Shown: piece after piece, positions 1 through 64,000 of the stretch | How the letters are laid out: each line of letters begins with the position of its first letter | Numbering within the stretch: position 1 is the stretch's first letter | Assembly: GCA_035690365.1 (NCBI GenBank) | Contig: DASSKP010000034.1 | Coordinates: 9,209-73,208 of the forward strand | Direction of reading: 5' to 3' | DNA from: Mycobacteriales bacterium | GTDB taxonomy: Bacteria > Actinomycetota > Actinomycetes > JAFAQI01 | Length of the DNA: 64,000 nt | Made by a program: the position numbers and the translations under genes | Notes under the pieces: generated by a model | Told to the model about the DNA's origin: nothing | Database searches by the model: none | Seen by the model: the letters and a program-made list of their open reading frames with translations, nothing else

Positions 1-968
1 TGGTCGGCGACCGGGTGCACCTGCGCTGGCAGTTCGGCCGGCCGCGGGTCGTCCTGCTCGGTCACCTCGACACGGTGTGGCCGCTCGGCACCCTCGCACG
101 CTGGCCGTTCGAACGCGAGGGCGACCGTCTGAGCGGTCCCGGTGTGTTCGACATGAAGGGCGGTCTCGTCCAGCTCTTCGCTGCTCTGCAGTCGCTGCAG
201 TCAGGGCAGCCGTCGCGCGACGACCTCGACGGCATCGCGATCCTCGTCACCAGCGACGAGGAGATCGGCTCGCAGTCGTCGCAGCAGCTGATCGAGGAGA
301 CCTGTCGCGACGCACGTGCCGTGCTGGTGCTGGAGCCGAGCCTGAACGCCGCACTGAAGATCGCGCGCAAGGGCGTCGCGATGTACCGCATCGAGATCGT
401 CGGCCGGGCCGCGCACGCCGGCCTCGAGCCGGAGTCCGGGGTCAACGCGACCGTCGAAGCCGCGCACCAGGTGCTCACCATCGCCGGTCTCGCGCGTCCG
501 GAGATCGGCACGACGGTGACGCCGACCGTCATCCAGGGCGGCTCGACGGTCAACACCGTGCCGGCCGCCGCCACCCTCGCTGTCGACGTACGGGCGGAGA
601 CGTCGGCCGAGCTGAAGCGGGTTGAGGACGAGCTCGTGTCGCTCGTCGTGCGGCTGCCCGGTGCGTCGGTGAAGGCAGCCGCCGAGTCGGTCCGCCAACC
701 GCTGGAGCGCGGTGCGTCTGCCGAGCTGTTCGCGCGGGCGCAGCGTCATGCGGTCGCGCTCGGGCTGCCGGTGCTCGACGGTGTCGCCGTCGGCGGTGGG
801 TCGGACGGCAACCTGACGGCGGCGCTCGGCGTGCCGACGCTCGACGGTCTCGGCGCGGTCGGCGGCAACGCGCACGCCGAAGGAGAGTGGGCGTCAGCAA
901 CTGCGCTCGCCGAACGAACAGGACTCGTCGCGGCGCTGGTCCGCGAGCTGCTCGAGGAGACGAGATGA
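1..968 (+). CDS. M20 family metallopeptidase (carboxypeptidase G2-like); 5' end lies outside the window
   Basis: The frame is open from the window edge to TGA 966-968. Motifs LLGHLDTVWP, FDMKGG, TSDEEIGS and GGSDGN are typical of M20 dimetal peptidases. GC3 is high. Confidence 0.85.
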   Translation, partial: VGDRVHLRWQFGRPRVVLLGHLDTVWPLGTLARWPFEREGDRLSGPGVFDMKGGLVQLFAALQSLQSGQPSRDDLDGIAILVTSDEEIGSQSSQQLIEETCRDARAVLVLEPSLNAALKIARKGVAMYRIEIVGRAAHAGLEPESGVNATVEAAHQVLTIAGLARPEIGTTVTPTVIQGGSTVNTVPAAATLAVDVRAETSAELKRVEDELVSLVVRLPGASVKAAAESVRQPLERGASAELFARAQRHAVALGLPVLDGVAVGGGSDGNLTAALGVPTLDGLGAVGGNAHAEGEWASATALAERTGLVAALVRELLEETR

Positions 969-1396
969 CGGACGTGACGGCTGCGATGTCCGAGCCCGAC
1001 CTGCTGGGTTCGCCGCGGCGCCGCGGGTTGCTCCGCCGCGGCCGCGGCCGCGGCGCGGGCGCTTTCGACTCGGGCCTCGACATCGGCCGGCGCCGCACCT
1101 GGCTGCAGGCGCTCGCCGACCCGGCGTCGCTCGTCCCGACCTATCTCGGAGTGGCGATCACGCTGCTCGGCTTCGCGCTGATCGGCTACGCCTGGGTGAA
1201 GGTCGCAGCGCTCGTCGACGTGTGGCGGCAGATGCCGTACGTCGTCTCCGCCGGCTTGCCCGGCCTCGGCCTCGTCATGACCGGTCTCGTCGTCATCAAC
1301 GTCAGCGCTCGTCGCCAGGACGGCGCGGCCCGCTCGCGTCAGATGGCGACGCTCGCGGAGGCGCTGCACGACCTGCAGAGCTCGATCGACCAGTGA
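965..1396 (+). CDS. small membrane protein with two predicted TM helices, unknown function
   Basis: ATG 965 overlaps the upstream stop (ATGA). The track N-extension from 887 is Arg-rich and unlikely. Hydrophobic segments LGVAITLLGFALIGYAWV and VVSAGLPGLGLVMTGLVVI are followed by RRQD. Confidence 0.7.
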   Translation: MTDVTAAMSEPDLLGSPRRRGLLRRGRGRGAGAFDSGLDIGRRRTWLQALADPASLVPTYLGVAITLLGFALIGYAWVKVAALVDVWRQMPYVVSAGLPGLGLVMTGLVVINVSARRQDGAARSRQMATLAEALHDLQSSIDQ

Positions 1397-1788
1397 TCAC
1401 GCCCGCGTCGCCGACTCCGCCCATCGGTCCGGCGCCCACAGACCCGACCAGGCGCGTCACCGTCACCGTGCCGGCGTGGTTCGCCGCGTTGCGCGACCCC
1501 GGCGTGCAGGTCATCGGTGTGTTGGTGACGCTGGCCGTTGCCGCGTTCGGCCTGCTCGCGTGGGGTTGGCGAGGAGTCGCCCGGACGCCGTACGTGCCGT
1601 TCCAGCTGCCCTGGCTCGTCTCGGCGAGCGTTGCCGGCATCGGCCTGCTGGGGTTCGCGCTCGGCGCGTGGAGCATTCACCTGGGTCGCCGGCAGGATGC
1701 GGCGCACCGCGCCTTCACCGAGCAGCTGGTGCGCGACGCCGCCGAGCTCGCCGACCGCGCCGCCCGCACCGGGGCACTCAACAGCTAG
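1393..1788 (+). CDS. small membrane protein, paralog of the preceding gene
   Basis: GTG 1393 overlaps the upstream stop (GTGA). The architecture matches the preceding gene: two TM helices (VIGVLVTLAVAAFGLLAWGW and LVSASVAGIGLLGFALGAW), then RRQD and a helical tail. Confidence 0.65.
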   Translation: MITPASPTPPIGPAPTDPTRRVTVTVPAWFAALRDPGVQVIGVLVTLAVAAFGLLAWGWRGVARTPYVPFQLPWLVSASVAGIGLLGFALGAWSIHLGRRQDAAHRAFTEQLVRDAAELADRAARTGALNS

Positions 1789-2825
1789 AGAGCTGAGCGG
1801 AAGACGCGGAGCCAGTTGTCGCCGAGCACCTTGCGGATGTCGCGCTCGGGCCAGCCGCGGCGCACCATCTCCTCGGTCACGAGCGGCAGCCCGGCCGGAC
1901 CGTCGAGCCCGGGGATGACGCGCGTGCCATCGATGCCCTCGAAGTCGACCGGGATAGCCGGCGGCGTCAGCTGCTCGAACACCTCTTTGACGAAGTCCGG
2001 GCCGAGGCCGACGTGGTCGATGCCCGCGACGCCGGCGATGTGCTCGATGTGGTCGACCAGCCGCGCCATCGTCGGGTTGTCGGGGTCGATGAAGCCGTAG
2101 AAGAAGTTCACGCCGACGACACCACCGGTCGACGCGATGCCCTTCACCCGCTCGTCGGTGAGGTTGCGGTGGTGCTCGCAGAGTGCGTACGCCGACGAGT
2201 GGCTCGCGACCACCGGCCGGCTCGCCAGCGACAGCACGTGGTCGGTGCCGGCAGCCGACAGGTGCGAGACGTCGACGAGGACCGACAGCTCCTCGAGGAG
2301 ATGGAACGCCGCGACGCCGGCAGCCGTCAGGCGGCTGCCCGCGGCCTCTTCGGCCGAGCCGTCGGCCAGCCCGGTCCGGCCGAAGTGCGTGAACGACACC
2401 ATCCGCACGCCGAGCCGGGCGAAGGTTCGCAGCAGCTCGACGTCGGTGCCGACCGCCTCGCAGCCCTCCAGCGCCAGGACGAGTGCGATCCGGCCGGTCG
2501 CGAGCGCCTCGTCGATCTCGGCGCCGGTGCGGCACAGCGACACGATGTCGGCCGCCTCGTCCGCGACGCGATGCGCGCACTCGATCATCCGCAGCGTCTG
2601 CCGCAACGCACCCTCGGGGCGGAAGTCGTCGTCGATGAAGACCGGCAGCACCTGCACCTTGACCCCGCCCGCCTGCAGCTGGGGAAGCCAGTGCCGACGG
2701 AAGTACGACGCCTGATCGGCGGCCGGGCGGCGGCTGACGAGCATCAGCAGGTCGTTATGGGTGTCGACGACGGTCGCCGATGCGTGCAGCTCGGCCGCCG
2801 CGGGATCCACGGTCACGCCGGACAT
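1785..2825 (-). CDS. membrane (renal-type) dipeptidase, peptidase family M19
   Basis: VVDTHNDLL near the N-terminus, plus SFTHFG, VDVSH and GLGPDF. I chose ATG 2825 (MSGVTV...); the track extension to 2924 is Arg-rich. Confidence 0.85.
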   Translation of the reverse strand: MSGVTVDPAAAELHASATVVDTHNDLLMLVSRRPAADQASYFRRHWLPQLQAGGVKVQVLPVFIDDDFRPEGALRQTLRMIECAHRVADEAADIVSLCRTGAEIDEALATGRIALVLALEGCEAVGTDVELLRTFARLGVRMVSFTHFGRTGLADGSAEEAAGSRLTAAGVAAFHLLEELSVLVDVSHLSAAGTDHVLSLASRPVVASHSSAYALCEHHRNLTDERVKGIASTGGVVGVNFFYGFIDPDNPTMARLVDHIEHIAGVAGIDHVGLGPDFVKEVFEQLTPPAIPVDFEGIDGTRVIPGLDGPAGLPLVTEEMVRRGWPERDIRKVLGDNWLRVFRSAL

Positions 2826-3039
2826 CGTCGCATCAGCCCGGACCCGCGACGGTCGTCCGCGATGACAAACGCGCCGGTCGGGGTTGTGACGCCCGCACCA
2901 TGCCCCGAGGCGCCGCCGGGCCACAGACTCGAAGGCGCTACGCGACCGGGGTCCGGCACGTGGTCGTGAACGGCAGGGTCGCCGTCGCCGACGGCGAACT
3001 CACCAAGGAGACGCCGGGGCGCAGGCTGCGCCGCGGCAA

Positions 3040-4452
3040 GTGAAAGGACGCCCCGTGGACGCCGAGGCACTGCAGCAGAAGCTCACCGAGCTCGCGACCG
3101 AGCTCGGGGTCGTCGGCGTCGCCGCGGGCGTGCTCATCGACGGTGAGGAGCACTACGCCTTCCACGGTGTGACCAGCGTCGACAACCCGCTGGACGTCGA
3201 CGAGAACACGCTGTTCCAGTTCGGCTCGACCGGCAAGACCTACACGGCGACGGCGATGATGCGCCTCGTCGAGCAGGGCAAGGTCGACCTCGACGCGCCG
3301 GTGAAGACCTACCTTCCGGAGTTCTCGCTTCGCGACAAGGACGTCGAGGCGAAGGTCACCGTCCTGCAGCTCTTCAACCACACCGCTGGTTGGGAGGGCG
3401 ACATGATGGACAACACCGGAGACGGTGACGACGCCCTCGAGAAGTACGTCGCTCGCATGGAGCGGCTCCAGCAGGTGTCGCCGCTCGGCACGACCGTCTC
3501 CTACAACAACGCGTCGCTGTCCGTCGCCGGGCTCATCATCGCGCGCATCAACGGAACGACCTACGAGCAGGCGATCCGCGACCTTCTGCTCGAGCCGCTC
3601 GGCATGACCGACACGTGGTTCTTCCCCAACGACATCATGACCCGGCGCTTCGCCGTCGGCCATCAGAAGCACGACGACGGCCGCGTCACGATCGCGCGGC
3701 CGTGGGCGCTGCCGCGGGGCAACTCGCCGGCCGGTGGCATCTCGGCGAACGCGCGCGACCAGCTGGGCTGGGCGAAGTTCCACCTCGGCGACGGCACGGC
3801 GCCGGACGGCACGCAACTGTTGTCCGAGGAGCTGCTGCGCAGGATGCAGGAGCCGACGTTCGAGATGCGCGGCAGCGCACTCGGCGACTACGTCGGCATC
3901 AGCTGGCTGCTGCGCGAGATCGACGGCGTCCGTGTCGTCGGTCACGGCGGCACGACCAACGGGCAGTACAGCGAGTTCACGATGGTGCCGGAGCGCGGCT
4001 TCGCCCTCATCTCGATGACCAACTCCGGACCGAACGGCTCGGAGCTCAACACGCAGCTGGAGAAGTGGGCGTTCGACCACTACCTGGGCCTCAACGACGT
4101 CGAGCCGGAGCAGCTCGTTCTCGGTGACGAGGCCTTGCAGCACTACGTCGGCCGCTACGAGACGATCGCCGCGGTCGCTGACATCACCGCTGAGGCGGGT
4201 CGTCTCGTCGTGAAGGTCGAGATGAAGCCGGAGATGCGCGCGGTCCTGCGCGAGCAGGGCGAGGATGTCGACGAGGAGCAGCCGGCGATCCCTCTCGCGC
4301 TGCTCGCCGGTGACGGTGACCAGTACGTCGTCCCCGATGGCCCGGCCAAGGGGATGCGCGGTTACTTCTCGCGCGACGCCGACGGTCGCGTGGACGGCGT
4401 ACACCTCGGAGGCCGGCTCGCGACCCGGGTGAATGACACGGTGCCTGCGTGA
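3040..4452 (+). CDS. serine hydrolase, beta-lactamase/D-aminopeptidase-like (peptidase S12)
   Basis: SxxK motif FGSTGKTYTA and a YxN-like YNNAS, with a long C-terminal lipocalin-like extension. The start could be GTG 3040 or GTG 3055. Confidence 0.85.
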   Translation: MKGRPVDAEALQQKLTELATELGVVGVAAGVLIDGEEHYAFHGVTSVDNPLDVDENTLFQFGSTGKTYTATAMMRLVEQGKVDLDAPVKTYLPEFSLRDKDVEAKVTVLQLFNHTAGWEGDMMDNTGDGDDALEKYVARMERLQQVSPLGTTVSYNNASLSVAGLIIARINGTTYEQAIRDLLLEPLGMTDTWFFPNDIMTRRFAVGHQKHDDGRVTIARPWALPRGNSPAGGISANARDQLGWAKFHLGDGTAPDGTQLLSEELLRRMQEPTFEMRGSALGDYVGISWLLREIDGVRVVGHGGTTNGQYSEFTMVPERGFALISMTNSGPNGSELNTQLEKWAFDHYLGLNDVEPEQLVLGDEALQHYVGRYETIAAVADITAEAGRLVVKVEMKPEMRAVLREQGEDVDEEQPAIPLALLAGDGDQYVVPDGPAKGMRGYFSRDADGRVDGVHLGGRLATRVNDTVPA

Positions 4453-5876
4453 CGATCGTCGAGGGTCGGACGTCGCTCGATCTCGCGATCGAGCGACTCA
4501 CGGGGGAGCTCGACCGCTGGCACGTGCCGGGGCTGGAGCTCGCCGTCGTCCGTGACGGCGACGTGCTCTTCGCCGGCGGGTTGGGCGTGCGCGGCGTCGA
4601 TGATCCGACACCGGTCGGAGCGCGCACGCTGTTCCGGCACGGTTCGTGTGGCAAGGCCTACTCGTCACTGACCGCCGCGGTGCTGGCCGAGGAGGGCGTC
4701 CTCGACCTCGACGCGCCCGTGCGCCGTTATGTGCCGGAGCTGCGGCTGCCGGACATGACGATCGCCGACCGGATCACGACGCGCGACCTGCTCAGCCATC
4801 GCAGTGGCATCGGCCGGCACGACTTCGTCTGGATCGCCAACCCGGCGTGGAACGCCTCCGAGCTGCTCGCGCGGCTCGAGCACCTGCCGCTCGCGGGCGA
4901 CCTGCGGGCGCAGTTCGTCTACAGCAACCTCGGCTACGCCGTCGCCGGAATCGCCATGGGTCGCGCTGCTGCCGCCGAATGGAGCGACGTGCTGCATTCG
5001 CGTGTGCTCGAGCCGAGCGGCATGTCCCGGTCGTGGATCGACCTGCAGCGGACCGTCGACGACGCGGACCACGCGACGCCGCACGTCGAGCGCGACGGCA
5101 AGCCCGTCGTGACCGGCTGGCGGCCGATCTCCGGCGCGGCTCCTGCGGGTGCGGTCATGACGTGTGCAGACGACGCGGCGCGGTGGTTGCTGCTGCATAC
5201 CGGGGCCGACTACCTTCCCGCCAGTGCCGTCACGGCGACGCATGCGTTGCAGACGCCGACGCCCGCGGGGATGTCGCCGCTCACGGAGCTGCGGCTCCAC
5301 GGCTACGGCATGGGCTGGCTGGTCTCGACGTGGCGCGGCCGGCCGATGGTGTCGCACACCGGCGGCATCGACGGCTTCACGACGCACACTCTCGTCCTCA
5401 CCGACCAGCGGATCGGTGTGACGATCAGCGTCAACCAGCACCTGTCCAGCCTCGCGATGGCCGGCTGTCTCGACATCGCCGACGCGCTGCTCGGCGAGGC
5501 CGCCGAGACCTCGTGGTTCGAGGCGCTGCGTCCTGGCGAGTCGGTCGAGGCGCCTGCGCAGCGTCTGCCGGCGGAGCCGCTCGTCGCTCGACCGCCGGTG
5601 CACCCGTTGACGTCGTACGCCGGCGTGTTCACCAATCTCGGGTATGGGGACCTGCGCGTCACCGTGGCCGACGACGCGCTGTCGGTGCGGATCGGTGAGC
5701 TCGACCTCACGGCGAAGCACCGCCAGCTCGACACGTGGGACGCGCACTACGACGCGCTCGACGTCGACGTGCCGCTGGTGTTCGAGACCGGTGCCGACGG
5801 CGCAGTGCGCAAGGTCGTGGCCGAGTTCGACCCCGAGACGTCCGTGACCTACGTCCGCAGCGCCGGGGGAGAGTGA
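4449..5876 (+). CDS. serine hydrolase, beta-lactamase-like (peptidase S12)
   Basis: GTG 4449 overlaps the upstream stop (GTGA). SxxK motif HGSCGKAYSS, YSN motif (VYSNLGY) and HTGG. Confidence 0.85.
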   Translation: MTIVEGRTSLDLAIERLTGELDRWHVPGLELAVVRDGDVLFAGGLGVRGVDDPTPVGARTLFRHGSCGKAYSSLTAAVLAEEGVLDLDAPVRRYVPELRLPDMTIADRITTRDLLSHRSGIGRHDFVWIANPAWNASELLARLEHLPLAGDLRAQFVYSNLGYAVAGIAMGRAAAAEWSDVLHSRVLEPSGMSRSWIDLQRTVDDADHATPHVERDGKPVVTGWRPISGAAPAGAVMTCADDAARWLLLHTGADYLPASAVTATHALQTPTPAGMSPLTELRLHGYGMGWLVSTWRGRPMVSHTGGIDGFTTHTLVLTDQRIGVTISVNQHLSSLAMAGCLDIADALLGEAAETSWFEALRPGESVEAPAQRLPAEPLVARPPVHPLTSYAGVFTNLGYGDLRVTVADDALSVRIGELDLTAKHRQLDTWDAHYDALDVDVPLVFETGADGAVRKVVAEFDPETSVTYVRSAGGE

Positions 5877-5878
5877 CG

Positions 5879-6724
5879 ATGCGCGTCTTCATCTCCGTGG
5901 ACATGGAGGGCGTCGCCGGCGTGGCGACGTTCGACCAGATCATCCGCGGCGGCAGTGGTTATCCGCGCGCCCAGGAGCTGATGACCGAGGAGGCCAACGC
6001 GGCGATCCGCGGCGCCTTCGCCGGTGGTGCGACCGACGTCCTGGTCAACGACAGCCACGGCACGATGGACAACCTCATCCACGAGCGGCTCGACCCGCGC
6101 GCGCGTCTGGTGTTCGGCGCGCCGCGGCCGTCGTGCATGGTGCAGGGTGTCACCGCCGGCGACGCGCTCGCCGTGTTCGTCGGCTACCACGCCGCTGCCG
6201 GCGCGGAGGGCGTGCTCGCACACACCTTCTCCTCCAACTTCACCGAGGTCCGGGTCAACGGTCAGCCGATGACCGAGGCCGAGGTCAACGGCCTGTACGT
6301 CGCCAGCGTCGGCGTGCCGGTCGGAGTGCTGACGGGCGACGACCAGATCTGCGCTGTCGCCGCGAAGGCATTTCCCGGCGTCACGACCGTCGAGGTGAAG
6401 CAGGCGCACGGGTTCTCGGCGACCGACACCTTGGCGCCCTCCGCCGCACGCGAGCGGATCGAGGACGGCGTACGGGCTGCGGTGGCCGGTGTGGGCGAAC
6501 TGCGCGCCCAGCCGCTGCCGGACCGGCTCGACCTCGAGATCGACTTCGCGCTGCCGTTGGCCGCCGACATCGCCGGTGGCGTGCCCGGGTCCGTGCGGCT
6601 CGGCGGACGGACGCTGCGGGCCGAGCCTCGCGACGTGCAGGAGCTCCTCGGGTTCGTCATGTCGTGGTACTACCTGGCGATGATCGCGGCGCAGCAGCAC
6701 GCGAGCCTCGCCGCCCGCCGCTAG
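5879..6724 (+). CDS. dppA: D-aminopeptidase DppA-type (peptidase M55)
   Basis: N-terminus MRVFISVDMEGVAGV is the hallmark of M55. A GGGGGAGAG RBS precedes ATG 5879. The track extension from 5735 is Arg-rich. Confidence 0.85.
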   Translation: MRVFISVDMEGVAGVATFDQIIRGGSGYPRAQELMTEEANAAIRGAFAGGATDVLVNDSHGTMDNLIHERLDPRARLVFGAPRPSCMVQGVTAGDALAVFVGYHAAAGAEGVLAHTFSSNFTEVRVNGQPMTEAEVNGLYVASVGVPVGVLTGDDQICAVAAKAFPGVTTVEVKQAHGFSATDTLAPSAARERIEDGVRAAVAGVGELRAQPLPDRLDLEIDFALPLAADIAGGVPGSVRLGGRTLRAEPRDVQELLGFVMSWYYLAMIAAQQHASLAARR

Positions 6725-8289
6725 GGGAGCGTGCGGCGCTGGCCGTAGTAATGCAGACACTGGCAGTCGGCGAAGTACTTCCAGTAGTAGTACCTCGACG
6801 GGGCGTCGTGCCGGCCGGGACCGAGGAACTCACCCAGGCTGCCGCCGTCCGGCACGTTGCTGCCGACGCGGTCGATCGCGCTCAGGAACGTCGACAGGTT
6901 GAGCGGGTTCGGCGTGGTGTCGGCGGCGCGCTTGAGCAGGTAGAGCTGGGCGCAGTAGCCCAGGCCGACCGACTCGGCGTTGGTGTCCGAGTAGGTGATG
7001 CCGTGCGCCTTCATCACCGCGAGGCAGCGTCGACGGTCGTCGTTGGAGTAGGGCCCGTTGTCGGTGTTGCGGTCGGCGGTGAGGTCGAGGCTCGGGATCC
7101 AGCCGTAGCCCACGGCGCCGATCGCCTGGTCCTTCTGTACGTCGCCTGAGTTGATCAGGACCTCGGTGCCGCTGCTGCTGTTGACGCCATAGCGCGGGTG
7201 GTAGTGCTGCGACTCCGCCTGGTTCATGAAGAACAGGCTGAGGCCGCCGTTGCCCTCGAACATGATGACGTGGTCCACGCCGTCCGAGGCGAACTTCAGC
7301 TGCGCGGACTGTACGGATGCGGCCTGGTTGCCGTAGTCGGATGCAGTGGTGACCTGACCGATCTTCTGCACCTCGGGCGTGAAGCCGAGCCGCTTCAGGC
7401 CCGGGACGAGGATGTTGTCGACGGCTGTGCCGAAGGCCTGGTCGTCGTACGTCACGATGCCGACCTTGGCCTTCTGGCTGCGCGGCTGGCCGAGCGTCGG
7501 GTCCCAGCCGGAGAAGTAGCTCTGGTCCGCAAGCGCGGTGACCATCGTCGCCGCGAGCCGACCGAGGCGCGGGTAGCCCAGCTCGATGTAGTTGGGGTAC
7601 GCCGCGAACTCCGCGTCGCTCGCGTCGGGAAGGTTGGCGCTGATCTGCGCGACGCCCGCCTTGTGCAGGCAGGCGCGGTAGTTGGCCGTGCCCATGTCAA
7701 AGGCAGCGAAGATCTTGTTGTCCTGGGTGAACTTGGCGCACGCCGCCGCCCACTGCGCGTCGACGGGCTGCGTCGACGTCGAGTCGAAGGCGTACCAGAT
7801 CGGGGAGAGCTTGCGGCCGGCGACACCGCCATGCTTGTTGATGTCGTCGATGACCGCGAGGGCGTCGCCGCGGGTGTCGCCGGTGGAGATGCCGTTGGCG
7901 CCGGCCGCCTGGTTCACCGCGTCGGCGTTGGTGCTGTAGACGATCCCGATGTAGATCTTCGTCGGGGTCACGCCTGGTCCGGAGAGGGCCGCGTTGGTGC
8001 CCGGCTGGGTGTAGCCGGTCGTTCCGGAGCTGCCGATGCTTCCGGTCGAGCCGCCCGGCGCGGTCGAGCCGCCGCTGACGCTGCTGCCGCCGGCGGCAGA
8101 GCCGCCCACGCCGGGCAATGTCGGGCCGCCGCCGCCGGCATTGAGGCTCGTGCTGCCCGGGACCGACAGGCTGCTGGTCGAGCCGATGCCGCTCGAGGCG
8201 TTGTTGGCGGCTGCACCGGAGACGGTGGTGCCGCAGCCGGCGCCCAGGGTCGCCAGCGCGAGAGCAGCTGCGAGCCGGGTCCGGACCAT
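6721..8289 (-). CDS. lipoprotein, type-I periplasmic-binding-fold (Leu/Ile/Val-binding-like) solute-binding protein
   Basis: GAGGAGG RBS and a lipobox signal (LATLGAGC). A Gly/Ser-rich linker of about 90 aa follows, then IYIGIVY...INKHGGVAGRKL, typical of LivK-like binding proteins. Confidence 0.8.
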   Translation of the reverse strand: MVRTRLAAALALATLGAGCGTTVSGAAANNASSGIGSTSSLSVPGSTSLNAGGGGPTLPGVGGSAAGGSSVSGGSTAPGGSTGSIGSSGTTGYTQPGTNAALSGPGVTPTKIYIGIVYSTNADAVNQAAGANGISTGDTRGDALAVIDDINKHGGVAGRKLSPIWYAFDSTSTQPVDAQWAAACAKFTQDNKIFAAFDMGTANYRACLHKAGVAQISANLPDASDAEFAAYPNYIELGYPRLGRLAATMVTALADQSYFSGWDPTLGQPRSQKAKVGIVTYDDQAFGTAVDNILVPGLKRLGFTPEVQKIGQVTTASDYGNQAASVQSAQLKFASDGVDHVIMFEGNGGLSLFFMNQAESQHYHPRYGVNSSSGTEVLINSGDVQKDQAIGAVGYGWIPSLDLTADRNTDNGPYSNDDRRRCLAVMKAHGITYSDTNAESVGLGYCAQLYLLKRAADTTPNPLNLSTFLSAIDRVGSNVPDGGSLGEFLGPGRHDAPSRYYYWKYFADCQCLHYYGQRRTLP

Positions 8290-8426
8290 GAATCCTCCTC
8301 ATGCGGCGGACGCCCGCCCCCCGGTTGATTCTCTGGACCAGGGCGGTCACCTGCCTCGTCGTGCGCGCTGAAGGGTGCGGGTCGGAGTTGTCCCGGCGGA
8401 CAGATCCCGCTGTCGGCGGGCGGGCG

Positions 8427-8432
8427 TAGCGT
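8427..8432 (+). promoter_or_regulatory. candidate -10 box (TAGCGT) giving a leaderless transcript for the 8440 gene
   Basis: TANNNT hexamer 7 nt upstream of ATG 8440, with no Shine-Dalgarno sequence in between. Confidence 0.3.
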
Positions 8433-8439
8433 CGCGCCC

Positions 8440-10107
8440 ATGGCGAACCTGACCCGACGGTTCAACCAGCGGATCCCGATGCGCGACGGCGTGACGCTCG
8501 CGGCCGACCTCACGCTCCCGGCCGAGCTGCCGGCGCCTGCCGTGGTCCTCCGGACGCCGTACGGCAAGACCGGCGAGCTGCAGAACAAGCGGGCCGAGAC
8601 GTTCGCCGCCGGCGGCTACGTCGCGGTCCTTGTCGACGTACGCGGTCGTGGAGACTCCGACGGGGAATTCACGCCGTACGCCGCCGACGGTCCGGACGGG
8701 TACGACGTCATCGAGTGGGTCGCGTCGCAGGAGTGGTGCACCGGCGCGGTGGCGACGTGGGGCGGCAGCTATGGCGGGCACATCCAGTGGCTGGCGGCGC
8801 TGGAGAAGCCGCCTTCGCTGAAGGCGATGGTGACGCTGGTGACGCCCAGCGACCCATTCGTCGAGAACCCGACGGGGCTGCCGACTCCGATGAGCATCAA
8901 CTGGTTCCGGCTCGTCGATGCGCGAGTGCCGCAGCACACCGACAACGTCGACTGGATGTCGGTCTACGCGCACCGGCCGCTGCTGACGATGGACGAGGCG
9001 GCCGGCTTCGTGTCGGACAACTGGCGCGAGACGTTGCGGCACTCGACGCTCGACGAGTTCTGGGAGCCGCATCGCTATCAGCATCGAATCGCCGAGGTCG
9101 ACGTTCCGGTGCTGCACATCTCCGGGTGGTACGACGACGAGGAGATCGGGACGCCGTTGAACTTCGCGTCGCTCGTGGACGCGGGGCGTGACGGGCAGCG
9201 GCTGCTGATGGGGCCGTGGGGACATCAGGTCAACACCACGCGCAAGCTCGGTGAGGTCGACTTCGGGCCGGACGCTTTGATCGACCTCGACGGGGTGACG
9301 CTGGCGTTCCTCGACGAGCACGTGAAGGGGGAGTCGGAGGCGGTTGCGGCTCCGGCTGCGCCGGTGCGCATCTTCCTGATGGGCGCCAACGAGTGGCTCG
9401 ACGAGCAGTCGTGGCCGCCTGCGGGTGCCGTCGAGCAGACCTGGTGGCTGGCGAGCGAGGGGCGGGCGAACAGTCTGTTCGGCGACGGGCGGCTGGTTTC
9501 GGAGTCGGGGTCGGGGTCGGCGTCGGGTGCGTCCGACACGTGGACGCACGACCCGGACCGGCCGGTGCCGTTCGTCACGGGGGCGAGCTCGTCACAGATC
9601 GGCGGGCCGGATGACTACTACGGCGTCGAGACGCGCGGCGACGTGCTCGTCTACACGTCGGACGTCTTCTCGGAGCCGGTCGACCTGATCGGACCGGTGC
9701 GGTTCGTCGGGCACGTCTCGACGTCGGCTGCGGACGCCGACGTCGTGGCGATGCTGCTCGATGTGCACCCCAACAACTTCGTGCAGCGGCTGTGCGACGG
9801 GATGGTCCGGCTGCGGTTCCGCGACGGTCATCGCTCGCAGTCGGAGGTCCGGCCGGGGGAGTCCTACGCGATCGACATCGCGATGTGGGACACGTGTCAT
9901 CGGCTGCTGCCCGGCCACCGGTTGCGGTTGCAGATCACGGCGTCGGCGTTCCCGAAGCACGACGTCAACCTCGGCACCGGCGGCGACATGATCAGCGAGA
10001 CCGACGGCGTCATCGCCACCCAGACGTTGTGGCACGACGCCGAGCGCCCGTCGCGGCTGGTGGTCACCGCACTCAACAGCGTCAGTAGGCCGCGGCGGCG
10101 CCGGTGA
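8440..10107 (+). CDS. CocE/NonD family hydrolase (X-Pro dipeptidyl-peptidase S15 family)
   Basis: N-terminal MRDGVTLAADL...LRTPYGK, nucleophile motif WGGSYGG, and a C-terminal jelly-roll region (LRLQITASAFPKHD). Confidence 0.85.
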   Translation: MANLTRRFNQRIPMRDGVTLAADLTLPAELPAPAVVLRTPYGKTGELQNKRAETFAAGGYVAVLVDVRGRGDSDGEFTPYAADGPDGYDVIEWVASQEWCTGAVATWGGSYGGHIQWLAALEKPPSLKAMVTLVTPSDPFVENPTGLPTPMSINWFRLVDARVPQHTDNVDWMSVYAHRPLLTMDEAAGFVSDNWRETLRHSTLDEFWEPHRYQHRIAEVDVPVLHISGWYDDEEIGTPLNFASLVDAGRDGQRLLMGPWGHQVNTTRKLGEVDFGPDALIDLDGVTLAFLDEHVKGESEAVAAPAAPVRIFLMGANEWLDEQSWPPAGAVEQTWWLASEGRANSLFGDGRLVSESGSGSASGASDTWTHDPDRPVPFVTGASSSQIGGPDDYYGVETRGDVLVYTSDVFSEPVDLIGPVRFVGHVSTSAADADVVAMLLDVHPNNFVQRLCDGMVRLRFRDGHRSQSEVRPGESYAIDIAMWDTCHRLLPGHRLRLQITASAFPKHDVNLGTGGDMISETDGVIATQTLWHDAERPSRLVVTALNSVSRPRRRR

Positions 10108-11653
10108 GGGCGCGCGGGTCGCTCGCTCCTTCCAGTACGTCGTCCCGGACGGCGATGACATGCGCATGGCCGTAGTTGCCCGGCGCGACCGAGACGTCGT
10201 GACCGCGCAGCTCCAGCCCGGCGAGCCAGCCCGCCGGAGCTGAATCCTCGAGAGCGACCTGCACTCGCCCCCGTTGCTCCCACGTCGAGAAGCCCCCGCC
10301 CGCTCCGGCCTCGGTCAACGCCCAGCGTCCGGCTGCGATCGCGTCTCCCGCCGACTCTCCGTGCACCAGCAACCGCGTGACCAGCTGAAGAAGAATCTGC
10401 GGCTGCGTATCGCCGCCCATCGTCCCGATCACCATGTCGAGCTCACCGCTCGCCCGCGTCACCAGCGCCGGCGACAAGGTGTGCGGTGGCCGCCGTCGCG
10501 GCCCGTACTCCGCCGGATGGCCCGGCACGAGACTGAACCCGATCCCTCGGTTCTGCAGGAAGATCCCGGTCGACGGCTCCGCGATCCGCGCTCCGAAGCC
10601 GGCGGCGTTCGACTGGATCAGCGACACACCCATCCGGTCGCTGTCGACCGCGCAGAGATAGATGGTGCCGCCGGCTCGATAGGAGTCGCCGAGCACCGCC
10701 GCCCGGTCGACCGACACCTGGTCGCGTCGCGCTGACAACCGCCGCGCATCGACCAGAGCCGCGCCGTCCGCGCCCTCGTGCAAGACGTCGACCCGGTCGT
10801 ACGCCGCCATCCGTGCCGCCTCGATCGTCAGATGCGCCCACAAGGCATCGTCCGGATCGTCCGGCAGCGGCAACCCGGATGCGATCCACGCGCCGGCCAA
10901 CGTCAGATAGCCCTGCGAGTTCGGCGGCACCGTCCACAGCCGCCGCCCCCACACGTCGAGACCGAGCGGCGACACCCACTCCGCATCCGAGGTCGCCAGA
11001 TCCGCAGCCGCGTACTCTCCCGCCCCCAGCCGGAGCAGCCCCTCGCCGAACTCCCCGCCGTAGAACCCCTCGCGCCCGTGAGACACGATCGCGTCCAACG
11101 CGCGGCCCACGCCCGGACGTCGTACGACGTCGCCGGCCCGCCGCACGACGGCGAAGTCCTCACCGCCCGGCACATCCGCCACCGACGACGCGACCCACGA
11201 CAGGATCGGCGACGCCGCGAATCCGCCGACGGCGTAACCGCGCGCCGGCGCCAGCACATCACCCAACGGCAGCCGCCCGAAGCGCTCGTGCAACGCCAGC
11301 CAACCGTCGACACACCCCGGCACCGGCACCGCGCGGATGTCGCCGTACGGCGGCATCGACACATGACCGTCCGCCCGCAACCGATCCGCGTCCGCACCCG
11401 AACCACTGCGACCACTCGCGTTCAGCACAGCCGGCGCAGCATCGCCCGGCGAGTGCACCAACGCGAACAGGTCGCCGCCGAGACCGCACATGTGCTGCGT
11501 CGTCACCGCCAGCACGGCGCTCGCCGCAACCGCGGCATCGGCCGCGGACCCACCCGCACGCAGCATGGCGACACCGGCATTCGACGCCAGTGCGTCGACC
11601 GAGCACACCATGCCGTTGGTCGCGAACATGGACGAGTACGGCGCCGAACGCAT
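10082..11653 (-). CDS. ggt: gamma-glutamyltransferase family protein
   Basis: GGSAADAAVAA...CGLGGD N-terminal motif, PPHTLSPALV (nucleophile Thr region) and GTMGGDTQPQ. It begins 5 nt after the upstream S12 gene ends. Confidence 0.85.
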   Translation of the reverse strand: MRSAPYSSMFATNGMVCSVDALASNAGVAMLRAGGSAADAAVAASAVLAVTTQHMCGLGGDLFALVHSPGDAAPAVLNASGRSGSGADADRLRADGHVSMPPYGDIRAVPVPGCVDGWLALHERFGRLPLGDVLAPARGYAVGGFAASPILSWVASSVADVPGGEDFAVVRRAGDVVRRPGVGRALDAIVSHGREGFYGGEFGEGLLRLGAGEYAAADLATSDAEWVSPLGLDVWGRRLWTVPPNSQGYLTLAGAWIASGLPLPDDPDDALWAHLTIEAARMAAYDRVDVLHEGADGAALVDARRLSARRDQVSVDRAAVLGDSYRAGGTIYLCAVDSDRMGVSLIQSNAAGFGARIAEPSTGIFLQNRGIGFSLVPGHPAEYGPRRRPPHTLSPALVTRASGELDMVIGTMGGDTQPQILLQLVTRLLVHGESAGDAIAAGRWALTEAGAGGGFSTWEQRGRVQVALEDSAPAGWLAGLELRGHDVSVAPGNYGHAHVIAVRDDVLEGASDPRALTGAAAAY

Positions 11654-11658
11654 GAGCG

Positions 11659-13044
11659 TCAGTCTGCCGAGGACGACACCTTCGGGTTGGCACGGGCACC
11701 GAAGTGCACGTACTCACTACCGTCCGGCAGCGAGAAGAACACGAAGGGGATCCACGACTCGTCGTCCGGACCCTTCGCGACGAAGACGTCGCCCTCGACC
11801 GGGAGCACCTGCATCGGCTCCGGGTCCTCGCCACCGAGCGCCTCGGACAGCTCGCTCGTCGACCGTACGACGCCCTTGAGCCCGTTGCCTTCGACGGAGA
11901 GCGTCAGCTCGATGCCGTGCCGCGCGTAGCGACCGGCATAGCGCGAGAGGTCGATGCCGGCCGGCGGGGTCGCCGCCGGCTCCAACCGCGGCGGAAGCTC
12001 GACGGACGCGAGCTCGCCGAGGATCTCGTTGGACAGGTCGACGAACAGGTCGCGGGCATGCCCACCGTTGGCGAGCAGGCAGACGGCGACTCCTGCGTCC
12101 GGCACGATGCGCATGAACGCACCCTGGCCGAGAGTCGCGCCGTCGTGTCCGTAGACCGGACGGCCGCTCCACTCCATCAGGATCCAGCCGAGGCCCCAGT
12201 GCGAGCCGAGCGTCCAGCGGTCCGGCACCTCGACCTGGGGCTCGCGCATCGCCTGCGCCGACTCCGCCGACAGCACCCGGGTCCCGTCCGGCGCGACGCC
12301 GTCGGCGAGGTGCAGCTTCGCGAAGGCAAGCGTCTCCGCCGCCGTCGCGTGGATCAGCCCCGCCGGGCCGCAGGAGCGGAAGATGCCCCACATCGGCGTG
12401 ACCGTCAGCTCTCCGCCGGGCGGTGTGATGTGCCCCGTCGCGGCGCGGTGCAGCAGTGCCTCCTCCGGCAAGGTTCCTGCCGTGCGCAGGCCCAGCGGCC
12501 CGAACAAACGCTCGCGCAGCACCTCGTCCCAGGTCTTGCCGCGCAGCACCTCGATCAGCCGGCCGAGCACGATGTAGCCGGAGTTGCAGTAGGACATCGT
12601 CGCGCCGAGCGGGTGGTTCTGCGCGAGGTCCGCGCAAGCGGCGACGTAGCGCTCGACGCAGTCGTCACCGCGACCTGTGTCCAGGAACAGGTCGCCGTCG
12701 ATGCCGCTGGTGTGCGCGAGCAGATGACGCGTCGTCACCGTGCGCGTCACCTCCGCATCGGCGACCCGGAAGTCCGGGAGATACGTCACCACCGGCACGT
12801 CCAGGTCGACGAGACCCTCGTCGACGAGCTGCATGACAAGCGTCGCGGTCCACACCTTGGTGATCGAGCCGATCTGGAACAGCGAGTCGGGCGTCGCCTC
12901 GACGCCGGTGCGGATGTTGAGGACGCCGTACGCCGCCTCGGCGACCTCGTCGCCCTCGAGGACCGCCAGTGATGCGCCGGGCACGCCGTGCTTCTCGGCG
13001 AGCACCGCGAGCCGGTCCCGCCAGCGGTTGATGTCGATCGGCAT
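11659..13044 (-). CDS. serine hydrolase, beta-lactamase-like (peptidase S12)
   Basis: GGGAGGG RBS before ATG 13044. SxxK motif FQIGSITKVWTA, YCNSGY and HDGAT. Confidence 0.85.
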   Translation of the reverse strand: MPIDINRWRDRLAVLAEKHGVPGASLAVLEGDEVAEAAYGVLNIRTGVEATPDSLFQIGSITKVWTATLVMQLVDEGLVDLDVPVVTYLPDFRVADAEVTRTVTTRHLLAHTSGIDGDLFLDTGRGDDCVERYVAACADLAQNHPLGATMSYCNSGYIVLGRLIEVLRGKTWDEVLRERLFGPLGLRTAGTLPEEALLHRAATGHITPPGGELTVTPMWGIFRSCGPAGLIHATAAETLAFAKLHLADGVAPDGTRVLSAESAQAMREPQVEVPDRWTLGSHWGLGWILMEWSGRPVYGHDGATLGQGAFMRIVPDAGVAVCLLANGGHARDLFVDLSNEILGELASVELPPRLEPAATPPAGIDLSRYAGRYARHGIELTLSVEGNGLKGVVRSTSELSEALGGEDPEPMQVLPVEGDVFVAKGPDDESWIPFVFFSLPDGSEYVHFGARANPKVSSSAD

Positions 13045-13134
13045 GACGTCCCTCCCGAAGGTCTGTCCTCTCACTCTGCCGAGGCACCGCGAGAAACGCG
13101 TCGTCGCATCCGCCGAACCTCACCGGAGCATCCC

Positions 13135-13197
13135 GTTGAGTGCGACGAACGGGCCCCTCTCCGGGTGGGAGATAGGGGCTCGAACGTCGCACTCAAC
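13135..13197. other. 63-nt nested hairpin / inverted repeat in a divergent intergenic region
   Basis: Perfect 13-bp outer arms: GTTGAGTGCGACG (13135-13147) and CGTCGCACTCAAC (13185-13197). They enclose an inner stem of about 13 bp (13150-13162 with 13168-13182, 2-nt bulge, 5-nt loop). Confidence 0.6.
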
Positions 13198-13336
13198 AGG
13201 AGGGAGAGGGGTCCGATTTCCGCCAGTGTCGGCATCCTCGCCGGCGTGCGGACTCGTGTCTCGGCTGCTTCACGTTCGCCATCGGGCGTGCCTGACCCTG
13301 GGCGACGGGACGCAACCGCGCGGTTATCGTCGTGAG

Positions 13337-14230
13337 GTGCCAGACACTCAGTACGCCGCTGCCAACGGGCTGAAGCTCGCCTACGAGACGTTCGGTTCTC
13401 CCGACCAACCCCCGGTGCTGCTCATCATGGGCCTGGGCACGCAGATGATCGCGTGGCCGGACGAAATGTGCGAGCAGATCGCGGATCGCGGCTTCTACGT
13501 CATTCGCTACGACAACCGCGACATCGGCCTGTCGACCCATCTCGACGAGCTGCCGACGCCGTCGATGCGCGACATCCTGTTGCGCCGCAGGCCGCCGTAC
13601 AAGGTCAGTGACATGGCCGCCGACGGCGTCGCACTCATGGACGAGCTCGGCATCGACTCGGCACACGTCGTCGGTGCGTCGATGGGCGGCTTCATCGCGC
13701 AGATCATCGCCGGCAAGTACCCCAACCGTGTCCGCAGCCTGACGCTGATCATGACGTCCACCGGTTCGAGGCTGGTCGGTCATCCGCGCCCGCAGCTCAT
13801 CCGCCACCTGTTCACGCGCCGTGTCATCAACGACCGCTCCGATGCCGAGCAGGCCGTCATCGAGACGTTCGCGCTGATCGGGTCGAAGGGCTACGCGCTC
13901 GACGAGGAATACCTCCGCGATCTCGCCGGCCGCAGCTACGAGCGCTCGCTCGACCGGCGCGGCTACCTGCGCCAGCTCGCGGCCGTGATGGCGCAGCGCA
14001 ACCGCACGAAGTTCCTGCGCGACATCAGGGTGCCGACGCTGGTCATGCACGGGCTCGACGACCCGCTGGTCAACGTGAGCGGTGGTCTGGCGCTCGCGAA
14101 GCACATTCGCGGCGCGCAGTTCGTCGGCTTCAAGGGCATGGGTCACGACCTGCCGAGAGAGCTGTGGCCGCGGTTCGCCGACGAGATCTGTGCGATCGCC
14201 GCACGTGGCGAAAAGGTTCCGACGCCCTGA
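13337..14230 (+). CDS. alpha/beta hydrolase
   Basis: NGLKLAYETFG...PVLLIMGLG, nucleophile elbow VVGASMGG, and C-terminal MGHDLP. The start is uncertain (GTG 13337 or in-frame GTG 13256). Confidence 0.8.
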   Translation: MPDTQYAAANGLKLAYETFGSPDQPPVLLIMGLGTQMIAWPDEMCEQIADRGFYVIRYDNRDIGLSTHLDELPTPSMRDILLRRRPPYKVSDMAADGVALMDELGIDSAHVVGASMGGFIAQIIAGKYPNRVRSLTLIMTSTGSRLVGHPRPQLIRHLFTRRVINDRSDAEQAVIETFALIGSKGYALDEEYLRDLAGRSYERSLDRRGYLRQLAAVMAQRNRTKFLRDIRVPTLVMHGLDDPLVNVSGGLALAKHIRGAQFVGFKGMGHDLPRELWPRFADEICAIAARGEKVPTP

Positions 14231-14309
14231 CCTGAGGTCAGCCGGGGTTTCGCTCACACTGCGCGCCGGGTATGCGCGGTTTGAGTCGAATTGTTCCCCG
14301 GAGGTCGTC

Positions 14310-14936
14310 GTGACAAAGCCGTCCCGCATTTCCCGCGAAGAGCTCGCCCGCGAGAGCGCCACTGCCCTCCCGGACAAGGAAGTCCTCTCGCTGCTCGACC
14401 TCAACGCGAACCTCGACCTCGCGCTGGACGCTGCCGCACCGATCGACCTCGCCATCGGTGCCAACGCCAACATCGCCGCGCCGATCGAAGCGGCCGCGAG
14501 CGCCAACGTGCTGTCGCCGGACGCCATCTCTGCGGCGCAGGGTCAGCAGGCGACGGCCATCGACCAGACCATCACCGGCGACGCGACGGCGCACGGTCTG
14601 CAGGACAGCACGATCAACCAGGGCGCGACGACCGGCGACACGACGCAGCCGGTCGACCCGGCGACCACGAGCACCACCGGGTCGCTCACCGACGGCAACC
14701 TGCTCGACGTCAACGTCAACCTCAACGGCGACCTCAACCTGGCCGCGCCGATCGACGGCGCGGTTGCGGCCAACGCCAACGCCGCTGCGCCGATCGACGC
14801 GGCCGTGTCGGCCAACATCGACTCGCCGGGTGCGGAGTCCGTGGCCGTCGCCGACCAGACCGCTCTCATCGACCAGAGCATCACCGGCGACGCCACCGCG
14901 GTCTCCGACCAGGTGTCCAACATCGCCCAGCCGTGA
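14310..14936 (+). CDS. Cys-free Ala/Asn/Asp-rich protein with an internal duplication, unknown function (candidate protease substrate or precursor)
   Basis: GGAGG lies 5 nt before GTG 14310. The protein is 208 aa with no signal peptide and high GC3. Two units of about 78 aa each read LLD(L/V)N...AAPID...ANANxAAPI(E/D)AA(A/V)SAN...IDQ(T/S)ITGDATA. Confidence 0.75.
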   Translation: MTKPSRISREELARESATALPDKEVLSLLDLNANLDLALDAAAPIDLAIGANANIAAPIEAAASANVLSPDAISAAQGQQATAIDQTITGDATAHGLQDSTINQGATTGDTTQPVDPATTSTTGSLTDGNLLDVNVNLNGDLNLAAPIDGAVAANANAAAPIDAAVSANIDSPGAESVAVADQTALIDQSITGDATAVSDQVSNIAQP

Positions 14937-14956
14937 CGGGCGGCTAGCCGCTTCCG

Positions 14957-17278
14957 ATGACCGCCGTCGATCGGCGTACCGCCGGCGCGGACACCACGCA
15001 GAGCCTGCCGGCCGGGACGTCCCCGCAGGGGGATGTCCCGGTCCTCGTTTCCGGCACGCAGCTGCTCGGTGTCCAGCCCGGTTCGGGATACGTCACTCCT
15101 CCGCTGCTCGTCTGCCGTGCCGACGGGCAGGTCATGCACCTCACTCCGTTGCTGTACGCCGTCCTCGAAGCCGTCGACGGGGAGCGCGGTCTCGAGCAGA
15201 TCGCGCGCTTGGTCAGCGGCGTCAGTGACTACGAGCTGCACGCCGAGGACGTCGAGATGCTTGTCGAGGACAAGCTGCGTCCGCTGGGTCTTGTGCTCGG
15301 TCGCGACGGCACACATCCGCCGTTCAAGCGCACCAACCCGTTGCTGGCGCTGCGGGCGCGTTTCGTCGTCTCCAAGCCGGAGGTCACCCGCCGGATCACC
15401 GCGCCGTTCGCCGTGCTGTTCAATCCGGTCCTCGTCGTCGTCTCGACGATCGCCTTCGCTCTCGTCTCGTTCTGGGTGCTGTTCGAGAAGGGTCTCGCGT
15501 CGGCGGCGTACGACGCCTTTCGTCAGCCGGGCTTGTTGCTTGCGGTGTTCGCCATCACGGTGGTGTCGGCGGGTTTCCACGAGTTCGGGCATGCCGCCGC
15601 GTTGCGGCGCGGCGGCGGTACCCCTGGCGCGATGGGCGCCGGCCTCTACCTGATCTACCCGGCGTTCTACACCGACGTCACCGACAGCTACCGACTCGGT
15701 CGTGGCGCTCGCATCCGCACCGACCTCGGCGGGCTCTACTTCAACGCGTTGGCGGCTCTCGCGATGTTCGGCGTCTGGGCGCTGACGCGTTGGGACGGTC
15801 TGCTGCTCGTCATCGCGGCGCAGATCCTGCAGATGGTGCGGCAGCTGCCGCCGCTCGTTCGGTTCGACGGCTACCACTTGCTCGCCGACATCACCGGCGT
15901 GCCGGACTTGTTCCACCGGATCGGTCCGACCCTGCGCAGCTTCCTGCCGAAGCGTTGGCGACGACCGGAGTCACGCGAGCTCAAGCTGTGGGCTCGAATC
16001 ATCGTCACCCTCTGGACCTTGCTCGTCGTCCCGATCCTGATCCTGACGATGCTGCTGTCCGTCATCGCGTTGCCGCGCATCATCGGCACGACCATCCACT
16101 CGGTCGCGGTGCAGTGGCACCAGCTGATGCAGCAGCAGCACGCCGGTCATGCGGCCGGCGTCGGCGTCAAGATCCTCGCGATCGCCGCGCTCGTGGTGCC
16201 CGTCGGCGGCATCCTCTATCTGCTGGCGCGGATGGTGCGCAGCTACGCCGTCCGCACCTGGACCGCGACGCGAGGCAAGCCGGGAAAGCGCGCGCTCGCG
16301 GGAGTGCTGACGCTGGCCCTGCTCGGTGGCCTGGCCTACGCCTGGGCCCCACGGCCCGGTATCTACCGGCCGATCACGCCCAATGAGCACGGCACGATCC
16401 AGGACGTGCTCGGCTACTCACCACTGCACTCGCTCGTCGCCTCGCAGACCTCGCTTCGCGTCGGTGAGCAGAGCACCGCCCGAACGCTCTGGCCCGCAGG
16501 GTCGGCTCTCCCGACCAAGGGCAACCCCGCGGTCGCGCTGGTCATGACGCCCAAGCAGACCGGCAGCGGCCTGCCGACGTGGGTCTTCCCGTTCGACCGG
16601 CCGGCCCCGCCACGACCGGGTGACAACCAGGCGCTGTCGATCGTGACGACCGACGGGGGCACGGCCTACAACGTCGCCTTCGCGCTGGTGTGGGCCAACA
16701 GCGACAGCGTGGTGAACGCCAACGAGGCCTATGCGTTCGCGAGCTGCACGAAATGCGTTGCCGTCGCGATCGCGTTCCAGGTCGTGGTCGTCGTCGGTGA
16801 CGCTCATCTCGTCGCTCCGGCGAACATCTCCGAGGCGATCAACTACAACTGCATCTCCTGTGTGACCGCAGCGCTCGCCGTGCAGCTCGTGCTGCACGTG
16901 CCGGATCAGCTGAGCGACCAGGCGATGGCGCAGCTCACCAAGCTCTGGGCGCGCATCATGCGCTGGAGCAAGCACCTCAAGGGCCTGACCTTCGCCCAGA
17001 TCGAGAAGCAGATCAAGATCTTCGAAGCGCAGATCATCGCGATCGTCCAGCCGGACCTCGTGCTCGCCAACGCGTCCGCCTCGGCGTCGCCGAGTGCCGG
17101 CGTCTCTTCGACGCCGTCGCCGGGTGCGAGTGCTCTTCCCACGGACAGTCCGAGCGCGGGCACGACCAGCGACCCGAGTGCGTCGGCCTCACCGTCCCCG
17201 AGCGACACCGGTACGCCGTCCGGATCCGCGTCGCCGTCGTCCTCCGACACGTCGTCTCCGGCGCCGACGCCCAGCTGA
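14957..17278 (+). CDS. site-2-protease-like (peptidase M50) polytopic membrane protein with N-terminal PqqD/RRE-like region and C-terminal CxxC domain
   Basis: HEFGH (15578-15592) sits in a TM helix and FDGYHLL lies downstream (the second S2P metal-ligand motif). There are about 8 TM segments, two CxxC motifs (16745-16756 and 16850-16861), and a Ser/Pro-rich tail. Confidence 0.85.
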   Translation: MTAVDRRTAGADTTQSLPAGTSPQGDVPVLVSGTQLLGVQPGSGYVTPPLLVCRADGQVMHLTPLLYAVLEAVDGERGLEQIARLVSGVSDYELHAEDVEMLVEDKLRPLGLVLGRDGTHPPFKRTNPLLALRARFVVSKPEVTRRITAPFAVLFNPVLVVVSTIAFALVSFWVLFEKGLASAAYDAFRQPGLLLAVFAITVVSAGFHEFGHAAALRRGGGTPGAMGAGLYLIYPAFYTDVTDSYRLGRGARIRTDLGGLYFNALAALAMFGVWALTRWDGLLLVIAAQILQMVRQLPPLVRFDGYHLLADITGVPDLFHRIGPTLRSFLPKRWRRPESRELKLWARIIVTLWTLLVVPILILTMLLSVIALPRIIGTTIHSVAVQWHQLMQQQHAGHAAGVGVKILAIAALVVPVGGILYLLARMVRSYAVRTWTATRGKPGKRALAGVLTLALLGGLAYAWAPRPGIYRPITPNEHGTIQDVLGYSPLHSLVASQTSLRVGEQSTARTLWPAGSALPTKGNPAVALVMTPKQTGSGLPTWVFPFDRPAPPRPGDNQALSIVTTDGGTAYNVAFALVWANSDSVVNANEAYAFASCTKCVAVAIAFQVVVVVGDAHLVAPANISEAINYNCISCVTAALAVQLVLHVPDQLSDQAMAQLTKLWARIMRWSKHLKGLTFAQIEKQIKIFEAQIIAIVQPDLVLANASASASPSAGVSSTPSPGASALPTDSPSAGTTSDPSASASPSPSDTGTPSGSASPSSSDTSSPAPTPS

Positions 17279-17290
17279 CGCCGTCGGCCG

Positions 17291-17731
17291 TCAGGCGTCG
17301 ATGCGCTTCAGTGTGCGGCCGTCCGCGGGCTCACCGCAGGCGGCGCAGTGCACCCGCGGCACGAAGACCTCGCCGCAGTGGTGCTCGAGCACCGGCGGCA
17401 TCTGCCGGTGCATCACGTGGGTGTCGCCCCAGTGCTTGAGCGCCATCACCACTGGCCGCAGGTCGCGGCCGGCCTTGGTCAGGACGTACTCGTAGCGGGG
17501 TGGCCGGTCGGAGTAGGGCCGCCGTTCGACGATGCCGAGGTCCTCCAGCCGGCGCAGCCGCGCGGTGAGGATGTCGCGTGGCGCTCCGGTGTGGGCGGCG
17601 ATGTCGTTGAAGCGCTGCACGCCGAGGATCAGCTCGCGCACGACGAGCAGCGACCACTTCTCGCCGATGACGTCGAGAGCTCCGGCCACGGAGCAGAGCC
17701 GAGGCGAGACGGTAGCGGGCGAGGGCGTCAC
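17291..17731 (-). CDS. HxlR family transcriptional regulator
   Basis: GEKWSLLVVRELILGVQRFNDI and the winged-helix pattern are typical of HxlR/DUF24. It is divergent from the thioesterase-MFS operon. Confidence 0.85.
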   Translation of the reverse strand: MTPSPATVSPRLCSVAGALDVIGEKWSLLVVRELILGVQRFNDIAAHTGAPRDILTARLRRLEDLGIVERRPYSDRPPRYEYVLTKAGRDLRPVVMALKHWGDTHVMHRQMPPVLEHHCGEVFVPRVHCAACGEPADGRTLKRIDA

Positions 17732-17792
17732 CCGACCAGTCTCGCACAGTCAGTTGGCAAATCAAACCCTGTGGTCTATGGTCGGCGCCATG

Positions 17793-17809
17793 GGTTGGGA
17801 AAACCAACC
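17793..17809. promoter_or_regulatory. palindrome GGTTGG-N5-CCAACC, candidate HxlR operator
   Basis: Perfect 6-bp arms lie 25 nt upstream of ATG 17834. A related half-site, AGTCAGTTGG (17749-17758), is the 9/10 reverse complement of CCAACCGACT (17805-17814). Confidence 0.3.
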
Positions 17810-17833
17810 GACTCGGGTCGAGAGGACCTCGCC

Positions 17834-18355
17834 ATGACCGCACTGTCGACCGATCCCGTCGCTTCGGCCGTCCCCACCCTCGGCGTGGTCGAGCCGATCG
17901 CCGACCGGCTCGCGCGGCTGGCGCCGACCTACGACGGCATGGACTTCCTCCGCGCCATCCAAAACGGTGAGCTGCCGCCGCCGCCCGTCGCGAGCCTGCT
18001 CGGCTTCGACATCGTCGACGTCTCGCGAGGCGAGATCACGTTCGCGATGACGCCGGCGGAGAAGCACTACAACCCGATCGGCAGCGTGCACGGCGGCGTC
18101 ATCGCCACCCTTCTCGACACGGTGATGGGGTGTGCGCTGCACACTCTGCTGCCCCGGGGGGCGTGGTACACGACGCTCGACATCAACGTCCGCTACCACT
18201 GTGGCATCACGCTGCGCACCGGACCGGTCACTGCGGTCGGCTCCGTCCTCCACTGCGGACGCCGTACGGCGACCGCGGAGGGCAAGGTCGTCGAGCAGAG
18301 CACCGGGCGGTTGATGGCGACCTCGACCTCGACGCTGCTGGTCGTCCGCCAGTGA
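17834..18355 (+). CDS. PaaI family (hotdog-fold) thioesterase
   Basis: GAGAGGA RBS. NPIGSVHGGVIATLLDTVMG is the characteristic PaaI motif. The track extension from 17348 was rejected. Confidence 0.8.
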   Translation: MTALSTDPVASAVPTLGVVEPIADRLARLAPTYDGMDFLRAIQNGELPPPPVASLLGFDIVDVSRGEITFAMTPAEKHYNPIGSVHGGVIATLLDTVMGCALHTLLPRGAWYTTLDINVRYHCGITLRTGPVTAVGSVLHCGRRTATAEGKVVEQSTGRLMATSTSTLLVVRQ

Positions 18356-19761
18356 CGGCCACCGCACTGCCGGTGGTGCTGCGGTCGTCGGCACGGCCCG
18401 GAAGCCATCGGCTCGTGCTGGGCGTCCTTTCGCTGGCGGCGTTCATGGCCAGCCTCGACCTGTTCATCGTCAACGTCGCGTTTCCCCAGATCGCGGCCGA
18501 GTTCGGCGGCGCCTCGCTCGGCGACGTCAGCTGGGTGCTCAACGGCTACACCGTCCTCTACGCGGCGCTGCTGGTGCCTCTGGGTCGGCTCGCCGACCGC
18601 TACGGCCGGCTGGCCGGCTTCCTCACCGGCATGCTCGTCTTCACCGCCGCGAGCGCGGCGTGTGCGGCGAGCCAGAGCCTCTGGCAGCTGGTCGCGTTCC
18701 GGGGCATGCAAGCGGTGGGCGCTGCCGCGCTCACCCCGACCTCGCTGGGACTGCTGCTTGCCGCCACCGAGCCGCAGCGACGAGTCCGCGCCGTCCGCAC
18801 CTGGGCGGCTCTCGGCACTCTCGCTGCCGCTGCCGGACCGGTGATCGGTGGTCTTCTCGTGGAGGCATCGTGGCGGTGGGTCTTCCTCGTCAACGTGCCG
18901 GTGGGCCTGCTCGGGCTGCTCGCGGCGCGCCGATGGGTGCCGGACTCTCGCGACCCGGCGGTGGAACGCGTCCCCGACCTTGCCGGTGCCGCGCTCGTCG
19001 CGGCCGGCATCGGCGCCGTGGCCCTGGGCCTGGTCAAAGGGCCCGATTGGGGGTGGACCTCAGCCGCTGTCGCCTTGGCGTTCGTTACGGGCGGCGTCGC
19101 CCTCGCCGGCTTCTGGGCGCGGTCCGCGACCCACGCTCGCCCGATCGTCGAGCTCAGCCTGTTGCGCGTGCGCGCCTTCGCGTGGTCCAACGTGACCGCC
19201 GTCATGTTCTCGACGTCGTTCGGCGCGGGCCTGCTCGCCGCCGTGCTGTGGCTTCAGACGGTCTGGCACTGGTCGGCGTTGCAGACCGGTCTCGCGCTGG
19301 CTCCTGGGCCGCTGATGGTGCCCGTGTTCACCGCGGTCGCGCAGCGACTGTCGCGGCATGTTCCGGTCGGTGTGCTCACGGCGGTCGGCTGCGCGTTGTT
19401 CAGCGCAGGCATTCTGCTCGTCGCCCTGAGCGTCGGAGAGTCGCCGTCGTACGCCCATGACTTCCTGCCGGGCTGGCTGATCGGTGGCGTCGGTGTCGGG
19501 CTCGCGCTACCCACCATCATCTCCGCGGCGACAGCAGACCTGCCGCCCGCCCGGGCCGCGACCGGTTCGGCGATCGTGACGATGGCTCGGCAGATCGGCC
19601 TTGTCCTCGGCGTCTCGGTGCTCATCGCGATCCTCGGTACGCCGTCCGGATACGCCGGCGTGCACGTGGCGTTCCGGGATGCGTGGTGGGTGACGGCGGC
19701 CGTCGGCTTTGTCGCCGGGGTGGCGGCCGTAGGGATGACGCCGCGACGGCAGTCGATCTAG
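18352..19761 (+). CDS. MFS transporter, DHA2 (EmrB/QacA-like, 14-TM) family
   Basis: GTG 18352 overlaps the upstream stop (GTGA). AAFMASLDLFIVNVAFPQI and LGRLADRYGR motifs, with many TM segments. Confidence 0.85.
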   Translation: MTATALPVVLRSSARPGSHRLVLGVLSLAAFMASLDLFIVNVAFPQIAAEFGGASLGDVSWVLNGYTVLYAALLVPLGRLADRYGRLAGFLTGMLVFTAASAACAASQSLWQLVAFRGMQAVGAAALTPTSLGLLLAATEPQRRVRAVRTWAALGTLAAAAGPVIGGLLVEASWRWVFLVNVPVGLLGLLAARRWVPDSRDPAVERVPDLAGAALVAAGIGAVALGLVKGPDWGWTSAAVALAFVTGGVALAGFWARSATHARPIVELSLLRVRAFAWSNVTAVMFSTSFGAGLLAAVLWLQTVWHWSALQTGLALAPGPLMVPVFTAVAQRLSRHVPVGVLTAVGCALFSAGILLVALSVGESPSYAHDFLPGWLIGGVGVGLALPTIISAATADLPPARAATGSAIVTMARQIGLVLGVSVLIAILGTPSGYAGVHVAFRDAWWVTAAVGFVAGVAAVGMTPRRQSI

Positions 19762-19779
19762 CTGGCTACGCGCCGTTCG

Positions 19780-20649
19780 CTAGTCGGCGCTCTTGAACGA
19801 CCAGATGCCGACGCCGAGCATCGCGATTCCCATCGCCGCGACGATGAGCAGCTCGAGAGCGGTCGACACGCGATAGCTGCCCCACGTCACGCCGGGATTG
19901 AGCCGGGCCATCATCGCCGGCGACGCGTGCAGGTGCGCGAAGATCGTGCGGCGCACCGGGTCGACGGCGTAGGTCAGCGGGTCGATGCGGGTCAGCACCT
20001 GAAGCCACCCCGGCAGGTTCCCGAGCGGAAACAGCGCTCCGGACAGGAAGAACAGCGGCATCAGCAGCATCTGGTTGAGTGCCATGAACGCCTGGAACTG
20101 CGTGATCCGCGCCGCGGTCATCACCCCGAAGGCCGTGAGTGTGAACGCCAGCAGCAGCAGCTCACCGAAGACCGTCACCATCATCGACAGCGAGTAGGGC
20201 ACGCCGACCACGCCCGCGAGCGCAAGGATGATGACGCCCTGCAGTGAGGCGGTGGTCGCGCCGCCCAGGCACTTCCCGAGCACGATCGACCAGCGGCTGA
20301 CCGGCGCGACGAGCATCTCCCGCAGGAAGCCGAACTCCCGGTCCCACACGATCGAGGCCGCCGAGAACATCGCGGTGAACAGGACGGCCATCGCCAGAGC
20401 GCCGGGATACATGAACGTGCGCAGGTTGACGTTGTGCGTGCTGCCGGTCGTGATCGTGGACAGGCCGGTGCCGAGGACGAAGAGAAACAGCACGGGCTGG
20501 ATCAGCGACGTGATGATGCGCAACCGGTCACGGGTGAACCGAATCATCTCCCGCTGCCAGACAACACGCACCGCGCGCAGGTCATGGCGGAAGCTGCCGG
20601 TCGGCCGCTTCACCCTGATCGCTTCCACCACATCGACTGTCGCGGTCAC
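19780..20649 (-). CDS. ABC-2 type transporter permease
   Basis: Six hydrophobic segments. It overlaps the upstream ATPase gene by 4 nt. The pairing resembles DrrB. Confidence 0.8.
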   Translation of the reverse strand: MTATVDVVEAIRVKRPTGSFRHDLRAVRVVWQREMIRFTRDRLRIITSLIQPVLFLFVLGTGLSTITTGSTHNVNLRTFMYPGALAMAVLFTAMFSAASIVWDREFGFLREMLVAPVSRWSIVLGKCLGGATTASLQGVIILALAGVVGVPYSLSMMVTVFGELLLLAFTLTAFGVMTAARITQFQAFMALNQMLLMPLFFLSGALFPLGNLPGWLQVLTRIDPLTYAVDPVRRTIFAHLHASPAMMARLNPGVTWGSYRVSTALELLIVAAMGIAMLGVGIWSFKSAD

Positions 20650-21623
20650 AACCGCCTCCTTGCTCCGAACATGCGCATGAGCTCCCGGTTGCCGACCGTC
20701 TCCGCGTCGCGGATCGTCGTGCCGGTGTGCGCCATGAAGACGTCGTCGAGCGACGGACGCGACACGCTCACCGACTTGATGGCCACTCCGAGCTCGGCGA
20801 ACAGCCGCGGGACGAACTGCTCCCCGGACGGGACGGAGAACGTCAGCTGACCCTCGGCGAAGCGCCCGGTGATGCCGAACTGCTCCTGCAACGCGGCGAT
20901 CGCCGCGTCGTCGTCGACCGTCGTGATCTGCACCCGGTCCTCGCCCACGCCGGCCTTGAGCGCCTCAGGCGTGTCCAGCACGACGATGCGGCCGTGGTCC
21001 ATGATCGCGATCCGGTCGCAGTACTCCGCCTCGTCCATGTAGTGCGTCGTCAGGAAGATCGTGATGTCCTCGCGCTTGCGCAGGTCGTTGATGTAGCTCC
21101 AGATCGACGACCGCGTCTGCGGGTCGAGACCAACCGTCGGCTCATCGAGGAACAGCACCCGCGGCGCATGCAGCATGCCGCGCGCGATCTCGAGCCGTCG
21201 CCGCATCCCGCCGCTGTACGTCGACACGAGTGCCGACCTGCGGTCGGCGAGCCCGACCATCTCGAGGACCTGCGTCATCCGGTCCTTGAGCTCTGCGCGC
21301 GGGACGCCGTAGAGCTCTGCGTGCATGCGGAGGTTCTGGTCGGCAGTGAGGTACTGGTCGAGCGTCGGGTCCTGGAAGACCAGCCCGATGTTGCGCCGGA
21401 CGGCACCCTGCTCCTGCCGCACGTCGTAGCCCGCGACGGTCGCCGTCCCGTCGCTCGGCTCGGCCAGCGTGCACAGCATCTTGATCGTCGTGGACTTGCC
21501 GGCGCCGTTGGGTCCGAGGAAGCCGAAGATCTCGCCCGCCGCAACGTCGAAGCTCACGTGGTCGACGGCGGTGAGGTCGCCGTAGCGCTTGGTCAGATCG
21601 CGTACGGCGACAGCGGCGTTCAT
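20646..21623 (-). CDS. ABC transporter ATP-binding protein (DrrA-like)
   Basis: Walker A GPNGAGKST, signature YSGGMRRRL and Walker B VLFLDEPT. The start is ATG 21623, or alternatively TTG 21653. Confidence 0.9.
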   Translation of the reverse strand: MNAAVAVRDLTKRYGDLTAVDHVSFDVAAGEIFGFLGPNGAGKSTTIKMLCTLAEPSDGTATVAGYDVRQEQGAVRRNIGLVFQDPTLDQYLTADQNLRMHAELYGVPRAELKDRMTQVLEMVGLADRRSALVSTYSGGMRRRLEIARGMLHAPRVLFLDEPTVGLDPQTRSSIWSYINDLRKREDITIFLTTHYMDEAEYCDRIAIMDHGRIVVLDTPEALKAGVGEDRVQITTVDDDAAIAALQEQFGITGRFAEGQLTFSVPSGEQFVPRLFAELGVAIKSVSVSRPSLDDVFMAHTGTTIRDAETVGNRELMRMFGARRRL

Positions 21624-21670
21624 GTCCTGCACGCTAGCCGTCGCCGGTGACAACGGCTTACGTTGAGCCG

Positions 21671-22756
21671 ATGACGCAGACCTTCCGCGGCGTTGTCGCG
21701 CCGGGCAAAGGCAAGCCGGTCGAGCTCGTCGACGTCCGCGTTCCCGATCCCGGACCAGGCGAGGCCCGGGTCGTCGTACAGGCCTGCGGCGTCTGCCACA
21801 CCGACCTCCACTACCGCGAAGGTGGAATCAACGACGACTTCCCGTTCCTGCTCGGGCACGAGGCGGCAGGTGTCGTGGACGCCGTCGGCGACGACGTGAC
21901 CGGCGTCGCGCCGGGCGACTTCGTCATCCTCAACTGGCGTGCGGTGTGCGGCGACTGTCGCGCCTGCCGGCGCGGTCAGCCGTGGTACTGCTTCAGCACC
22001 CACAACGCGCCGCAGAAGATGACGCTCGCTGACGGCACGCCGCTGTCGCCAGCGCTCGGCATCGGTGCTTTCGTGGAGCAGGCGCTCGTCGCCGCCGGCC
22101 AATGCACGAAGGTCGATCCCGCGGTCGCTCCGCAGGTTGCCGGCCTGCTCGGTTGCGGTGTGATGGCCGGTCTCGGTGCGGCGATGAACACGGCCGCGGT
22201 CCAGCGCGGAGAGACCGTCGCGGTCATCGGCTGCGGTGGCGTCGGCAACGCCGCGATCCTCGGCTCGTCGTTCGCCGGTGCGAGGACGGTCGTCGCCATC
22301 GATGTCGACGACCGCAAGCTGGAGTGGGCGAAAGACTTCGGCGCGACGCACACCGTCAACGCGAAGACGAGTGACGTCGTCGCGTCGATCCGGGAGTTCA
22401 CCGACGGGTTCGGCGCCGATGTCGTGATCGACGCAGTCGGCCGGCCGGAGACGTTCCAGCAGGCGTTCTACGGGCGTGACCTCGCCGGCCGCGCCGTACT
22501 TGTCGGGGTGCCGACGCCGGACATGCGACTGGAGCTGCCACTCATCGACCTGTTCGGTCGCGGTGGCTCGGTGAAGTCGTCGTGGTACGGCGACTGCCTG
22601 CCGAGCCGCGACTTCCCGCTGCTCGTCGACCTGCATCTGCAAGGAAGGCTGCCGCTGGACAAGTTCGTCTCAGAGACGATCGGCCTCGGCGACGTCGAGG
22701 CGGCGTTCGACAAGATGCACCGCGGCGAGGTGCTTCGCTCCGTGGTCGTCTTCTAG
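21671..22756 (+). CDS. zinc-dependent alcohol dehydrogenase, S-(hydroxymethyl)mycothiol dehydrogenase-like
   Basis: [18 protein letters not shown] and the Rossmann motif VIGCGGVG. It resembles class III / mycothiol-dependent formaldehyde dehydrogenases. Confidence 0.85.
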
Positions 22757-22839
22757 CCGAGCGTCACTGAGCGATTCGGGCTATGTCCGCGACCGCGGCC
22801 GGCGCGTAGCGTCCCGGCCAGCCGGTTGAGGAGGCAGCC

Positions 22840-23430
22840 ATGTTCGTGCAGGTCATCCAGGGCAAGGTCAAAGACGCCGACCTGCTGGCCCGGCAGTCGG
22901 AGCGCTGGACCAGGGAGATCAAGCCCGGCGTGAAGGGATATCTGGGTTCCACGACCGGAGTGACGCCCGATGGACGGGCTATCACGATTGCCCGTTTCGA
23001 CTCGCCGGAGGCGGCGGCCGCCAACAGCAAGAGCGAGCAGCAGACCGCATGGTGGAACGAAACCGCCAAGGCGTACGACGGCGACCCGACCTTCCGAGAG
23101 AGCACGGAGACGGACACCGTCTTCGGTGGTGGCTCCAACGAGGCCGGGTTCGTCCAGGTGATCCAGGGCAAGGCGAAGGACCAGGCCGCCCTTCGCAGTC
23201 AGCTGCACTCCATGGAGGAGGAGCTGAAGTCCTCTCGCCCCGACATCCTCGGGATGGGCATCGTCTGGCACGACGGCGGCGCGTTCACCCAGGCCGTCTA
23301 CTTCCGTTCCGAAGACGAGGCCCGCAAAGCGGAGACGGCGACGGAGGAGACCGACCTTCGCCGTGACTACATGGACATGTTCGCCGAGCCGCCCACCTTC
23401 TACGACCTGCGGTCGCCACTGCTCGACTGA
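22840..23430 (+). CDS. tandem ferredoxin-fold (ABM/Dabb-like) domain protein, unknown function
   Basis: GAGGAGG RBS. (M)FVQVIQGK(V/A)KD occurs at residue 1 and again at about residue 104, indicating two similar halves. Confidence 0.7.
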   Translation: MFVQVIQGKVKDADLLARQSERWTREIKPGVKGYLGSTTGVTPDGRAITIARFDSPEAAAANSKSEQQTAWWNETAKAYDGDPTFRESTETDTVFGGGSNEAGFVQVIQGKAKDQAALRSQLHSMEEELKSSRPDILGMGIVWHDGGAFTQAVYFRSEDEARKAETATEETDLRRDYMDMFAEPPTFYDLRSPLLD

Positions 23431-23444
23431 GGGATACTCCCGAC

Positions 23445-23810
23445 GTGCCGCGTTACGAGATCCGGGCGACTGCTGACATCGAGTCCGGAGTGACGTTCGA
23501 TGTCGCCGACCTGCGCTCCCGCACCGGCGGTGACATCGAGGTCAACGGTCACGTGCTGACCCTGGTCGCGACCTGTGAATGCTCGGACCCGGCGTCGCTC
23601 GCGTACGAGCTCGTGCAACCGCTGCGCGAGGTCAGTCGGTGCGGCATCTGGACTGCTCGCCGCAAAGGAGTGCCGATCCGCATTCGGCGGGTCTCCGGAG
23701 GCTGGACGACGGCGTCTCCCGGCGATGACGGCCTGGGCGGCGTGCGCGAACCGCGCCGGCCGATGCCGCCCAACGGCCATTTGACGGCGGAGGCCGACCC
23801 GACGGGCTGA
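23445..23810 (+). CDS. hypothetical protein
   Basis: GTG 23445 lies 14 nt after the upstream stop. GC3 is about 78%. I recognised no motif. Confidence 0.45.
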   Translation: MPRYEIRATADIESGVTFDVADLRSRTGGDIEVNGHVLTLVATCECSDPASLAYELVQPLREVSRCGIWTARRKGVPIRIRRVSGGWTTASPGDDGLGGVREPRRPMPPNGHLTAEADPTG

Positions 23811-23894
23811 CACCGAGGGCGCTACGTCCGCTGAAGCAGCCGGTCGTTCGCGAGTGTGGCCATGGCGAGCCCGATGGTGCTCGGCTCGGCTCGG

Positions 23895-24062
23895 TCAGGA
23901 CGAGCTGATGGCTGACGCCAGCCGGCGGAGGGGGAGGTGGCGACGGTGCGCCTCACGCGGCGGCTTCGGGCCCGCGACCGGGCGGGGGTCGCGCGCCGTC
24001 CGGCGACGGAGGTCGTCCTGGTTCTGACGCTGCCGGTCGATGGCCAGCGGGTCGTACATCAT
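23895..24062 (-). CDS. small hypothetical protein (55 aa), not in the ORF track
   Basis: AGGAGG lies 7 nt before ATG 24062. Translation: MMYDPLAIDRQRQNQDDLRRRTARDPRPVAGPKPPREAHRRHLPLRRLASAISSS. GC3 is about 90%. It is divergent from marR. Confidence 0.4.
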   Translation of the reverse strand: MMYDPLAIDRQRQNQDDLRRRTARDPRPVAGPKPPREAHRRHLPLRRLASAISSS

Positions 24063-24086
24063 GGTGCCCCTCCTTCGAGGTAAAAC

Positions 24087-24129
24087 CTCTCGACGTCAAA
24101 ACAATATACTTCGATTCTCTCGACGTCAA
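24087..24129. promoter_or_regulatory. two 13-bp direct repeats (CTCTCGACGTCAA) flanking an AT-rich spacer; candidate MarR operators and divergent promoters
   Basis: Exact copies at 24087-24099 and 24117-24129, 30 bp apart. Each holds the near-palindrome TCGACGTCAA. The minus strand reads TTGACG-N17-TATTGT, and the plus strand has TATACT at 24105-24110. Confidence 0.5.
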
Positions 24130-24140
24130 GAGACTCGACC

Positions 24141-24677
24141 TTGAGTTATGCTCCTGGCATGAAGGACTCGGTCGACTTCTGCACCGTGGACATCGCCTCG
24201 CGCTACGCCGAGATCGACCCGGTGGTCGAGGGGGTCGTGGGCCGGCTCTCGGCGATCAACAAGCACATCTCGCGCGCCTTCGACGACACGCTGGCCCGCC
24301 ACGGCCTCAACCACGGGGAGTACCGCCTGCTCCTGCGGTTGACCACGCGCTCCGATGACAACCGGATGACGGCCGGCGAGCTGGGCCGGGCCCTGTTGCT
24401 GTCCTCCGGCGCCATGACCAACCGGATCGACAGGTTGGAGGCAGCCGGTCTCGTGGAGCGCGTGCGCGACCCGCGCGACCGCCGCGGCGTGCTCGTCGCC
24501 TTGACCGACGCCGGCCGCACGACGATCGACGGTGCCGTCACCGAACAGGCGGCAAAGGAGATCGACGTGATGAGTGCGCTCGGCAGCAAGGAGCTCTCGC
24601 AGCTCAACGGTCTGCTGCGCAAGGTGCTCTCGTCCCTCGAGGTGTCAGCCAACGAGGAGCAGACCCAGGCCGGCTGA
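24141..24677 (+). CDS. MarR family transcriptional regulator
   Basis: Winged-helix pattern: GELGRALLLSSGAMTNRIDRLEAAGLVERVRDPRDRRGVLVALT. The start could be TTG 24141 or ATG 24159. Confidence 0.85.
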   Translation: MSYAPGMKDSVDFCTVDIASRYAEIDPVVEGVVGRLSAINKHISRAFDDTLARHGLNHGEYRLLLRLTTRSDDNRMTAGELGRALLLSSGAMTNRIDRLEAAGLVERVRDPRDRRGVLVALTDAGRTTIDGAVTEQAAKEIDVMSALGSKELSQLNGLLRKVLSSLEVSANEEQTQAG

Positions 24678-24684
24678 CCTCAGC

Positions 24685-25323
24685 TCAGCGGGGGTTCTGC
24701 CGGTCGACGTTCCAGTGCCGGGAGACCGAGGTCATCCAGCCTGCGTCACTACGAGGCAAAAGGCTGAACCGCGAGATCAGGCGCTGCCCGCCTTGGTGGT
24801 CGCCGTAGAGCAAGTCGATGACGATGCGCTGGCGCGACTCGATCATCTGTCGCAAGGGCTGCCAGTGTGGGTCCGCCGGGTCCCGGATGGCGCCCTGCCA
24901 GAACCCGATGTCGCCGGCCGGGATGTAGAGGTCCCGGGTCAGCCTGCGGAACTCGTCGACCGGCGGATGGTCGGGAGCGCCCATCGTCGTCGGGTCGGCC
25001 TCGATCCGCCATCCGTGAAGCACGGCGATGCCACTTCCCGCGTTGCGGATCGACATCGTCAGGTAGATGGCCGCGTCGGTCGGCTCCGCAGTTCCACCCC
25101 CGCCGGGCGACATGACGTAGTGGTCGTCGCCGAAACCGACCTTCAATGTCGGGTCCTCCGGCCGCGACGAGATCAACAGCGGCCGGATGCCGGCGAGCAG
25201 CGACTCCTCCGCGACGCGCGCCGCCCGGTTGGCCGACCGCACCGAGCCGAACGTCGCCACGGCGAGCACCAACGTGCCGGCAGCTGTTGCGAGGGAGGAG
25301 ATCGTCACCCAGTCCGGCGTCAC
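24685..25323 (-). CDS. hypothetical protein with an N-terminal TM anchor
   Basis: ISSLATAAGTLVLAVATFG is a TM helix, followed by a globular region of about 180 aa. GC3 is high. I recognised no family. Confidence 0.65.
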   Translation of the reverse strand: MTPDWVTISSLATAAGTLVLAVATFGSVRSANRAARVAEESLLAGIRPLLISSRPEDPTLKVGFGDDHYVMSPGGGGTAEPTDAAIYLTMSIRNAGSGIAVLHGWRIEADPTTMGAPDHPPVDEFRRLTRDLYIPAGDIGFWQGAIRDPADPHWQPLRQMIESRQRIVIDLLYGDHQGGQRLISRFSLLPRSDAGWMTSVSRHWNVDRQNPR

Positions 25324-25343
25324 GCCGCCAATCTAGGGCCGGC

Positions 25344-26567
25344 TCAACGACAGGCGTCGTACTCCTTCGCCGTCAGCACGTGCACGACCGCGGCGTCGAG
25401 CCGGCTCGACGGCAGCCGTCCGGAACGCGTCGCGGCCACGATGCTCGCCACCACCGACCGGTACGTCGCCAGCACGTGCGATGCCTGCAGGGCCACCTCA
25501 TCAGCCGGTGTGAGCGTCGAGCCGAACAGAACCAGGTCGGCTCCTGCTGCCAGCGAGCGCACGGTCGCGTCGGCGAGCGATGACGTCACGGCCCGCACGG
25601 CTCCGGCGGACAGGCTGTCGGTGATGACGAGTCCGCGGAAGCCGAGCTCGTGCCGCAACAGCCCCTCGATGACGGCGTGTGAAAGCGACGATGGCAGTGG
25701 CGTGAGGCCGGGGACCGAGGCGTTGCTCGTCATGACTGCTGGTGCACCGGCGGCGATCGCCGCGCGGAACGGCGCCAGGTCGCGAACGCGCAGGGTCGCC
25801 AGCGAGTTGGTGGTGGCGGGCCCGACGTCGGTGTTCTGCTGCGCCCCGCCGAGACCGGGGAAGTGCTTCACGACCGGCAACACTCCGCCCGCACGCAGGC
25901 CGGACATGAACGCCGTTCCGTAGGCAGCGGCCGTCGACGGATCGGGGCTGAAGGAGCGGTAGCCGTCCGCGTTGGTGGAGCTGGGCCCCTGCCGCCCGTC
26001 GACGTCGAGGACCGGCGCAAGGTCCGTGCGGACGCCGGCGGCGACCATCTGGCGAGCTCTCGCCTGGGCCAGTGCACGGGTCTGCGCGACGGACATCGTC
26101 TGCGCCATCGTGCGCGCCCAGGGGATCGGGCCGACCAGGCCGGCCAGTCGCTGCACGCCCCCGCCTTCTTCGTCTCCCATGACCAGCGGACGCGGACCAA
26201 GAGCACGTCCGCCCAGTGAGTGAATCCGGGCCGCGAGGTCCTGGGGAGGTGTCGCGTTGCCGAGGAACAACACGCCTCCGGCGCCTTCGCTCACTTCCGT
26301 CGTCGCACCGGCGACGTCGAAGTCACGCACTGGCACGGCCAGGACCTGCGCCGCCCGGCGGGCGAGCGGCCAGCGTGCGACGGCCGACGCAGCAGTGCAC
26401 GTGGCTGGCGCCGGCGACGGGCTCGGCGAGATGGTCGGCGGCGCCGACAGTGTGACCCCGGATGAGGGGGAAGTGCTGACCCCGGCCGGACCTCCGGCTT
26501 GCTCGCCTGCCTGCCCGCACGCCGTCATCACCGCGACTGCAGCGATGACGACGGCCGGTCTCTTCAT
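25344..26567 (-). CDS. glycoside hydrolase family 3 lipoprotein (NagZ-like beta-N-acetylhexosaminidase)
   Basis: Lipobox signal MKRPAVVIAAVAVMTAC. Motifs GDEEGGGVQRL, DLAPVLDV and KHFPGLG. The track extension to 27353 was rejected. Confidence 0.85.
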   Translation of the reverse strand: MKRPAVVIAAVAVMTACGQAGEQAGGPAGVSTSPSSGVTLSAPPTISPSPSPAPATCTAASAVARWPLARRAAQVLAVPVRDFDVAGATTEVSEGAGGVLFLGNATPPQDLAARIHSLGGRALGPRPLVMGDEEGGGVQRLAGLVGPIPWARTMAQTMSVAQTRALAQARARQMVAAGVRTDLAPVLDVDGRQGPSSTNADGYRSFSPDPSTAAAYGTAFMSGLRAGGVLPVVKHFPGLGGAQQNTDVGPATTNSLATLRVRDLAPFRAAIAAGAPAVMTSNASVPGLTPLPSSLSHAVIEGLLRHELGFRGLVITDSLSAGAVRAVTSSLADATVRSLAAGADLVLFGSTLTPADEVALQASHVLATYRSVVASIVAATRSGRLPSSRLDAAVVHVLTAKEYDACR

Positions 26568-26620
26568 GTCACGAAGACGCGCGGGCCGCCGGTTGCGTTC
26601 ACCGGCAGCCCGCACCGAGG

Positions 26621-27304
26621 TCAGACCTTTGCGGTCGGTGCCTCCGCCGTCGCCTGTGCGGGCACGGTCGCGGCTGCCGTCGTGGTGACGTCGATCTCTC
26701 GGCGCATCAGCATCATGACGGCGCTCGTGAGCACGAACAGTGGGGCGACGATGAAGCCCAGGAACCCGCCGGGCCCGACAAGGGACGCGACGCCCGCGAC
26801 GATCGCGACGTAGCCCATCCACTTGGGGAGCAGCGAGCTCTGCAGCACCGTCACGCCCGCGCCGATGAGCATGGTCGCGGCGCCCGCGATGAACGGGATC
26901 CACGAGTCGTTCGACAGCACGTTGGCGGTCTGCGCGATCTGCGCCTGCTGGTGCCATGACGCCGAGCTGACCGTCAGCTCGATGACGCTGCCGACCAGAG
27001 CGCCCATCGCCCAGATGACCGCGCCGACGAGCATCGTCGTCGGCCCGATGTCGGAGGTCGCGCGTGCTTCGCGGGCGCGGGCGCGAAGGTAGGTGAAGTA
27101 GATGGCACCCAGCGCGACGATCAAGGGCGCCAGCAGAGCGTCGGCCGTCGTCCGGCCGTGATGGGTGTTGTAGTAGTGCATGACGGTCTGCGCCGACGCC
27201 TTTTCGCCGGGTGTGCTCCCGTTGAGGAAGAAGATCGAGAAGGCGAACAGGGCGAAGAACGCGATCCCCGTCCATGCCCAGTAGCGCGATCCTGACTGTC
27301 GCAT
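26621..27304 (-). CDS. integral membrane protein, unknown function
   Basis: About 6 hydrophobic segments with high GC3. It lies upstream of and on the same strand as the GH3 gene. Confidence 0.7.
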   Translation of the reverse strand: MRQSGSRYWAWTGIAFFALFAFSIFFLNGSTPGEKASAQTVMHYYNTHHGRTTADALLAPLIVALGAIYFTYLRARAREARATSDIGPTTMLVGAVIWAMGALVGSVIELTVSSASWHQQAQIAQTANVLSNDSWIPFIAGAATMLIGAGVTVLQSSLLPKWMGYVAIVAGVASLVGPGGFLGFIVAPLFVLTSAVMMLMRREIDVTTTAAATVPAQATAEAPTAKV

Positions 27305-27387
27305 GACATTCCCCCTCTTGTCGGCCTACGCCGGACGGTAAGCCGCCGGGCACCGTCAGGTAATCGTTCGTCGTGACTAGTCACGGG

Positions 27388-28095
27388 TCAGCTGCGTGGG
27401 GGGCGGAGGACGGCGAACGGGTCGGTGACCAGCAGCTCACGACTGCGGAAGCGGTAGATGGCGGCCGGTCGTCCACCTCCTGGACCCGGCGACGAGAGCT
27501 CACCGGTCGGCTCGATCAGCCGGCGGCGGGTCATCACGCGAGCGAGGTTGGTCGGGTGCACGGAGTAGCCGAGCGCGCCGCTGATGATGTCGCGCAGCTC
27601 CGACAGGCTGAACTCCGACGGTGCGAGCGCGAAGCCGATGTTGGTGTACGACAGCTTCGCGCGAAGGCGCTCGACTCCCGCGGTCACGAAGTCGTGGTGG
27701 TCGAACGCCGTGGCGGGGAGGGCGTCGACGGGGATCCACTGGGTGTCGGGCGGCAGCTCGGGCTCCACTCCGGTGGCCACGATGCCCAGGTAGCCGGTGG
27801 CGAGCACCCGGCCGCGGGGGTCGCGCTTCGTCGCGCTGTGCGTCGCCAGCTGCTCCAGATAAGCGACGTCGCGCAGCGCGACCTTCTCGGCGAGATGACG
27901 CTGCAACGACTCGCGCAGCCGCTCGTCCGGTGCGAGTGCCCCACCTGGCAGCGCCCAGCGGTGCGCGTGCGGGGGAAGCGCCCGCTGCCACATGAGCACG
28001 GACAAGGTGCCGGCCCGGACGGACAGAACCACCGCGAGCGCCTCGTGCGGATAGGCCGGCCAGTGAAGACCGCCCCCCGAACCGCTACCCGCCAT
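27388..28095 (-). CDS. nrtR: Nudix-related transcriptional regulator (NrtR-like)
   Basis: Degenerate Nudix box ([22 protein letters not shown]) plus a C-terminal winged-helix region. It is divergent from nadA-nadB-nadC. The start is ATG 28095. Confidence 0.75.
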
Positions 28096-28115
28096 GAGGG
28101 CCCATGTTAGCGTAG

Positions 28116-28138
28116 GTATTCGCTTGAGAGGCGAAAAC
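28116..28138. promoter_or_regulatory. inverted repeat GTATTCGC-N7-GCGAAAAC, candidate NrtR operator
   Basis: 7/8 complementary arms sit in the 55-bp nrtR/nadA intergenic region. A TAGCGT -10-like hexamer lies at 28108-28113. Confidence 0.4.
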
Positions 28139-28150
28139 TGGGAGGGCGTC

Positions 28151-29152
28151 ATGTCGCTGGCAGCTCAGGTTGTGGAGGAAGACGAGGCGAGCCTCGCCGA
28201 ATGGCGCGAAGAGGTGCGTGCGCTCGCCCGCGCCCGTGACGCCGTGGTGCTCGCGCACAACTACCAGCTGCCGGCCATCCAGGACGTCGCCGACCATGTC
28301 GGAGACTCGCTCGCGCTGGCGCGGCTCGCCGCGCGCACCGATGCGTCGGTCATCGTCATGTGCGGCGTGCACTTCATGGCCGAGACCGCGAAGCTGCTCT
28401 CGCCGGACAAGACCGTGCTGATTCCGACCCTTGCGGCCGGCTGCTCGCTCGCCGACACCATCGACGCCGAGCAGCTTCGCGCGTGGAAGGCCGAGCATCC
28501 CGGCGCCGCCGTCGTCGCCTACGTCAACACGAGCGCCGAGGTGAAGGCCGAGGCGGACATCTGCTGTACGTCGTCCAACGCCGTCGATGTCGTGAACAGC
28601 ATCGACCGTGACCAGCCGGTGCTGTTCCTGCCGGATCAGTTCCTCGGTGCGCACGTGCGCCGGGAGACCGGGCGGGACAACCTGCATGTCTGGATGGGGG
28701 AGTGTCACGTGCACGCCGGCATCAGTCCGCAGGACATGGCGGACTCGATGGAGCGGCACCCGGACGCTGAACTCCTCATCCATCCGGAGTGCGGTTGTGC
28801 GACGTCAGCGATGTGGGCGGCCGGTGCGGGCGTCCTGCCGCTCGAGCGGGTGCACGTGACATCGACCTCGGGCATGCTCGATCGCGCGCGTGAGAGCCGC
28901 AGCCGGCTGACCCTGGTCGCGACCGAGGTCGACATGATCCACCAGCTGCGTCAGGCCAACACCGGCACGGAGTTCGTTGCCGTCAATCCCAAGGCGTCCT
29001 GCCGCTACATGAAGATGATCACGCCCGAACTGCTCGTCGAAAGCCTGCGCGACGGTCGTGACGAGGTCGTCATCGCGCCCGATGTCGCCGAGCGGGCCCG
29101 AGCCTCGGTTGCGCGGATGATCGAGATCGGCGCCGCCGGCGGCACGCGGTGA
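28151..29152 (+). CDS. nadA: quinolinate synthase
   Basis: GGGAGGG RBS. Motifs [19 protein letters not shown] and HPEC, followed by nadB and nadC. Confidence 0.92.
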
Positions 29153-30753
29153 GCGCCCGCACGCAGACCGACGTCGACGTCGTCGTCGTCGGCTCGGGCG
29201 TTGCCGGCTTGACCGTGGCGCTCGGTCTGTCGAGCAGCCGCAGCGTGGCGCTGGTCACGAGCGGTGCTCTCGGAGAGGGCAGCACCCCTCTGGCGCAGGG
29301 CGGGCTGGCCGTCGCAGTAGGGCCGGATGACGCGCCCTCGTCGCACGCCGCGGACACGACTGCGCTGGGTGCCGGACTGTCCTCGGCCGCAGCGGTCGAC
29401 CGGCTCGTCGAGGAAGGTCCGCTGCGCGTCGCCGAGCTCGTCGGGGCGGGCGCGGTCCTCGACCGCACTGGTGACGGTCGGCTCGCACTCGGCCGGGAGG
29501 GCGGGCACTCACACCGTCGCGTTGTGCACGCCGGCGGTGACGCGTCTGGTGCCGAGGTGAGCAGAGCGCTGACAGCTGCTGTTCGGGCCGCTCGCGTCCA
29601 GGTCGTCGAGCACGCAGCTGTCGACGCGATCCTGCTCGGCGCCGGTGCAGCTGATGTCGTCGCTCGAGGCGTCCGGCTGCGCACGTCCGACGGCGTCGGC
29701 GAGATCACCGCACGCGCCGTCGTGCTGGCGACCGGTGGCATCGGCGGGCTTTACGCGAGCAGCACCAACCCCGTCGTGGTGACCGGCGAAGGTCTGGGTC
29801 TCGCGCTGCGCGCCGGTGCCGTTCTGACCGACCTCGAGTTCGTGCAGTTCCATCCGACTGCGCTGCGCACGGCTCCGACCGGTCACCGGCTCCCGCTCGT
29901 CACGGAGGCGATGCGTGGCGAAGGCGCCGTACTCATCGATGGCCACGGCCGTCGCCTGATGGCAGGGCGGCACCCGCTCGCCGACCTGGCACCTCGCGAC
30001 GTCGTGGCGCGCCGACTGCATCAGGTGATGACCGAAGGCGGGGGCTCGACGGCCGGTGACGTGTTCCTGGACGCGACGATGCTCGGCGACCAGCGACTGG
30101 CTGAACATTTTCCGACGGTGCGCGCGTCGTGCCTGCGCATCGGGATCGACCCGGCAAGGCAACCCATCCCCGTGACGCCGGCACAGCACTTCGTCTGTGG
30201 TGGCATCCGCACCGGTCGCTGGGGCGAGTCGTCGGTGCCGGGACTGTTCGCGGTGGGTGAGGTCGCCGCGACGGGTGTGCACGGAGCCAATCGGCTGGCG
30301 TCCAACAGCCTCGTCGAGGGGCTCGTCTTCGGCGGCCGGGTCGCCGCGAGGTTGACGCTCGAACTGCCGGAGCCGCTACGCGGCGGCGACATCGACGCGC
30401 CGCCGGCTCCCGTGCTCGTCGACGACGCGCTGCCGGGCATCATCGCCGCCACGACGGCTGCGGCCGGCATCGTGCGGACCGAAGCCGGCTTGGTCGAGGG
30501 CGAGCACGAGCTGACCCTGATGACCGGCGCTTCACGGGCTGCCGGGGCGTCGGCCGGTGGCATCGGCAACCGCTGGCTGGCCGCCCTGGCTGTCGTCCGG
30601 GCCGCGCGGCACCGCACGGAGAGTCGCGGGTGTCACTGGCGCGACGACTTCCCCGAGACGTCTGCGTCGTGGTCTCGACATGTGGCGATCCGCCTCGGCG
30701 CCGACGGACTGCCGGACGTCGACGAGTCATGGCAGGTGAGGCGCAGTGCCTGA
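29149..30753 (+). CDS. nadB: L-aspartate oxidase
   Basis: GTGA overlap with nadA. FAD motif [22 protein letters not shown] and ESRGCHWR. Confidence 0.92.
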
Positions 30754-31663
30754 GCAGTCGTTCTCGGCGTCCACCGTCCGGCGGCTCGAGACCGCGGGTC
30801 TCGACGTGAGCGCCGTCGAGCGCGTGCTTCGCGCCGCCCTCGACGAGGACCTCGGCCAGCAGGGTGACATCACGTCGGACGCGACCGTGCCGGACGGTGA
30901 GCAGCTGCTGACCGCCGACTACGTGAGCCGCCAGGGCGGTGTCGTCGCGGGGCTGCCGCTGCTCGCGGCGACCTACGACCTGGTGGCGCCGCGGCAGGCC
31001 GTCATCACCTGCAGTGTCGAGGACGGCGCACGTGTCGTCCCGGGCCGGCCGATCGCCACCGTGCAGTCACCCGCACGGTCGCTGCTCGTCGCGGAGCGCA
31101 CGTCGCTCAACCTGCTCGGCCGCCTGAGTGGCATCGCCACCCTCACCCGGCGATGGGCAGATGCCGTCGAGGGCACCGGCGCGCGGATCCGCGACACCCG
31201 GAAGACGACGCCGGGGCTGCGCGACCTGGAGAAGTACGCCGTGCGATGCGGGGGAGGCGTCAACCATCGGCGCGGTCTCTTCGACGCCTACCTCGTCAAG
31301 GACAACCACATCGCCGCCGCGGGCGGAGTGGCCGCGGCGCTCCACGGCGTCGAACGCGCCCGCAGGGACGATGTCGACGTACAGGTCGAGGTCGACGACA
31401 TGGACCAGCTCGCCGAGGCGCTGACGCACCGGCCGCCGTCGATTCTGCTCGACAACTTCACGGTCGACCAACTCGGGGCAGCGGTCCGGCTCATCCGGTC
31501 GACGGCTCCCGACACGAAGGTCGAGGCCAGTGGCGGCCTGCAGCTCGGCAACGCCGCCGAAGTGGCTCGGACCGGCGTCGACTACCTCGCGGTCGGCGAG
31601 CTCACCCACTCGGCGCCGCAGCTCGACATCGGTCTCGACGTCGTCTCAACGTGCCGGGGGTGA
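30746..31663 (+). CDS. nadC: nicotinate-nucleotide pyrophosphorylase (carboxylating)
   Basis: ERTSLNLLGRLSGIAT, DTRKTTPGLR and LDNF motifs. It overlaps the nadB end. Confidence 0.92.
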   Translation: MPEQSFSASTVRRLETAGLDVSAVERVLRAALDEDLGQQGDITSDATVPDGEQLLTADYVSRQGGVVAGLPLLAATYDLVAPRQAVITCSVEDGARVVPGRPIATVQSPARSLLVAERTSLNLLGRLSGIATLTRRWADAVEGTGARIRDTRKTTPGLRDLEKYAVRCGGGVNHRRGLFDAYLVKDNHIAAAGGVAAALHGVERARRDDVDVQVEVDDMDQLAEALTHRPPSILLDNFTVDQLGAAVRLIRSTAPDTKVEASGGLQLGNAAEVARTGVDYLAVGELTHSAPQLDIGLDVVSTCRG

Positions 31664-32284
31664 GCCGAACAACCGGTCGCCGGCGTCGCCCAGTCCGGGC
31701 ACGATGTAGGACCGCTCGTCGAGGTGGTCGTCGACGGCGGCCACGACCAGCGAGACGTCGTCGGGGTACTGCGCCGCGACGCGCTCGATGCCCTCGGGCG
31801 CGGCGAGCAGGCACACACACGTGACCGACTCGGCGCCCCGGCCGAGAAGAGAGTCGACGACGGCGATCAACGTGCCGCCCGTCGCCAGCATGGGGTCGAG
31901 GACGAACGTCGCGCGCCCCGAGGCGTCCTCCGGGAGGCGCTCGGCGTACCACGACGCCTGCGCGGTCTCCTCGTCGCGGACGAGCCCGGCGAAGCCGACC
32001 TCTGCGTCCGGCAGCAGCCGGATGAACCCGTCGAGCATGCCGACACCGGCGCGGAGCACGGGCACGACCAGGGGTGGGGGCATGGTGAGGCAGACGCCGG
32101 TCGTCTCTGTGAGTGGTGTGCGCACGCGCACGGGCTCGACCGGCACTCCGCGCGTCGCCTCGTACGTGAGGAGGGTGACCAGGTCGTCGACCAGCCTCCG
32201 GAACAACGCTGTCGGCGTCGTCTGGTCGCGCAGCGTTGTGAGCTTCGCCGCGACGACGGGGTGGTCGACGATTGTCACCCGCAC
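31646..32284 (-). CDS. upp: uracil phosphoribosyltransferase
   Basis: GGAGGAGG RBS 6 nt before GTG 32284. Motifs VDHPVVAAKLTTLRD, LDPMLATGG and YIVPGLGDAGDRLFG. Confidence 0.9.
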   Translation of the reverse strand: MRVTIVDHPVVAAKLTTLRDQTTPTALFRRLVDDLVTLLTYEATRGVPVEPVRVRTPLTETTGVCLTMPPPLVVPVLRAGVGMLDGFIRLLPDAEVGFAGLVRDEETAQASWYAERLPEDASGRATFVLDPMLATGGTLIAVVDSLLGRGAESVTCVCLLAAPEGIERVAAQYPDDVSLVVAAVDDHLDERSYIVPGLGDAGDRLFGSPPAR

Positions 32285-32360
32285 GCTGGCCTCCTCCGCC
32301 GCTGTCGCGCCTCGGCGGACGCTACCGTGACGGCACCACCGACCGGGGAGAGACCGATCG

Positions 32361-33767
32361 ATGCCCGTCACTGACACAGACCTCCAGGCGCTCGAAGTCC
32401 GCGAAGGCACCTACGGCGAGGCCGTGGCCGCGATCGAGCCCGGGGGTGCGGAGTTCATCCCGCTCAACGAGCGGCACGGCCGACCGAGCCAGCTCTTCTG
32501 GACGTGGATGTCGCCGAACTTCGAGTTCGCGACGGTGTTCGTCGGCGTCATCTCGGTGCTGTTCTTCGGATTGAGCTTCTGGCAGTCGGTCGCGGCCATC
32601 GTGCTCGGCAGCGTGCTCGGTGCGTCGGTGCAAGGCGTGCTGTCCGCGCGCGGACCGCTGTACGGCGTCCCGCAGATGGTGTTGTCGCGGCTGTCGTTCG
32701 GCTACTGGGGCAACGTCCTGCCGGCCGGCCTCCAGGCGCTCACCGCCGGCATCGGCTGGTTCGCCGTCAACAGCGTCTCGGGCGCTCTCGCTCTCAACAC
32801 GCTGACGCACATGCCGAAGCTGCTGTGCCTCCTGATCATCGCGGCGATCCAGATCGCGGTCGCCCTCTACGGACACAACCTCATCCACGTCTTCGAGCGC
32901 TATGCCTTCCCGGTGCTGCTGGTGGCGTTCGGTCTCGGTGCGATCTGGACCTTCGGCAAGGCGCACTACGGCGCCGCGGGCCATCCGATCCCCGGTGGCT
33001 TCCTCATCGAGCTGGCCGCGACCTTCGGATACGCCGCGGGATGGAATCCCTACGCCGCCGACTACACGCGCTATCTGTCGCCGGAGACCAACCGCCGCGC
33101 GACCGGGTTGTGGGCGGGCCTCGGCCTCGGTGTGTCCTGCATCGCTCTCGAGGTGCTCGGCGCGGCCTCGGCGACGATCGCGACGAAGCAGGGTCTGTCG
33201 CCGACGAGCGCGTTCACGGCGCCGTACCCGACCTTCGTCGCCGACCTCGTGCTGCTCGCGATCGCCATCGGCGCGATCGCCGCCAACGTCATCAACATCT
33301 ACTCCGGCTCGATGTCGTTCCTGACCGTCGGCATCAAGCTGCACGCGTCGCTGCGGCGTGCGCTTGCGGCGACGGTGTTCGGCATCGTCGGCTTCATCGT
33401 GGCGTGGACCGGCCTGAACAACGTGAGCCGTTACGAGAACTTCCTGCTGATCATCGCCTACTGGCTCGGGCCGTGGATCGCGGTTGTCCTCGTCGACCAG
33501 GCGTTGCGGCGCGTCCCGCCGACAGCAGCCCTCTACAACGAGCGTTACACCAACTGGGCCGGACCGGTGGCGATGGTCGTCGGTATGGCGGTGTCGATCC
33601 CGCTGTTCTGCAACCAGACGAAGTACGTCGGCCCGATCCCGAAGAATCATCCCGGCGTCGGTGACCTGACCTTCGAGGTGGGCTTCGTCATCGCGGCCGT
33701 CGTCTATGCCGTGTTGTTCAGCCTCACGCGCAGGGACGCTCTGCCGTCGAAGGACGCAGTGCGCTGA
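32361..33767 (+). CDS. purine-cytosine permease (NCS1 family, CodB-like)
   Basis: Twelve TM segments. PLNERHG near the N-terminus and the AADYTRY motif are typical of NCS1 cytosine/purine permeases. Confidence 0.85.
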   Translation: MPVTDTDLQALEVREGTYGEAVAAIEPGGAEFIPLNERHGRPSQLFWTWMSPNFEFATVFVGVISVLFFGLSFWQSVAAIVLGSVLGASVQGVLSARGPLYGVPQMVLSRLSFGYWGNVLPAGLQALTAGIGWFAVNSVSGALALNTLTHMPKLLCLLIIAAIQIAVALYGHNLIHVFERYAFPVLLVAFGLGAIWTFGKAHYGAAGHPIPGGFLIELAATFGYAAGWNPYAADYTRYLSPETNRRATGLWAGLGLGVSCIALEVLGAASATIATKQGLSPTSAFTAPYPTFVADLVLLAIAIGAIAANVINIYSGSMSFLTVGIKLHASLRRALAATVFGIVGFIVAWTGLNNVSRYENFLLIIAYWLGPWIAVVLVDQALRRVPPTAALYNERYTNWAGPVAMVVGMAVSIPLFCNQTKYVGPIPKNHPGVGDLTFEVGFVIAAVVYAVLFSLTRRDALPSKDAVR

Positions 33768-34219
33768 CTCCAGACGACCGGCGCTGGCTCGACGTCGCGA
33801 TTGCGGAGGCGCGCGCCGGCCGCGACGAAGGCGGCGTGCCGATCGGCGCGGCGCTCGTCGCCGACGGCCGGGTGCTCGGGTCCGGTCACAACCGGCGGGT
33901 CCAGCAGGGGAGCGCGATCCGGCACGGCGAGACCGACGCGCTGGAGAACGCCGGCCGCCTGAAGGCGTCGGTCTACCGCACGGCCACGATGTACACGACG
34001 CTCTCGCCGTGCGACATGTGCACGGGCGCGGTGCTGCTCTACGGCATCCCGCGCGTCGTCATCGGGGAGAACCGCACGTTCATGGGTGCGGAGGACCTGC
34101 TGCGGTCGCGAGGGGTCGAGGTCGTCGTCGCGGACGACCTCGACTGTGTGGAGCTGATGGCCGAGTTCATCGCCGCGCACCCTCGACTGTGGAACGAGGA
34201 CATCGGCGAGGAGAGCTGA
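33764..34219 (+). CDS. cytosine deaminase, yeast Fcy1-type (CMP/dCMP zinc-binding family)
   Basis: HGETDALENAG (HxE) and SPCDMCTGA (PCxxC). Conserved N-terminal helix codons (RRWLDVAIAEARAGRDEGGVPIG) lie upstream of the first canonical start (GTG 33836). CTG 33764, overlapping the permease stop (CTGA), is the only plausible initiator. Confidence 0.8.
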   Translation: MTPDDRRWLDVAIAEARAGRDEGGVPIGAALVADGRVLGSGHNRRVQQGSAIRHGETDALENAGRLKASVYRTATMYTTLSPCDMCTGAVLLYGIPRVVIGENRTFMGAEDLLRSRGVEVVVADDLDCVELMAEFIAAHPRLWNEDIGEES

Positions 34220-34264
34220 GTCACTCTCGGGTTCGGATCCGACCTTCGGGGGAGGAACGGACGC

Positions 34265-35245
<981 letters not shown>

Positions 35246-35269
35246 CTTGCATGCCTCGCCGAGGTCGCC

Positions 35270-35313
35270 TGACGCCCGACTCTTCTCGGTTCTCTGCCGC
35301 TAGTCGGGCGTCA
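35270..35313. terminator. hairpin between convergent genes (bidirectional terminator candidate)
   Basis: Perfect 12-bp arms, TGACGCCCGACT (35270-35281) and AGTCGGGCGTCA (35302-35313), with a 20-nt loop. It overlaps the stop of the minus-strand ORF. Confidence 0.5.
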
Positions 35314-35553
35314 TGAGGTGAACAAGTTCGCGGGCTGCTCCCTGGCGGGTTGATCAGCCGAGATCGTGGCCGTGTCGATGTGGGCGGTGCAGTGCGGACA
35401 GAAGTCCTCCGCTCCGGGAACGAACGGCGTCGGAGCGGCGTAGCGGATCCGACCGGCGCCGCAGGCAGCGACGGTGCGCGTCCGGGGCCCGATCGCGGCG
35501 TGGAGCAGGTTGTCGTCGTCGACGGTGCCGGCGTTGTAGTCCCGGCCGTTCAT
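35311..35553 (-). CDS. small hypothetical protein (80 aa) with a C...CPHC motif
   Basis: GC3 is about 90%. It is the last gene of the LPXTG-XRE operon on the minus strand. I saw no clear RBS. Confidence 0.5.
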   Translation of the reverse strand: MNGRDYNAGTVDDDNLLHAAIGPRTRTVAACGAGRIRYAAPTPFVPGAEDFCPHCTAHIDTATISADQPAREQPANLFTS

Positions 35554-35608
35554 GCGGGCCGCGTCGTGTGCACGGACGGCGCGACGGGCACGCCGGGTTG
35601 GGTGGCAG

Positions 35609-35902
35609 TCACCGGGCGTCGGCGTTCGTCGCCGGCCCGTGCCCCACGAGACGGAGCAGCGTGTCCTCCGGCAAGTCGAGTCCGCAAGCCAACCGCCTCA
35701 ATGTGGTCGGTCGCGGTCGTTTGCCTCGTGTGCCGTTCTTGATGGCAGACACCGTGGCCACCGATAGGCCGGCGCGGGTCGCGACTGTCGTCAGCGTCCA
35801 CCCCGTCTCTGTGAACCTCTCCTGCACGAAACTGGACAGCGACGGCGACGCCTCGGTCGGATATGGATCGTCCGGTACTCGCCGCGGGTGAGGACTGGCC
35901 AT
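35609..35902 (-). CDS. XRE-family helix-turn-helix DNA-binding protein
   Basis: FVQERFTETGWTLTTVATRAGLSVATVSAIKNG is a canonical HTH_3 pattern. ATG 35902 lies 29 nt after the LPXTG gene stop. Confidence 0.75.
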   Translation of the reverse strand: MASPHPRRVPDDPYPTEASPSLSSFVQERFTETGWTLTTVATRAGLSVATVSAIKNGTRGKRPRPTTLRRLACGLDLPEDTLLRLVGHGPATNADAR

Positions 35903-35931
35903 CTGGCTCGCTCGATCCCCGCCCGGTCCTG

Positions 35932-37731
35932 TCAGATCCGCCTTCGCGCGCGTGCGATCGTTGCCGCGACAAGGAGCAGACCGGCGCCGGCCAGCGCGAC
36001 CCAAGGGGACGAGCCGGTGTTGGGCAGGTTGCCTGTGAACGGGATCTTCTTCCCCTCGACGGTTGTCGCCGGCGTCACCGTTGGCGCAACGACCGTGGTG
36101 TGACCGGTCACGGTGGTCACCGACGTCACGCCGGTCACGACTCCGGTGATGCCGCTGCCGCCTCCGTTGGCGCACTTACCGTCGACGAGCGCGACGTTGT
36201 CGGTGAGAGCACCGGCGGCAGAGTCGGTCGGTATGTGCACGGTGATGGACAAGGACTTCGTTCCGTGCGCTGCGATCGGCCCCACGTTGTCCCACGTGAT
36301 GGTGTTGCCGTTGACGGACGACGCGTTGGGGTCCTCACCGACGATGGTGAACTTCACTCCGGTGTCTCCGCTGAGCTGGTCGACGACCTTCGCCGGATCG
36401 AGGACACAGTCGGTCGTGTTGTGCACCGTGATGTCGTAGGTGAAGTCGTGTCCGGCCTGCACGGGGTTGACGTTTGGCACCTTCGTGATCGGGATGGTGC
36501 ATGAGATTCCGCCGGACGGGACGGTGGCGGCGCCTTCCATGTGTCCGATCCGTACGTCGCCGACGTGGACGCCGGTCGACGGGGAACCGACGAGCGCGCT
36601 GACGACGTCGACTGCGCCGGACACCGAGGTGCCGTCGGCCGCTGGCTTGACCGCCGTGTCAGCGCCGATCTCGTGCGGAGGTGTGCCGACCTTCAAGGTC
36701 ACGAGTGGCCCGGCAGGGATCGTCAGGCCGCCCTGGCCGAAGACGTCCTGGAACGTGAACGTCTGACGGTTCACCGTGCCGCCTGACAGGGTGTCGACCT
36801 CGAGGATGTTGGTGTTGTAGGTGCCGGGGACAGGTCCGTACTGCACGTATGCGCTGCCAGGGACGCCGCCGGCGACTGCCCTGAACTCCCATGTGCCGAG
36901 GACGCGGATCGTCACCTCGTTGCTGGTGCCTTGGAAGAGCGTGACGGGCGCGATCGTTTCGAGGGTTTCCGCCAGGACACCGTTGCCATCGGACGCCAAC
37001 GACTGGCCGTTCGGCTTGGTCGGTGCGGCCAGGAGGGTGAAGGACTTCGCGTCCGATGTGTCAGCTGCGGGGGAGATGGGGGTCTCGGCGCCGATCAGCG
37101 GGTCGTTCATCGGGTTGTCGGAGGCGGCGCTCTGGCTGAGCACCTGGGCATCGACTGCGTAGCCCTCGCCGTAGCTGATCGGCGCGGAACCGAGCGGGCA
37201 GGTGGAGCCCGACGGCCACTGCGCCGCAGCCAAGCCGCGGGCAGCCTGGGCGTAGGCCAGCGGTGCTGCCGGGACCGTCACCAGGTTGCTGTCGTCCTGG
37301 GTCGTCGGCGGCGCCGAAACCTGAACCTTGCTCACGGGGATCTGTGGAGACCCCGCCGGGATGTTCTGGCCGAGGCCGACCTCTAGCCCGGAGCCGCGTC
37401 CGAAGCTGCGGTTGCCCGCGAGCTTGCCGCCCGCCGGCAGCTTGGGCTGAACGATCTGGCCCATCTCGTTGACGATCTGTGCCGGGGCGCCGCCGGCGCC
37501 CGTTCCCTGCGAGGCGACGGATGCCCCTGAGAAGGCCACCTCGGCATTGGCCACCTGAGGGCCACTGCTCGACGCTTGCAGCAGGTCGGCATGGACATCG
37601 GTTCCGGTCGCGTAGGCGTGGAACGACGCCGAAGGCCACGGGACTTGCGCCTCAACGGGCGCGGCCGACCACGCGAGCCCTGCGGCCAAGAGCGCGATGA
37701 CTGCGGTGAATGAATAGCGGATCCTGCGCAT
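35932..37731 (-). CDS. LPXTG-anchored cell-surface protein with a DUF11-like conserved repeat domain
   Basis: AGGAG RBS and signal peptide MRRIRYSFTAVIALLAAGLAWSAAPVEA. The C-terminus has LPNTG, a TM helix and an RARRRI tail. The DUF11-like segment reads PVQAGHDFTYDITVHNT...ITWDNVGPIAAHGTKSLSITV. Confidence 0.88.
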   Translation of the reverse strand: MRRIRYSFTAVIALLAAGLAWSAAPVEAQVPWPSASFHAYATGTDVHADLLQASSSGPQVANAEVAFSGASVASQGTGAGGAPAQIVNEMGQIVQPKLPAGGKLAGNRSFGRGSGLEVGLGQNIPAGSPQIPVSKVQVSAPPTTQDDSNLVTVPAAPLAYAQAARGLAAAQWPSGSTCPLGSAPISYGEGYAVDAQVLSQSAASDNPMNDPLIGAETPISPAADTSDAKSFTLLAAPTKPNGQSLASDGNGVLAETLETIAPVTLFQGTSNEVTIRVLGTWEFRAVAGGVPGSAYVQYGPVPGTYNTNILEVDTLSGGTVNRQTFTFQDVFGQGGLTIPAGPLVTLKVGTPPHEIGADTAVKPAADGTSVSGAVDVVSALVGSPSTGVHVGDVRIGHMEGAATVPSGGISCTIPITKVPNVNPVQAGHDFTYDITVHNTTDCVLDPAKVVDQLSGDTGVKFTIVGEDPNASSVNGNTITWDNVGPIAAHGTKSLSITVHIPTDSAAGALTDNVALVDGKCANGGGSGITGVVTGVTSVTTVTGHTTVVAPTVTPATTVEGKKIPFTGNLPNTGSSPWVALAGAGLLLVAATIARARRRI

Positions 37732-37767
37732 CGCGACTCCTCGACAGCTTCCCCCGATGTTCCGCGA

Positions 37768-37796
37768 ACTGTAGAAGTGTAGAAATGCGTTGACAA
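37768..37796 (-). promoter_or_regulatory. sigma70-type promoter candidate TTGTCA-N17-TACAGT for the LPXTG operon
   Basis: It sits in an AT-rich patch. On the minus strand the -35 is 37796-37791 and the -10 is 37773-37768, about 35 nt upstream of ATG 37731. Confidence 0.45.
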
Positions 37797-38055
37797 GGGA
37801 CGTAGAGAAAAATTTCCGGACAACGGTCATCGGATTCAATGGCGGCGCGGAAGTCGTCGGAGCGTCAGGTGGAGAACGACGCGGCCGGGCAGTCGAGCGC
37901 GTTCCGATGCATACGCTCGGCCGATCGCGCTCACTGCCTCGTCGTCACCGCGGCCAATCGCCAGCAGGATCTCGCGGACGGACCGGTCAGCAGTATCGAG
38001 CGCTTTCTCGGCTCGCCCGGGGCGCGCCCGGTTGAGGTGCACAGAACGTCCGTCG

Positions 38056-38271
38056 TCAGGCCAAGCCGACGTCCCGCGTCGCGGCGAGGACGGCATCCTG
38101 CAACCACAGCGCGTCTGCGACGGACAGGTCGACGTAGCTCTTCCCATCCAGCGCCAGTTGTTCGAGGTCGATGCGCACAACCGCCGGGCCGTCGATGTAT
38201 CGGACGACGGACACGGAGATGGCAACGTCGTCGAGCTGCGCTGCGCGCGCCGTAACGAATCCAGCAGTCAT
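38056..38271 (-). CDS. small hypothetical protein (71 aa)
   Basis: GC3 is about 82%. There is no recognisable motif and only a weak RBS. A second possible small ORF follows in another frame (GTG about 38040 to 37836). Confidence 0.3.
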   Translation of the reverse strand: MTAGFVTARAAQLDDVAISVSVVRYIDGPAVVRIDLEQLALDGKSYVDLSVADALWLQDAVLAATRDVGLA

Positions 38272-38423
38272 GTCGAGAACCGTCTTCCGATAGGGGTTAC
38301 CGTCGGTTACACCCCGAAACGACCAACATGTCGCTCGGTGACGGGCTGCCGGGTGTGAAACGCGCTGATGCGGACGACCGCTGCGGTGGATTGCTGCTCA
38401 CTGGGACAACTCGGCTGTCGGGG

Positions 38424-38597
38424 TTACGGGCCTGGGACGCATATCTCAGGAGTGGCGGGCAGCTGCGTGCCGCCGACATTGATCACGATGGGCTCGACGC
38501 AGTAGATCGTCTGCGGCGATGTGTCCTCCGCCGCCGCGGGGGCGGCCGTAAGCGCACAGAACCCCAGGGCCACGGCGAGAGCCACGGTCGTCCTCAT
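38424..38597 (-). CDS. small secreted peptide (57 aa precursor; mature form about 34 aa with two Cys), not in the ORF track
   Basis: AGGAG lies 6 nt before ATG 38597. Translation: MRTTVALAVALGFCALTAAPAAA/EDTSPQTIYCVEPIVINVGGTQLPATPEICVPGP. It has a Sec-type signal with an AxA site and is divergent from the ECF sigma gene. Confidence 0.5.
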   Translation of the reverse strand: MRTTVALAVALGFCALTAAPAAAEDTSPQTIYCVEPIVINVGGTQLPATPEICVPGP

Positions 38598-38707
38598 GCC
38601 TACTCCTACGCGCAGCTCCCCAGGATCAGGCGCGGGATTTCTGGGCGAAGGAGGGGCGCGGAGGCCGACGCTCCGGACCTACACTTCCGGTTCCTCGAGG
38701 GAGTGAC

Positions 38708-39616
38708 ATGTGTGACACCGAAGGGCGCTGGGACCGCATCGCCTCCCACCGGGACAGCTTGCTGGTGATCGCGAGGCGCCGGACGCTGTCTGCCGCGGAC
38801 GCCGAGGACGTTGTCCAGGAAGCCATGGCGCGGGCAGCGCAGAAACGGGATCTCGACCTCGATAATGCTGGTGCGTGGCTTACCAGAGTCGTCATCAACC
38901 TCTGTATCGACATCCAGCGCCGGCGGGCGCGCACGTTGCCGATCGAGCACATCGCGGCGACAGCTTGGACTCGCGGGCATGAAGAGCGCGTGTGTGATCA
39001 GGAAGAAGCTCGCTGGGTTGCAGCGCAGACCGCATTGCTGCCACCGAAGCAGCGGGCAGCCCTGCTTCTCCGTGCATCGGGTCGCAGCGTGGACGAACTC
39101 GCAAGGGAATTGGGTGTCACGCGCTCAGCGGGCGAAGCGGCCCTCAAGCGCGCTCGCGTGGCCCTGCGCGGGAAATTGGCGGCGACATACTCCGCGGTCG
39201 GTGTCGTAGTCGGCGTCGTCAACCCGCGGCGATCCCACGCGACCGCCCTAGCCGTTGTTGCAACGTCGGCGACATGCTTCGTCGCATCCCCGTCACATGC
39301 CGGTGAACATGCGGGTGTCGTGGCCACGGTGCCCGGAGTGCGCAGCCGCAACGTGGTCGACCTCCCGCGAACGATCACGTCCTCGTCGCGCGAGGCATCT
39401 TCATCGCGGACGATCTCACTGCGCGAGAACGCCGAGCGGTTACTCCGACCGCAACCTGGTTACGTCGTGAAGCCGGTGTCGGCTCGGACGACCGTGGCCG
39501 GCATGCACGGTGGCGGCGTTACCGCCAGTCACCAACAAGACGGCCCCGTGGACTCAGTTCGCTGGTGCCTGGCGACAATGACGATCACGCCGCGACACAT
39601 TGGGTGCAGGAATTAG
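38708..39616 (+). CDS. ECF-type sigma-70 family factor with a C-terminal extension of about 140 aa
   Basis: GAGGGAG RBS. Region 2 reads DAEDVVQEAMARA...WLTRVVINLCIDIQRRR. Region 4 reads LPPKQRAALLLRASGRSVDELARELGVTRSAGEAALKRAR. A hydrophobic stretch and an uncharacterised tail follow. Confidence 0.8.
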   Translation: MCDTEGRWDRIASHRDSLLVIARRRTLSAADAEDVVQEAMARAAQKRDLDLDNAGAWLTRVVINLCIDIQRRRARTLPIEHIAATAWTRGHEERVCDQEEARWVAAQTALLPPKQRAALLLRASGRSVDELARELGVTRSAGEAALKRARVALRGKLAATYSAVGVVVGVVNPRRSHATALAVVATSATCFVASPSHAGEHAGVVATVPGVRSRNVVDLPRTITSSSREASSSRTISLRENAERLLRPQPGYVVKPVSARTTVAGMHGGGVTASHQQDGPVDSVRWCLATMTITPRHIGCRN

Positions 39617-39751
39617 CTTGGGCCTCTGCACGGCATAGCCGCGGCACGTACTTCATGTCCGGGCGAGCCGGCGACGTCGTGCGCTTCGGTCGAGCGTAAC
39701 CAGATGTATCCCTGATCGTTGAGCGGGAATAGGCCGCAGCCACGGGGAGGC

Positions 39752-39946
39752 ATGGTGAGCTCAGTCGTGATCCGCCCGTTCGAGTACCGGTGGCGGTTGT
39801 CAGCCGTCCAAGCCGCGGAGTGGGAAGCCGAGATGGCGGGCCGCTACGGCGAGGCCGGGGCGCTTCGCCTGGCTGTTCAGGTGCTGGAGTCGCTGATCGC
39901 GGACGAGGCAGCGGCACCTACACGCCATCGACCGAGTCGGCACTGA
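39752..39946 (+). CDS. small hypothetical protein (64 aa)
   Basis: GGGGAGG lies immediately upstream of ATG 39752 / GTG 39755. GC3 is high and there is no recognisable motif. Confidence 0.3.
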   Translation: MVSSVVIRPFEYRWRLSAVQAAEWEAEMAGRYGEAGALRLAVQVLESLIADEAAAPTRHRPSRH

Positions 39947-40051
39947 ACCAGCGCAAGGTGGCCTGCGACGGCCTGCGCGCTGTGCTCCGGCAGGCCCAGC
40001 TCCTCAGGTTTCGGATCGCCTTCTGAACGCGCCCTGTCCGTCACGCCACCA

Positions 40052-40540
40052 TCATGCGCGAGGGTCTTGCAGCGATTTGAGGATGTCTTCGACAGCGTCG
40101 AGGCTGGCTTGCTGACCGTCGAACGTGGTCATGTGGGCACGGCCGGCCTTGTCGCGGAAGGCCAGGCTGATCGTCAGCGTCGTCACTCCGTCGGCTTCGT
40201 GCAGCTGCATGGTCTCGACTGCTTCCGCGTCCGGCCAGCCTTCGAACAGCCACGTTTCCATGGTCCGGGTCGGCGGCTCGATCTCTAGGTAGGTCCCCCG
40301 AAACGAGCACACCGTGCCGTCCTGGGTCACCAAGGAGTAGTGGTAGCGCCCGCCGACACGCAGGTCGATCGAGCACTCCGTCATCCGGTCCGGGGGTGTA
40401 GCGCCCCACCGACTCACGTGTTCTGGGTTTGTCAAGACGTCGAAGACGAGCGCGATCGGGGCATCGAACTGGCGAGTGGTGACAATCTCGAGTTCATTGG
40501 GGAACTCGATGACTTCCGACTGATGCCGGCTAGAGGCCAC
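40052..40540 (-). CDS. SRPBCC family protein (AHSA1/Aha1-like)
   Basis: It overlaps the upstream ArsR gene by 11 nt, the classic ArsR-SRPBCC pairing. The pattern ITTRQFDAPIALVFDVLTNPEHVSRW is characteristic. Confidence 0.8.
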   Translation of the reverse strand: MASSRHQSEVIEFPNELEIVTTRQFDAPIALVFDVLTNPEHVSRWGATPPDRMTECSIDLRVGGRYHYSLVTQDGTVCSFRGTYLEIEPPTRTMETWLFEGWPDAEAVETMQLHEADGVTTLTISLAFRDKAGRAHMTTFDGQQASLDAVEDILKSLQDPRA

Positions 40541-40877
40541 TGCCGTCTCCTCGTCGTTGGAGTTCTTGGAGGTAGTCGTCGAGCCGATCCAGTCGGTCGT
40601 TGATGACCCGCTCGTACTTGGTCACCCAGTCGTGCAAGGGCCGAAGGCGCTCCGGTGCCAAGCTGTACAGCCGGTGACGACCCTCAGCCCGGCGTTTGAC
40701 GAGTCCCACCTCGCTGAGCACCCGGAGATGGTTCGAGACCTGCGGTTGAGACATCGAGAGACTGTCCACGATCGCGCCGACCGACTTCTCGCCCGCGATC
40801 AGCACATCCAGGATGTCGCGGCGGTGGACGTCGCCGAGGGCGTTGAAGACATCCGACGTCGTAGAAGCGCGGGCCAC
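40530..40877 (-). CDS. ArsR/SmtB family transcriptional regulator
   Basis: FNALGDVHRRDILDVL...SQPQVSNHLRVLSEVGLVKRRAEGRHRLYSL. Confidence 0.88.
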   Translation of the reverse strand: MARASTTSDVFNALGDVHRRDILDVLIAGEKSVGAIVDSLSMSQPQVSNHLRVLSEVGLVKRRAEGRHRLYSLAPERLRPLHDWVTKYERVINDRLDRLDDYLQELQRRGDGSGL

Positions 40878-40883
40878 CCGGCA

Positions 40884-40911
40884 AACATATTTCGATACCG
40901 CAATATGTCAA
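40884..40911 (-). promoter_or_regulatory. promoter TTGACA-N16-TATGTT with embedded inverted repeat ACATATT-N10-AATATGT; candidate ArsR operator and leaderless start
   Basis: On the minus strand the -35 is 40911-40906 and the -10 is 40889-40884. GTG 40877 lies 6 nt downstream with no SD. The IR arms are 40885-40891 and 40902-40908. Confidence 0.5.
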
Positions 40912-40967
40912 CGGGCCTCCTCCGGTGTCAGTAGGAGTCGGGACATCCGGCGTCGAAGTCCCGAGGC

Positions 40968-42389
40968 ATGCGCCGACTGCTCGCTGCCCTGGCCCTGCTC
41001 GCCTCCGTCGCCGTTCCCGCGGGCGTGCTGCCCGCCGGAGCTCAGACCGCCACCAAGGCGCCGTACGCCGGCCCGACCCCGGACATCGGTTGTGACAAGG
41101 GCTCGATGCCGGAGAAGGTCCAGGGCAAGGCGCCGAAGGCCGACTACGCCAGCGGTCGCGCGGCGAAGGGCTACTTCTGCAACGCGCGGGAGCTGAGCCA
41201 CTTCGGCGCGTCCGGTGGCTACCGCGTCGAGCGCTACTCCGACAACACCGGTCACGAGTGCGCGTTCTGGGACTCGACGTTGCTCTTCCCGACCAACGTC
41301 CCGGATGAGGGCACCGAGGGTCCGGGTGTCTATGTCATGGACATGCACGACCCGAAGCACCCGGTGCACACCGACACGTTGCGCACCCCCGCGATGCAGT
41401 CACCGCACGAGTCGTTGCGGCTGAACCAGAAGCGCGGCCTGCTGGTCGCCGACATGGGCTACCCGACGGCCAACCCGGGATTCGTCGACGTCTACTCGGT
41501 CAAGCAGGACTGCCGTCATCCCGTCCTCGAATCCTCGACGCCGATGGGCATCCTCGGTCACGAGGGCGGCTTCGCGCCCGACGGCAACACTTTCTACGTC
41601 GCATCGCTCTACTTCCACTCGCTGACCGCCGTCGACCTCAGCAACCCGCAGGCGCCGACGATTCTGTGGGCGTCGTTCGACTACCAGCCGCACGGTGTCT
41701 CGATCAGTGCGGATGGCAACCGGCTCTACATGGCCGAGGCCGGGTTCCAGAGCTCCGACTTCAGCGGCCTGACGATCCTCGACGTCAGCCAGATCCAGAA
41801 GCGGGTGCTCAACCCGACCGTGCCGGTCGTGTCACGGTTGACGTGGAAGCAGGTCAGCACTCCGCAGAACGCCACGCCGTTCACGAGTCACGGCCACAAG
41901 TACCTCCTCGAGACCGACGAGTTCGGCAGCGGCGCCAACATCGGCGCGGCGCGCATCATCGACATCAAGGACGAGAAGAAGCCGTTCGTCGTGTCCAACC
42001 TGCGGCTCGCGGTCGACAAGGGCGGTCAGACCACCGACCCCGGCGACGACCAGCCGTTCCAGGGCTACCAGGGCCACTACTGCTCGTTGCCGAGCCGGGT
42101 CGACCCCTACATCGTCGCGTGCAGCTTCATCATGTCCGGCCTGCGCGTCTTCGACATCCGCGACGTCGCGCACCCGAAGGAGATCGCCTACTTCAACAAG
42201 CCGCTGATGCCCGGCGCTGGCAGCCTGCCCACCAAGGCCGGCTCGTTCGCGATGTCCGCACCGGCGTACGACGAGAAGACACACGACATCTGGTACACCG
42301 ATGGCAACACCGGCTTCTACGTCGTCCGACTGACGCCGCACGCCGGCGCCGCGAAGTTCGCGCGGCAGATCAGCCTTCCCGGCAACTGA
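40968..42389 (+). CDS. secreted protein, probably beta-propeller (LVIVD-repeat-like), unknown function
   Basis: Signal peptide MRRLLAALALLASVAVPAGVLPAGA. Recurring strand motifs are GLLVADMG, GNTFYVASL, GNRLYMAEAG and HKYLLETDE. Confidence 0.8.
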   Translation: MRRLLAALALLASVAVPAGVLPAGAQTATKAPYAGPTPDIGCDKGSMPEKVQGKAPKADYASGRAAKGYFCNARELSHFGASGGYRVERYSDNTGHECAFWDSTLLFPTNVPDEGTEGPGVYVMDMHDPKHPVHTDTLRTPAMQSPHESLRLNQKRGLLVADMGYPTANPGFVDVYSVKQDCRHPVLESSTPMGILGHEGGFAPDGNTFYVASLYFHSLTAVDLSNPQAPTILWASFDYQPHGVSISADGNRLYMAEAGFQSSDFSGLTILDVSQIQKRVLNPTVPVVSRLTWKQVSTPQNATPFTSHGHKYLLETDEFGSGANIGAARIIDIKDEKKPFVVSNLRLAVDKGGQTTDPGDDQPFQGYQGHYCSLPSRVDPYIVACSFIMSGLRVFDIRDVAHPKEIAYFNKPLMPGAGSLPTKAGSFAMSAPAYDEKTHDIWYTDGNTGFYVVRLTPHAGAAKFARQISLPGN

Positions 42390-42399
42390 TGCCGTCACC

Positions 42400-42418
42400 G
42401 GGCCGATGACTTCGGCCC
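42400..42418 (+). terminator. hairpin GGGCCGA-tgact-TCGGCCC just after the stop
   Basis: Perfect 7-bp GC-rich stem with a 5-nt loop, 10 nt after stop 42389. There is no U-tract. Confidence 0.45.
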
Positions 42419-42503
42419 GCGCGGGACGTCGTACGAGGGAAATTGGCGCGCAAACTGTCGGTGGACTCTGACAGTCTGCGGCTGACCTCGAAGGGACGCC
42501 CCG

Positions 42504-44027
42504 ATGACGACGACTGCTGCAGCCAGCGCGAGCGCCGACGGCCAGGCCGACCCACGCCGTTGGAAGGCGCTGGGCGTGCTGGCGCTGATCCAGTTCATGC
42601 TCATTTTGGACGTCACGGTCGTCAACGTCGCGCTGCCGCAGATCCAGCACGACCTCGGCTTCACGCGCGCCGGGCTCGCCTGGGTCGTCAACGGCTACGT
42701 TCTGATGGCGGGCGGCTTCCTGCTGCTGGGCGGACGGTTGGCCGACATCCTCGGTCGCCGGCGGCTCTTCCTGCTGGGCGTCGCCCTCTTCGCGGTCGCG
42801 TCCGCGACGTGCGGTGCAGCCGTCGATCCGGCGATGCTGGTCGTGTCCCGGTTCGTGCAGGGTCTCGGCGAGGCGCTCGCGGCTCCGGCCTCGCTCGGCC
42901 TGATCGCTCTGCTGTTCCCGGACCCGCGTGAGCGGATGAAGGCGCTGGGCATGTGGGGCGGCATCGCCGGCCTCGGCGGCACGTCCGGCACGGTCATCTC
43001 CGGCGTGCTGGTCAACTACGCGTCGTGGCGCTGGATCTTCTTCGTCAACCTGCCGGTAGCGCTCGTCGCCTTGCTGCTCGTGCCACGGCTGGTCTCGGAG
43101 AGCCGGATGGTGCGCGAGCACGCCCGGCCTGACTACCTCGGAGCAGTCACCGGCACGGCCGGTCTGATCCTCGTCGTCGACGGCCTGCTCAACGCTGCGC
43201 CGCCCCACGCCTGGGGCGACTGGCAGGCATGGGGTCCGCTGACCGCCGGCATTGCGTTGCTGGTGCTCATGCTCTGGATCGAGTCGCGCTCGACCGCACC
43301 GCTGATCCCGCTGTCGTTCTTCAGCAACCGCACCCGCGTCGTGACCAACTTCGTCACGCTGTTCTTCTCCTCGTCGTTCTTCAGCTACTTCTTCCTGCTG
43401 ACGTTGTTCGAGCAGCAGATCCTCGGCTGGTCGCCACTCAAAGGCGGTTTGTCCTATCTGCCGTTCGGTTTCAGCATCGGCGCAGGCATCGGCCTCGGCA
43501 CGGCTCTCATGCCGCGTGTCGGCGTCAAGCCGCTGCTCTCGGCGGGCTTCTTCGGATGCGCCGTCGGGCTGTGGCTCACGAGCGGGCTCGACGTCAGCTC
43601 GTCCTACGTCGGCGGCATCATGCCGGGCATGATCGTGCTCGGCTTCTTCTCCGGTGTCAGCTTTCCGGCGATCGGCAACGCGGCCCTGCACGAGGTGACC
43701 GGCCAGGACTCCTCGCTCGCGTCCGGTGTGCAGAACGCCATGCAGCAGGTCGGCGGCGCGATCGGCTTGTCCTCGCTCGTCACCATTGCGCTGCGCCATG
43801 CGGCCGGTGAGGCGCACGGCGGCGTGTCCGCAGCCGTTGCGTCGACGTCCGGTTATGCGTTGTCGTGGCGGATCGGCGCCGTGCTCCTCGTCATCGGAGG
43901 AATCCTCGTGCTCGGCTTGCTCGAGCATGTCCTCGCCATTCCGCGCAACCCTGAGGCCGAGCTGATCGCGCAGCCGGCGTCGCCGATGCCGACGGCGGGG
44001 ACGCCGCTTGGCGTTACCGACGGGTAG
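42504..44027 (+). CDS. MFS transporter, DHA2 (EmrB/QacA-like) family
   Basis: LALIQFMLILDVTVVNVALPQIQHDLGF and GGRLADILGRRR motifs, with about 14 TM segments. Confidence 0.88.
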   Translation: MTTTAAASASADGQADPRRWKALGVLALIQFMLILDVTVVNVALPQIQHDLGFTRAGLAWVVNGYVLMAGGFLLLGGRLADILGRRRLFLLGVALFAVASATCGAAVDPAMLVVSRFVQGLGEALAAPASLGLIALLFPDPRERMKALGMWGGIAGLGGTSGTVISGVLVNYASWRWIFFVNLPVALVALLLVPRLVSESRMVREHARPDYLGAVTGTAGLILVVDGLLNAAPPHAWGDWQAWGPLTAGIALLVLMLWIESRSTAPLIPLSFFSNRTRVVTNFVTLFFSSSFFSYFFLLTLFEQQILGWSPLKGGLSYLPFGFSIGAGIGLGTALMPRVGVKPLLSAGFFGCAVGLWLTSGLDVSSSYVGGIMPGMIVLGFFSGVSFPAIGNAALHEVTGQDSSLASGVQNAMQQVGGAIGLSSLVTIALRHAAGEAHGGVSAAVASTSGYALSWRIGAVLLVIGGILVLGLLEHVLAIPRNPEAELIAQPASPMPTAGTPLGVTDG

Positions 44028-44043
44028 CCGATAAGCAGAGGCC

Positions 44044-45525
44044 ATGACCTCTGCGACCACGACCGCGAGTGAAACCGGCGTCCTGTTCCCTACGGTCGAC
44101 GGTCGGCGCAGCACGCAGACGACCGCGCGCGCCGTGTTCGCGGACGCCACCCGTGGTTGTGCGCCGGACGTCGCCCGGGCGATCGACGCGTCGGCGAAGT
44201 GGCGGCGTGACTATGTCGCGCGGCTCGTCGACATCGAAGCTGCCTCGGCCGTCAGTCCGAAGAACGCGTTGCTCGTCGCAGCCGACGGTCTGGCCGCACT
44301 TCACGAGCGCATGGTCTTTGCCCGCGACGGCAAGGAAGTGCCGGTCGGCCGGGCGATCGAGACGTGGCGGCAGCCCCGCTTCGAGACGGAGAGCATCACC
44401 GGGAGTGGCATCCACCCCGGTCGGCTGGCGATTCCTTACGCCGGCCACACCCTCACCGGTGACGAGCTGCAGCGGCAGCTCGACCGGTGGGTGGCCGACG
44501 GTGTCATCGAGCGGTCGTGCGCAGACGCGCTGCGGCTTGTCGCCGACAGCCCCGACTGGCTCGACGCCTCTGACCTGACCGTCGCGCTCGTCGGTGCTGC
44601 TGCCGAGATGGGACCGCTTCCCGCGCTGACCCGGTGGGGTGCCAACGTCCTCGCGGTCGACATCCGCCGAAGCGACATCTGGGACCGCATCCGCGGTTTC
44701 GCCTACGCCGGCAGCGGCACGGTCCATCTGCCGGTCGACACGACCAAGCGCGGGACAGTGGGTGCGGACCTGCTGACCGAGACACCTGAGATCCGTGCAT
44801 GGCTCGACGGCTTCGACGGCCCGCTCGTCATCGGCAACTACGCCTACGCCGACGGCGCCGCGTTCGTCCGAGTCGCCGCGGCTGCCGATGCGCTGGTCGA
44901 CGACCTGGTGAGCACCCGCCCGGGCACGGCGGTCGCCTACCTCGCCAGCCCGACCGACGTCTTCGCCGTCCCCGGTGCGCTCGTCGACGGCCACCACGTG
45001 CGCGGCAAGCGCGGCCAGCTCCTGCGGCTTCCACTGCGAGCGGCGAGCGCCGGTCGGCTGTTCACTCCCAACTACCGTCGCGTCGTCGAGGGAGAGGACG
45101 GTCAGCGCTTCGGCCTGGCCGACTCTGTGATCCCGCAGCAGGGACCCAACTACGCGCTGGCCAAGCGACTGCAGCGGTGGCGGGCCGTTGTCGCCCGGCA
45201 GTCAGTGGTCACTTCCGCCAACGTCGCGCCTGCGACACGCACGCGTTCGGTCATGAAGAACCGCATCCTCGCGGCGGCGTACAACGGGGCGAGCAGCTAC
45301 GGCGTCGAGGTGTTCGACGTCGAGACGAGCAGCACGATGATGGCGGCGCTGCTGATCCACGACCTGCGCAACCCGAAGGCCGCGGCAGCGCCGTCGACCC
45401 CGCTGGCGCATCCGCTCGACCTGTTCGTCGACCAGTCGGCGCACGGCGGTCTGTGGCGGCTGCCCTACGAGCCGCGGTCGGTGCTCACTCTCGCCGCGCT
45501 CGAGGGACTCGTCACCCGACGCTGA
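44044..45525 (+). CDS. hypothetical protein with atypical SDR/Rossmann-like motifs
   Basis: It starts 17 nt after the MFS gene. VALVGAAAEMG (beta-alpha-beta-like), IGNYAYA, and NYALAK (YxxxK). An N-terminal region of about 170 aa is unrecognised. GC3 is high. Confidence 0.75.
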   Translation: MTSATTTASETGVLFPTVDGRRSTQTTARAVFADATRGCAPDVARAIDASAKWRRDYVARLVDIEAASAVSPKNALLVAADGLAALHERMVFARDGKEVPVGRAIETWRQPRFETESITGSGIHPGRLAIPYAGHTLTGDELQRQLDRWVADGVIERSCADALRLVADSPDWLDASDLTVALVGAAAEMGPLPALTRWGANVLAVDIRRSDIWDRIRGFAYAGSGTVHLPVDTTKRGTVGADLLTETPEIRAWLDGFDGPLVIGNYAYADGAAFVRVAAAADALVDDLVSTRPGTAVAYLASPTDVFAVPGALVDGHHVRGKRGQLLRLPLRAASAGRLFTPNYRRVVEGEDGQRFGLADSVIPQQGPNYALAKRLQRWRAVVARQSVVTSANVAPATRTRSVMKNRILAAAYNGASSYGVEVFDVETSSTMMAALLIHDLRNPKAAAAPSTPLAHPLDLFVDQSAHGGLWRLPYEPRSVLTLAALEGLVTRR

Positions 45526-45632
45526 GCTCGGTGGGCAAGCCGGAGTGAGTCAGGTGCCGCACGCAGCGACGTCGCGGGAACGACCGCGACGCCCAGAGAA
45601 GGAAGTAGACCCTCACGTGGTGTGATCGCGAG

Positions 45633-46034
45633 ATGGCGAAGTTTGCGATTGACGCCGTGACGCTGCTTCATCTCGTGGACAACGATCTTGCGATCGATTC
45701 CGCTCACCAGCTGGTCGCGCCGAAGTCCATTCAGTCCGAGGCGATGCAGCTTCTTCTGGACGACGTACGCCGCGGAGAGCGGAGCGAGCACGACGCCCTG
45801 CAAGCGCATGAGCGGATCACGGAGCTGAAGATGCGGCTGCTCGGGGACCGCGTGTCGCGCCGGGTGGCGTGGAAACTCGCCCGGGACAACGACTGGGACT
45901 CGCTTCGCGAGGCGGAGTATCTCGCCGTCACCAAGCTCCAGGCCGATGCTCTGGTCACGGTGGACGAGCGGTTGGCGTCGACAGCGGCCGACCTGGTGCC
46001 CGTGGAGTCGCTGACGTCCCTTCTCAGGACGTAG
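45633..46034 (+). CDS. PIN-domain (VapC-like) protein
   Basis: The acidic residue pattern is D7, E36, E93/E95 and D111, with the signature EAEYLAVTKLQADALVTVDERL. No antitoxin-sized ORF lies upstream. Confidence 0.6.
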   Translation: MAKFAIDAVTLLHLVDNDLAIDSAHQLVAPKSIQSEAMQLLLDDVRRGERSEHDALQAHERITELKMRLLGDRVSRRVAWKLARDNDWDSLREAEYLAVTKLQADALVTVDERLASTAADLVPVESLTSLLRT

Positions 46035-46115
46035 CCGAGCCGTCAGCGGCGCCCGCCTGCGTCCATCGCTGATCCACCTGTTCCCTGCCAGTGCAGTTCT
46101 GTTCCCATGGACGAT

Positions 46116-46146
46116 GGGCCCCCCGACGGACGACGTCGAGGGGCCC
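46116..46146. terminator. hairpin GGGCCCC-N17-GGGGCCC between convergent genes
   Basis: Perfect 7-bp GC stem between the PIN gene end (46034) and the minus-strand gene end (46157). Confidence 0.35.
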
Positions 46147-46156
46147 GGCACTCTCG

Positions 46157-46534
46157 TCAGAGACCGCAGGCCTCGCTGGACAGAACGCCATGCATAGTCG
46201 ACAGGTCGCCCGTGAACTGGCGGTTCGGTGTGGCGCAGACAGCGCCTCCTGACTTCGTGTTCGCCAGTTGCGTGAGGCCGTCGCTCTGACCGTTGGTGAA
46301 GTTGTCAGGTGCTCCGAAGCCCCACACCGGCGGCGCGCCCGGCTCCAGGCTCGGGAGCCAGACCCAGCGCCCGACGAAGATCGGCCCCGGTGCGCATGTC
46401 GACGTTGACCAGCACGCCGGCGCCGGTCGACTGACGTTCGCGCAGTTGTCAGCGAACGCCGACCCCGCCGCGACTGCGACGATCGCTCCCGTCATTCCGA
46501 CGGTTACCACGGTGTTGCGAAGAATTGATCTCAC
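46157..46534 (-). CDS. small secreted Cys-containing protein, unknown function
   Basis: GAAGGGGG RBS before GTG 46534. Signal peptide MRSILRNTVVTVGMTGAIVAVAAGSAFA. There are five Cys in the mature part. Confidence 0.7.
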   Translation of the reverse strand: MRSILRNTVVTVGMTGAIVAVAAGSAFADNCANVSRPAPACWSTSTCAPGPIFVGRWVWLPSLEPGAPPVWGFGAPDNFTNGQSDGLTQLANTKSGGAVCATPNRQFTGDLSTMHGVLSSEACGL

Positions 46535-46612
46535 CCCGCGCCCCCTTCGCTACTGCGTGAGCCGGGCAGCCTCCACAGGGCTACCGACAGCGGCCCAGCA
46601 GCAAGGGAACCA

Positions 46613-46627
46613 TATCGCTCAGCGATA
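46613..46627. promoter_or_regulatory. 15-bp palindrome TATCGCT-C-AGCGATA
   Basis: Perfect 7-bp arms in a lower-GC intergenic region, about 80 nt upstream of the 46534 start. Confidence 0.3.
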
Positions 46628-46746
46628 CAACATGGATACACCGAAAATCGTCACGCTTTCTCAAGGTGTTAGCTCACTGGAGCCCCGGAGCCGCTGCTCG
46701 TTGGGGGACGTCCGGGTTACTGATAGCGGCCCTTACACAGCGCGGC

Positions 46747-47208
46747 TCAGGTCGGCCCGAGCAACGACCGGAAGCGCGCGTCCAGGTCGTCGACTGGAGG
46801 GTCGTCGACATCGGCGACCAAGAAGGCCACGAAGTGTGACCCGGGCGCAGTGTCGGCCGCGATCTCTCGCCATGACCACAAGTTCGGATGCGGCATGTGC
46901 GTCGCCGCCTCGGCTGGCTCCAAGAGCCGGATAGCCCGATGAAACTCGCCGCAGCTCACCCGCGCAGAGACAGTTGAGGCTGAGTAGCCGGCGACGGTCG
47001 CGAGCACAACCGCGGGTAAGGCTCTGACTTCTCCTGGCCTGTTGACATGACCGAAGACGAGACTCTCACCATCGACGCGCGCGACACCGTAGGCCGCAGG
47101 CATTCGGTAGCCGCGGATGGCGTTCGCGAACCGCTGGTGCGCTGCCGCGAGGTCAGCGTCAGTCGCCCACGCCTCGGACACGACGCGCACGATAGCGCCA
47201 GTTGTCAC
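46747..47208 (-). CDS. hypothetical protein
   Basis: 153 aa with high GC3 and no recognised motif. Confidence 0.6.
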   Translation of the reverse strand: MTTGAIVRVVSEAWATDADLAAAHQRFANAIRGYRMPAAYGVARVDGESLVFGHVNRPGEVRALPAVVLATVAGYSASTVSARVSCGEFHRAIRLLEPAEAATHMPHPNLWSWREIAADTAPGSHFVAFLVADVDDPPVDDLDARFRSLLGPT

Positions 47209-47427
47209 GCTCAGCAGCCGCCATTACACGGTCTCGTGTAACGGCACCAAGTCAGCGCGCAATTCAACCCTTCCGGGCACATGGCCCGCGCCGGGCATCG
47301 GCCTGCGACAGCGGTCCGGCTCCCGCAGCTGTCTCTGAGAAAGCGCGCCGTTGCCGCCGCCTCACGCCACGTGGTCGGATAGCGGTGTGGCCCCAAGAGG
47401 GCCGGTGCCGACGGAAGCGAGCGCAGT

Positions 47428-47673
47428 ATGGACGACCGCGAGATCCTGGCTGCTGTCCGCGCACTGGTCGACAAGGAGCATGCACTGCGCTCCCGCATGG
47501 AAGCCGGCGGTCTGGACGCTGCCGAGGAACAGCAGCAGCTGGCCGAGCTCGAGCATTCGCTCGATCAGTGCTGGGACCTGCTTCGGCAACGCCGCGCTCG
47601 CCATGACGCCGGACAGAACCCCGACGACGCTGCCGTGCGCGATGTGCGCACCGTCGAGGGCTATCGGCAGTAA
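47428..47673 (+). CDS. DUF2630 family protein
   Basis: LVDKEHALR...LAELEHSLDQCWDLLRQRRA...VEGY matches my memory of DUF2630. Confidence 0.75.
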   Translation: MDDREILAAVRALVDKEHALRSRMEAGGLDAAEEQQQLAELEHSLDQCWDLLRQRRARHDAGQNPDDAAVRDVRTVEGYRQ

Positions 47674-47693
47674 CCCGAGCAGAAGGAGCCGGC

Positions 47694-47927
47694 ATGGCGA
47701 CGGCGCATGAGGTGATGGCGGAAGTCGCGCGAGCTGGCCGCGAGCTGCGCGACGCGATACCGCAGGTGTTCGCCGCGCACGCCCGTCGAGTGGCTGGGCA
47801 CGGCGCTTCGACGCAAGAGGTGGCCGAGGCAATAGGTGTGGCCATCATGATGAATGGCGGCCCCGGCACCGTCTGGGGTCCCCGAGCGTTCGCCGCGGTC
47901 AAGGAGTACCAGCAGGACGCACCATGA
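47694..47927 (+). CDS. carboxymuconolactone decarboxylase (AhpD-like) family remnant lacking the CxxC core
   Basis: The N-terminal RELRDAIPQVF and the C-terminal HARRVAGHGASTQEVAEAIGVAIMMNGGPG match CMD proteins. About 35 residues between them, including the catalytic CxxC helix, are absent, and the frame is preserved. Confidence 0.6.
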   Translation: MATAHEVMAEVARAGRELRDAIPQVFAAHARRVAGHGASTQEVAEAIGVAIMMNGGPGTVWGPRAFAAVKEYQQDAP

Positions 47928-48421
47928 CGCGCAAGACCTACCGCGGCGACCAGATCGAGGTGAGCTTCGACTTCGCCCTCTGCATCCACGTCGGCGCCTG
48001 CCTCCTGGGGCTGCCAGAAGTGTTCGAGCTGGGGCGGAGGCCGTGGATTCTCCCCGACGAGGCCGAGCCCGGCACCGTGGCTGAGGTCGTCCATCGCTGC
48101 CCGAGTGGGGCGCTGCAGTACCGCCGGCTCGACGGCGCACCCGATGAGCAACCGCCGTCGCCAGCGACAGTGACGCCGCTGCGTGACGGGCCGCTGCTGG
48201 TGACCGGCGCGATCGAGGTCGCTTACGACGATGGCCGCATCGAACGGTTACCCCGCGCCACGCTGTGCCGCTGCGGGCTATCAAAGAACAAGCCGTTCTG
48301 CGACAACAGCCACCTCACGGGGAAGTTCAAGGCACCTGGCGGCCGCATTCGCATCTCACGGTCGCCGGTGCGGCCGCAGCCCGACACCCCGATCCCGCGC
48401 GAAGCTGACCCTCGCCGTTAG
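47924..48421 (+). CDS. CDGSH iron-sulfur domain protein with an N-terminal divergent 4Fe-4S mono-cluster-like region
   Basis: ATGA overlap with the upstream gene. CRCGLSKNKPFCDNSH is a CDGSH-type motif. The N-terminus has CIHVGAC...RCPSGAL. Confidence 0.8.
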   Translation: MTRKTYRGDQIEVSFDFALCIHVGACLLGLPEVFELGRRPWILPDEAEPGTVAEVVHRCPSGALQYRRLDGAPDEQPPSPATVTPLRDGPLLVTGAIEVAYDDGRIERLPRATLCRCGLSKNKPFCDNSHLTGKFKAPGGRIRISRSPVRPQPDTPIPREADPRR

Positions 48422-48571
48422 ACGCTCAGATCACTAGCGATCGTCCTCGTTGCGGCAGATGTGCGAATCTCGCCTGGCCCCAGGGCGGCCCGTGGTCGTC
48501 GTTCGTGGTGCGCCACTCGTCCAAGGACGCCCGGCAGGAGGAGGCGTGTCCGCCGCCGAAGCCTCCGTCCC

Positions 48572-50614
48572 ATGAGCCCGCGCAACTCCCGCCTTGCCGT
48601 CGCAGCAGGTACCGCTGCCGCCCTCGTGCTCGCGACCGCCGCGACCGCTGTGCCAGCAGCCCCGGGTTCGTCCCGCGCTGCAGCCGCGCGCCCGGCCCTC
48701 GCGGCGCCGCCGCCGAGCCTCGTCGGGTTCACGCCGGAGCTGCCGCAGAGCGTGGTCGCCGCGAGCAGTGCCGCCGGTAGTCGCTGGAAGCCGGAGCGGG
48801 CCGTCTACGGCACGGCGTCCCGCGACGACATCCCGGTCAAGGGCGCAGGCGGCACGGCGATCCGGGTCAACGAGATCTATCCGACGCTCGCGAACGGCAA
48901 GCCGGCTCCCGGGAAGTTCCCCGTCGTGATGACGATCACGCCCTACGGCAAGGGCCAGGGTGGGTCCAGCCAGCCGGGGTCGGCGCAGCAGCCCGCCGCC
49001 GGGACTCCTACCGGCGGTGCAAACAACTACCTCGTGCAGCGCGGCTACATCGACGTCGTCGTCGACGTCCGCGGCACCGGCGACTCCAACGGGCAATGGG
49101 GCCTGTTCGACCCGATCCAGCAGCGCGACTCGATCGCGGTGCTGAACTGGGCGGCTCACCTGCCGAACAGCACCGGCAAGGTCGGCACCTACGGGCCGTC
49201 GTACCTCGGCATCGACCAGATGCTGCTCGCCGGCGCCGTCGGACCGCACTCTCCGCTCAAGGCGATCTTCCCGGTCGTGCCGGGCAACGACCTCTACCGC
49301 GACACGGCCACGATGGGCGGGCTGATCGACGCCGAGTTCAGCGGGACGTACCTTGGGCTCACTGGCTCGCTCAACGTCGCGAACCCACTGCAGGACGCCG
49401 CCTCCGACCCTCAGCTGCTGGCGAGCCTCGCCGGTATCGAGGCCGACCACGCCAACGGGCTGGCGAACTACCACGCGGCGACACTCGCGCAGATCCTGAC
49501 CGGGGGCGTGGAGGCGTACGACGAGAGCTACTGGCAGGCGCGGTCCCCGCAGAACGTGATCCGCCGCATCGTCGCGAACCACATTCCGGCGTACCTCGTC
49601 GGAGGGGAGTTCGACATCTTCCAGCGCGGTGAGCCGATCGACTACGCCGAGCTGCAGAACGCGTGGGCGGGCCGCAGCGACACCGTGCCGATGCGCGCAG
49701 GGCAGCGGGTCACCGGCCGCTACCAGCTCATCGACGGGCCGTGGGAGCACCTCAACGGCTCGAGCGTCGACCTCGACCTGCTCGAGCTCGAGTGGTTCGA
49801 CACCTGGCTCAAGGGTGAGCACACCGGCATGGCCGAGACGCCGACGCCGCTGCACTACTACGACCTCGGCACCGGTGCCTTCGACGAGACCACGACCTAT
49901 CCCTTCGTCGGCGCGAAGCCGACCAGGTTCTACCTCGGCAGCGGCGGCGCGCTCGCGACGACGAGGCCAGGCACGGCGGGCACCGACACTCTCGCCTGGA
50001 GTCCCGTGGGCAGTCCCTGCGGCCGGCCGGTCGACCAGTGGGAGATGGGCGGCGACTCGATCCCGGCGCACACCCTGGGACTCCCGGCGCCGTGCGCGGA
50101 CGACGACCGGGCGTGGCAGACGCCGGGTGACACCGTCAGCTACACGACGGCGCCGTTCAGGGCACCGAGCACCCTTGCCGGTCCGATCGCGGCGACCGTC
50201 TACGCCAGCGCCATGACGTCCGAGACGGAGTGGGTCGCCGAGATCGAGGAGGTGGCGCCCGACGGAACGTCCTACCCGCTCACCTCCGGCGCGCTGCTCG
50301 GCTCGCTGCGCGCGGTCGACCGGCATCGGTCCTGGACCGCGCACGGGATGCCGGTTCTGCCCTACCACCCCTACACCCGAGCGTCACAGCGGCCGGTGCC
50401 GAGCGGGAAGGTGGTCGAGTACCAGATCGAGATCTACCCGACGCTCGCGACCATCGCAAGGGGCGACCGTCTGCGGCTGACGTTGTCCACGGCGGACACG
50501 CCGCATCTGACACCGTTGCCCGAGCAGCTGCCGCAACTCGCCGGCGGCATCTACACGATCGAGCATGCCCCGACGGCGCCGTCGTCACTCACCTTCGAGT
50601 TCCGACGACCGTAG
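48572..50614 (+). CDS. CocE/NonD family hydrolase (S15), secreted paralog
   Basis: ATG 48572 gives a signal-like N-terminus (MSPRNSRLAVAAGTAAALVLATAATAVPA). TITPYGK and YGPSYLG nucleophile region, plus a C-terminal jelly-roll (LRLTLSTADTPH). Confidence 0.85.
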   Translation: MSPRNSRLAVAAGTAAALVLATAATAVPAAPGSSRAAAARPALAAPPPSLVGFTPELPQSVVAASSAAGSRWKPERAVYGTASRDDIPVKGAGGTAIRVNEIYPTLANGKPAPGKFPVVMTITPYGKGQGGSSQPGSAQQPAAGTPTGGANNYLVQRGYIDVVVDVRGTGDSNGQWGLFDPIQQRDSIAVLNWAAHLPNSTGKVGTYGPSYLGIDQMLLAGAVGPHSPLKAIFPVVPGNDLYRDTATMGGLIDAEFSGTYLGLTGSLNVANPLQDAASDPQLLASLAGIEADHANGLANYHAATLAQILTGGVEAYDESYWQARSPQNVIRRIVANHIPAYLVGGEFDIFQRGEPIDYAELQNAWAGRSDTVPMRAGQRVTGRYQLIDGPWEHLNGSSVDLDLLELEWFDTWLKGEHTGMAETPTPLHYYDLGTGAFDETTTYPFVGAKPTRFYLGSGGALATTRPGTAGTDTLAWSPVGSPCGRPVDQWEMGGDSIPAHTLGLPAPCADDDRAWQTPGDTVSYTTAPFRAPSTLAGPIAATVYASAMTSETEWVAEIEEVAPDGTSYPLTSGALLGSLRAVDRHRSWTAHGMPVLPYHPYTRASQRPVPSGKVVEYQIEIYPTLATIARGDRLRLTLSTADTPHLTPLPEQLPQLAGGIYTIEHAPTAPSSLTFEFRRP

Positions 50615-50707
50615 CGGCTGATTCCGCCGGGATGGCGAAGCAGGTCGCCCATCGTTCGCGTCCCTGACGATTTTCGCACGGCCAAAGTCTCCCGCACCGA
50701 CTGCGGC

Positions 50708-50724
50708 AGAACGGCACCTATTCG
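50708..50724. repeat. 17-nt exact repeat AGAACGGCACCTATTCG, copy 1 (second copy at 51121-51137)
   Basis: The two copies are identical 17-mers. With flanks they match at 23 of 26 positions (GACTGnGnnAGAACGGCACCTATTCG). Copy 1 contains the stop codon of the 50718-50996 gene. Confidence 0.7.
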
Positions 50725-50996
50725 GCGTCTGCTGCCTGCTCGCTGACAGATCCCTCGCTGTTCGGCCGCGTCGGTGGGCAACTCTCGTGCACCCAAGTGC
50801 CGTCCGCCCGGCGGCGGATGAAGTCACGAGGGGTCAGCTCGGCGTCGCATCTCGCGCAGGCCTCGCCATCGGAGCGTGACCAGTGGTCATCGGCGTCGCC
50901 ACGGTCATTCCGCGCGAAGTCCGGCGCGCCATTTGCACCTTGGTCGCCGAAGCGGGCACCGCGGGCATTGAACCCGTAGTCCGACCCTTCCGTCAT
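50718..50996 (-). CDS. small hypothetical protein (92 aa) with CxxC...HxxC
   Basis: GC3 is about 70%. CARCDAEL...WVHESC suggests a zinc ribbon. The RBS is weak. Confidence 0.45.
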   Translation of the reverse strand: MTEGSDYGFNARGARFGDQGANGAPDFARNDRGDADDHWSRSDGEACARCDAELTPRDFIRRRADGTWVHESCPPTRPNSEGSVSEQAADAE

Positions 50997-51026
50997 GGCC
51001 TGACGGTAGGCAGGTGTAGCCGGGCG

Positions 51027-51046
51027 CGCAATGGCTTGCCATTGCG
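51027..51046. promoter_or_regulatory. 20-bp palindrome CGCAATGGC-TT-GCCATTGCG
   Basis: Perfect 9-bp arms with a 2-nt centre, 31-50 nt upstream of the 50996 start. The loop is too short for an RNA hairpin, so a dimeric-protein site is more likely. Confidence 0.45.
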
Positions 51047-51120
51047 GTACGCAGGCACCTCCGTGGAGCGGCCGGGGAACGGCGGAGCACGTCCTCAGGC
51101 CCGTTGGTACGGACTGAGCG

Positions 51121-51137
51121 AGAACGGCACCTATTCG
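51121..51137. repeat. 17-nt exact repeat AGAACGGCACCTATTCG, copy 2
   Basis: Identical to 50708-50724. It lies 10 nt beyond the stop of the 51147-51536 gene. Confidence 0.7.
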
Positions 51138-51146
51138 CGCGGTGGA

Positions 51147-51536
51147 CTACCTCTCGACGCACACGACCTGAGCCGCGACAGTCGCGCCAGCGGTAACGGT
51201 GACCGGCGCGTTCCCGATCGTCCTGCAGGGGTACGCGCCGCTGCCGTACAGCGGGCTGTGCCCAGTCAAGAGGTACTGCCCGGGTGGGACTGATCCGTCG
51301 AAGTGGCCGTCCGATCCGACCCGAACGAGACGCGACACCGGGCCTGCCAGTGTCACCGTGCCCGTTGTCGTCGTGGTGTGCATCGCTGAGATGAGAAGTA
51401 CACCGTTGATGTGGCCTTGGATGGCGGCAGGCGCGTGAGTGGGTCCAGGTCGCGACGACGAGGATGAGCCGGTGCAGCCCGCCACGGCCATCAGCAGAAT
51501 CACCAGCGGAACCCCCGTGCGCGTCACGCCCGTCAT
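51147..51536 (-). CDS. lipoprotein with a carboxypeptidase-regulatory-like beta-sandwich pattern
   Basis: Lipobox LLMAVAGC from ATG 51536. GSDGHFDGSVPPGQYLLTG resembles CarboxypepD_reg-type domains. Confidence 0.7.
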   Translation of the reverse strand: MTGVTRTGVPLVILLMAVAGCTGSSSSSRPGPTHAPAAIQGHINGVLLISAMHTTTTTGTVTLAGPVSRLVRVGSDGHFDGSVPPGQYLLTGHSPLYGSGAYPCRTIGNAPVTVTAGATVAAQVVCVER

Positions 51537-51574
51537 AGTGATCCGACGCGGACCCGCACGTAACGGTTCCGTGC

Positions 51575-51603
51575 TGACCTTGAGTGGTAGCGGCACCTAC
51601 ACT
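51575..51603 (+). promoter_or_regulatory. promoter candidate TGACCT-N17-TACACT for the 51633 gene
   Basis: The -10 matches TANNNT. A GGAAGGG RBS lies 5 nt before TTG 51633. The spacer and -10 overlap the CGGCACCTA motif (51591-51599). Confidence 0.35.
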
Positions 51604-51632
51604 GCGCGCAACCGGGGCGATCGGAAGGGCTG

Positions 51633-52013
51633 TTGTCAGAGATCTACGCCGCCTTCCGGAAAGCGGCGGCACATCACGATGTGGCTCGTGCGTCGAAGTA
51701 CTTGGCGGACGACGTCCGCCTGTTCGCGTCGCTCACGTCGAAGCCGTTCGAGGGCAAACAGGCCGTGCTGGCGGTCTTCACGATGCTCCTCGAGGTCATC
51801 GAAGACCTGACCTATGTCGCCGAGTACGACAGCCCTGGCGGCAAGGTGATCCTCACTCGCGGCAAGATCAACGGCCGGGAGGTCGATGGTGTTCAGGTAC
51901 TGACGCTGCGATCAGATGGGCTCATCTCCGAGTTTCGCGACTTCATCAGACCGTTCAGTGGCGCGGTAGCTCTGCGAGAGGCCGCGGAGCGGTATTTCCA
52001 ACGAACCCGATAG
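51633..52013 (+). CDS. SnoaL-like / NTF2-fold protein
   Basis: 126 aa. Patterns are ...AAAHHDVARASKYLADDVRLF... and ...VQVLTLRSDGLISEFRDF. Confidence 0.65.
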   Translation: MSEIYAAFRKAAAHHDVARASKYLADDVRLFASLTSKPFEGKQAVLAVFTMLLEVIEDLTYVAEYDSPGGKVILTRGKINGREVDGVQVLTLRSDGLISEFRDFIRPFSGAVALREAAERYFQRTR

Positions 52014-52054
52014 CGGCACCTAGAGAGCTCCCTGGCAGGTTTCGGCGATCGGCG

Positions 52055-52675
52055 TCAGGGGCGGCGCCGAAGTAGTGCCCGCCACGCTTTGACGTGCGTT
52101 GTGTCGCGAAATTCGTTGATGTGGTAGATGGCTGGCTCGATCTCCTCGAGCAACCAGCCGTCGACGAAAGCTGTTCGGATCTCCTCCTGGGTGATACGCC
52201 TAGGACCCCATTCACCCTCGCCCGGCTGATGCTCGCTGAAGCAGATCAGATGGAGCAGCCCAGTGGGTGTCGTAAGGCGAGTGAGGTTCTCGACGTAAGC
52301 GCGCTGCTCTGCGCCGGCGAAGGAGTGGAACACGCCACTGTCGAGGACGGTGTCGAACGCACCGTCGTCGAAGGGGACCACTTCGAGCATGTTGACGACA
52401 GCGAAATCGACGGCAATGACACGAGCAGCCGCCTTGCGCCGAGCTACTTCGATGGCATTGCGTGAGATGTCGACACCGGTAACCACCGCGCCGTGCTCTG
52501 CCGCGAGGAGGCTGTGTTCACCGGTGCCACAACCGGAGTCGAGTAACCGGCCCGTGATGAGCTGCCGATTGATCAGTTCGATGACTTCCGGTTGTGGTTG
52601 CTCGATGACCCATGGCGCCGGATCTTCATCATCGGCGTAGGCGGCGTCCCACCGCTCCGAACTGTTGTCGGTCAT
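52055..52675 (-). CDS. class I SAM-dependent methyltransferase
   Basis: Motif I LLDSGCGTGEH, then VTGVDIS and FDTVLDSGVFH. Confidence 0.88.
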   Translation of the reverse strand: MTDNSSERWDAAYADDEDPAPWVIEQPQPEVIELINRQLITGRLLDSGCGTGEHSLLAAEHGAVVTGVDISRNAIEVARRKAAARVIAVDFAVVNMLEVVPFDDGAFDTVLDSGVFHSFAGAEQRAYVENLTRLTTPTGLLHLICFSEHQPGEGEWGPRRITQEEIRTAFVDGWLLEEIEPAIYHINEFRDTTHVKAWRALLRRRP

Positions 52676-52829
52676 CGACGGAGATTCGCAGAACTTGGGA
52701 CTTCGTTCAACGATGTCTGTGCATCGGCCGCCGAAGTCGCCTCCGCTATCTCACTCGGGATGCGGCCTGTCGAGCGCCTCGTAACGCCGGATACCGAGCG
52801 TTGGGGCTCATCGGGCACTCGCACTGGCC

Positions 52830-52868
52830 ATAGCAGATACGCTATGTAATAGATAGCAGATCTGCTAT
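52830..52868. promoter_or_regulatory. twin palindromic operators ATAGCAGATACGCTAT and ATAGCAGATCTGCTAT upstream of the XRE gene
   Basis: Site 2 (52853-52868) is a perfect 16-bp palindrome. Site 1 (52830-52845) matches it at 14/16. Site 2 overlaps a TATGCT -10 (52866-52871) that lies 6 nt before ATG 52878 with no SD. Confidence 0.6.
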
Positions 52869-52877
52869 GCTCTGTTC

Positions 52878-53192
52878 ATGATCGGTGGCGAGCTCGTGCG
52901 GGAGGGCCGCAAGCGGGCTGACCTCACCCAGAAGGAACTCGCTGATCGCGCCGGCACCACCCAGTCGGCGATCGCCCGGCTCGAGTCCGGACGCAGCACT
53001 CCGTCACTGGAGACGGTCGAGCGACTGCTCCGTCTCTGCGGGTTCCAGCTGCTCGTCGAGCTGGCGCCCTACGACGACTCCGACCTGCGCCAGGCCGTCG
53101 CTTCAGCCGACTTGACTCCGGCTGAACGAGCTGCGCGGCTCGGTCGGACCGTGCGACGGCTTCATGCGATGAGGGAGTCCATTGGCGCCTGA
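52878..53192 (+). CDS. XRE-family HTH protein (antitoxin-like)
   Basis: RKRADLTQKELADRAGTTQSAIARLESG is a canonical HTH_3 pattern. It overlaps the downstream gene by 11 nt. Confidence 0.85.
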   Translation: MIGGELVREGRKRADLTQKELADRAGTTQSAIARLESGRSTPSLETVERLLRLCGFQLLVELAPYDDSDLRQAVASADLTPAERAARLGRTVRRLHAMRESIGA

Positions 53193-53700
53193 CTTCAAGC
53201 CGGACCGCATCATGCAGACGTTGGCGAAGCATGGCGTCAACTGCATCTTCATCGGTGGAATGGCGGCCTTTCTCCAAGGCAGCCCCATCCCGACCGAGGA
53301 CGTCGACATCGTTCCGGAGGTCAACCGCGACAACCTCACTCGCCTGTCGAGGGCGCTCAAGGCCCTTGATGCGAAGGTTCGCGCCGACGGCACCGAGCCG
53401 TTGCCGTTCGGCCACGACGCCGACTCCCTCGCCGCCGGCAACATCTGGAACCTGACCACTAGGTACGGCGACCTCGACATCACCTTCACGCCGTCAGGAA
53501 CGCGGGGCTACGCCGACCTCAAACGGGACGCGATCGAGGTCTCGATCCACGGCACGACCGTGAAGCTCGCCGCGCTCGTCGACATCGTGCGCAGCAAGGA
53601 GGCGGCCGGACGCGACAAGGACCGTCGGGCGCTACCGATCCTGCGGGAGCTCGTCGATCGTCAGCTGCGCGAGCGCGCCGGCCGGCCGCGCCGCGGATGA
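53182..53700 (+). CDS. minimal nucleotidyltransferase-fold protein (toxin-like partner of the XRE gene)
   Basis: IGGMAAFLQGSPIPTEDVDIV fits the pol-beta NTase signature G[GS]-x(9-13)-DxD. The protein is 172 aa. Confidence 0.7.
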   Translation: MAPDFKPDRIMQTLAKHGVNCIFIGGMAAFLQGSPIPTEDVDIVPEVNRDNLTRLSRALKALDAKVRADGTEPLPFGHDADSLAAGNIWNLTTRYGDLDITFTPSGTRGYADLKRDAIEVSIHGTTVKLAALVDIVRSKEAAGRDKDRRALPILRELVDRQLRERAGRPRRG

Positions 53701-54650
53701 TCCGGGTACGCCGTCCCCGCGGTCAACGCGTCGTAGCTGACGCCCGTCAGCTCTTCGGAGACCGACCACAGCCGTGCAGCCACCTCCGCGTCCTTCGACT
53801 TCGACGTCGAGTCGACCGGCTTCGGTGCGCCCCGCGTCTCCATCAACCGCGACGGACCGAAGAACTGCCCGCCGGTGACCTCTGGTGCGGTGGCGGCAAA
53901 CAGCTGGGGCAGTGCTCCGTCGTCGGCGCTCTGCCCGAAGGCGAGGTTGCCGAGGTTCATCAGCAGGCCCATCACCTTGTTGCCCGACTGCTGCGGTCCG
54001 ACTGCCTGCAGGTTGGTGGAGGCGTACCCGGGATGCGCCGCAACGCTGATCGTCGTCGCGCCGGCCGTGTCGAGCCGCCGCTGAAGCTCGTAGGCGAACA
54101 GCAGATTGGCCAGCTTCGACTGCGCGTATGCGCCCCACGACCAGTAGCGCTTCTCGCCCAGCAGGTCGTCGAAGCTGATCGACCCGATCTTGTGGGCAGT
54201 GCTGCTCACCGTCACCACCCGCGAGCCGGTGCGTGCGAGCAACGACGGCAGCAGCAGCCCGGTCAACGCGAAGTGCCCGAGGTGGTTGGTGCCGAGCTGC
54301 ATCTCGAAGCCGTCCGCCGTCGTGGCCCGCGGGATCGCCATCACTCCGGCGTTGTTGACCAGCAGGTCGACGCCGTCGTACTCGCTTGTGATGCGCGCAG
54401 CAAAGGCGCGGATCGAGTCGAGCGATGCCAGGTCGAGAGCCTCGAGCCGGACGTCCGCCGACGGCACGGCGGCAAGCAGGCGCACCTTCGCGGCCTCGCC
54501 GCGCTCCGCGTCGCGACTCGTCATCACGACCGTGGCTCCGGCCCGGGCCAGCTCTCGGGCGGTCACGAAGCCCAGCCCGCTGTTGGTCCCCGTGACGATC
54601 GCGACCCGCCCGCTCTGGGACGGGATGTCTTGTGTGCTCCAGCCGGTCAT
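53661..54650 (-). CDS. SDR family oxidoreductase
   Basis: VAIVTGTNSGLG (TGxxxGxG), NNAG and YAQSKLAN (YxxxK). ATG 54650 gives the usual MTGWST...DIP N-terminus. Confidence 0.88.
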   Translation of the reverse strand: MTGWSTQDIPSQSGRVAIVTGTNSGLGFVTARELARAGATVVMTSRDAERGEAAKVRLLAAVPSADVRLEALDLASLDSIRAFAARITSEYDGVDLLVNNAGVMAIPRATTADGFEMQLGTNHLGHFALTGLLLPSLLARTGSRVVTVSSTAHKIGSISFDDLLGEKRYWSWGAYAQSKLANLLFAYELQRRLDTAGATTISVAAHPGYASTNLQAVGPQQSGNKVMGLLMNLGNLAFGQSADDGALPQLFAATAPEVTGGQFFGPSRLMETRGAPKPVDSTSKSKDAEVAARLWSVSEELTGVSYDALTAGTAYPDHPRRGRPARSRS

Positions 54651-54702
54651 GGGGTCAAGGTTCGCCTGCGGGTCCGACTTCTCCTTCGCCGGGGCAGCGG
54701 TC

Positions 54703-54732
54703 TTGACATGTGACCAACTGGTCACCTAACGT
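54703..54732 (+). promoter_or_regulatory. promoter TTGACA-N18-TAACGT with the perfect palindrome GTGACCA-AC-TGGTCAC in the spacer
   Basis: The -35 is 54703-54708, the palindrome is 54710-54725 and the -10 is 54727-54732. GTG 54740 lies 7 nt downstream with no SD, suggesting a leaderless transcript and an operator overlapping the promoter. Confidence 0.55.
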
Positions 54733-54739
54733 TCCTCGC

Positions 54740-55492
54740 GTGGACGAGGTGTTCCGGGCGCTGGCGGACCCGACCCGCCGCGCGCTGCTCGACGAGCTGC
54801 ACCGCAGCGACGGGCAGACGCTGGGTGCGCTCGAGCAGCGGTTCGCCATGACGCGCTTCGGCGTGATGAAGCACCTGCGCGTCCTGGAGGAGGCCGGTCT
54901 CGTCGTCACCCGCCGGCGCGGCAGGGAGAAGCTGCACTTCCTCAACCCCGTCCCCATCCGGCTCGTTCACGACCGTTGGGTGAGCAAGTACGCCGAGCCC
55001 TGGGTCGCCGGGCTGAGCGAGATCAAGTCGAGGCTGGAGGGCCAGATGGAGAAGGTCTACGAGATCTACATCCGCACCACACCCGATCAATTGTGGGAGG
55101 CGATCACCGATCCCGAGATCCGAGCGAAGTACAACTTCGGCATGGCGCCGCACTCGTCGTGGCAGGTCGGCGCACCGATCGAGATGACTGCGGACAAGGC
55201 GCCGGGTCCGCTCGGCGAAGGCCGCGTCCTCGAGGTCGATCCGCCGCGCCGGCTCGTGCACACGATGACCGCGTTGTGGGGCGACGACGTCAAGGCCGAG
55301 GGCGAGTCTCGTGTGACCTGGGAGATCTCCGAGGTCGGCGACAGCTGCCGCCTCGTCGTCACCCACGATCAGCTACGCGACGGCGCCAACGAGCAGCTCT
55401 ACGGCGGCTGGCCGATGATCCTGTCCGGCTTGAAGACCTGGCTGGAGACCGGTGAGCTGCTGACGACTCCCGGTTCGCTGATGTACGCCTAG
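54740..55492 (+). CDS. ArsR-family HTH fused to an SRPBCC (AHSA1-like) domain
   Basis: The N-terminus reads VFRALADPTRRALLDEL...MTRFGVMKHLRVLEEAGLVV. The C-terminus reads IYIRTTPDQLWEAITDPEIRAKY...GGWPMILSGLKTWLE. The start could be GTG 54740 or GTG 54710. Confidence 0.85.
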   Translation: MDEVFRALADPTRRALLDELHRSDGQTLGALEQRFAMTRFGVMKHLRVLEEAGLVVTRRRGREKLHFLNPVPIRLVHDRWVSKYAEPWVAGLSEIKSRLEGQMEKVYEIYIRTTPDQLWEAITDPEIRAKYNFGMAPHSSWQVGAPIEMTADKAPGPLGEGRVLEVDPPRRLVHTMTALWGDDVKAEGESRVTWEISEVGDSCRLVVTHDQLRDGANEQLYGGWPMILSGLKTWLETGELLTTPGSLMYA

Positions 55493-57621
55493 ATCGCGGG
55501 CGCAGCCAACGCGTTGGTCAGCAACGTGACGAGCGCTTCCAGCTGTACGTCGACCGACGACGCGATCTCCTCGTCTGAGCCGTCGAGCGCGCGAGCGGCA
55601 AGGCCCGCCTTGCTGTCGATGAGCTCGGCGACTCGGGCGTCGATGGTCTGGGCGGCGATGATCCGCCACGCGGTCACCGGCTGGTCCTGACCGATCCGGT
55701 GCACGCGGTCGATCGCCTGCGTCTGCTCGGCGTCGGTCCACGACAGCTCGGCGAGCACCACGTTGGACGAGACCTGCAGGTTGATGCCCACACCGGCGGC
55801 GAGCAGCGAGCAGACGATGATCGCGACGTCGTCGTCCTTCACGAACTCGTCGATGTTCTTCTGCCGGACTCGTGTCGTCTGGTCACCACGAATCGAGGAG
55901 TAGCGGATGCCGCGCTGCGCAAAGGTCTGCTCCGCTGCGTCCATCACGTCGACGTGCTTGGCGAAGAACACGACCTTGCCGACGTTGCGTGACAGCTGCG
56001 CGGCGTAGTCGGCGGCGAGGACTGCCTTCGCCTGACCGATCCGGCGCATCAGGGTGAACACGTTCTCGTCGCTGTCGTTGTCCTTGGCGTCCTGGCGTTC
56101 CCAGCCGGCGACCTTGCGCACGAGCTCGTGGTCGATGCCCTTCGGCTGTGGTCCGCCTGCCTCGACGCGAGCCGCAACGGCACTCTCGTAGCGCTTGACC
56201 AGGCGGCGGGTCAGCGCGCGCTCCGCGTCGCGGATCGAACGGCCCATCGCGCCTTCGAGCTCGACCGGCAGATCGGCGATACGGCGCGCGGGGATGTCGG
56301 CAGCGACCTCGACCTTGCGCCGGCGCACGATGCCGAGGTTGATGACGGCCTGCCGCGCCGCGGGGTAGAAGTCGGGGTCCTCCGGCGTCATCCGGTTGTC
56401 CTCGAGCGCTTCCATCAGCTCGCCGCGCGGCTCGTTCTCGTTGATCCAGCCGAGGAACTCCCAGATGGCGAGGAAGTCTTCGATGTCGTTGATGAGCGGC
56501 GTTCCCGTCAACGCCATCAGCAGCGGCCGGACCGTGCGCAGGCGGATCCGGTCGGCCAGCTCGAGCACGTGGCGCGACCGAAGCGAGGACTTGTTCTTGA
56601 TGAAGTGCGCCTCGTCGACGACCATGCCGCGGAAGCCGTGCGTCGCGAGCCAACCGACGTGGCGGTCGAGGATGTCGTAGTTGACGACGACGATGTCCGA
56701 GAACGCGTCAACCGTCTCGCCGTCACTGTGCACGACGGTCGCCGGATGCTTCGGCGTCCAGAGCGCAGCCTCGCGCGCCCAGCTCGTCTTCACGACGTTG
56801 GGCACGACGGCGAGCAGCGGGTAGGCGTTGGCCGCCTTCGCCGCCAGCAGCGCCTGCGCGGTCTTGCCGAGACCCGGCTCGTCGGCCAGCAGGAACGTCC
56901 GGTGCCCTTCGGCCGCGGCCTTGATCACCTGCGTCTGGTGGGGCATGAGCTCCCACCCGGGAGGGCCGTACATCGGCGTCGGCTCCGGCAGCGTCATGCA
57001 CGACGTGGCGCCGCCGGACGCCGTCTCGAAGGCCCGCAGCAGCGGTCCGAGCAGCTCCCAGCCAGCGAGCATCCGCGGCCGGCCCCGCGCCGGGACCGGC
57101 GCGGAGTAGTCGGGGGCGAGGAACGGGTTGGCAAGCTGGCGAGCCACGACGGACTGCGGCACGACACGTCGCTCCGCGACCGGCTGCGTCGTGGCGGCAG
57201 GGGCGGCCGGCTTCTCGGCTGCGGGCATGCCGCCCGCCTCGCGCAGCTCGTCCATCACCAGCCGGCTGCCGCTGACGAGCGGAGCGTCGTCGGTAAGTAG
57301 CGCAAGCAACGAGCTGTTGCGTGCCGCCGTGCGAGCGAGCACCGTCGCGATGCCCTCGATCCGCTTCATCTGCACGTTGCGCGCGGCGTCGCTCATCTGC
57401 TCGGTCTTGGCCTGCTCGCGCAGCTCGCGGACCAGGAGCGCGACGGCCTGGAACGTCGCCTGCGTCGTCGTCGTCACCCGTCCGCGCTGCACCGCGACCT
57501 CGACACCGTGCACGGCCTTGGCGAGGACCGGGATCGGGCCCTGCTCCTGTCGAGCGGGTCGTTGGCGCTGCCGGGACGCGGACCGTCCGTCGTTGACGGG
57601 GCGTCGGCCCTGAGTCGCCAC
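55489..57621 (-). CDS. SNF2-family DEAD/DEAH-box helicase
   Basis: AAGGGAG RBS before GTG 57621. Motif I LADEPGLGKT and motif II VVDEAHFIKN. The C-terminal helicase motifs are VCSLLAAGVGINLQ and QAIDRVHRIGQ. Confidence 0.9.
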   Translation of the reverse strand: MATQGRRPVNDGRSASRQRQRPARQEQGPIPVLAKAVHGVEVAVQRGRVTTTTQATFQAVALLVRELREQAKTEQMSDAARNVQMKRIEGIATVLARTAARNSSLLALLTDDAPLVSGSRLVMDELREAGGMPAAEKPAAPAATTQPVAERRVVPQSVVARQLANPFLAPDYSAPVPARGRPRMLAGWELLGPLLRAFETASGGATSCMTLPEPTPMYGPPGWELMPHQTQVIKAAAEGHRTFLLADEPGLGKTAQALLAAKAANAYPLLAVVPNVVKTSWAREAALWTPKHPATVVHSDGETVDAFSDIVVVNYDILDRHVGWLATHGFRGMVVDEAHFIKNKSSLRSRHVLELADRIRLRTVRPLLMALTGTPLINDIEDFLAIWEFLGWINENEPRGELMEALEDNRMTPEDPDFYPAARQAVINLGIVRRRKVEVAADIPARRIADLPVELEGAMGRSIRDAERALTRRLVKRYESAVAARVEAGGPQPKGIDHELVRKVAGWERQDAKDNDSDENVFTLMRRIGQAKAVLAADYAAQLSRNVGKVVFFAKHVDVMDAAEQTFAQRGIRYSSIRGDQTTRVRQKNIDEFVKDDDVAIIVCSLLAAGVGINLQVSSNVVLAELSWTDAEQTQAIDRVHRIGQDQPVTAWRIIAAQTIDARVAELIDSKAGLAARALDGSDEEIASSVDVQLEALVTLLTNALAAPAI

Positions 57622-57833
57622 GTAGCTCCCTTTGCAGGCGTTCGGTCGGGCGCACCAGAAGCGCGCCCCGCGTGCGGCTGGTCCGTCGCCATGCGACAAG
57701 CCGGCGGTTGGGGGCCCTGTCCGGACCCCGGCGCGCTGGCTGCTTAGCGCAGCCGCAAGACGCGGCCGCCCAACCTGACCCGTGCATGCAACGGGCTGTC
57801 CCCACGGTACCGCGTCAGGCGGGTCGCGGACAG

Positions 57834-59627
57834 TCAGCCGCCCAGCGCGCCGGTCACGAGCCGGGCATAGGCGTCGGCGCCGGCCGGCCGGACGTGGATG
57901 CCGTCGCTCCAGAACCAGCCTCTGTGATGGTCGGCGAGCGAGTCCCAGTCGACGACGGTCACTCCCGGCCGTCCCTTGGCGGCGGCGCGAAGCGTCCTGT
58001 TGTTGACGCCGTGCCAGGGCTGCGGCATGTGGTCGGTTACCAGCACGATGCGGTGCCCGCGCAGGGCGCCGATCAGCTGACCCAGCCGGTGCGGGTCGAT
58101 CGGCCCGTTGGTGCCGAGATGCAGCACCAGGTCGGGTGCGACGGCCCGGTGCTTGGTCAGCGTGGCGAGCAGGTCCATCTCATCGCTCGGCTGGAAGCCC
58201 TCGCGGACATGCCAGTCGGCTGCGCGCGTCCGCCCGGCGAGGTCGTGGCGGAGCGCCGCCTCGGCGCCGAGCATCACCGAGTCGCCGATGAGCGTCACCG
58301 ACGGCCGCGGCGGCCGGTGCGCGTGCCGGGGAGTCTGCGGTGGCGTGACGATCGGCGTTGACGCGTTCGTCGAGCCGAGCGGGTTGCTGGGCTCGGCAGC
58401 GACCGCCGTCAGCGTCGTCGCGGCCGGTGACGGCAGCGTCACGACCGCGGCCGCGAGGCAGGGCACGGCAAGAGCCGCCAGCGCCATCGCCCGTTCCGGG
58501 ATGCCGCCGAACGACGCCCGCAGCACCGCGACCAGGCCGCGGGTGCGGATGGGCGACTCGACCCAGCGATACGACGCCTCAGCGAGCAGCAGCGTCGCGG
58601 GCAGCCGCACGGCGAGCGCTCCGAGCGAGCCGGTCGGTAGGTCGAGGTGCGGCCGCGTGAACACGAACACCGGCCAGTGCCAGAGGTAGACGCCGTACGA
58701 GCGTTCGCCGAGCCAGCGCATCGGCGGGCAGGCGAGCACTCGCGCGGCCACTCCGTGGCAGTGGGCGGTCGCGAGCACGGCGACGAGTGCGGTGAGCGAG
58801 AAGAGCGCGAAGCCGTAGCGGTAGAGCGACGGGGAGAACTCCTGCATCCGCCAGGTCAGGACGATGACCGCCGCGGTGGCAGCCAAGGCGATCGCGTCCG
58901 CGCGCACGATCCGGGGCACCCGCGGCCCCGGGCGCAGCCGCAGGCTCAGGACCTTGATCCGGGCGACGGCACCGGCGGCGCCGAGCAGCAGCCCCATCGC
59001 GTGGGTGTCGGTGCCGAAGTAGAGGCGTGAGCCGCTCGCCCGGTAGGGAACGTCGCCGACGGCGGCGAGATGCGCCATCCAGAGCGAGGACGCGATCGCC
59101 CCGAGCAGCGCGACCGCGCCGATGACCATCAGCCGCTTGTGCCGGACGAACCGCCACAGCAGCCAGAGCGTCACCGGCCAGACGAGGTAGAACTGCTCCT
59201 CGACGCCGAGCGACCACAGGTGCTGGAACGGCGACGGGCGGCCGACGGCGGCGAAGTAGTCCTGGTGCCGGAAGACGTACCACCAGTTGCCGGCGAAGCC
59301 GAGGACAGCGGGGACGTCGGCGCGATCGTTGCGCAGATCGACGCGCCACCAGATGCACATCGCGACGAGCGTCACGCCGATCACGGCAGCGAGCGCAGGC
59401 AGCAACCGGCGGGCGCGGCGCAGGTAGAAGTGGCCGAAGCGCAGTCCGCCGGCAGATGTCCGACGCAGCTCACCCAGGAGGAGCGTCGTGATCAGGAAGC
59501 CGGAGAGGACGAAGAAGAGGTCGACGCCGAGAAATCCGGCCGGCAGCCAGTCGGGGTCAGCGTGGTAGACGAGCACGGCCGCCACCGCGACGGCGCGTAG
59601 CCCGTCGAGCGCCGGCACTCTTCGCAC
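57834..59627 (-). CDS. acyltransferase-3 family membrane protein with a C-terminal SGNH-hydrolase domain (OafA/OatA-like)
   Basis: LDGLRAVAVAAVLVYH at the N-terminus, about 10 TM segments, and C-terminal VTLIGDSVM...GTNG SGNH-like blocks. Confidence 0.88.
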   Translation of the reverse strand: MRRVPALDGLRAVAVAAVLVYHADPDWLPAGFLGVDLFFVLSGFLITTLLLGELRRTSAGGLRFGHFYLRRARRLLPALAAVIGVTLVAMCIWWRVDLRNDRADVPAVLGFAGNWWYVFRHQDYFAAVGRPSPFQHLWSLGVEEQFYLVWPVTLWLLWRFVRHKRLMVIGAVALLGAIASSLWMAHLAAVGDVPYRASGSRLYFGTDTHAMGLLLGAAGAVARIKVLSLRLRPGPRVPRIVRADAIALAATAAVIVLTWRMQEFSPSLYRYGFALFSLTALVAVLATAHCHGVAARVLACPPMRWLGERSYGVYLWHWPVFVFTRPHLDLPTGSLGALAVRLPATLLLAEASYRWVESPIRTRGLVAVLRASFGGIPERAMALAALAVPCLAAAVVTLPSPAATTLTAVAAEPSNPLGSTNASTPIVTPPQTPRHAHRPPRPSVTLIGDSVMLGAEAALRHDLAGRTRAADWHVREGFQPSDEMDLLATLTKHRAVAPDLVLHLGTNGPIDPHRLGQLIGALRGHRIVLVTDHMPQPWHGVNNRTLRAAAKGRPGVTVVDWDSLADHHRGWFWSDGIHVRPAGADAYARLVTGALGG

Positions 59628-59701
59628 GGCGAGAACGGTAGTGGCGGAAGTGGCAGTCGTGACAGAACTTCCACGTGTCGATCATCACGATCTGCGTAGA
59701 T

Positions 59702-60013
59702 TCACCCGCCGGCCATCGCCCCCACGACCAGCAGCGGCTCGCGACCGGTGACGACGTCGTCCGGCAGAGGGGCGTCGGCGGGCTCGTGCGAGAGGTCCTG
59801 CTCGCAGGCGAAGAACCGCACGAAAGCCCGTCTCTTGCGGGTGCCCCGGTCGCGGATCGTGCCGCCGAGCACGGGGTAGGCGGCCTCGAGCGCGTCGAGC
59901 ACAGCGTCGAGTGACACCGCCCCGGCGGCATCGTCGACGTCGAGCGACACTTCGTGCTCGACCTGCGCCAGCCGCTTGAGATGCCCCGGCAGCACAACCC
60001 TGACCGTCGTCAC
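59702..60013 (-). CDS. MoaD/ThiS-like ubiquitin-fold protein ending in Gly-Gly
   Basis: GGAGG lies 7 nt before GTG 60013. The protein is 103 aa with a beta-grasp-like pattern, and the C-terminus ...[10 protein letters not shown] is followed directly by the stop. Confidence 0.7.
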
Positions 60014-60086
60014 GCGCTTGCCTCCGGCCGGGCCACCCATCCCATTGTGCCCAGAGCACGTTCTAGCGTGCGCTCGCCACAATTGG

Positions 60087-61202
60087 TCACGGCAGCGTCT
60101 GGACCTCGACGGACAGCACGGCCGGGAGGTTCTCGACGATCGCCGACCAGGTGTCGCCACCGTCCGGCGAGCAGTAGACCGCGCCGCCGGTCGTGCCAAA
60201 GTAGACGCCGCACTCGTCGAGCGAGTCGATCGACATCGAGTCGCGCAGCACGTCGACGTAACAGTTGGCCTGCGGCAGCCCCTTGGTCAGCGGCTCCCAC
60301 TCGTTGCCGCCCGTCCGGCTGCGGAACACCTGCAGCTTGCCGTCGATCGGGTAATGCTCCATGTCGCTCTTGATCGGCACGACGTAGACGGTCTCGGGCT
60401 CGTGCGCGTGCACGTCGATGACGAAGCCGAAGTCGGTCGGCAGGTTGCCGCTGACCTCGTGCCACTGCTCACCGGCGTCGTCGCTGCGCATGACGTCCCA
60501 GTGCTTCTGCATGAACAACGTGCCGGGGCGCTGTGGGTGCATCGCGATGTGGTGCACGCAGTGACCGACCTCCGCGTCCTGGTCGGGGATCTGCCCGGAC
60601 CGCAGGCCCTTGTTGATCGGCTTCCACGACTTGCCGCCGTCGTCGGTGCGGAAGGCGCCGGCCGCGGAGATGGCGATGAACATCCGTTCCGGGTCGCTCG
60701 GGTCGAGGATGATCGTGTGCAGGCACATGCCGCCTGCGCCCGGCTGCCAGTGCGGGCCCGAGCCGTGCTCTCGCAAGCCCGGCAGCTCCTGCCACGACGT
60801 GCCGCCGTCGACGCTGCGGAACAACGCAGCGTCCTCGACGCCGGCATAGACCGTGTCGGGATCGGTCAGTGACGGCTCCAGATGCCAGACCCTCGCGAAC
60901 TCCCAGGGGTGCGGTGTGCCGTCGTACCACTGATGGGTGCCGGGCACGGTCGCGTAGCTGAAGTCGTTGCCGACCGGCTGCCAGCTCTTGCCGCCGTCGT
61001 CGGACCGCTGCATCACCTGGCCGTGCCAGCCGGTCGACTGCGACGCATAGATGCGGTTGGGGTCGGCGGGGGAGCCCTTCAGGTGGTACATCTCCCAGCC
61101 GCCCCAGAGCGGTCCCTCGACCGTCCAGTCCTGCCGCTTGCCGTCGGCTGTGAGGATGAACGCTCCCTTGCGCGTCCCCACGAGCACCCGTACGCCACTC
61201 AT
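60087..61202 (-). CDS. BNR/Asp-box repeat beta-propeller protein (sialidase-fold, no signal peptide)
   Basis: Four SxDxGxTW boxes: [24 protein letters not shown] and SPDGGDTW. Confidence 0.85.
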
Positions 61203-61427
61203 CCGCAGCCCCTCTCGCCGTCACCCGGTCACAACGTACGACGTCCCGGCGACGAGAAACTCATCTCAGGAGGGGAAGGGAGCGCTCAGACCGCTTCCGG
61301 AGTCCCAGGAGACGAACGGTTGGGCGGCGCTGCACTTCAGGGCTGGTTGCATCCGCATGCCGTGACGGGGCCGGGTCGCGCGGTGGAGACGTGCGCGCCC
61401 GGTCGTCGCCGGCTCGTCGCACATGGA

Positions 61428-61462
61428 AGCGGCCCGCCACCTCGGGGGGATGGAGGGCCGCT
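61428..61462 (-). terminator. hairpin AGCGGCCC-N19-GGGCCGCT downstream of the His-tailed protein gene
   Basis: Perfect 8-bp GC-rich stem, 24 nt beyond stop 61486 on the minus strand. Confidence 0.35.
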
Positions 61463-61485
61463 GCTCATGTGGGCGATGGGCGAGG

Positions 61486-62106
61486 TCAGTGGTGACCGTG
61501 CCCGTGACCGTGCGAGCCGCTGTGGCCGTGGCCGCCGCCGGAGACCGTCGAGCCGGAGACCGTCGAGTCGGTGCTCGTCGAGTCGGTGCTCGTGGAGTCG
61601 GTCGAGGTGCTGCTCGTCGCGGCGCTGCTCTCGGGGTCGGTGCTGCCACCGCTCGTCGAGTCGCTGGAGGACTTGCCGCAGTCCGACTGCGCGGCTGCGG
61701 AGACCGCCATGCCGTGCGCGTTCGGGGCGTCGCCCGGCTGGCGCGGCTGGTGTGCGACCGAGGAGACGTACTGGCCGTGGTTGGTCAGGCCGGCCGGGCA
61801 GCTCGGGGAGCTCGACGGCGTGCCGGCGGCGGTCGACTCGGGGTCGGTCGTCGGGGTGCCGGCGGCGGTCGACTCGGGGTCGGTCGTCGGGGTGCCGGCG
61901 GCGGTCGACTCGGGGTCGGTGGTCGGGGTCGGAGTCACGTCGGTGCTCGTGGACTGCGTGACCACGGTGGTGCTCGAAACCGGTGCGGACGAGACGGCCG
62001 AAGCAACGGCGAGGCCACCGCCGGCGGTCACGGCCGCGGTGGCCGCGACCGCGGTTGCGAGCTTGGCGTTGCCGGCCAGCAGGGCCAGCAGCGAGGCGGG
62101 AGTCAT
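61486..62106 (-). CDS. repeat-containing exported/anchored protein with a C-terminal His-Gly tail
   Basis: GGAGG RBS and a hydrophobic N-terminus. Three copies of TPTTDPESTAAG, a core flanked by Cys (CPAGLTNHGQYVSSVA...NAHGMAVSAAAQSDCGK), STDSTSTDSTSTDS, and the tail GGGHGHSGSHGHGHGHH. Confidence 0.8.
   Translation of the reverse strand: MTPASLLALLAGNAKLATAVAATAAVTAGGGLAVASAVSSAPVSSTTVVTQSTSTDVTPTPTTDPESTAAGTPTTDPESTAAGTPTTDPESTAAGTPSSSPSCPAGLTNHGQYVSSVAHQPRQPGDAPNAHGMAVSAAAQSDCGKSSSDSTSGGSTDPESSAATSSTSTDSTSTDSTSTDSTVSGSTVSGGGHGHSGSHGHGHGHH
61820..61927. repeat. 3 x 36-bp tandem repeat (coding, TPTTDPESTAAG units)
   Basis: Units begin at 61820, 61856 and 61892. The first two are identical and the third has one substitution. 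Confidence 0.9.
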
Positions 62107-62216
62107 CAGGAACCTCCGGATGCGAGGGGGCGTTCCCGCCGGATTGGCGGGCTCACTCCATCAACCGGCGCAACGACCGCTAGGCGTTACGGCCTGATCA
62201 CTTTTTCCTAGGTACT

Positions 62217-62588
62217 TCACACGAACGGCTCAACGTGCGGGCCGCCGGCGGCCTCCCACTCCGCGACGACCTTCTTCGGCACGCACATGCGCCAGGCGTC
62301 GGCGACGAGCTCGCGCAGCTCGTCGAGATCGAGCGCCGCCATCCGCGCACGCACCCAGTTGAACCGAAGGTCCGAAGTGCGCGGCATGAGGAACTTGTCC
62401 GGCTCGCCGGCGACGAGCGCGTCACGCATCTCCTTCGGATAGGCGAAGCCGAGTATCTCCTCGTCCGGGGAGAGCGCGAGATAGACGATGCTGCGGATCC
62501 GCCAGCGCGGGCTGTCACGGACGAGTGCCTCGGTCGAGCGCGGCAGGCTGTTGGCAAGGCGCCGTACGTCGTCCGCGGTCACCGGCAC
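62217..62588 (-). CDS. MmcQ/YjbR family protein
   Basis: VTADDVRRLANSLPRSTE...LDELRELVADAWRMCVPKK fits the YjbR-like pattern. Confidence 0.7.
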   Translation of the reverse strand: MPVTADDVRRLANSLPRSTEALVRDSPRWRIRSIVYLALSPDEEILGFAYPKEMRDALVAGEPDKFLMPRTSDLRFNWVRARMAALDLDELRELVADAWRMCVPKKVVAEWEAAGGPHVEPFV

Positions 62589-62595
62589 GGCAGGT

Positions 62596-63132
62596 TCACT
62601 CCCCGGTGGCGCCGTCGATCGCTTCGCGCAGCAGGTCGGCGTGCCCGTTGTGCCGGGCGTATTCCTCGATCATGTGGAGGTAGAGCCAGCGGACGTCACG
62701 CTCGTGATGGCGATGGTGGTGCTCCGCCCCGCAGCTGACGACCTCGTCGAGCGAGGTGCTCGCCACCGCCTCGCGCGCGGCGGCGCACTCCTTCTCGAAC
62801 GCCGCGACCACGTGGCCGGCCGGCGCGCCGTCGAGGTCTTCGAAGTCGGCGTCCGGCCACTCGTCGGTGGAGAACTGCAGGTCGAGCTGCTCGCCGGCCC
62901 CGTGCATCCGGAACCACCAGCGCTCGACATCGGTCATGTGCCGCAGGATGCCCAGAAGCGTCAGCCCCGACGTCGGCACCGACCGCTGCTTGAGCTGGTC
63001 GTGGGTCAGGCCCGAGCACTTGTGCAGCAGCGTCGCGCGGTGGTAGTCGAGCCACTGCTCGAGTGACCGGCGCTCCGGTCCCTGCATGTCGGGCTCGCTC
63101 CGGTCGATGGTCGGTGCCGTCCAGTCAGCCAT
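62596..63132 (-). CDS. DinB family protein (DUF664, mycothiol-transferase-like)
   Basis: ATG 63132. Motifs LLGILRHMTDVERWWF and HMIEEYARHNGHADLLRE. The track extension to 63291 was rejected. Confidence 0.8.
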   Translation of the reverse strand: MADWTAPTIDRSEPDMQGPERRSLEQWLDYHRATLLHKCSGLTHDQLKQRSVPTSGLTLLGILRHMTDVERWWFRMHGAGEQLDLQFSTDEWPDADFEDLDGAPAGHVVAAFEKECAAAREAVASTSLDEVVSCGAEHHHRHHERDVRWLYLHMIEEYARHNGHADLLREAIDGATGE

Positions 63133-63194
63133 GCCGGGGACGCTACTGCGGCGCACCGACAGGAACTGATCGCTTTTCGGCGAAGTGTCGAAAC

Positions 63195-64000
63195 ATGGCG
63201 AAAGCGCGCACCTTGATCGCAGTGACGTCCGCCGCAGCCGTCCTCGCCGGCGGCGCTGCCTGGGCGGAGCGCCCGATCCGGGTCGATCCACCGATCGGTT
63301 CGCGATCCGGGTTGCCGACCGTGTCGTCCGGACCGCGCCCCGGCCCGGCGATCCTCTACGCGAAGCCGCCGCGCGCCCCGCAGCTGAAGAACACCGGCTT
63401 CTGGCACGCCGCGCCGATCCTCGTCTCCGGCGCGCAGTCCTACCGCGACGGCGAGTTCGTCTACCAGGACTACCTCTACGACGACCACGGCGCGACGGGG
63501 GTCAAGGACACCAACGACCCGTACGGCGCCAGCGCCGATCTCTACTCGCCGCCGCAGGGCACGTTCACCTATCCCACGGCGAAGGTCTACGCCAACGACG
63601 CCGCCGACCTCGTCGAGTTCCGCACCAAGCCGCTCGCGACCGGCACGGCCTTCCGCGTGACGTTCAACACCCTGCAGGACCCGGCGAAGTCTGCATTCAC
63701 CGTCGCCCTCGGATCATCGGCGTCGTCGGTGGCGTGGCCGTTCGGTGCAGGCGTCTCCTCTCCGGCGCAGGAGTTCCTCACCTGGCACGGCTCGCGCGCC
63801 GACCTCACGTCGGCGCAGCCCGGCAGGTCGACGGCGCTCTCCGGCCGCTACGTGCAGGTCGACCGGCTGCGGCGGCAGGTCACTGTCGTCGTACCGCACT
63901 CGATGTGGAACCCCGGCCACTCGTCGGTGCGCATGACGGTGGGCACCGGTCTGTGGGACGCCGGGAACAACTCCTACCTCAAGCCTCAGGTCGGTTCCGC
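63195..64000 (+). CDS. secreted protein, 3' end beyond the window (glucodextranase-DOMON-like N-terminal pattern)
   Basis: It is absent from the track because there is no stop inside the window. ATG 63195 gives MAKARTLIAVTSAAAVLAGGAAWA (signal peptide). GC3 is high to the window edge. GTFTYPT...ADLVEFR resembles glucodextranase-like domains. Confidence 0.7.
   Translation, partial: MAKARTLIAVTSAAAVLAGGAAWAERPIRVDPPIGSRSGLPTVSSGPRPGPAILYAKPPRAPQLKNTGFWHAAPILVSGAQSYRDGEFVYQDYLYDDHGATGVKDTNDPYGASADLYSPPQGTFTYPTAKVYANDAADLVEFRTKPLATGTAFRVTFNTLQDPAKSAFTVALGSSASSVAWPFGAGVSSPAQEFLTWHGSRADLTSAQPGRSTALSGRYVQVDRLRRQVTVVVPHSMWNPGHSSVRMTVGTGLWDAGNNSYLKPQVGS

Follow-up and report, generated by a model that had tools for sequence, protein, structure and literature searches.

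The window analysed, a stretch of 64,000 nucleotides from a Mycobacteriales bacterium (GCA_035690365.1, DASSKP010000034.1:9209-73208), carries two adjacent genes encoding an acidic repeat protein and a polytopic membrane protein (Table 1). The smaller ORF runs from a GTG codon at 14310 to a stop codon at 14934-14936 and is separated from the second ORF by 20 nt. These features, together with the GGAGG sequence and the lengths of both products, lie exactly where an initial annotation, made from this DNA alone, had placed them. The GTG start is also backed by homologues with the same start position. Neither a consensus promoter upstream of the operon nor a terminator was found in a scan. The sole promoter-like match of that scan is located at 17754-17782, downstream of the operon.

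Table 1. Features of the two-gene locus (positions are those of the window; aa, residues of the respective protein)
Feature	Position	Strand	Basis
Ribosome-binding site, GGAGG	14300..14304	+	Direct sequence reading; 5 nt 5' of GTG
Small-protein ORF, 208 aa, pI ~4	14310..14936	+	ORF call, family alignments
Leader-like N-terminus, aa 1-25	14310..14384	+	Conservation, K/R distribution
Repeat 1, aa 26-104	14385..14621	+	Hydrophobic moment, AF2 hairpin, repeat alignment
Variable T/G/P-rich linker, aa 105-127	14622..14690	+	Conservation 0.34, length variation
Repeat 2, aa 128-207, architecture as repeat 1	14691..14930	+	Alignment, periodicity, AF2
RRE-S2P membrane protein, 773 aa, 7 TM helices	14957..17278	+	ORF, topology, AF2
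RRE/PqqD-like winged-helix domain, N-terminal, aa ~31-120	15047..15316	+	AF2, Foldseek, daptide_HExxH alignment
S2P (M50-like) metalloprotease membrane core, aa 147-464	15395..16348	+	NF041824, NF058609, RseP alignment
HEFGH zinc-binding/catalytic motif, TM2, aa 208-212	15578..15592	+	Sequence, alignments
FDGYH, second M50 motif, Asp304 as third zinc ligand	15863..15877	+	Sequence, alignments
Family-specific extracytoplasmic domain, aa 465-706	16349..17074	+	No Pfam match; exhaustive search
First CxxC, CTKC, aa 597-600	16745..16756	+	Sequence; after last TM helix
Second CxxC, CISC, aa 632-635	16850..16861	+	Sequence; after last TM helix
Ser/Pro/Thr/Ala-rich low-complexity tail, aa 707-773	17075..17275	+	Sequence; pLDDT ~30; conservation 0.37

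When loci were collected via the small protein, the protease gene was found directly 3' of the small-protein gene in 84 of 84; when they were collected via the protease, the small-protein gene was directly 5' of it in 7 of 7. In these 84 plus 7 loci, which represent many actinobacterial genera, the two genes are adjacent and on the same strand. The co-occurrence of the small protein with an M50 gene, which the initial annotation had put forward as a check, is thus essentially absolute in both directions, and because of this adjacency the pairing of the two genes is not due to chance. The two-gene unit is present in hundreds of actinobacterial genomes, the protease always being accompanied by a repeat protein of ~200 residues, and hundreds of actinobacterial species from soil, among them members of Arthrobacter, Nocardioides, Mycolicibacterium, Leifsonia, Blastococcus and Frankiales, carry it as a stand-alone pair. 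Within 10 kb on either side of the pair, no third gene is conserved (the best other neighbour is common to at most 11 of the 84 loci). The genes flanking the pair, an alpha/beta hydrolase and HxlR in the window, had looked unrelated to it, and flanking genes are indeed not conserved across the 84 loci. As no copy of the module was found in a plasmid collection, it is not obviously mobile. No description of this gene pair was found in the searchable literature collection, in line with the earlier remark that it was not recognised as any characterised system. The two-gene unit is real and so far uncharacterised.

The small protein consists of a leader, a first repeat, a T/G/P-rich linker and a second repeat, in this order. 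It has more than 3,800 homologues, and neither the protein nor its homologues matched any family in Pfam or NCBIfam; PADLOC returned nothing for it, and a PDB sequence search with the family profile gave no meaningful match. Sequence analysis confirmed the earlier observation that the protein contains no Cys, no signal peptide and no hydrophobic or TM segment. The name "peptidoglycan-binding protein", assigned automatically by NCBI, has no domain support in Pfam or NCBIfam and was not adopted. Also rejected was the idea that "short" homologues of 80-164 aa, retrieved in a search with the N-terminus of a GGY-rich variant (see below), represent single-repeat variants: the 14 examined end in Arg/Pro-rich tails that look out of frame, and the short homologues are attributed to frameshifts in gene calls from error-prone assemblies.

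The leader contains a conserved motif, EELAxExxTALPDKEV, in which E11, L12, L20, P21, K23, E24 and V25 are invariant in the family alignment. Conservation is 0.85 over residues 11-25 versus 0.39 over residues 1-10; the leader is on a par with the repeats, unlike residues 1-10 and the linker. All five K/R residues of the small protein sit within residues 1-25, and the core contains ~0% K, R, F, W, Y, C and M (85 sequences). We propose that the leader is the ligand of the RRE domain of the protease, with a candidate cleavage region around the invariant Pro21.

Repeat 1 begins with 44 residues of strict hydrophobic/polar alternation, made up of three 14-residue units (LLDLNANLDLALDA, AAPIDLAIGANANI and AAPIEAAASANVLS), and continues with a Gln-rich beta-hairpin, QxxxIxQxIxGDAxAxxxQxSxIxQ, modelled by AF2 at residues 74-103. 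Its hydrophobic moment at 180 degrees is 0.43 (residues 26-70), that of repeat 2 is 0.52, and the second hairpin is modelled at residues 177-206. The two repeats align with a score of 197, compared with 42 +/- 7 (maximum 71) for shuffled sequences. Throughout the family, the length ranges from 206 to 276 aa and the two-repeat architecture is uniform, the linker being variable in length. In some relatives, the linker is exchanged for a Gly/Tyr-rich (GGY-rich) tract of ~200 aa; these variants keep the leader and the first repeat and still adjoin the protease gene. Because AF2 modelled the small-protein monomer poorly (pLDDT 53, alignment Neff 1.9), the beta or amyloid-like character of the protein rests only on sequence periodicity.

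The initial annotation had pointed out that each half of the small protein opens with LLDLN or LLDVN, and had likened these motifs to the leader helices of class III/IV lanthipeptides. The motifs are there, but the likeness does not hold, as they belong to the first 14-residue repeat unit and the second copy is absent from the GGY-rich variants. The true leader-like element is the segment of residues ~8-25, which is present in a single copy and holds all the basic residues. A class III/IV lanthipeptide was rejected as a candidate, since LanKC/LanL is not conserved near the pair in the 84 loci and the core lacks Cys in all 85 sequences. The protein might still be a genuine RiPP precursor with multiple cores, in which case repeats or fragments would be excised and modified by enzymes encoded elsewhere to give small secreted peptides, LLDLN/LLDVN serving as repeated recognition helices; this corresponds to the minimal peptide-maturation module named in the initial annotation. 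Such a precursor would agree with the presence of an RRE domain, with the homology of the protease to RiPP leader peptidases (both described below) and with a duplicated unit bearing LLD(L/V)N at the start of each copy. We nevertheless hold it to be improbable, given that no tailoring enzyme or transporter gene is conserved within 10 kb of the pair in 84 genomes, that the core has no Cys, that LLDLN shares the phase of the 14-residue structural sub-repeat and the second LLDVN is dispensable in the GGY-rich variants, and that size and two-repeat architecture are uniform whereas RiPP cores are hypervariable.

The larger protein is, judging from the alignments, a divergent site-2 (M50) protease homologous to MpaP and YydH/EpeP. 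Both metal-ligand motifs recognised earlier are present. HEFGH lies within a helix spanning residues 191-218 in the AF2 model, does not vary among 66 or among 43 aligned homologues, and is aligned by hhalign, using the family profile, to HEFGH of E. coli RseP (residues 22-26). The first codon of FDGYHLL is at 15863 and that of its Asp at 15866; the context of this motif, LPPLVRFDGYHLL, resembles LPVLDGGHLL of RseP (D402). Residues H208, E209, H212 and D304 are invariant among the aligned protease homologues, as are G305 and H307, and the most conserved segment of the protease is the re-entrant hairpin loop at residues 219-250 (0.90). The daptide RRE-S2P leader-peptidase model NF041824 was matched, over almost its entire length, by 43 of 43 family members scanned (best E 1e-35); all 43 also matched the YydH/LiaK model NF058609 (best E 3.5e-14). 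The window protease itself matched the former with E 9e-27 (residues 51-378, model positions 20-351 of 379) and the latter with E 1e-7, its scores being far below the equivalog cut-offs (94 versus 300 bits and 32 versus 225 bits, respectively). The initial annotation had suggested comparisons with the Pfam models PF02163 and PF05402: PF02163 gave weak matches in 10 of 43 relatives (best E 7.7e-4) and PF05402, the PqqD model, in 4 of 43 (E 0.011), and the window protease matched neither, in the case of PF02163 even at E<=10 with the isolated core. No meaningful PDB match was obtained with the protease sequence alone or with the family profile, no solved S2P was found by profile search, and PADLOC returned nothing. 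Homologues of the protease are labelled "putative peptide zinc metalloprotease protein" in JGI/KEGG.

The inner loops of the protease carry 4, 8 and 7 K+R residues and the outer loops 1, 1 and 1, as in the positive-inside pattern. The predicted topology therefore places the N-terminus in the cytoplasm and the C-terminal domain outside the membrane. This extracytoplasmic domain combines a beta-rich part with a helical hairpin that follows it; its four invariant Cys (C597, C600, C632 and C635) constitute the two CxxC motifs that had been seen past the last TM helix. It had no match in Pfam. When the C-terminal domain was searched exhaustively, 1,233 representatives were obtained, of which the best 150 all look like the same protease family, either full-length or as fragments, and no outside functional clue was found among these 150. 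No relationship between the small-protein family and this domain was detected by hhalign.

The N-terminal domain of the protease had been read as resembling a PqqD-type RiPP recognition element, and the AF2 model bears this out: a winged helix (pLDDT ~90) of three strands followed by three helices (E35-39, E50-53, E59-62, H64-72, H79-89 and H96-107). By Foldseek, it resembles the lasso-peptide RREs 5v1u (TbiB1; probability 0.96, TM 0.62) and 6jx3 (TM 0.64), matches that come from a whole-protein search and have E-values of only 0.4-1.6. That search returned nothing at E<=0.001, and only the RRE sub-matches are interpretable. The daptide_HExxH model, which includes the RRE, aligns to the window protease from residue 51. 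With curated RRE models, the window protease gave only a weak match to ApyI (E 0.049), and 4 of 43 relatives matched the same model (E 0.0017). Conservation of the RRE strands beta1-3 is 0.72, alongside 0.85 for the leader of the small protein; this co-conservation is only suggestive of the predicted binding.

To our knowledge, daptide clusters are the only known setting of intramembrane proteases fused to an RRE; the peptides trimmed there are short and heavily modified. MpaP, which removes the daptide leader, is described as an intramembrane site-2 protease with an RRE fused to its N-terminus (10.1101/2023.03.08.531785). The pair studied here resembles MpaP/MpaA of Microbacterium paraoxydans (NF041824) in having such a fusion, encoded beside the gene for its leader-bearing (here putative) substrate, in Actinomycetota, and in both leaders an acidic EL... 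motif is accompanied by a conserved Pro. Unlike in daptides, the putative substrate is a two-repeat protein of ~200 aa rather than a short hydrophobic peptide, and it never ends in the class-defining Thr (C-terminal residues of 84 sequences: Q 50, P 22, G 6, A 4, N 1, H 1, T 0). Daptide clusters depend on co-encoded ABC transporters (10.1101/2023.03.08.531785), whereas neither an ABC transporter nor MpaB-, MpaC-, MpaD- or MpaM-type enzymes are conserved near the pair, and no daptide-type DUF-RRE, alcohol dehydrogenase, aminotransferase or methyltransferase gene is conserved within 10 kb in the 84 loci. The protease also continues for ~390 residues past the end of its match to the daptide model; this additional part (residues 379-773) comprises TM helices 5-7, the Cys-containing extracytoplasmic domain and the Ser/Pro-rich tail.

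A homologous membrane metalloprotease core is likewise found in YydH/EpeP/LiaK (M50, NF058609), which act with YydF/EpeX. EpeP is thought to cleave and export EpeX (PMC10885120), providing a precedent for the idea of export. In contrast to the epipeptide system, the pair has neither a radical-SAM epimerase nor an ABC transporter gene conserved beside it, the putative substrate of 208 aa is about four times longer than the ~50-aa precursor, and the protease has an RRE and a large C-terminal domain.

The small protein could instead be an accessory factor of the protease, acting as inhibitor, as adaptor or as scaffold much as BofA/SpoIVFA do towards SpoIVFB, the true substrates being other membrane or secreted proteins. 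An obligate partner equally predicts strict co-occurrence, and inhibitors are known that sit in the active-site cleft of S2Ps (PMC9042235). Known S2P inhibitors, however, are membrane proteins, unlike the small protein, which lacks a TM segment; an RRE-fused protease next to a protein with a conserved leader-like N-terminus reproduces the substrate-enzyme architecture of daptides; and a repetitive, low-complexity body of variable length is atypical of a regulator. We therefore give this possibility little credence.

We favour, with a probability of roughly 0.5, the reading of the gene pair as a self-contained operon that encodes a precursor protein together with a leader peptidase dedicated to it, with leader-guided cleavage, an unmodified core and possible export or surface assembly. 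This is in keeping with the substrate-plus-dedicated-protease module that the initial annotation had considered simplest. Most likely, the 208-aa protein would be made in the cytoplasm with an N-terminal leader of ~25 residues bearing its only basic residues; this leader would be bound by the RRE domain on the cytoplasmic side of the 773-aa protein; and the active site (HEFGH plus Asp304), near the inner membrane face, would cut at or near the leader/core junction, probably after Pro21 by analogy with the daptide leader end ...MEAP. Cleavage would free a core that is unmodified, strongly acidic and devoid of K/R and aromatics, and that is made of two amphipathic beta repeats. The core would then probably move outside, where the Cys-containing domain and the Ser/Pro-rich tail of the protease are predicted to sit, and would act there as a self-assembling or surface-active component of the envelope. 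The genes, their motifs, the domain folds, the homology and the strict co-occurrence are established here; leader binding and cleavage by the protease are what we infer from homology, and the export step and the structural role of the core are speculative. The proposal is supported as follows: the genes are paired in 84/84 and 7/7 loci without a conserved third gene; the protease combines an RRE fold, invariant H208/E209/H212/D304 and matches to the daptide model in 43/43 members; and a conserved leader holds all K/R, with ~0% K/R in the core, and is kept in the GGY-rich variants.

An extracellular destination of the core is suggested by the topology, which puts the C-terminal domain outside, and by the invariant Cys pairs together with T/S/P-rich linkers in both proteins. 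We know of no S2P that moves a polypeptide of ~19 kDa across the membrane. Two observations speak against export: no transporter is conserved near the pair, whereas daptide clusters have co-encoded ABC transporters, and the small protein has neither a signal peptide nor a TM segment. These features would be expected if the system worked without export, in the manner of Pro-sigmaK activation in Bacillus subtilis: the S2P would trim a pro-sequence at the inner membrane face, the mature protein would stay in the cytoplasm or on the inner leaflet, and the extracytoplasmic domain would be a gating sensor, as in regulated intramembrane proteolysis. SpoIVFB is an S2P that cuts the N-terminal pro-sequence from a substrate that is not an integral membrane protein (PMC11486902), and this pro-sequence is ~20 residues long; the active site of the protease studied here is on the cytoplasmic side by predicted topology, and a sensor would be expected to resemble its large, conserved extracytoplasmic domain. 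SpoIVFB, on the other hand, shows no detectable sequence relationship to the protease beyond the M50 motifs, carries a CBS domain instead of an RRE, acts on a sigma factor and is regulated by BofA/SpoIVFA. The core of the small protein contains no domain recognisable as DNA-binding, enzymatic or otherwise cytoplasmic; its composition (no K, R or aromatics, T/P/G- or GGY-rich linkers and 44 residues of amphipathic beta periodicity) fits extracellular structural proteins better than cytoplasmic effectors; and RRE-S2P relatives of known role act on secreted peptides. Activation without export therefore appears doubtful to us.

At the level of pattern only, the core resembles curli CsgA, Streptomyces chaplins and SapB, which have long amphipathic beta periodicity, a biased composition and small dedicated genes. 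Its Gln-framed strand-turn-strand, QxxxIxQxIxGDAxAxxxQ, may be compared with SxxxxxQxGxGNxAxxxQ of CsgA. There was no match to Curlin_rpt or chaplin in Pfam, and hhalign gave a probability of 0.1% against E. coli CsgA. The small protein also differs from these proteins in lacking a Sec signal peptide, a CsgG- or CsgB-like gene and lanthionine chemistry. Extending the precursor-peptidase reading further, the pair may constitute a so far unrecognised pathway by which Actinomycetota secrete and assemble a protein independently of a signal peptide, and in which the protease, alone or as an oligomer, would trim the leader and conduct the K/R-free core across the membrane, and the Cys domain would receive it or nucleate an amyloid-like or surfactant envelope layer. 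RiPP-type leader logic would then operate on a whole structural protein without post-translational modification. This extension we regard as unlikely.

With only two genes, in cultivable genera, the system should be easy to test. What is new relative to daptides is an unmodified repeat protein of ~200 residues and extreme composition that appears hard-wired to RRE-S2P machinery. If cleavage takes place as proposed, leader/RRE recognition would reach from peptides to proteins, site-2 proteases would gain a new class of substrates, and the new family-specific extracytoplasmic domain would have a role. If export also occurs, the pair would represent a new secretion or surface-assembly route in Gram-positive bacteria.

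The gene pair in the window encodes an acidic 208-aa protein (HET7310870.1; pI near 4), hereafter the small protein, and a 773-aa membrane protein (HET7310871.1), hereafter the protease. The elements reported in the initial annotation, namely the two ORFs, the GGAGG, the HEFGH and FDGYHLL motifs and the CxxC motifs, were all found in place (see the table below). Neither a cysteine nor a hydrophobic segment occurs anywhere in the small protein, and its two halves, when aligned to each other, scored 197 versus 42 ± 7 in shuffled controls. The 20-nt spacer between the genes (14934-14956) holds a perfect palindrome, GCGGCTAGCCGC. It is not long enough for a terminator and may serve in the processing of the mRNA or in translational coupling. 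Both genes are overlain by long antisense ORFs, the longest of 457 aa (13193-14527, 14543-15916 and 16418-16975, all on the minus strand); their counterparts in related loci only shadow the sense genes, as is typical of high-GC DNA, and we do not take them as evidence of genes.

Features of the two genes and their products (nt, window positions; aa, residues of the protein named)
Feature	Position	Strand	Remarks
GGAGG	14300-14304	+	five nt before the GTG start of the small ORF
Small ORF	14310-14936	+	GTG start at 14310, stop 14934-14936, 208 aa
Large ORF	14957-17278	+	773-aa polytopic protein, 20 nt downstream of the small ORF
HEFGH of protease	15578-15592	+	aa 208-212
FDGYHLL of protease	from 15863	+	Asp codon at 15866
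Two CxxC motifs of protease	aa 597-600, 632-635	+	past the last hydrophobic helix
Extracytoplasmic region of protease (predicted)	aa 465-706		beta-rich, ends in a helical hairpin
Variable N-terminus of small protein	aa 1-10		mean conservation 0.39
Leader-like segment of small protein, EELAxExxTALPDKEV	aa 11-25		mean conservation 0.85
"A" segments of small-protein repeats	aa 26-69, 128-172		mean conservation 0.85, 0.83
"B" segments of small-protein repeats	aa 70-104, 173-207		mean conservation 0.65, 0.68
Variable-length linker of small protein	aa 105-127		mean conservation 0.34

The pairing of the small protein with the protease is real and self-contained. Among 84 loci picked through the small protein, tblastn placed a protease homologue directly downstream on the same strand in 83, and at the sole exception, locus L080, the homologue is present once the ORFs are read. 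In the reverse direction, all seven loci selected through the protease carry a small-protein homologue directly upstream. When high-GC3 ORFs within ±10 kb were clustered across the 84 loci, only the pair and its antisense shadow ORFs were common to them, the next commonest neighbour occurring at 11 of 84. Because nothing else is shared, the flanking alpha/beta hydrolase and HxlR genes are unrelated to the pair, as had been proposed from the window alone. At two loci from related genomes (L001 and L004), the gene that immediately precedes the pair encodes a Ser/Thr protein kinase; such a gene is common to only 6 of the 84 loci and was rejected as part of a conserved module. No second copy of the pair was found in the window or in the plasmid collection searched.

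The small-protein family comprises more than 3,800 matches at E ≤ 1e-3, nearly all named "hypothetical", and no Pfam or NCBIfam model matched it. A survey using one genome per GTDB species confirmed at least 541 matches, from which 80 loci were kept. All 80 are from Actinomycetota, with Mycobacterium/Mycolicibacterium, Arthrobacter, Nocardioides, Leifsonia, Blastococcus, Jatrophihabitans, Pedococcus, Planosporangium, Actinokineospora and Microthrixaceae among them. Carriers that can be cultivated include Arthrobacter bambusae, Nocardioides koreensis, Pedococcus sp. KACC 23699 and Mycolicibacterium. The GenBank name of HET7310870.1 is "peptidoglycan-binding protein", and "putative peptidoglycan bound protein" is used for some homologues from Arthrobacter; no peptidoglycan-binding, LysM or LPXTG domain or model stands behind these names, which we do not adopt.

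The window protease carries both M50 motifs but falls short of the M50 threshold of Pfam, nor did Pfam return any other match. Two NCBIfam models matched it significantly, below threshold: NF041824 (daptide intramembrane metalloprotease; E 9e-27, 94 bits with a cut-off of 300), aligned at aa 51-378 to model positions 20-351 of 379, and NF058609 (YydH/LiaK epipeptide protease; E 1e-7, 32 bits with a cut-off of 225). Each of the 43 scanned members of the family was matched by both models (best E 1e-35 for NF041824, 3.5e-14 for NF058609); PF02163 (M50) and PF05402 (PqqD) were weakly matched by 10 and 4 of the 43. H208, E209, H212, D304, G305 and H307 are invariant in the family. In hhalign, HEFGH...RRGG of the protease aligned onto HEFGH...RRCG of E. 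coli RseP, and the second motif, LPPLVRFDGYHLL, resembles LPVLDGGHLL of RseP.

In the AF2 model of the protease (mean pLDDT 69.6), aa 35-107 form three strands, of which beta3 spans aa 59-62, followed by three helices (pLDDT ~90), and this predicted domain has the winged-helix topology of an RRE/PqqD domain. Foldseek matched it to the lasso-peptide RRE TbiB1 (5v1u; probability 0.96, TM 0.62) and also to the lasso-peptide RRE 6jx3, with weak E-values for the whole protein. Seven TM helices follow, and the TM2-TM3 loop, with a beta-hairpin at aa 226-239, has the top conservation of the whole protein (0.90). The short loops contain 4, 8 and 7 K+R residues on one side versus 1, 1 and 1 on the other, which fixes the protease as N-in and C-out, with its active site towards the cytoplasm. 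The C-terminal region has four invariant cysteines and a Ser/Pro/Thr-rich tail. No Pfam family matched the extracytoplasmic region, and an exhaustive HMMER search with it against 1.8 billion representatives gave 1,233 matches, the best 150 of which all appear to belong to the protease family, as full-length proteins or in part; the domain is thus specific to this family. The two CxxC motifs (within aa 590-648, nt ~16725-16900) lie in similar contexts, NEAYAFASCTKCVAVAIAFQVVVVV and AINYNCISCVTAALAVQLVLHV, and this resemblance suggests an internal duplication of a unit consisting of a Cys-knuckle and a beta-strand.

The conservation profile of the small protein was derived from an alignment of 85 sequences. 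Within the leader, E11, L12, L20, P21, K23, E24 and V25 are invariant in an 81-sequence alignment. The likening of LLDLN to a lanthipeptide leader was not supported. All five K/R residues of the window protein lie within its first 25 residues, and across the family K, R, F, W, Y, C and M make up about 0% beyond the leader. In each A segment the hydrophobic moment keeps its period of 2 without a break across ~44 residues (at 180 degrees it is 0.43 in one and 0.52 in the other, versus ~0.2 or less at helical angles). Each A segment consists of three 14-residue units, LLDLNANLDLALDA, AAPIDLAIGANANI and AAPIEAAASANVLS, with L/I/A/V on one face and D/N/P/G on the other. Each B segment, QxxxIxQxIxGDAxAxxxQxSxIxQ, is a beta-hairpin in the AF2 monomer model, a model of low quality (pLDDT 53; alignment Neff 1.9). 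The pattern recalls curlin repeats, but there was no Pfam match and the hhalign probability against CsgA was 0.1%.

At two protease-selected loci, the partners (L086:3026-3988 and L088:3044-3991, upstream of protease homologues P0218 and P0238) keep the leader and the first A segment. Gly/Tyr repeats of the GGYGGTGGYGG type, ~200 residues in all, take the place of the middle, and repeat 2 is reduced to a remnant (VNVVAPIDAAVAANIESP...). It is therefore the N-terminal module that constantly accompanies the protease, and the body acts as a low-complexity structural protein would. Many "short" homologues of 110-165 aa from ENA long contigs (P0392-P0494) end in Arg/Pro/Cys-rich tails resembling out-of-frame translation past the linker, and are probably products of frameshift errors in long-read assemblies, not true proteins with a single repeat.

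The daptide protease MpaP has been described as an intramembrane site-2 protease with an RRE fused at its N-terminus, which cleaves the leader (motif ELExMEAP) off MpaA (10.1101/2023.03.08.531785). According to a review of RiPP proteases, the M50 protease EpeP (YydH) is thought to both cleave and export EpeX (PMC10885120). The protease described here is homologous to both and probably works like them. It misses both equivalog thresholds, and all the other hallmarks that define daptide and epipeptide systems (C-terminal Thr, tailoring enzymes, a radical-SAM enzyme and short precursors) are absent. Most likely, judging from homology and architecture, the RRE would bind the leader of the small protein, which the protease would then cut at the cytoplasmic face; by analogy, we suggest a cut near the invariant Pro21.

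An extracellular fate of the core is argued for indirectly by its composition and its T/P/G-rich or GGY-rich linkers, and by the conserved extracytoplasmic domain and tail of the protease. Against it, no transporter was found with the pair, and no S2P is known to translocate a protein this large. The main rival is a Pro-sigmaK-like release of the core into the cytoplasm, with the outer domain of the protease acting as a sensor. Less likely are a multi-core RiPP precursor and an accessory-factor role for the small protein.

Intramembrane leader peptidases that depend on an RRE and act on a cognate precursor are already known; in the literature library searched, no paper describes this pair. Three things are new: the presumed substrate of the RRE-S2P peptidase is an entire repeat protein that is unmodified, the protease has a family-specific extracytoplasmic domain, and the layout is a minimal one of two genes. 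The pair, the function of which we infer, is uncharacterised, and it is widespread, compact and experimentally tractable.

What the first reader, a model, noticed from the sequence alone, without database searches (positions are those of the whole stretch)
14391..14933. Internal duplication of a unit of about 78 aa with ANANxAAPI(D/E)AAxSAN and IDQ(T/S)ITGDATA motifs
Unit 1 (aa 28-104, nt 14391-14621) reads LLDLNANLDLALDAAAPIDLAIGANANIAAPIEAAASANVLSPDAISAAQGQQATAIDQTITGDATAHGLQDSTINQ. Unit 2 (aa 131-208, nt 14700-14933) reads LLDVNVNLNGDLNLAAPIDGAVAANANAAAPIDAAVSANIDSPGAESVAVADQTALIDQSITGDATAVSDQVSNIAQP.

The two units are colinear and joined by a Thr/Pro-rich linker. The composition is A, N, D, I, L, S, T and Q, with no aromatic residues, no Cys and almost no charged basic residues.

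The short periodic xAxAxNxN pattern suggests a beta-solenoid or amyloid-like fold, or two tandem core peptides each with its own recognition helix. The N-terminal 27 residues (ISREELARESATALPDKEVLS) are different and charged.
Basis: seen in the sequence. Interest (0 to 1): 0.6.

Follow-up and report, generated by a model that had tools for sequence, protein, structure and literature searches.

The report
Duplicated leader-bearing protein with dedicated membrane protease
The duplicated 78-residue unit is real and ancient, and the protein belongs to a large unnamed family of actinobacterial leader-carrying proteins always encoded just upstream of a membrane zinc protease with a leader-binding domain, a set-up so far described only for small peptide natural products.

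Summary
The gene at 14310-14936 (+) encodes 208 aa. Its two 78-aa units align without gaps at 46/78 identical residues, with score 197 against 45±8 for shuffles.

The duplication is old. In 72 orthologues the unit 1 and unit 2 sequences form separate clades. The gene is under purifying selection (dN/dS 0.066).

The protein has no Pfam, NCBIfam or PDB match. It has thousands of homologues in three classes of Actinomycetota.

In all 80 named genomes a homologue of the 773-aa downstream gene follows directly on the same strand. No third gene is conserved. That partner combines:
- a predicted RRE-like cytoplasmic domain;
- a site-2-protease core (HEFGH, FDGYH) homologous to the daptide leader peptidase;
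- an external domain with two CxxC motifs.

Related loci instead carry three tandem 68-82-aa peptides. These share the leader (ELPDREAMSL) and a core matching the middle of each unit. There the CxxC domain is a separate protein with its own signal peptide.

Best reading (about 0.6): a protein-sized, two-core, leader-tagged substrate of its dedicated protease. No tailoring enzymes or transporter are linked, and the product's role is unknown.

A beta-strand periodicity is present. AlphaFold2 did not give a solenoid, and an amyloid fold could not be tested.

The parts
14298..14302 (+). GGAGG ribosome-binding site, 7 nt before the GTG start
   Evidence: Read directly from the sequence.
14310..14936 (+). 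Gene for the 208-aa leader-unit1-linker-unit2 protein (P0001), GTG start, TGA stop
   Evidence: The N-terminus matches orthologue N-termini. dN/dS is 0.066 against the 95%-identical orthologue L013. It is single-copy in its own genome.
14310..14390 (+). Leader-like N-terminal module, aa 1-27 (EELARE helix, then ALPDKEVLS). It holds all K/R of the protein.
   Evidence: It holds most of the densest cluster of invariant residues in 72 orthologues: L20 P21 K23 E24 V25 S27, continuing into unit 1 as L29 D30 N32. The same ELPD(K/R)E-x-x-SL motif heads the short tandem precursors of related loci.
14391..14621 (+). Unit 1 (aa 28-104)
   Evidence: Self-alignment. Invariant Q80, Q86, Q98 and Q104. The unit 1 sequences form their own clade.
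14622..14699 (+). Gly/Thr/Ala/Asp/Pro-rich variable linker (aa 105-130)
   Evidence: Length is 21-81 aa in 72 orthologues, with composition G 19%, T 19%, A 18%, D 12% and P 10%. It is expanded to hundreds of residues of GxxxGTLD-type repeats in Nocardioides.
14700..14933 (+). Unit 2 (aa 131-208). The invariant Q207 is at or next to the C-terminus.
   Evidence: Self-alignment. Invariant Q183, Q189, Q201 and Q207. 50 of 72 orthologues end exactly at Q207.
14957..17278 (+). Partner gene: 773-aa membrane metalloprotease (RRE-like domain, S2P core, external CxxC domain), starting 20 nt after the stop of the repeat gene
   Evidence: It lies immediately downstream on the same strand in 90 of 92 loci, including all 80 named genomes. 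NCBIfam daptide_HExxH gives E 9e-27 and 94 bits, below the 300-bit cutoff; YydH/LiaK gives E 1e-7.
15044..15316 (+). Cytoplasmic N-terminal domain (aa 30-120) predicted as three strands then three helices (RRE/PqqD-like)
   Evidence: AlphaFold2 pLDDT is 82-91 over most of aa 31-120 (one block of 62), with strands at 35-39, 50-53 and 59-62 and helices at 64-72, 79-89 and 96-107. Foldseek top hits include the lasso-peptide RRE proteins TbiB1 (5v1u_B, probability 0.92, TM 0.61) and 6jx3_B, but with E about 0.5.
15578..15592 (+). HEFGH zinc-binding/catalytic motif (aa 208-212) in a transmembrane helix
   Evidence: H208, E209 and H212 are invariant in 57 homologues.
15863..15877 (+). FDGYH (aa 303-307), the second S2P metal-ligand motif
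   Evidence: D304, G305 and H307 are invariant.
16574..17056 (+). Extracytoplasmic domain (aa about 540-700) with CTKC (597-600) and CISC (632-635)
   Evidence: All four Cys are invariant. Hydropathy and the positive-inside rule place it outside. In short-type loci the same domain is a separate ORF; the two copies read in full (L093, L103) start with a Sec-type signal peptide.
17069..17275 (+). Ser/Pro/Thr-rich low-complexity C-terminal tail (aa 705-773)
   Evidence: Sequence. pLDDT is below 40. A similar tail ends the stand-alone CxxC proteins.

Best explanation
The 208-aa protein is the dedicated, leader-tagged substrate ('precursor') of the membrane metalloprotease encoded 20 nt downstream.

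Proposed mechanism:
1. Residues 1-27 act as a leader: an acidic helix followed by the invariant L-P-x-K-E-V-x-S.
2. The cytoplasmic RRE-like domain of the protease binds this leader.
3. That binding brings the junction to the HEFGH/FDGYH site-2-protease active site at the inner face of the membrane.
4. Cleavage there releases a Lys/Arg-free, very acidic product. The product consists of two ancient copies of a beta-strand-rich 78-aa unit joined by a flexible linker.
5. Each unit is an expanded version of the roughly 35-45-aa core found in short three-copy precursors of sister loci.
6. The external CxxC domain acts on, receives, or controls the product from outside the cytoplasm. It is fused here and is a separate ORF in the sister loci, with a signal peptide where read.

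Shown here: the duplication and its age, purifying selection, strict gene pairing, the shared leader motif, intact protease motifs, homology to the daptide leader peptidase, and the fusion or separation of the CxxC domain.

Inferred: leader binding by the RRE-like domain, cleavage itself and its site, the location of the product, and its function.
For: - Pairing: the protease gene is directly downstream on the same strand in 90 of 92 loci (the two exceptions are short loci), including all 80 named genomes from Actinomycetes, Acidimicrobiia and Thermoleophilia. No third gene is shared by more than 10 of the 80.
- Partner identity: it is homologous over aa 51-378 to NCBIfam's daptide intramembrane metalloprotease (E 9e-27) and to YydH/LiaK. 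Both metal motifs are invariant. MpaP/DapP is described as an RRE-fused site-2 protease that removes the leader (PMC10036551).
- RRE-like fold: the N-terminal domain is predicted as three strands then three helices at pLDDT 82-91 over most of aa 31-120. Lasso-peptide RRE proteins bound to leaders are among the best Foldseek matches (TM 0.61).
- Leader: L20 P21 K23 E24 V25 S27 L29 D30 N32 form the densest invariant cluster of the protein.
- Sister loci: the same motif (ELPDRE(A/Q)MSL) heads triplets of 68-82-aa ORFs that sit directly upstream of 40-48%-identical proteases in about a dozen other genomes. Multi-copy short ORFs next to an RRE-peptidase were the argument used to call daptide precursors.
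- Core relationship: the short core aligns with aa 52-86 of unit 1 in this genome, and with both units in relatives.
- Real gene: dN/dS is 0.066. Unit 1 and unit 2 have been maintained separately since before these classes diverged.
- External partners: the CxxC domain is fused in long-type loci (77 of 92 loci) and a separate ORF in short-type loci, with a signal peptide in the two copies read in full. A lipoprotein follows in 6 of the 11 enlarged short-type loci.
Against: - No cleavage, binding or expression data exist.
- The RRE assignment rests on a predicted fold with weak Foldseek statistics (E about 0.5). No Pfam PqqD hit was found, and Pfam Peptidase_M50 also fails to hit at E ≤ 0.1.
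- The NCBIfam scores are well below the family cutoffs.
- Known RRE-S2P substrates are small peptides that are chemically modified and leave through linked ABC transporters. Here no tailoring enzyme or transporter is conserved, so how or whether a 180-aa acidic product leaves the cell is unexplained.
- AlphaFold2 cannot fold the most conserved half of each unit (pLDDT below 50).
Confidence: 0.6

Rival explanations
1. Signal-regulated activation of a cytoplasmic pro-protein. The external CxxC domain is a sensor (for example of redox state) that gates intramembrane proteolysis, as SpoIVFA/BofA gate SpoIVFB cleavage of pro-sigma-K. The cleaved two-unit protein then acts inside the cell and is never exported.
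For: - The protein has no signal peptide or transmembrane segment (maximum 19-residue hydropathy 1.16).
- No transporter is conserved nearby.
- S2P active sites open to the cytoplasmic side, and SpoIVFB cleaves a soluble pro-protein (PMC11486902, abstract listed).
- The external domain with four invariant Cys could be a sensor.
Against: - In short-type loci the CxxC domain is a separate ORF, with a signal peptide where read, and is often followed by a lipoprotein. This fits an outside partner of the product at least as well as a sensor.
- Triplicated 70-aa peptides with neutral Ala/Asn cores look like exported peptides rather than cytoplasmic regulators.
- No DNA-binding or enzymatic feature is detectable in the units.
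Confidence: 0.15
2. A self-assembling beta-sheet (amyloid-like or solenoid) surface or structural protein. Removal of the leader licenses polymerisation, and the membrane-anchored CxxC domain with its Ser/Pro tail nucleates or anchors the polymer. This is the first reader's fold idea, and it is compatible with the best explanation as a statement about what the product does.
For: - Strong period-2 hydrophobic alternation and a 14-residue sub-repeat.
- Invariant Asn (N54, N155, N157) and regularly spaced invariant Gln (80/86/98/104 and 183/189/201/207).
- AlphaFold2 gives long beta hairpins in half of each unit and fails on the most conserved half, as expected if folding needs a partner or oligomer.
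- The product is essentially free of Lys/Arg and aromatic residues across orthologues.
- There is weak similarity between the core and the CxxC segments: hhalign E 0.014, and ungapped profile window p about 0.009.
Against: - No solenoid is predicted (pTM 0.30), and there is no structural or sequence match to any solved fibre, curli, chaplin or beta-helix protein.
- A net charge of about -25 disfavours aggregation without counter-ions.
- No secretion route is identified.
- The core-CxxC similarity has hhalign probability 3% and an ambiguous register.
Confidence: 0.15
3. A polyprotein of two bioactive peptides (an unmodified bacteriocin or signalling peptide). The protease cuts before each unit at the shared (S/N)LLD(L/V)N start and releases two peptides of about 80 aa.
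For: - Both units begin with the same conserved LLD-x-N motif. G129, L131 and L132 are invariant before and at the start of unit 2.
- In one metagenomic contig the two units are separate ORFs upstream of the protease.
- Sister loci encode separate short peptides.
- The taxonomic distribution is patchy: 10 of 41 relatives and 33 of 301 genomes of the class.
Against: - Unit 2 has no leader, and the linker is not conserved.
- No immunity or export gene is linked.
- Unit 1 and unit 2 are maintained as distinct orthologous lineages in one polypeptide across three classes, which suggests they work together.
Confidence: 0.08
4. Not a functional gene: a low-complexity, high-GC open frame.
For: In this high-GC DNA long shadow ORFs overlap the region on other frames and strands.
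Against: - dN/dS is 0.066.
- At least 3841 homologues score at E ≤ 1e-3, and there are 378 clusters at 50% identity.
- 41 columns are invariant over three classes.
- A GGAGG ribosome-binding site precedes the start.
Confidence: 0.02

Closest known systems
Daptide system: precursors MpaA1-3 and the RRE-fused intramembrane site-2 leader peptidase MpaP/DapP (Microbacterium paraoxydans; PMC10036551)
   Same: - The protease is the closest named relative (NCBIfam NF041824, E 9e-27 over aa 51-378).
- It has the same plan: an N-terminal RRE-type domain fused to an HExxH/DG membrane core.
- The precursor gene or genes lie directly upstream.
- The leader is acidic and ends in a Pro-containing motif.
- Sister loci carry multi-copy precursors, as daptide clusters do (2.3 per cluster).
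- The system is actinobacterial.
   Different: - The score is far below the 300-bit equivalog cutoff.
- The leader motif is E-L-x-x-E...L-P-D-K-E-V-x-S, not ELExMEAP.
- There is no invariant C-terminal Thr; most orthologues end in Gln.
- No MpaB/C/D/M-type tailoring enzymes and no ABC transporter are conserved.
- The substrate is 208 aa (up to about 480 in the loci read here) with two 78-aa units, not a 20-30-aa hydrophobic core.
- The protease carries about 400 extra residues, including three more predicted membrane helices and an external CxxC domain.
YydF/YydH epipeptide system of Bacillus subtilis (KEGG K16922, 'putative peptide zinc metalloprotease protein', the name IMG gives this partner)
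   Same: The HExxH membrane protease is homologous (NF058609, E 1e-7; IMG names). A small gene upstream is its presumed substrate.
   Different: There is no radical-SAM epimerase (YydG) and no YydIJ transporter. YydH lacks the RRE-like and CxxC domains. The score is below the cutoff.
SpoIVFB / pro-sigma-K (site-2 protease cleaving a soluble pro-protein)
   Same: An S2P-type enzyme removes an N-terminal pro-sequence from a protein-sized substrate that has no membrane span and is encoded without a signal peptide. Activity is controlled by partner proteins with external parts (PMC11486902).
   Different: There is no sequence relationship of the substrate to sigma factors. The protease domain architecture is different (RRE-like rather than CBS domain). 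This is an analogy only.
Functional amyloid and surface-fibre subunits (curli CsgA with nucleator CsgB; Streptomyces chaplins). This comparison rests on my own knowledge.
   Same: The units are short imperfect strand-forming repeats with Asn/Gln at fixed spacing. A membrane- or surface-anchored partner could act as a nucleator.
   Different: There is no Sec signal peptide, no sequence or predicted-structure match, and the product is very acidic. This is a resemblance, not membership.

Membership tests
Daptide precursor (MpaA-type) | Leader with the ELExMEAP motif directly before the core | tested here: not met
   The motif is defined in PMC10036551. Here the conserved leader is E11-L12-x-x-E15...L20-P21-x-K23-E24-V25-x-S27. 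It is acidic with a Pro, but it is a different motif.
Daptide precursor (MpaA-type) | Invariant C-terminal Thr (the site of Dmp formation) | tested here: not met
   The window protein ends ...NIAQP. 50 of 72 orthologues end at the invariant Gln. The short-type relatives end variably in ST, SN, GN, TT or TQ.
Daptide gene cluster | Co-occurring DUF-RRE (MpaB), alcohol dehydrogenase (MpaC), aminotransferase (MpaD), methyltransferase (MpaM) and ABC transporter | tested here: not met
   No gene other than the protease is shared by more than 10 of 80 loci. The window neighbours are an alpha/beta hydrolase, an HxlR regulator and a thioesterase. The short-type locus L093 has none of these genes either.
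Daptide intramembrane metalloprotease (NCBIfam NF041824 equivalog) | Score at or above the curated cutoff of 300 bits | tested here: not met
   The score is 94.1 bits (E 9.3e-27) over model positions 20-351 of 379. The protein is homologous but not an equivalog.
Site-2 protease / peptidase M50 | HExxH in a membrane helix plus a downstream xDG metal-ligand motif | tested here: met
   HEFGH (208-212) and FDGYH (303-307). H208, E209, H212, D304 and G305 are invariant in 57 homologues.
Site-2 protease / peptidase M50 | Match to Pfam PF02163 (Peptidase_M50) | tested here: not met
   No Pfam family matched at E ≤ 0.1 except a spurious aldolase hit. The subfamily is divergent.
RiPP recognition element (PqqD-like winged helix) | Three-stranded sheet followed by three helices; structural match to solved RREs | tested here: inconclusive
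   AlphaFold2 gives three strands then three helices at aa 35-107, with pLDDT 82-91 over most of aa 31-120. The Foldseek hits TbiB1 5v1u_B (probability 0.92, TM 0.61, 91 columns) and 6jx3_B are among the top matches, but E is about 0.5 for the whole-protein query. There is no Pfam PqqD hit, and only a weak ApyI RiPP-binding hit at E 0.0056.
RiPP recognition element (PqqD-like winged helix) | Binds the leader of the cognate precursor | not testable with these tools
   This needs a binding assay or a multimer prediction. Only monomer prediction was available.
Epipeptide (YydF-type) system | Radical-SAM epimerase YydG and ABC transporter YydIJ next to the protease | tested here: not met
   Both are absent from the window and from the conserved neighbourhood.
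Beta-solenoid / pentapeptide-type repeat protein | Regular coil repeat predicted or matched as a solenoid | tested here: not met
   There is no Pfam repeat family. AlphaFold2 gives no solenoid (pTM 0.30). The sub-repeat period is 14; profile autocorrelation is negative at lag 5 and near zero at lag 10.
Functional amyloid subunit (curli, chaplin or Fap type) | Sec signal peptide and a dedicated secretion or nucleation partner; fibre formation | tested here: inconclusive
   There is no signal peptide or transmembrane segment. A conserved external CxxC partner exists, but its role is unknown. Fibre formation cannot be tested here.

The most novel reading that the evidence does not exclude
The cassette is a self-contained, Sec-independent route for building an extracellular beta-sheet polymer. 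The RRE-S2P enzyme strips the leader at the membrane. The Lys/Arg-free Asn/Gln-ladder units, or the short cores of sister loci, are handed to the outside. There the CxxC domain, which weakly resembles the core (AP-x-N...N...C/S-x-x-C/S...A-x-A-x-Q), nucleates or anchors their assembly on the actinobacterial envelope. That would be a new class of ribosomal, unmodified, leader-dependent structural peptides and proteins.
Probability: 0.15. Interest if true: 0.8.

Novelty: new variant of a known kind. Interest (0 to 1): 0.6.

Why it matters
RRE-fused site-2 proteases are so far described only as the last step of a small-peptide natural-product pathway, the daptides. In this family the same recognition-and-cleavage machinery is paired with something quite different:
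- a 200-480-aa, two-unit, very acidic protein, or triplets of unmodified 70-aa peptides in sister loci;
- no tailoring enzymes and no linked transporter;
- a conserved external CxxC partner.

The family is large: thousands of sequences in soil Actinomycetota across three classes. It is unnamed in Pfam and NCBIfam, and I found no paper on it.

Working out what the product is would show whether leader-guided intramembrane proteolysis is used for protein-sized or structural products. It would also add a genome-mining handle, the LPD(K/R)E leader plus the RRE-S2P-CxxC partner, for systems that current RiPP tools overlook.

Tried and rejected
- Pfam, NCBIfam and PADLOC scans of the repeat protein returned nothing.
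- A PDB profile search with the 72-sequence alignment returned nothing meaningful.
- Foldseek of the low-confidence model found no match.
- A PDB sequence search with the protease returned only noise.
- Whole-model Foldseek of the protease did not retrieve solved S2P structures. It gave only weak RRE hits.
- The pentapeptide or solenoid idea was rejected. The sub-repeat period is 14, not 5, and no solenoid is predicted.
- Daptide membership was rejected on three defining features.
- Homology between the units and the CxxC domain is marginal and the register is ambiguous. hhalign gives probability 3% and E 0.014; the permutation test gives p about 0.009. I kept it only as a lead.
- The conserved lipoprotein of short-type loci is absent from the window's genome and from all long-type loci.
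- Literature searches for the motifs (ANANVAAPI, LPDKEV and others) and for RRE plus site-2 protease systems found no description of this family. The TMcin papers concern a different, transmembrane-helix peptide class of Firmicutes.
- The sigma-70 promoter and intrinsic terminator scan of 14000-17700 found none.
Full report
**Observation.** The ORF begins at GTG 14310, with a GGAGG site 7 nt upstream, and ends at TGA 14936. It encodes 208 aa.
- They align without a gap over 78 residues, with 46 identical. The local BLOSUM62 score is 197, against 45±8 (maximum 85) for 1000 shuffles of one half. The duplication is therefore real and not a composition artefact.
- At the DNA level the copies are 67% identical. 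Third codon positions are the least conserved.
- The composition claims hold. There is no F, W, Y or C. All five K/R lie in the first 27 residues, and the remaining 181 residues have 22 D/E and no K/R.

**A real gene.**
- dN/dS against the 95%-identical orthologue in a Mycobacteriales MAG is 0.066.
- A word-indexed search scored 3841 proteins at E ≤ 1e-3 among the capped candidates. An exhaustive search of 50%-identity representatives found 378 clusters. All named hits are called 'hypothetical protein'.
- Named genomes carrying it include Frankiales, Jatrophihabitans, Pseudonocardiales, Streptosporangiaceae, Micromonosporaceae, Geodermatophilaceae, Nocardioides, Arthrobacter/Pseudarthrobacter, Terrabacter and Mycolicibacterium celeriflavum. 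Acidimicrobiales and Thermoleophilia (Solirubrobacteraceae, Gaiellaceae) also carry it.
- It is single-copy in its own 66%-complete genome. The distribution is patchy: 10 of 41 relatives have it.
- Pfam, NCBIfam, PADLOC and PDB give no match.

**Age of the duplication.** I compared 72 two-unit orthologues.
- Unit 1 sequences are 67% identical to each other.
- Unit 2 sequences are 66% identical to each other.
- Unit 1 against unit 2 is 53% within a protein and 52.5% between proteins.
- In a tree all 72 unit 1 sequences separate from all 72 unit 2 sequences (support 0.97).

The duplication therefore predates the spread of the gene through these lineages, and there is no concerted evolution. Both copies are maintained as distinct parts of one protein.

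In the homologues scanned with a unit profile, none had more than two units. What varies is the linker. It is 21-81 aa in these 72 orthologues. In Nocardioides it reaches several hundred residues of GxxxGTLD-type repeats.

**The partner.** In 90 of 92 loci a homologue of the window's 773-aa ORF (14957-17278) lies immediately downstream on the same strand. This includes all 80 loci from named genomes; the two exceptions are short loci. No other gene is shared by more than 10 of the 80.

Features of the partner:
- Invariant HEFGH (208-212) and FDGYH (303-307), the two site-2-protease metal motifs.
- Homology over aa 51-378 to NCBIfam's daptide intramembrane metalloprotease (E 9e-27, 94 bits, cutoff 300), and more weakly to YydH/LiaK.
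- IMG calls the homologues 'putative peptide zinc metalloprotease protein'.
- Pfam M50 itself does not hit.

AlphaFold2 with 57 homologues gives mean pLDDT 67. The N-terminal domain scores 82-91 over most of aa 31-120 and is built of three strands then three helices. Among the best Foldseek matches are the lasso-peptide RRE proteins TbiB1 and a B1 protein, each solved with its leader peptide (TM 0.61 and 0.54 on the target). The E-values are only about 0.5. The daptide paper describes MpaP/DapP as exactly such an RRE-fused site-2 protease that removes the leader (PMC10036551).

Hydropathy and the positive-inside rule put aa 1-145 in the cytoplasm and aa 467-773 outside. The outside part holds four invariant cysteines (CTKC 597-600 and CISC 632-635) and ends in a Ser/Pro-rich tail.

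**Short relatives.** A genome of the same family as the window's carries a different arrangement upstream of a 44%-identical protease. It has three tandem ORFs of 73-81 aa.
- Their leader is ...EELDxExGEELPDREAMSL.
- Their core is xNANLAAPVNAAVAANVLSDGSxAYANAxQ...IxQS(T/N).

A search of 301 genomes of the class found such arrays in about a dozen genomes, in sets of three in nearly all of them (one genome holds five copies on three contigs). The protease is next to them wherever the contig allows.

The short core matches aa 52-86 of unit 1 in this genome, and both units in relatives. Each 78-aa unit is therefore an expanded core. The leader motif L-P-D-(K/R)-E-x-x-S-L is shared. In the long form it lies in the densest cluster of invariant residues: L20 P21 K23 E24 V25 S27 L29 D30 N32.

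In every enlarged short-type locus where it was detected, the CxxC domain lies in a separate ORF just after the protease. The two copies read in full (L093, L103) start with a Sec-type signal peptide. A lipoprotein follows in 6 of the 11 enlarged short-type loci. In the long-type loci the CxxC domain is fused to the protease and the lipoprotein is absent. This fusion-versus-separation pattern ties the CxxC domain functionally to the system and supports its outside location.

**The unit itself.**
- Hydrophobicity alternates with period 2: 0.90 against 0.48±0.12, with 6 of 2000 permutations reaching it.
- The first half contains a 14-residue sub-repeat: LDLNANLDLALDAA / APIDLAIGANANIA / APIEAAASANVLSP.
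- Invariant Gln residues sit at 80/86/98/104 and at the same spacing in unit 2.
- 50 of 72 orthologues end exactly at Q207.
- AlphaFold2 gives a poor model: mean pLDDT 60 and pTM 0.30. Only the C-terminal half of each unit forms a three-strand meander at pLDDT 68-78. The most conserved Ala/Asn half stays below 50. Foldseek finds nothing.
- The protein is therefore strand-prone. A solenoid is not predicted, and amyloid formation is untested.

**Mechanism.**

What is shown:
- a strict two-gene unit;
- a shared leader motif across long and short forms;
- intact protease motifs;
- homology to a known RRE-dependent leader peptidase;
- an external CxxC partner.

What is inferred:
- the RRE-like domain binds the leader;
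- the S2P core cuts near the L-P-x-K-E-V-x-S junction;
- a Lys/Arg-free acidic two-unit product is released, and the CxxC domain acts on it or controls it from outside.

By analogy with the daptide cut after ...EAP, a cut after ALP is one candidate site, but the site is unknown. Whether the product leaves the cell is also open. No transporter is linked, unlike in daptide clusters.

A regulated-proteolysis reading, in the manner of SpoIVFB and pro-sigma-K, fits the same anatomy and is kept as a rival. So are a self-assembling surface polymer and a two-peptide polyprotein.

**Comparison and novelty.**
- The system works like an RRE-dependent S2P leader-peptidase system. It is not a daptide: the leader motif differs, there is no C-terminal Thr, no MpaB/C/D/M genes are linked, and the score is below the equivalog cutoff.
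- It is not an epipeptide system either.
- Motif and topic searches found no paper on the family.
- Earlier unchecked notes of this scan reached a similar reading in three other genomes. I re-derived the pairing, the short precursors and the CxxC split here.
- I rate it a new variant of a known kind, with moderate to high interest.

**Limits.** Only monomer structure prediction was available. The RRE call rests on a predicted fold with weak search statistics.

Noticed in passing
L093 9006-12865 (also L125-L132): These are short-type sister loci with a fixed order. Three tandem 68-82-aa leader-plus-core ORFs come first, then an RRE-S2P protease of about 560-610 aa, then a separate CxxC-domain ORF, then a lipoprotein. 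In L093 and L103 the CxxC protein starts with a Sec-type signal peptide. The lipoprotein has a weak NCBIfam 'SCO4651 family lipoprotein' hit (29 bits, below cutoff). It is present in 6 of the 11 enlarged short-type loci and absent from all long-type loci and from the window's genome.
   Followed up: partly
L124 127-504 and 547-1209: In this metagenomic contig the leader plus unit 1 (125 aa) and a repeat linker plus unit 2 (220 aa, no leader) are two separate ORFs, 42 nt apart, upstream of the protease. I did not determine whether this is a true split or a recent stop mutation.
   Followed up: no
L063, L067, L072, L076, L077, L079 (Nocardioides and relatives): The repeat gene is 403-481 aa in these loci. 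The linker between the two units has been expanded into many copies of a GxxxGTLDxxTGxV-type repeat, while the units themselves stay conserved.
   Followed up: partly
window 16745-16861 (protease aa 597-635) versus unit aa 51-80: The segments around each CxxC read like the peptide core, with Cys in place of Ser. Compare vvAPqNisaAVnYxCxxCvTxALAvQ with vAAPIdAavxANvxSxxSxAxaxaxQ. The statistics are marginal: hhalign E 0.014 with probability 3%, and ungapped profile window p about 0.009 with an ambiguous register.
   Followed up: partly
window 14931-14936 and alignment A1: 50 of 72 orthologues terminate exactly at the invariant Gln (Q207), and 12 more have one extra residue (P or Q). The mature part averages 0.2 K/R and 0.5 aromatic or Cys residues per protein, with net charge about -25.
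   Followed up: partly
G258 (contigs C163 and C55) and G111 (contig C1, two sites): Some genomes appear to carry both a short-type array and a long-type two-unit gene, so the two forms are not mutually exclusive.
   Followed up: no
window 13340-14230, 17291-17731 (-), 17840-18355: The immediate neighbours are an alpha/beta hydrolase, an HxlR-type regulator and a 4HBT thioesterase. None is conserved next to the pair in other genomes, so they are probably unrelated.
   Followed up: partly
L093 11394-12089: The stand-alone CxxC protein gives a very weak NCBIfam hit to 'bindosome assembly system protein BasB' (E 0.017, 15 bits against a cutoff of 230). This is probably chance.
   Followed up: no

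Follow-up and report, generated by a model that had tools for sequence, protein, structure and literature searches.

What is the segment that precedes the membrane protease encoded at 14957..17278 (+) of a 64,000-nucleotide stretch of Mycobacteriales DNA (the window; contig DASSKP010000034.1), and what does that protease act upon? A first-pass annotation had proposed a PqqD/RRE-like segment at 15059-15301, fused to the N-terminus of an S2P protease, that would couple leader recognition to cleavage in one polypeptide. The segment is very probably a real RRE/PqqD-type domain, with peptide docking inferred. The architecture is already known from daptide antibiotics, but here it belongs to a widespread, unstudied actinobacterial gene pair whose likely substrate is a 208-residue acidic protein.

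The N-terminal segment and its predicted fold

The observation itself held. The open reading frame encodes 773 amino acids, with residue 35 starting at 15059 and residue 115 ending at 15301. The 80-letter string given in the annotation covers residues 35-114, so its coordinates include one extra residue (G115), a trivial discrepancy. The PqqD-like pattern is more than chance, being conserved across 24-30 homologues of 45-92% identity.

The predicted structure was next examined; a fold other than a winged helix with a three-stranded sheet had been named beforehand as grounds for rejection. AlphaFold2 models of the N-terminal region and of the full-length protein both gave three strands (residues 35-39, 50-53 and 59-62) followed by three helices (64-72, 79-89 and 96-107), in the RRE order and at pLDDT 85-93. 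Foldseek placed solved RREs among its best hits: PqqD (5sxy; probability 0.99, TM 0.59), the TbiB1-leader complex (5v1u/5v1v; probability 0.97-0.99, TM 0.57-0.61), lasso B1 (6jx3; TM 0.67, rmsd 3.1), TglI (8hci) and TruD (4bs9; probability 0.84). Probabilities for 5sxy, 5v1u, 5v1v, 6jx3 and 8hci were all 0.97-0.99, and TM-scores normalised to target length were 0.57-0.67 for the stand-alone RREs (5sxy, 5v1u/5v1v and 6jx3). However, E-values were only 0.02-0.4, and generic winged-helix domains (PKMT, 5dnk/5dpl; Rv2067c, 8hkr) scored similarly. With the full-length model, the only hits at probability ≥0.9 were TbiB1 and the winged-helix domain of Rv2067c.

Sequence signals were weak but specific. 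Among sub-threshold hits to the excised domain only RRE-type HMMs recurred: ApyI in 20/24 homologues, Pfam PqqD in 8/24, TIGR03859 PqqD in 7/24 and daptide_HExxH in 4/24. No PF05402 hit was obtained for the window protein at E ≤ 1, nor in a scan of the genome. Alignment by hhalign to a small profile of genuine PqqD domains gave P = 2.2e-4 over 66 in-register columns, compared to P = 0.2-0.7 for three control regions. The domain also aligns in register with the N-terminus of the MpaP family. Sequence searches of the PDB with the N-terminal 155 amino acids, the RRE profile and the full-family profile gave only chance-level hits.

The remainder of the protein carries the features of a membrane protease. 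A conserved linker (15302..15421, residues 116-155; NPLLALR.R.VVS.PE.TRR.TAPFA.LF), with many invariant residues and low pLDDT at residues 125-136, joins the RRE to the first membrane helix. The membrane core (15422..16351, residues 156-465) has about seven predicted helices. HEFGH (residues 208-212, 15578-15592) lies at the inner end of helix 191-218, followed by a β-hairpin at residues 226-239, and QLPPLVRFD304G (15842-15871; D304 at 15866, within RFDGYH) follows helix 282-295. Both motifs are invariant in 30 homologues and are predicted to sit at the cytoplasmic face. No PDZ domain is present. The whole protein matched NCBIfam daptide_HExxH in one continuous stretch (residues 51-378, E 9e-27) and YydH/LiaK over residues 185-313 (E 1e-7). 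PF02163 gave no hit for the window protein at E ≤ 1 and only weak hits in 15 of 30 homologues (best E 0.002), while hhalign of the membrane core to genuine M50 proteins from the same and related genomes was weak (P 0.0015-0.017). A Foldseek search with the full-length model, whose pTM was 0.50, returned no solved S2P structure.

The C-terminal domain (16352..17071, residues 466-705), modelled at low confidence, contains four invariant cysteines (C597, C600, C632 and C635) and a helical hairpin. Topology prediction from hydropathy and the positive-inside rule places the N-terminus, and with it the RRE, inside the cell and the C-terminus outside. A low-complexity tail of variable length follows (17072..17275, residues 706-773; 25 Ser, 13 Pro and 8 Thr of 68 residues; pLDDT about 30).

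The interpretation of the first-pass annotation is thus supported, with two qualifications. The RRE-S2P architecture is already published, for the daptide protease MpaP (Ren et al. 2023, bioRxiv 10.1101/2023.03.08.531785). In addition, every curated-model score fell below its cut-off, and the protein is therefore a divergent relative rather than a member of the curated PqqD, M50 or daptide families.

A conserved gene pair and its split relatives

The protease gene starts 20 nt after the stop of a gene for a 208-residue acidic protein (14310..14936, +), the presumed precursor and substrate, which has a GTG start with a GGAGG about 6 nt upstream. No consensus sigma-70 promoter precedes the pair and no intrinsic terminator follows it. 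The acidic protein (pI 4.05) lacks Cys, Phe, Trp and Tyr, and all of its Lys and Arg residues fall within residues 1-23. Its leader-like N-terminus (14310..14384, residues 1-25) carries the motif E11-L12-x2-E15-x2-T18-A19-L20-P21-D22-K23-E24-V25; these positions are invariant in 24 sequences and 81-98% conserved in 79 sequences from many actinobacterial orders. Core module 1 (14388..14621, residues 27-104) is near-invariant. Its residues 27-69 alternate strictly between aliphatic and Asp/Asn/Ala positions (LLDLNANLDLALDAAAPIDLAIGANANIAAPIEAAASANVLS), with a two-residue hydrophobic moment of 1.90 against 0.35 in shuffles (0 of 5000 shuffles reached it), and a Gln-rich part follows. After a variable Thr/Gly/Pro linker (residues 105-128), core module 2 (14694..14933, residues 129-208) is an internal duplicate (moment 1.97 against 0.37, 0 of 5000 shuffles), and tblastn with module 1 also hit module 2. 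An apparent resemblance of the Gln-rich half-modules to curlin repeats was dropped, as Pfam gave no hit.

The acidic protein lay directly upstream of the protease, on the same strand, in all 78 loci that could be tested, and all 6 full-length cases among 31 relatives were adjacent. No third gene was conserved in 80 loci, including any tailoring enzyme or transporter. The neighbours of the pair here are a beta-lactamase-fold protein, an alpha/beta hydrolase, HxlR, a thioesterase, MFS and ABC-2. The protease family comprises more than 3,600 proteins, in at least 575 species genomes, and has no Pfam or NCBIfam model. The acidic protein has more than 3,800 homologues; a profile search of 1.84 billion representatives found only its own family (507 representatives at 50% identity), none linked to a known family. 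Hhalign showed the protease's C-terminal domain to be unrelated to the acidic protein (probability 0.2%). A literature search for five characteristic sequence strings found nothing.

Two related genomes hold a split version of the system. Here three tandem ~70-residue precursors, headed by the same leader motif (EEL..Q/E..G.ELPDREQMSL) and sharing the core motif, accompany a shorter RRE-protease of 609-612 residues. The cysteine domain is carried in the same cassette by two separate proteins (E about 1e-13) whose N-termini read, by eye, as Sec signal peptides. Pfam and NCBIfam scans of the acidic protein, the small precursors and the cysteine domain found no family.

A proposed mechanism and its alternatives

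We favor leader-guided cleavage of the adjacent protein (probability about 0.68). In this view, the cytoplasmic RRE would dock the leader, by analogy with solved RRE-leader complexes, and hold the junction at the HExxH...xDG active site, where the protease would remove the leader. The leaderless product, lacking Lys and Arg, would then be passed to or across the membrane to meet the protease's own external four-cysteine domain. Our analysis establishes the fold as modelled, homology to MpaP-type proteases, the catalytic motifs, the strict gene pairing, conservation of the leader, and homology of the cysteine domain to the separate proteins of the split version. The membrane topology is predicted only, while leader binding, cleavage and its site, export, and the role of the product are all inferred. 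The size of the partner weighs against this reading, as a soluble 208-residue protein is far larger than known RRE-dependent precursors and has no membrane segment of the kind classical S2P substrates have.

The N-terminal domain could instead be a generic winged helix with a regulatory or protein-protein contact role, the acidic protein being a partner, modulator or chaperone of the protease rather than its substrate. The similar Foldseek scores of non-RRE winged helices, the sub-threshold RRE HMM hits and a protein-sized partner without a family match leave room for this. It nevertheless appears unlikely given the RRE order of secondary structure and the in-register alignments to PqqD and the MpaP family. 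The acidity of the domain (pI 4.45) makes DNA binding unlikely, and the leader-like end of the partner, its most conserved part outside the core, recurs on ~70-residue tandem peptides, which is typical precursor behaviour. Less likely still is a classical regulated-intramembrane-proteolysis enzyme cutting a membrane-anchored regulator, such as an anti-sigma factor, encoded elsewhere, with the upstream gene linked for another reason. S2P enzymes usually act in signalling, the HExxH and xDG motifs are present, and the enzyme class is common in this genome, which encodes four ordinary M50 proteases plus one paralogue with a weak M50 match. However, no sigma or anti-sigma gene is conserved nearby, a PDZ domain is absent, the closest scoring families are RiPP leader peptidases, and the pairing is obligatory (78/78).

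It is also possible, though we consider it unlikely, that the leader is recognised and cut as proposed but the product remains in the cytoplasm or the inner leaflet, the external cysteine domain having an unrelated sensing or anchoring role. Export is an inference only, S2P enzymes are not known transporters, and no transporter is conserved in the locus. Retention of the cysteine domain on apparent signal-peptide proteins in the split cassette argues for a shared extracellular step, and the M50 peptidase EpeP is thought to both cleave and export its peptide (PMC10885120). A more speculative and unlikely possibility is that the pair and its split relatives form an unrecognised, tailoring-free ribosomal product system widespread across Actinomycetota, applying RiPP-style leader recognition to an unmodified polypeptide (either ~40-residue cores or a ~180-residue two-module protein). 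The S2P-like protease would both remove the leader and hand the highly acidic product, with its β-strand-like alternating pattern, across the membrane without Sec or Tat, and the four-cysteine domain would capture or assemble it into a cell-envelope structure.

RRE domains are the main class-independent handle for finding ribosomal natural products, and the RRE-S2P fusion has so far led to one class, the daptides. The compact pair described here spans many genera, including cultured Arthrobacter, Pseudarthrobacter, Nocardioides, Leifsonia, Pedococcus, Saccharothrix and Mycolicibacterium strains. If the mechanism holds, leader-guided intramembrane proteolysis extends from small peptides to a protein, and would also point to an unexplored actinobacterial envelope or secreted component.

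Comparison with known systems

Classical site-2 proteases (RseP, SpoIVFB, Rip1; PF02163) share HExxH in a membrane helix, a following β-hairpin and a later N/Q-x2-P-x3-4-DG motif supplying the Asp ligand. The present protein differs in having no PDZ domain and in that its presumed substrate is soluble; PF02163 does not detect it. PqqD and the lasso-peptide B1/E RREs (PF05402, TIGR03859; 5sxy, 5v1u, 6jx3) have the same three-strand, three-helix winged helix as that predicted here, with sub-threshold sequence similarity. In lasso pathways the RRE delivers the leader to a leader peptidase and is needed for proteolysis (PMC10885120), but here it is fused to a membrane metalloprotease rather than to a cysteine protease or radical-SAM enzyme. 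The epipeptide maturation M50 metalloproteases EpeP/YydH and LiaK (NF058609) are likewise membrane RiPP leader peptidases, matching around HExxH, although the score of 32 bits is far below the 225-bit cut-off and no radical-SAM epimerase lies near the present pair.

The closest relative by HMM score among curated families, and the only characterised one with the same RRE-S2P fusion, is the daptide leader peptidase MpaP/DapP (NF041824), published as an RRE-dependent intramembrane peptidase. As here, the daptide precursor is encoded next to the protease and has an acidic EL...P leader motif, in that case ELExMEAP, which is cut after the Pro. The score of 94.1 bits is far below the 300-bit cut-off, and neither MpaB/C/D/M tailoring genes nor an ABC transporter are conserved with the present pair. 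Whereas daptide precursors are short and end in Thr, the partner here is a 208-residue, acidic, two-module protein ending in Pro. The protease is also twice as long as MpaP, with extra predicted membrane helices, a four-cysteine domain predicted to be external, and a Ser/Thr/Pro-rich tail.

A predicted RRE in the N-terminal region

The ORF at 14957..17278 (+) encodes a 773-aa protein, and its residues 35-115 map exactly to 15059-15301. The first-pass annotation had read this segment as PqqD/RRE-like and fused to an intramembrane metalloprotease. Its observation was confirmed, although the string that it quoted spans residues 35-114 and its coordinates therefore carry one extra residue. The protein contains HEFGH at residues 208-212 (nt 15578-15592) and QLPPLVRFDGYH with D304 (nt 15866). 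These two motifs are shared by site-2 (M50) proteases, including RseP and SpoIVFB.

The fold of the segment was next predicted. AlphaFold2 modelling of residues 1-155 with 26 homologues gave strands at 35-39, 50-53 and 59-62, followed by helices at 64-72, 79-89 and 96-107, with pLDDT of about 85-93 over this part. A second run on the full-length protein, using a different 30-sequence alignment, gave the same elements. Foldseek searches of the PDB returned PqqD (5sxy, prob 0.99, TM 0.59 on the target), the TbiB1-leader complexes (5v1u/5v1v, prob 0.97-0.99), lasso synthetase B1 (6jx3, TM 0.67, rmsd 3.1 Å), TglI (8hci) and TruD (4bs9). The best-scoring hits were GdmN carbamoyltransferases. A 2025 survey lists carbamoyltransferases (PF02543) among enzymes carrying RREs (PMC12710340), so these hits probably reflect the same fold rather than noise. 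E-values were modest (0.008-0.4) and unrelated winged helices (PKMT, Rv2067c) also appeared, so the fold search alone is not decisive.

Pfam returned nothing for the protein, and a six-frame scan of the genome with PF05402 did not detect it either. When the excised domain of 24 homologues was scanned, only RRE-type families recurred, all below threshold. NCBIfam gave ApyI in 20/24, TIGR03859 PqqD in 7/24, daptide_HExxH in 4/24 and lasso PqqD in 1/24, while Pfam gave PqqD in 8/24 and the PaaA N-terminal domain in 1/24. Comparison by hhalign of the family's domain with five genuine PqqD domains from related genomes gave P = 2.2e-4 over 66 columns in register, from strand 3 to helix 3. The membrane core, the C-terminal domain and the upstream protein gave P = 0.2-0.7. 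Taken together, these results make the RRE assignment very likely.

Relationship to known proteases and predicted topology

NCBIfam matched the whole protein to daptide_HExxH (NF041824) at E 9e-27 in one stretch, aligning residues 51-378 to model positions 20-351. The YydH/LiaK epipeptide protease was also matched, at E 1e-7. Both matches were far below their cut-offs. The daptide protease MpaP has been described in the literature as an RRE-dependent intramembrane peptidase. The interpretation of the first-pass annotation, an RRE fused to an intramembrane protease, is thus supported, but this architecture is already published. Evidence for classical M50 membership was thin. PF02163 found four ordinary M50 genes in this genome, plus a weak match to a cNMP-binding paralogue, but not this gene, and hit 15 of 30 homologues only weakly. 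Alignment by hhalign to genuine M50 proteins gave P 0.0015-0.017, and a Foldseek search with the full model, itself a prediction, returned no S2P structure.

The same genome also encodes a 712-aa paralogue (locus L003:925-3063; contig C30:26983-29121). Its N-terminus reads as PqqD-like, and it has an HEAGH...LELDGYW membrane core (daptide_HExxH E 2e-38, model positions 7-374) and two C-terminal cNMP-binding domains. This suggests that the RRE-S2P core is combined with different output or input domains, although hhalign of the N-terminus to the RRE profile gave only P 0.056.

Hydropathy and the positive-inside rule predicted about seven membrane helices, in agreement with the AlphaFold2 helices. 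The RRE and the K/R-rich loops (residues 211-256, 297-344 and 425-445) are predicted to fall inside, and residues 466-773 outside. HEFGH and D304 both sit at the predicted cytoplasmic ends of their helices, which would suit a substrate delivered from the cytoplasm by the RRE. The predicted external part holds four invariant cysteines (C597, C600, C632 and C635), a confidently modelled helical hairpin (residues 654-707) and a Ser/Thr/Pro tail. The linker between the RRE and the first membrane helix (15302-15421, residues 116-155; NPLLALR.R.VVS.PE.TRR.TAPFA.LF) is as conserved as the active site but was modelled with low confidence. It may be a gate or a substrate-strand docking element.

The partner gene and its linkage to the protease

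A gene for a 208-aa protein (14310-14936, GTG start, GGAGG RBS) ends twenty nucleotides upstream of the protease. Within this gap (14937-14956) no GGAGG-like site precedes the protease ATG, which is compatible with translational coupling or deliberately low protease expression. The 208-aa protein has a pI of 4.05 and no Cys, Phe, Trp or Tyr, and all five of its Lys/Arg residues lie in the first 23 residues. It is an internal duplication of two ~80-residue modules, each opening with about 43 residues of strict two-residue aliphatic/polar alternation that none of 5000 shuffles reached. No Pfam or NCBIfam family was found for it, and its 507 representative relatives all belong to its own family. 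In 79 sequences, positions E11, L12, E15, T18, A19, L20, P21, D22, K23, E24 and V25 of the leader-like N-terminus were 81-98% conserved. Daptide leaders carry ELExMEAP and are cut after the Pro. The resemblance (EL...E...ALP) is suggestive only.

The protease family has more than 3,600 members, and at least 575 species-level genomes encode a relative. These include Frankiales, Jatrophihabitans, Pedococcus, Phycicoccus, Arthrobacter, Pseudarthrobacter, Nocardioides, Leifsonia, Saccharothrix, Actinosynnema, Planosporangium, Mycolicibacterium, Georgenia and a Nitriliruptorales MAG. In 78 of 80 retrieved loci the acidic protein lies directly upstream on the same strand, while the other two have too little sequence upstream of the protease (under 200 bases) for the partner gene to fit. 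Among 31 relatives of this genome, all six with a full-length protease have the partner adjacent. Clustering of all ORFs within ±6 kb found no other gene in more than about 10% of loci. The most frequent addition was a LytR-CpsA-Psr (LCP) cell-wall ligase, present next to the pair as 15 copies in 8 of the 80 loci (for example L028:3677-5185). This hints at an envelope link in some lineages, although there is no LCP gene in this window. Downstream of the protease (17291-21653) lie a convergent HxlR regulator, a 4HBT thioesterase, an MFS transporter and an ABC-2 permease gene with an adjacent ORF reading as an ABC ATPase. An MFS gene also follows the pair in locus L001, but it is not conserved across the 80 loci.

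Two relatives (genomes G005 and G015; loci G005:C198:1-7000 and G015:C66) carry a split version that supports this logic. Their protease is shorter (609-612 aa), is 41-43% identical over residues 20-490 and gives weak PqqD hits, and they lack the 208-aa protein. Three tandem ~70-aa ORFs instead lie directly upstream, reading ...(D/E)EL.QQ.GEELPDREQMSL(I/V)NAN(I/L)AAP(V/I)NAAVAANVLSDN...Q.N. This is the same leader plus one copy of the NANIAAPI.AA.SANVLS module of the 208-aa protein (BLASTP E 3e-4). Such multi-copy short ORFs with a shared leader are typical precursor behaviour. Two further genes encode homologues of the C-terminal cysteine domain and hairpin of the 773-aa protease (E about 1e-13), whose N-termini read by eye as Sec signal peptides. 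The split form includes one or two proteins with this CxxC...CxxC domain. Proteins that appear Sec-exported and carry this domain support placement of the fused domain outside the cell, and also suggest that the product meets it there.

Proposed mechanism and comparison with known systems

We propose that the RRE docks the leader of the adjacent protein and that the fused HExxH/xDG site removes this leader at the inner face of the membrane. The leaderless acidic product would then act at or beyond the membrane together with the external cysteine domain. Docking and cleavage are inferred from homology, pairing and conservation, and we assign them a probability of about 0.68. The export step is weaker and remains tentative, as it rests on the split system and on the published view that the M50 peptidase EpeP both cleaves and exports its peptide (PMC10885120). 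Alternatively, the domain may be a winged helix that does not read a leader, with the acidic protein as a partner, or the enzyme may perform classical signalling proteolysis. A product that remains cytoplasmic is a further possibility.

Literature searches found no paper describing this family, and none containing its signature strings. The RRE-protease fusion itself is known. This family differs in that it is not covered by any curated model, lacks the daptide tailoring genes, has a protein-sized partner and carries an extra domain that is predicted to be external.
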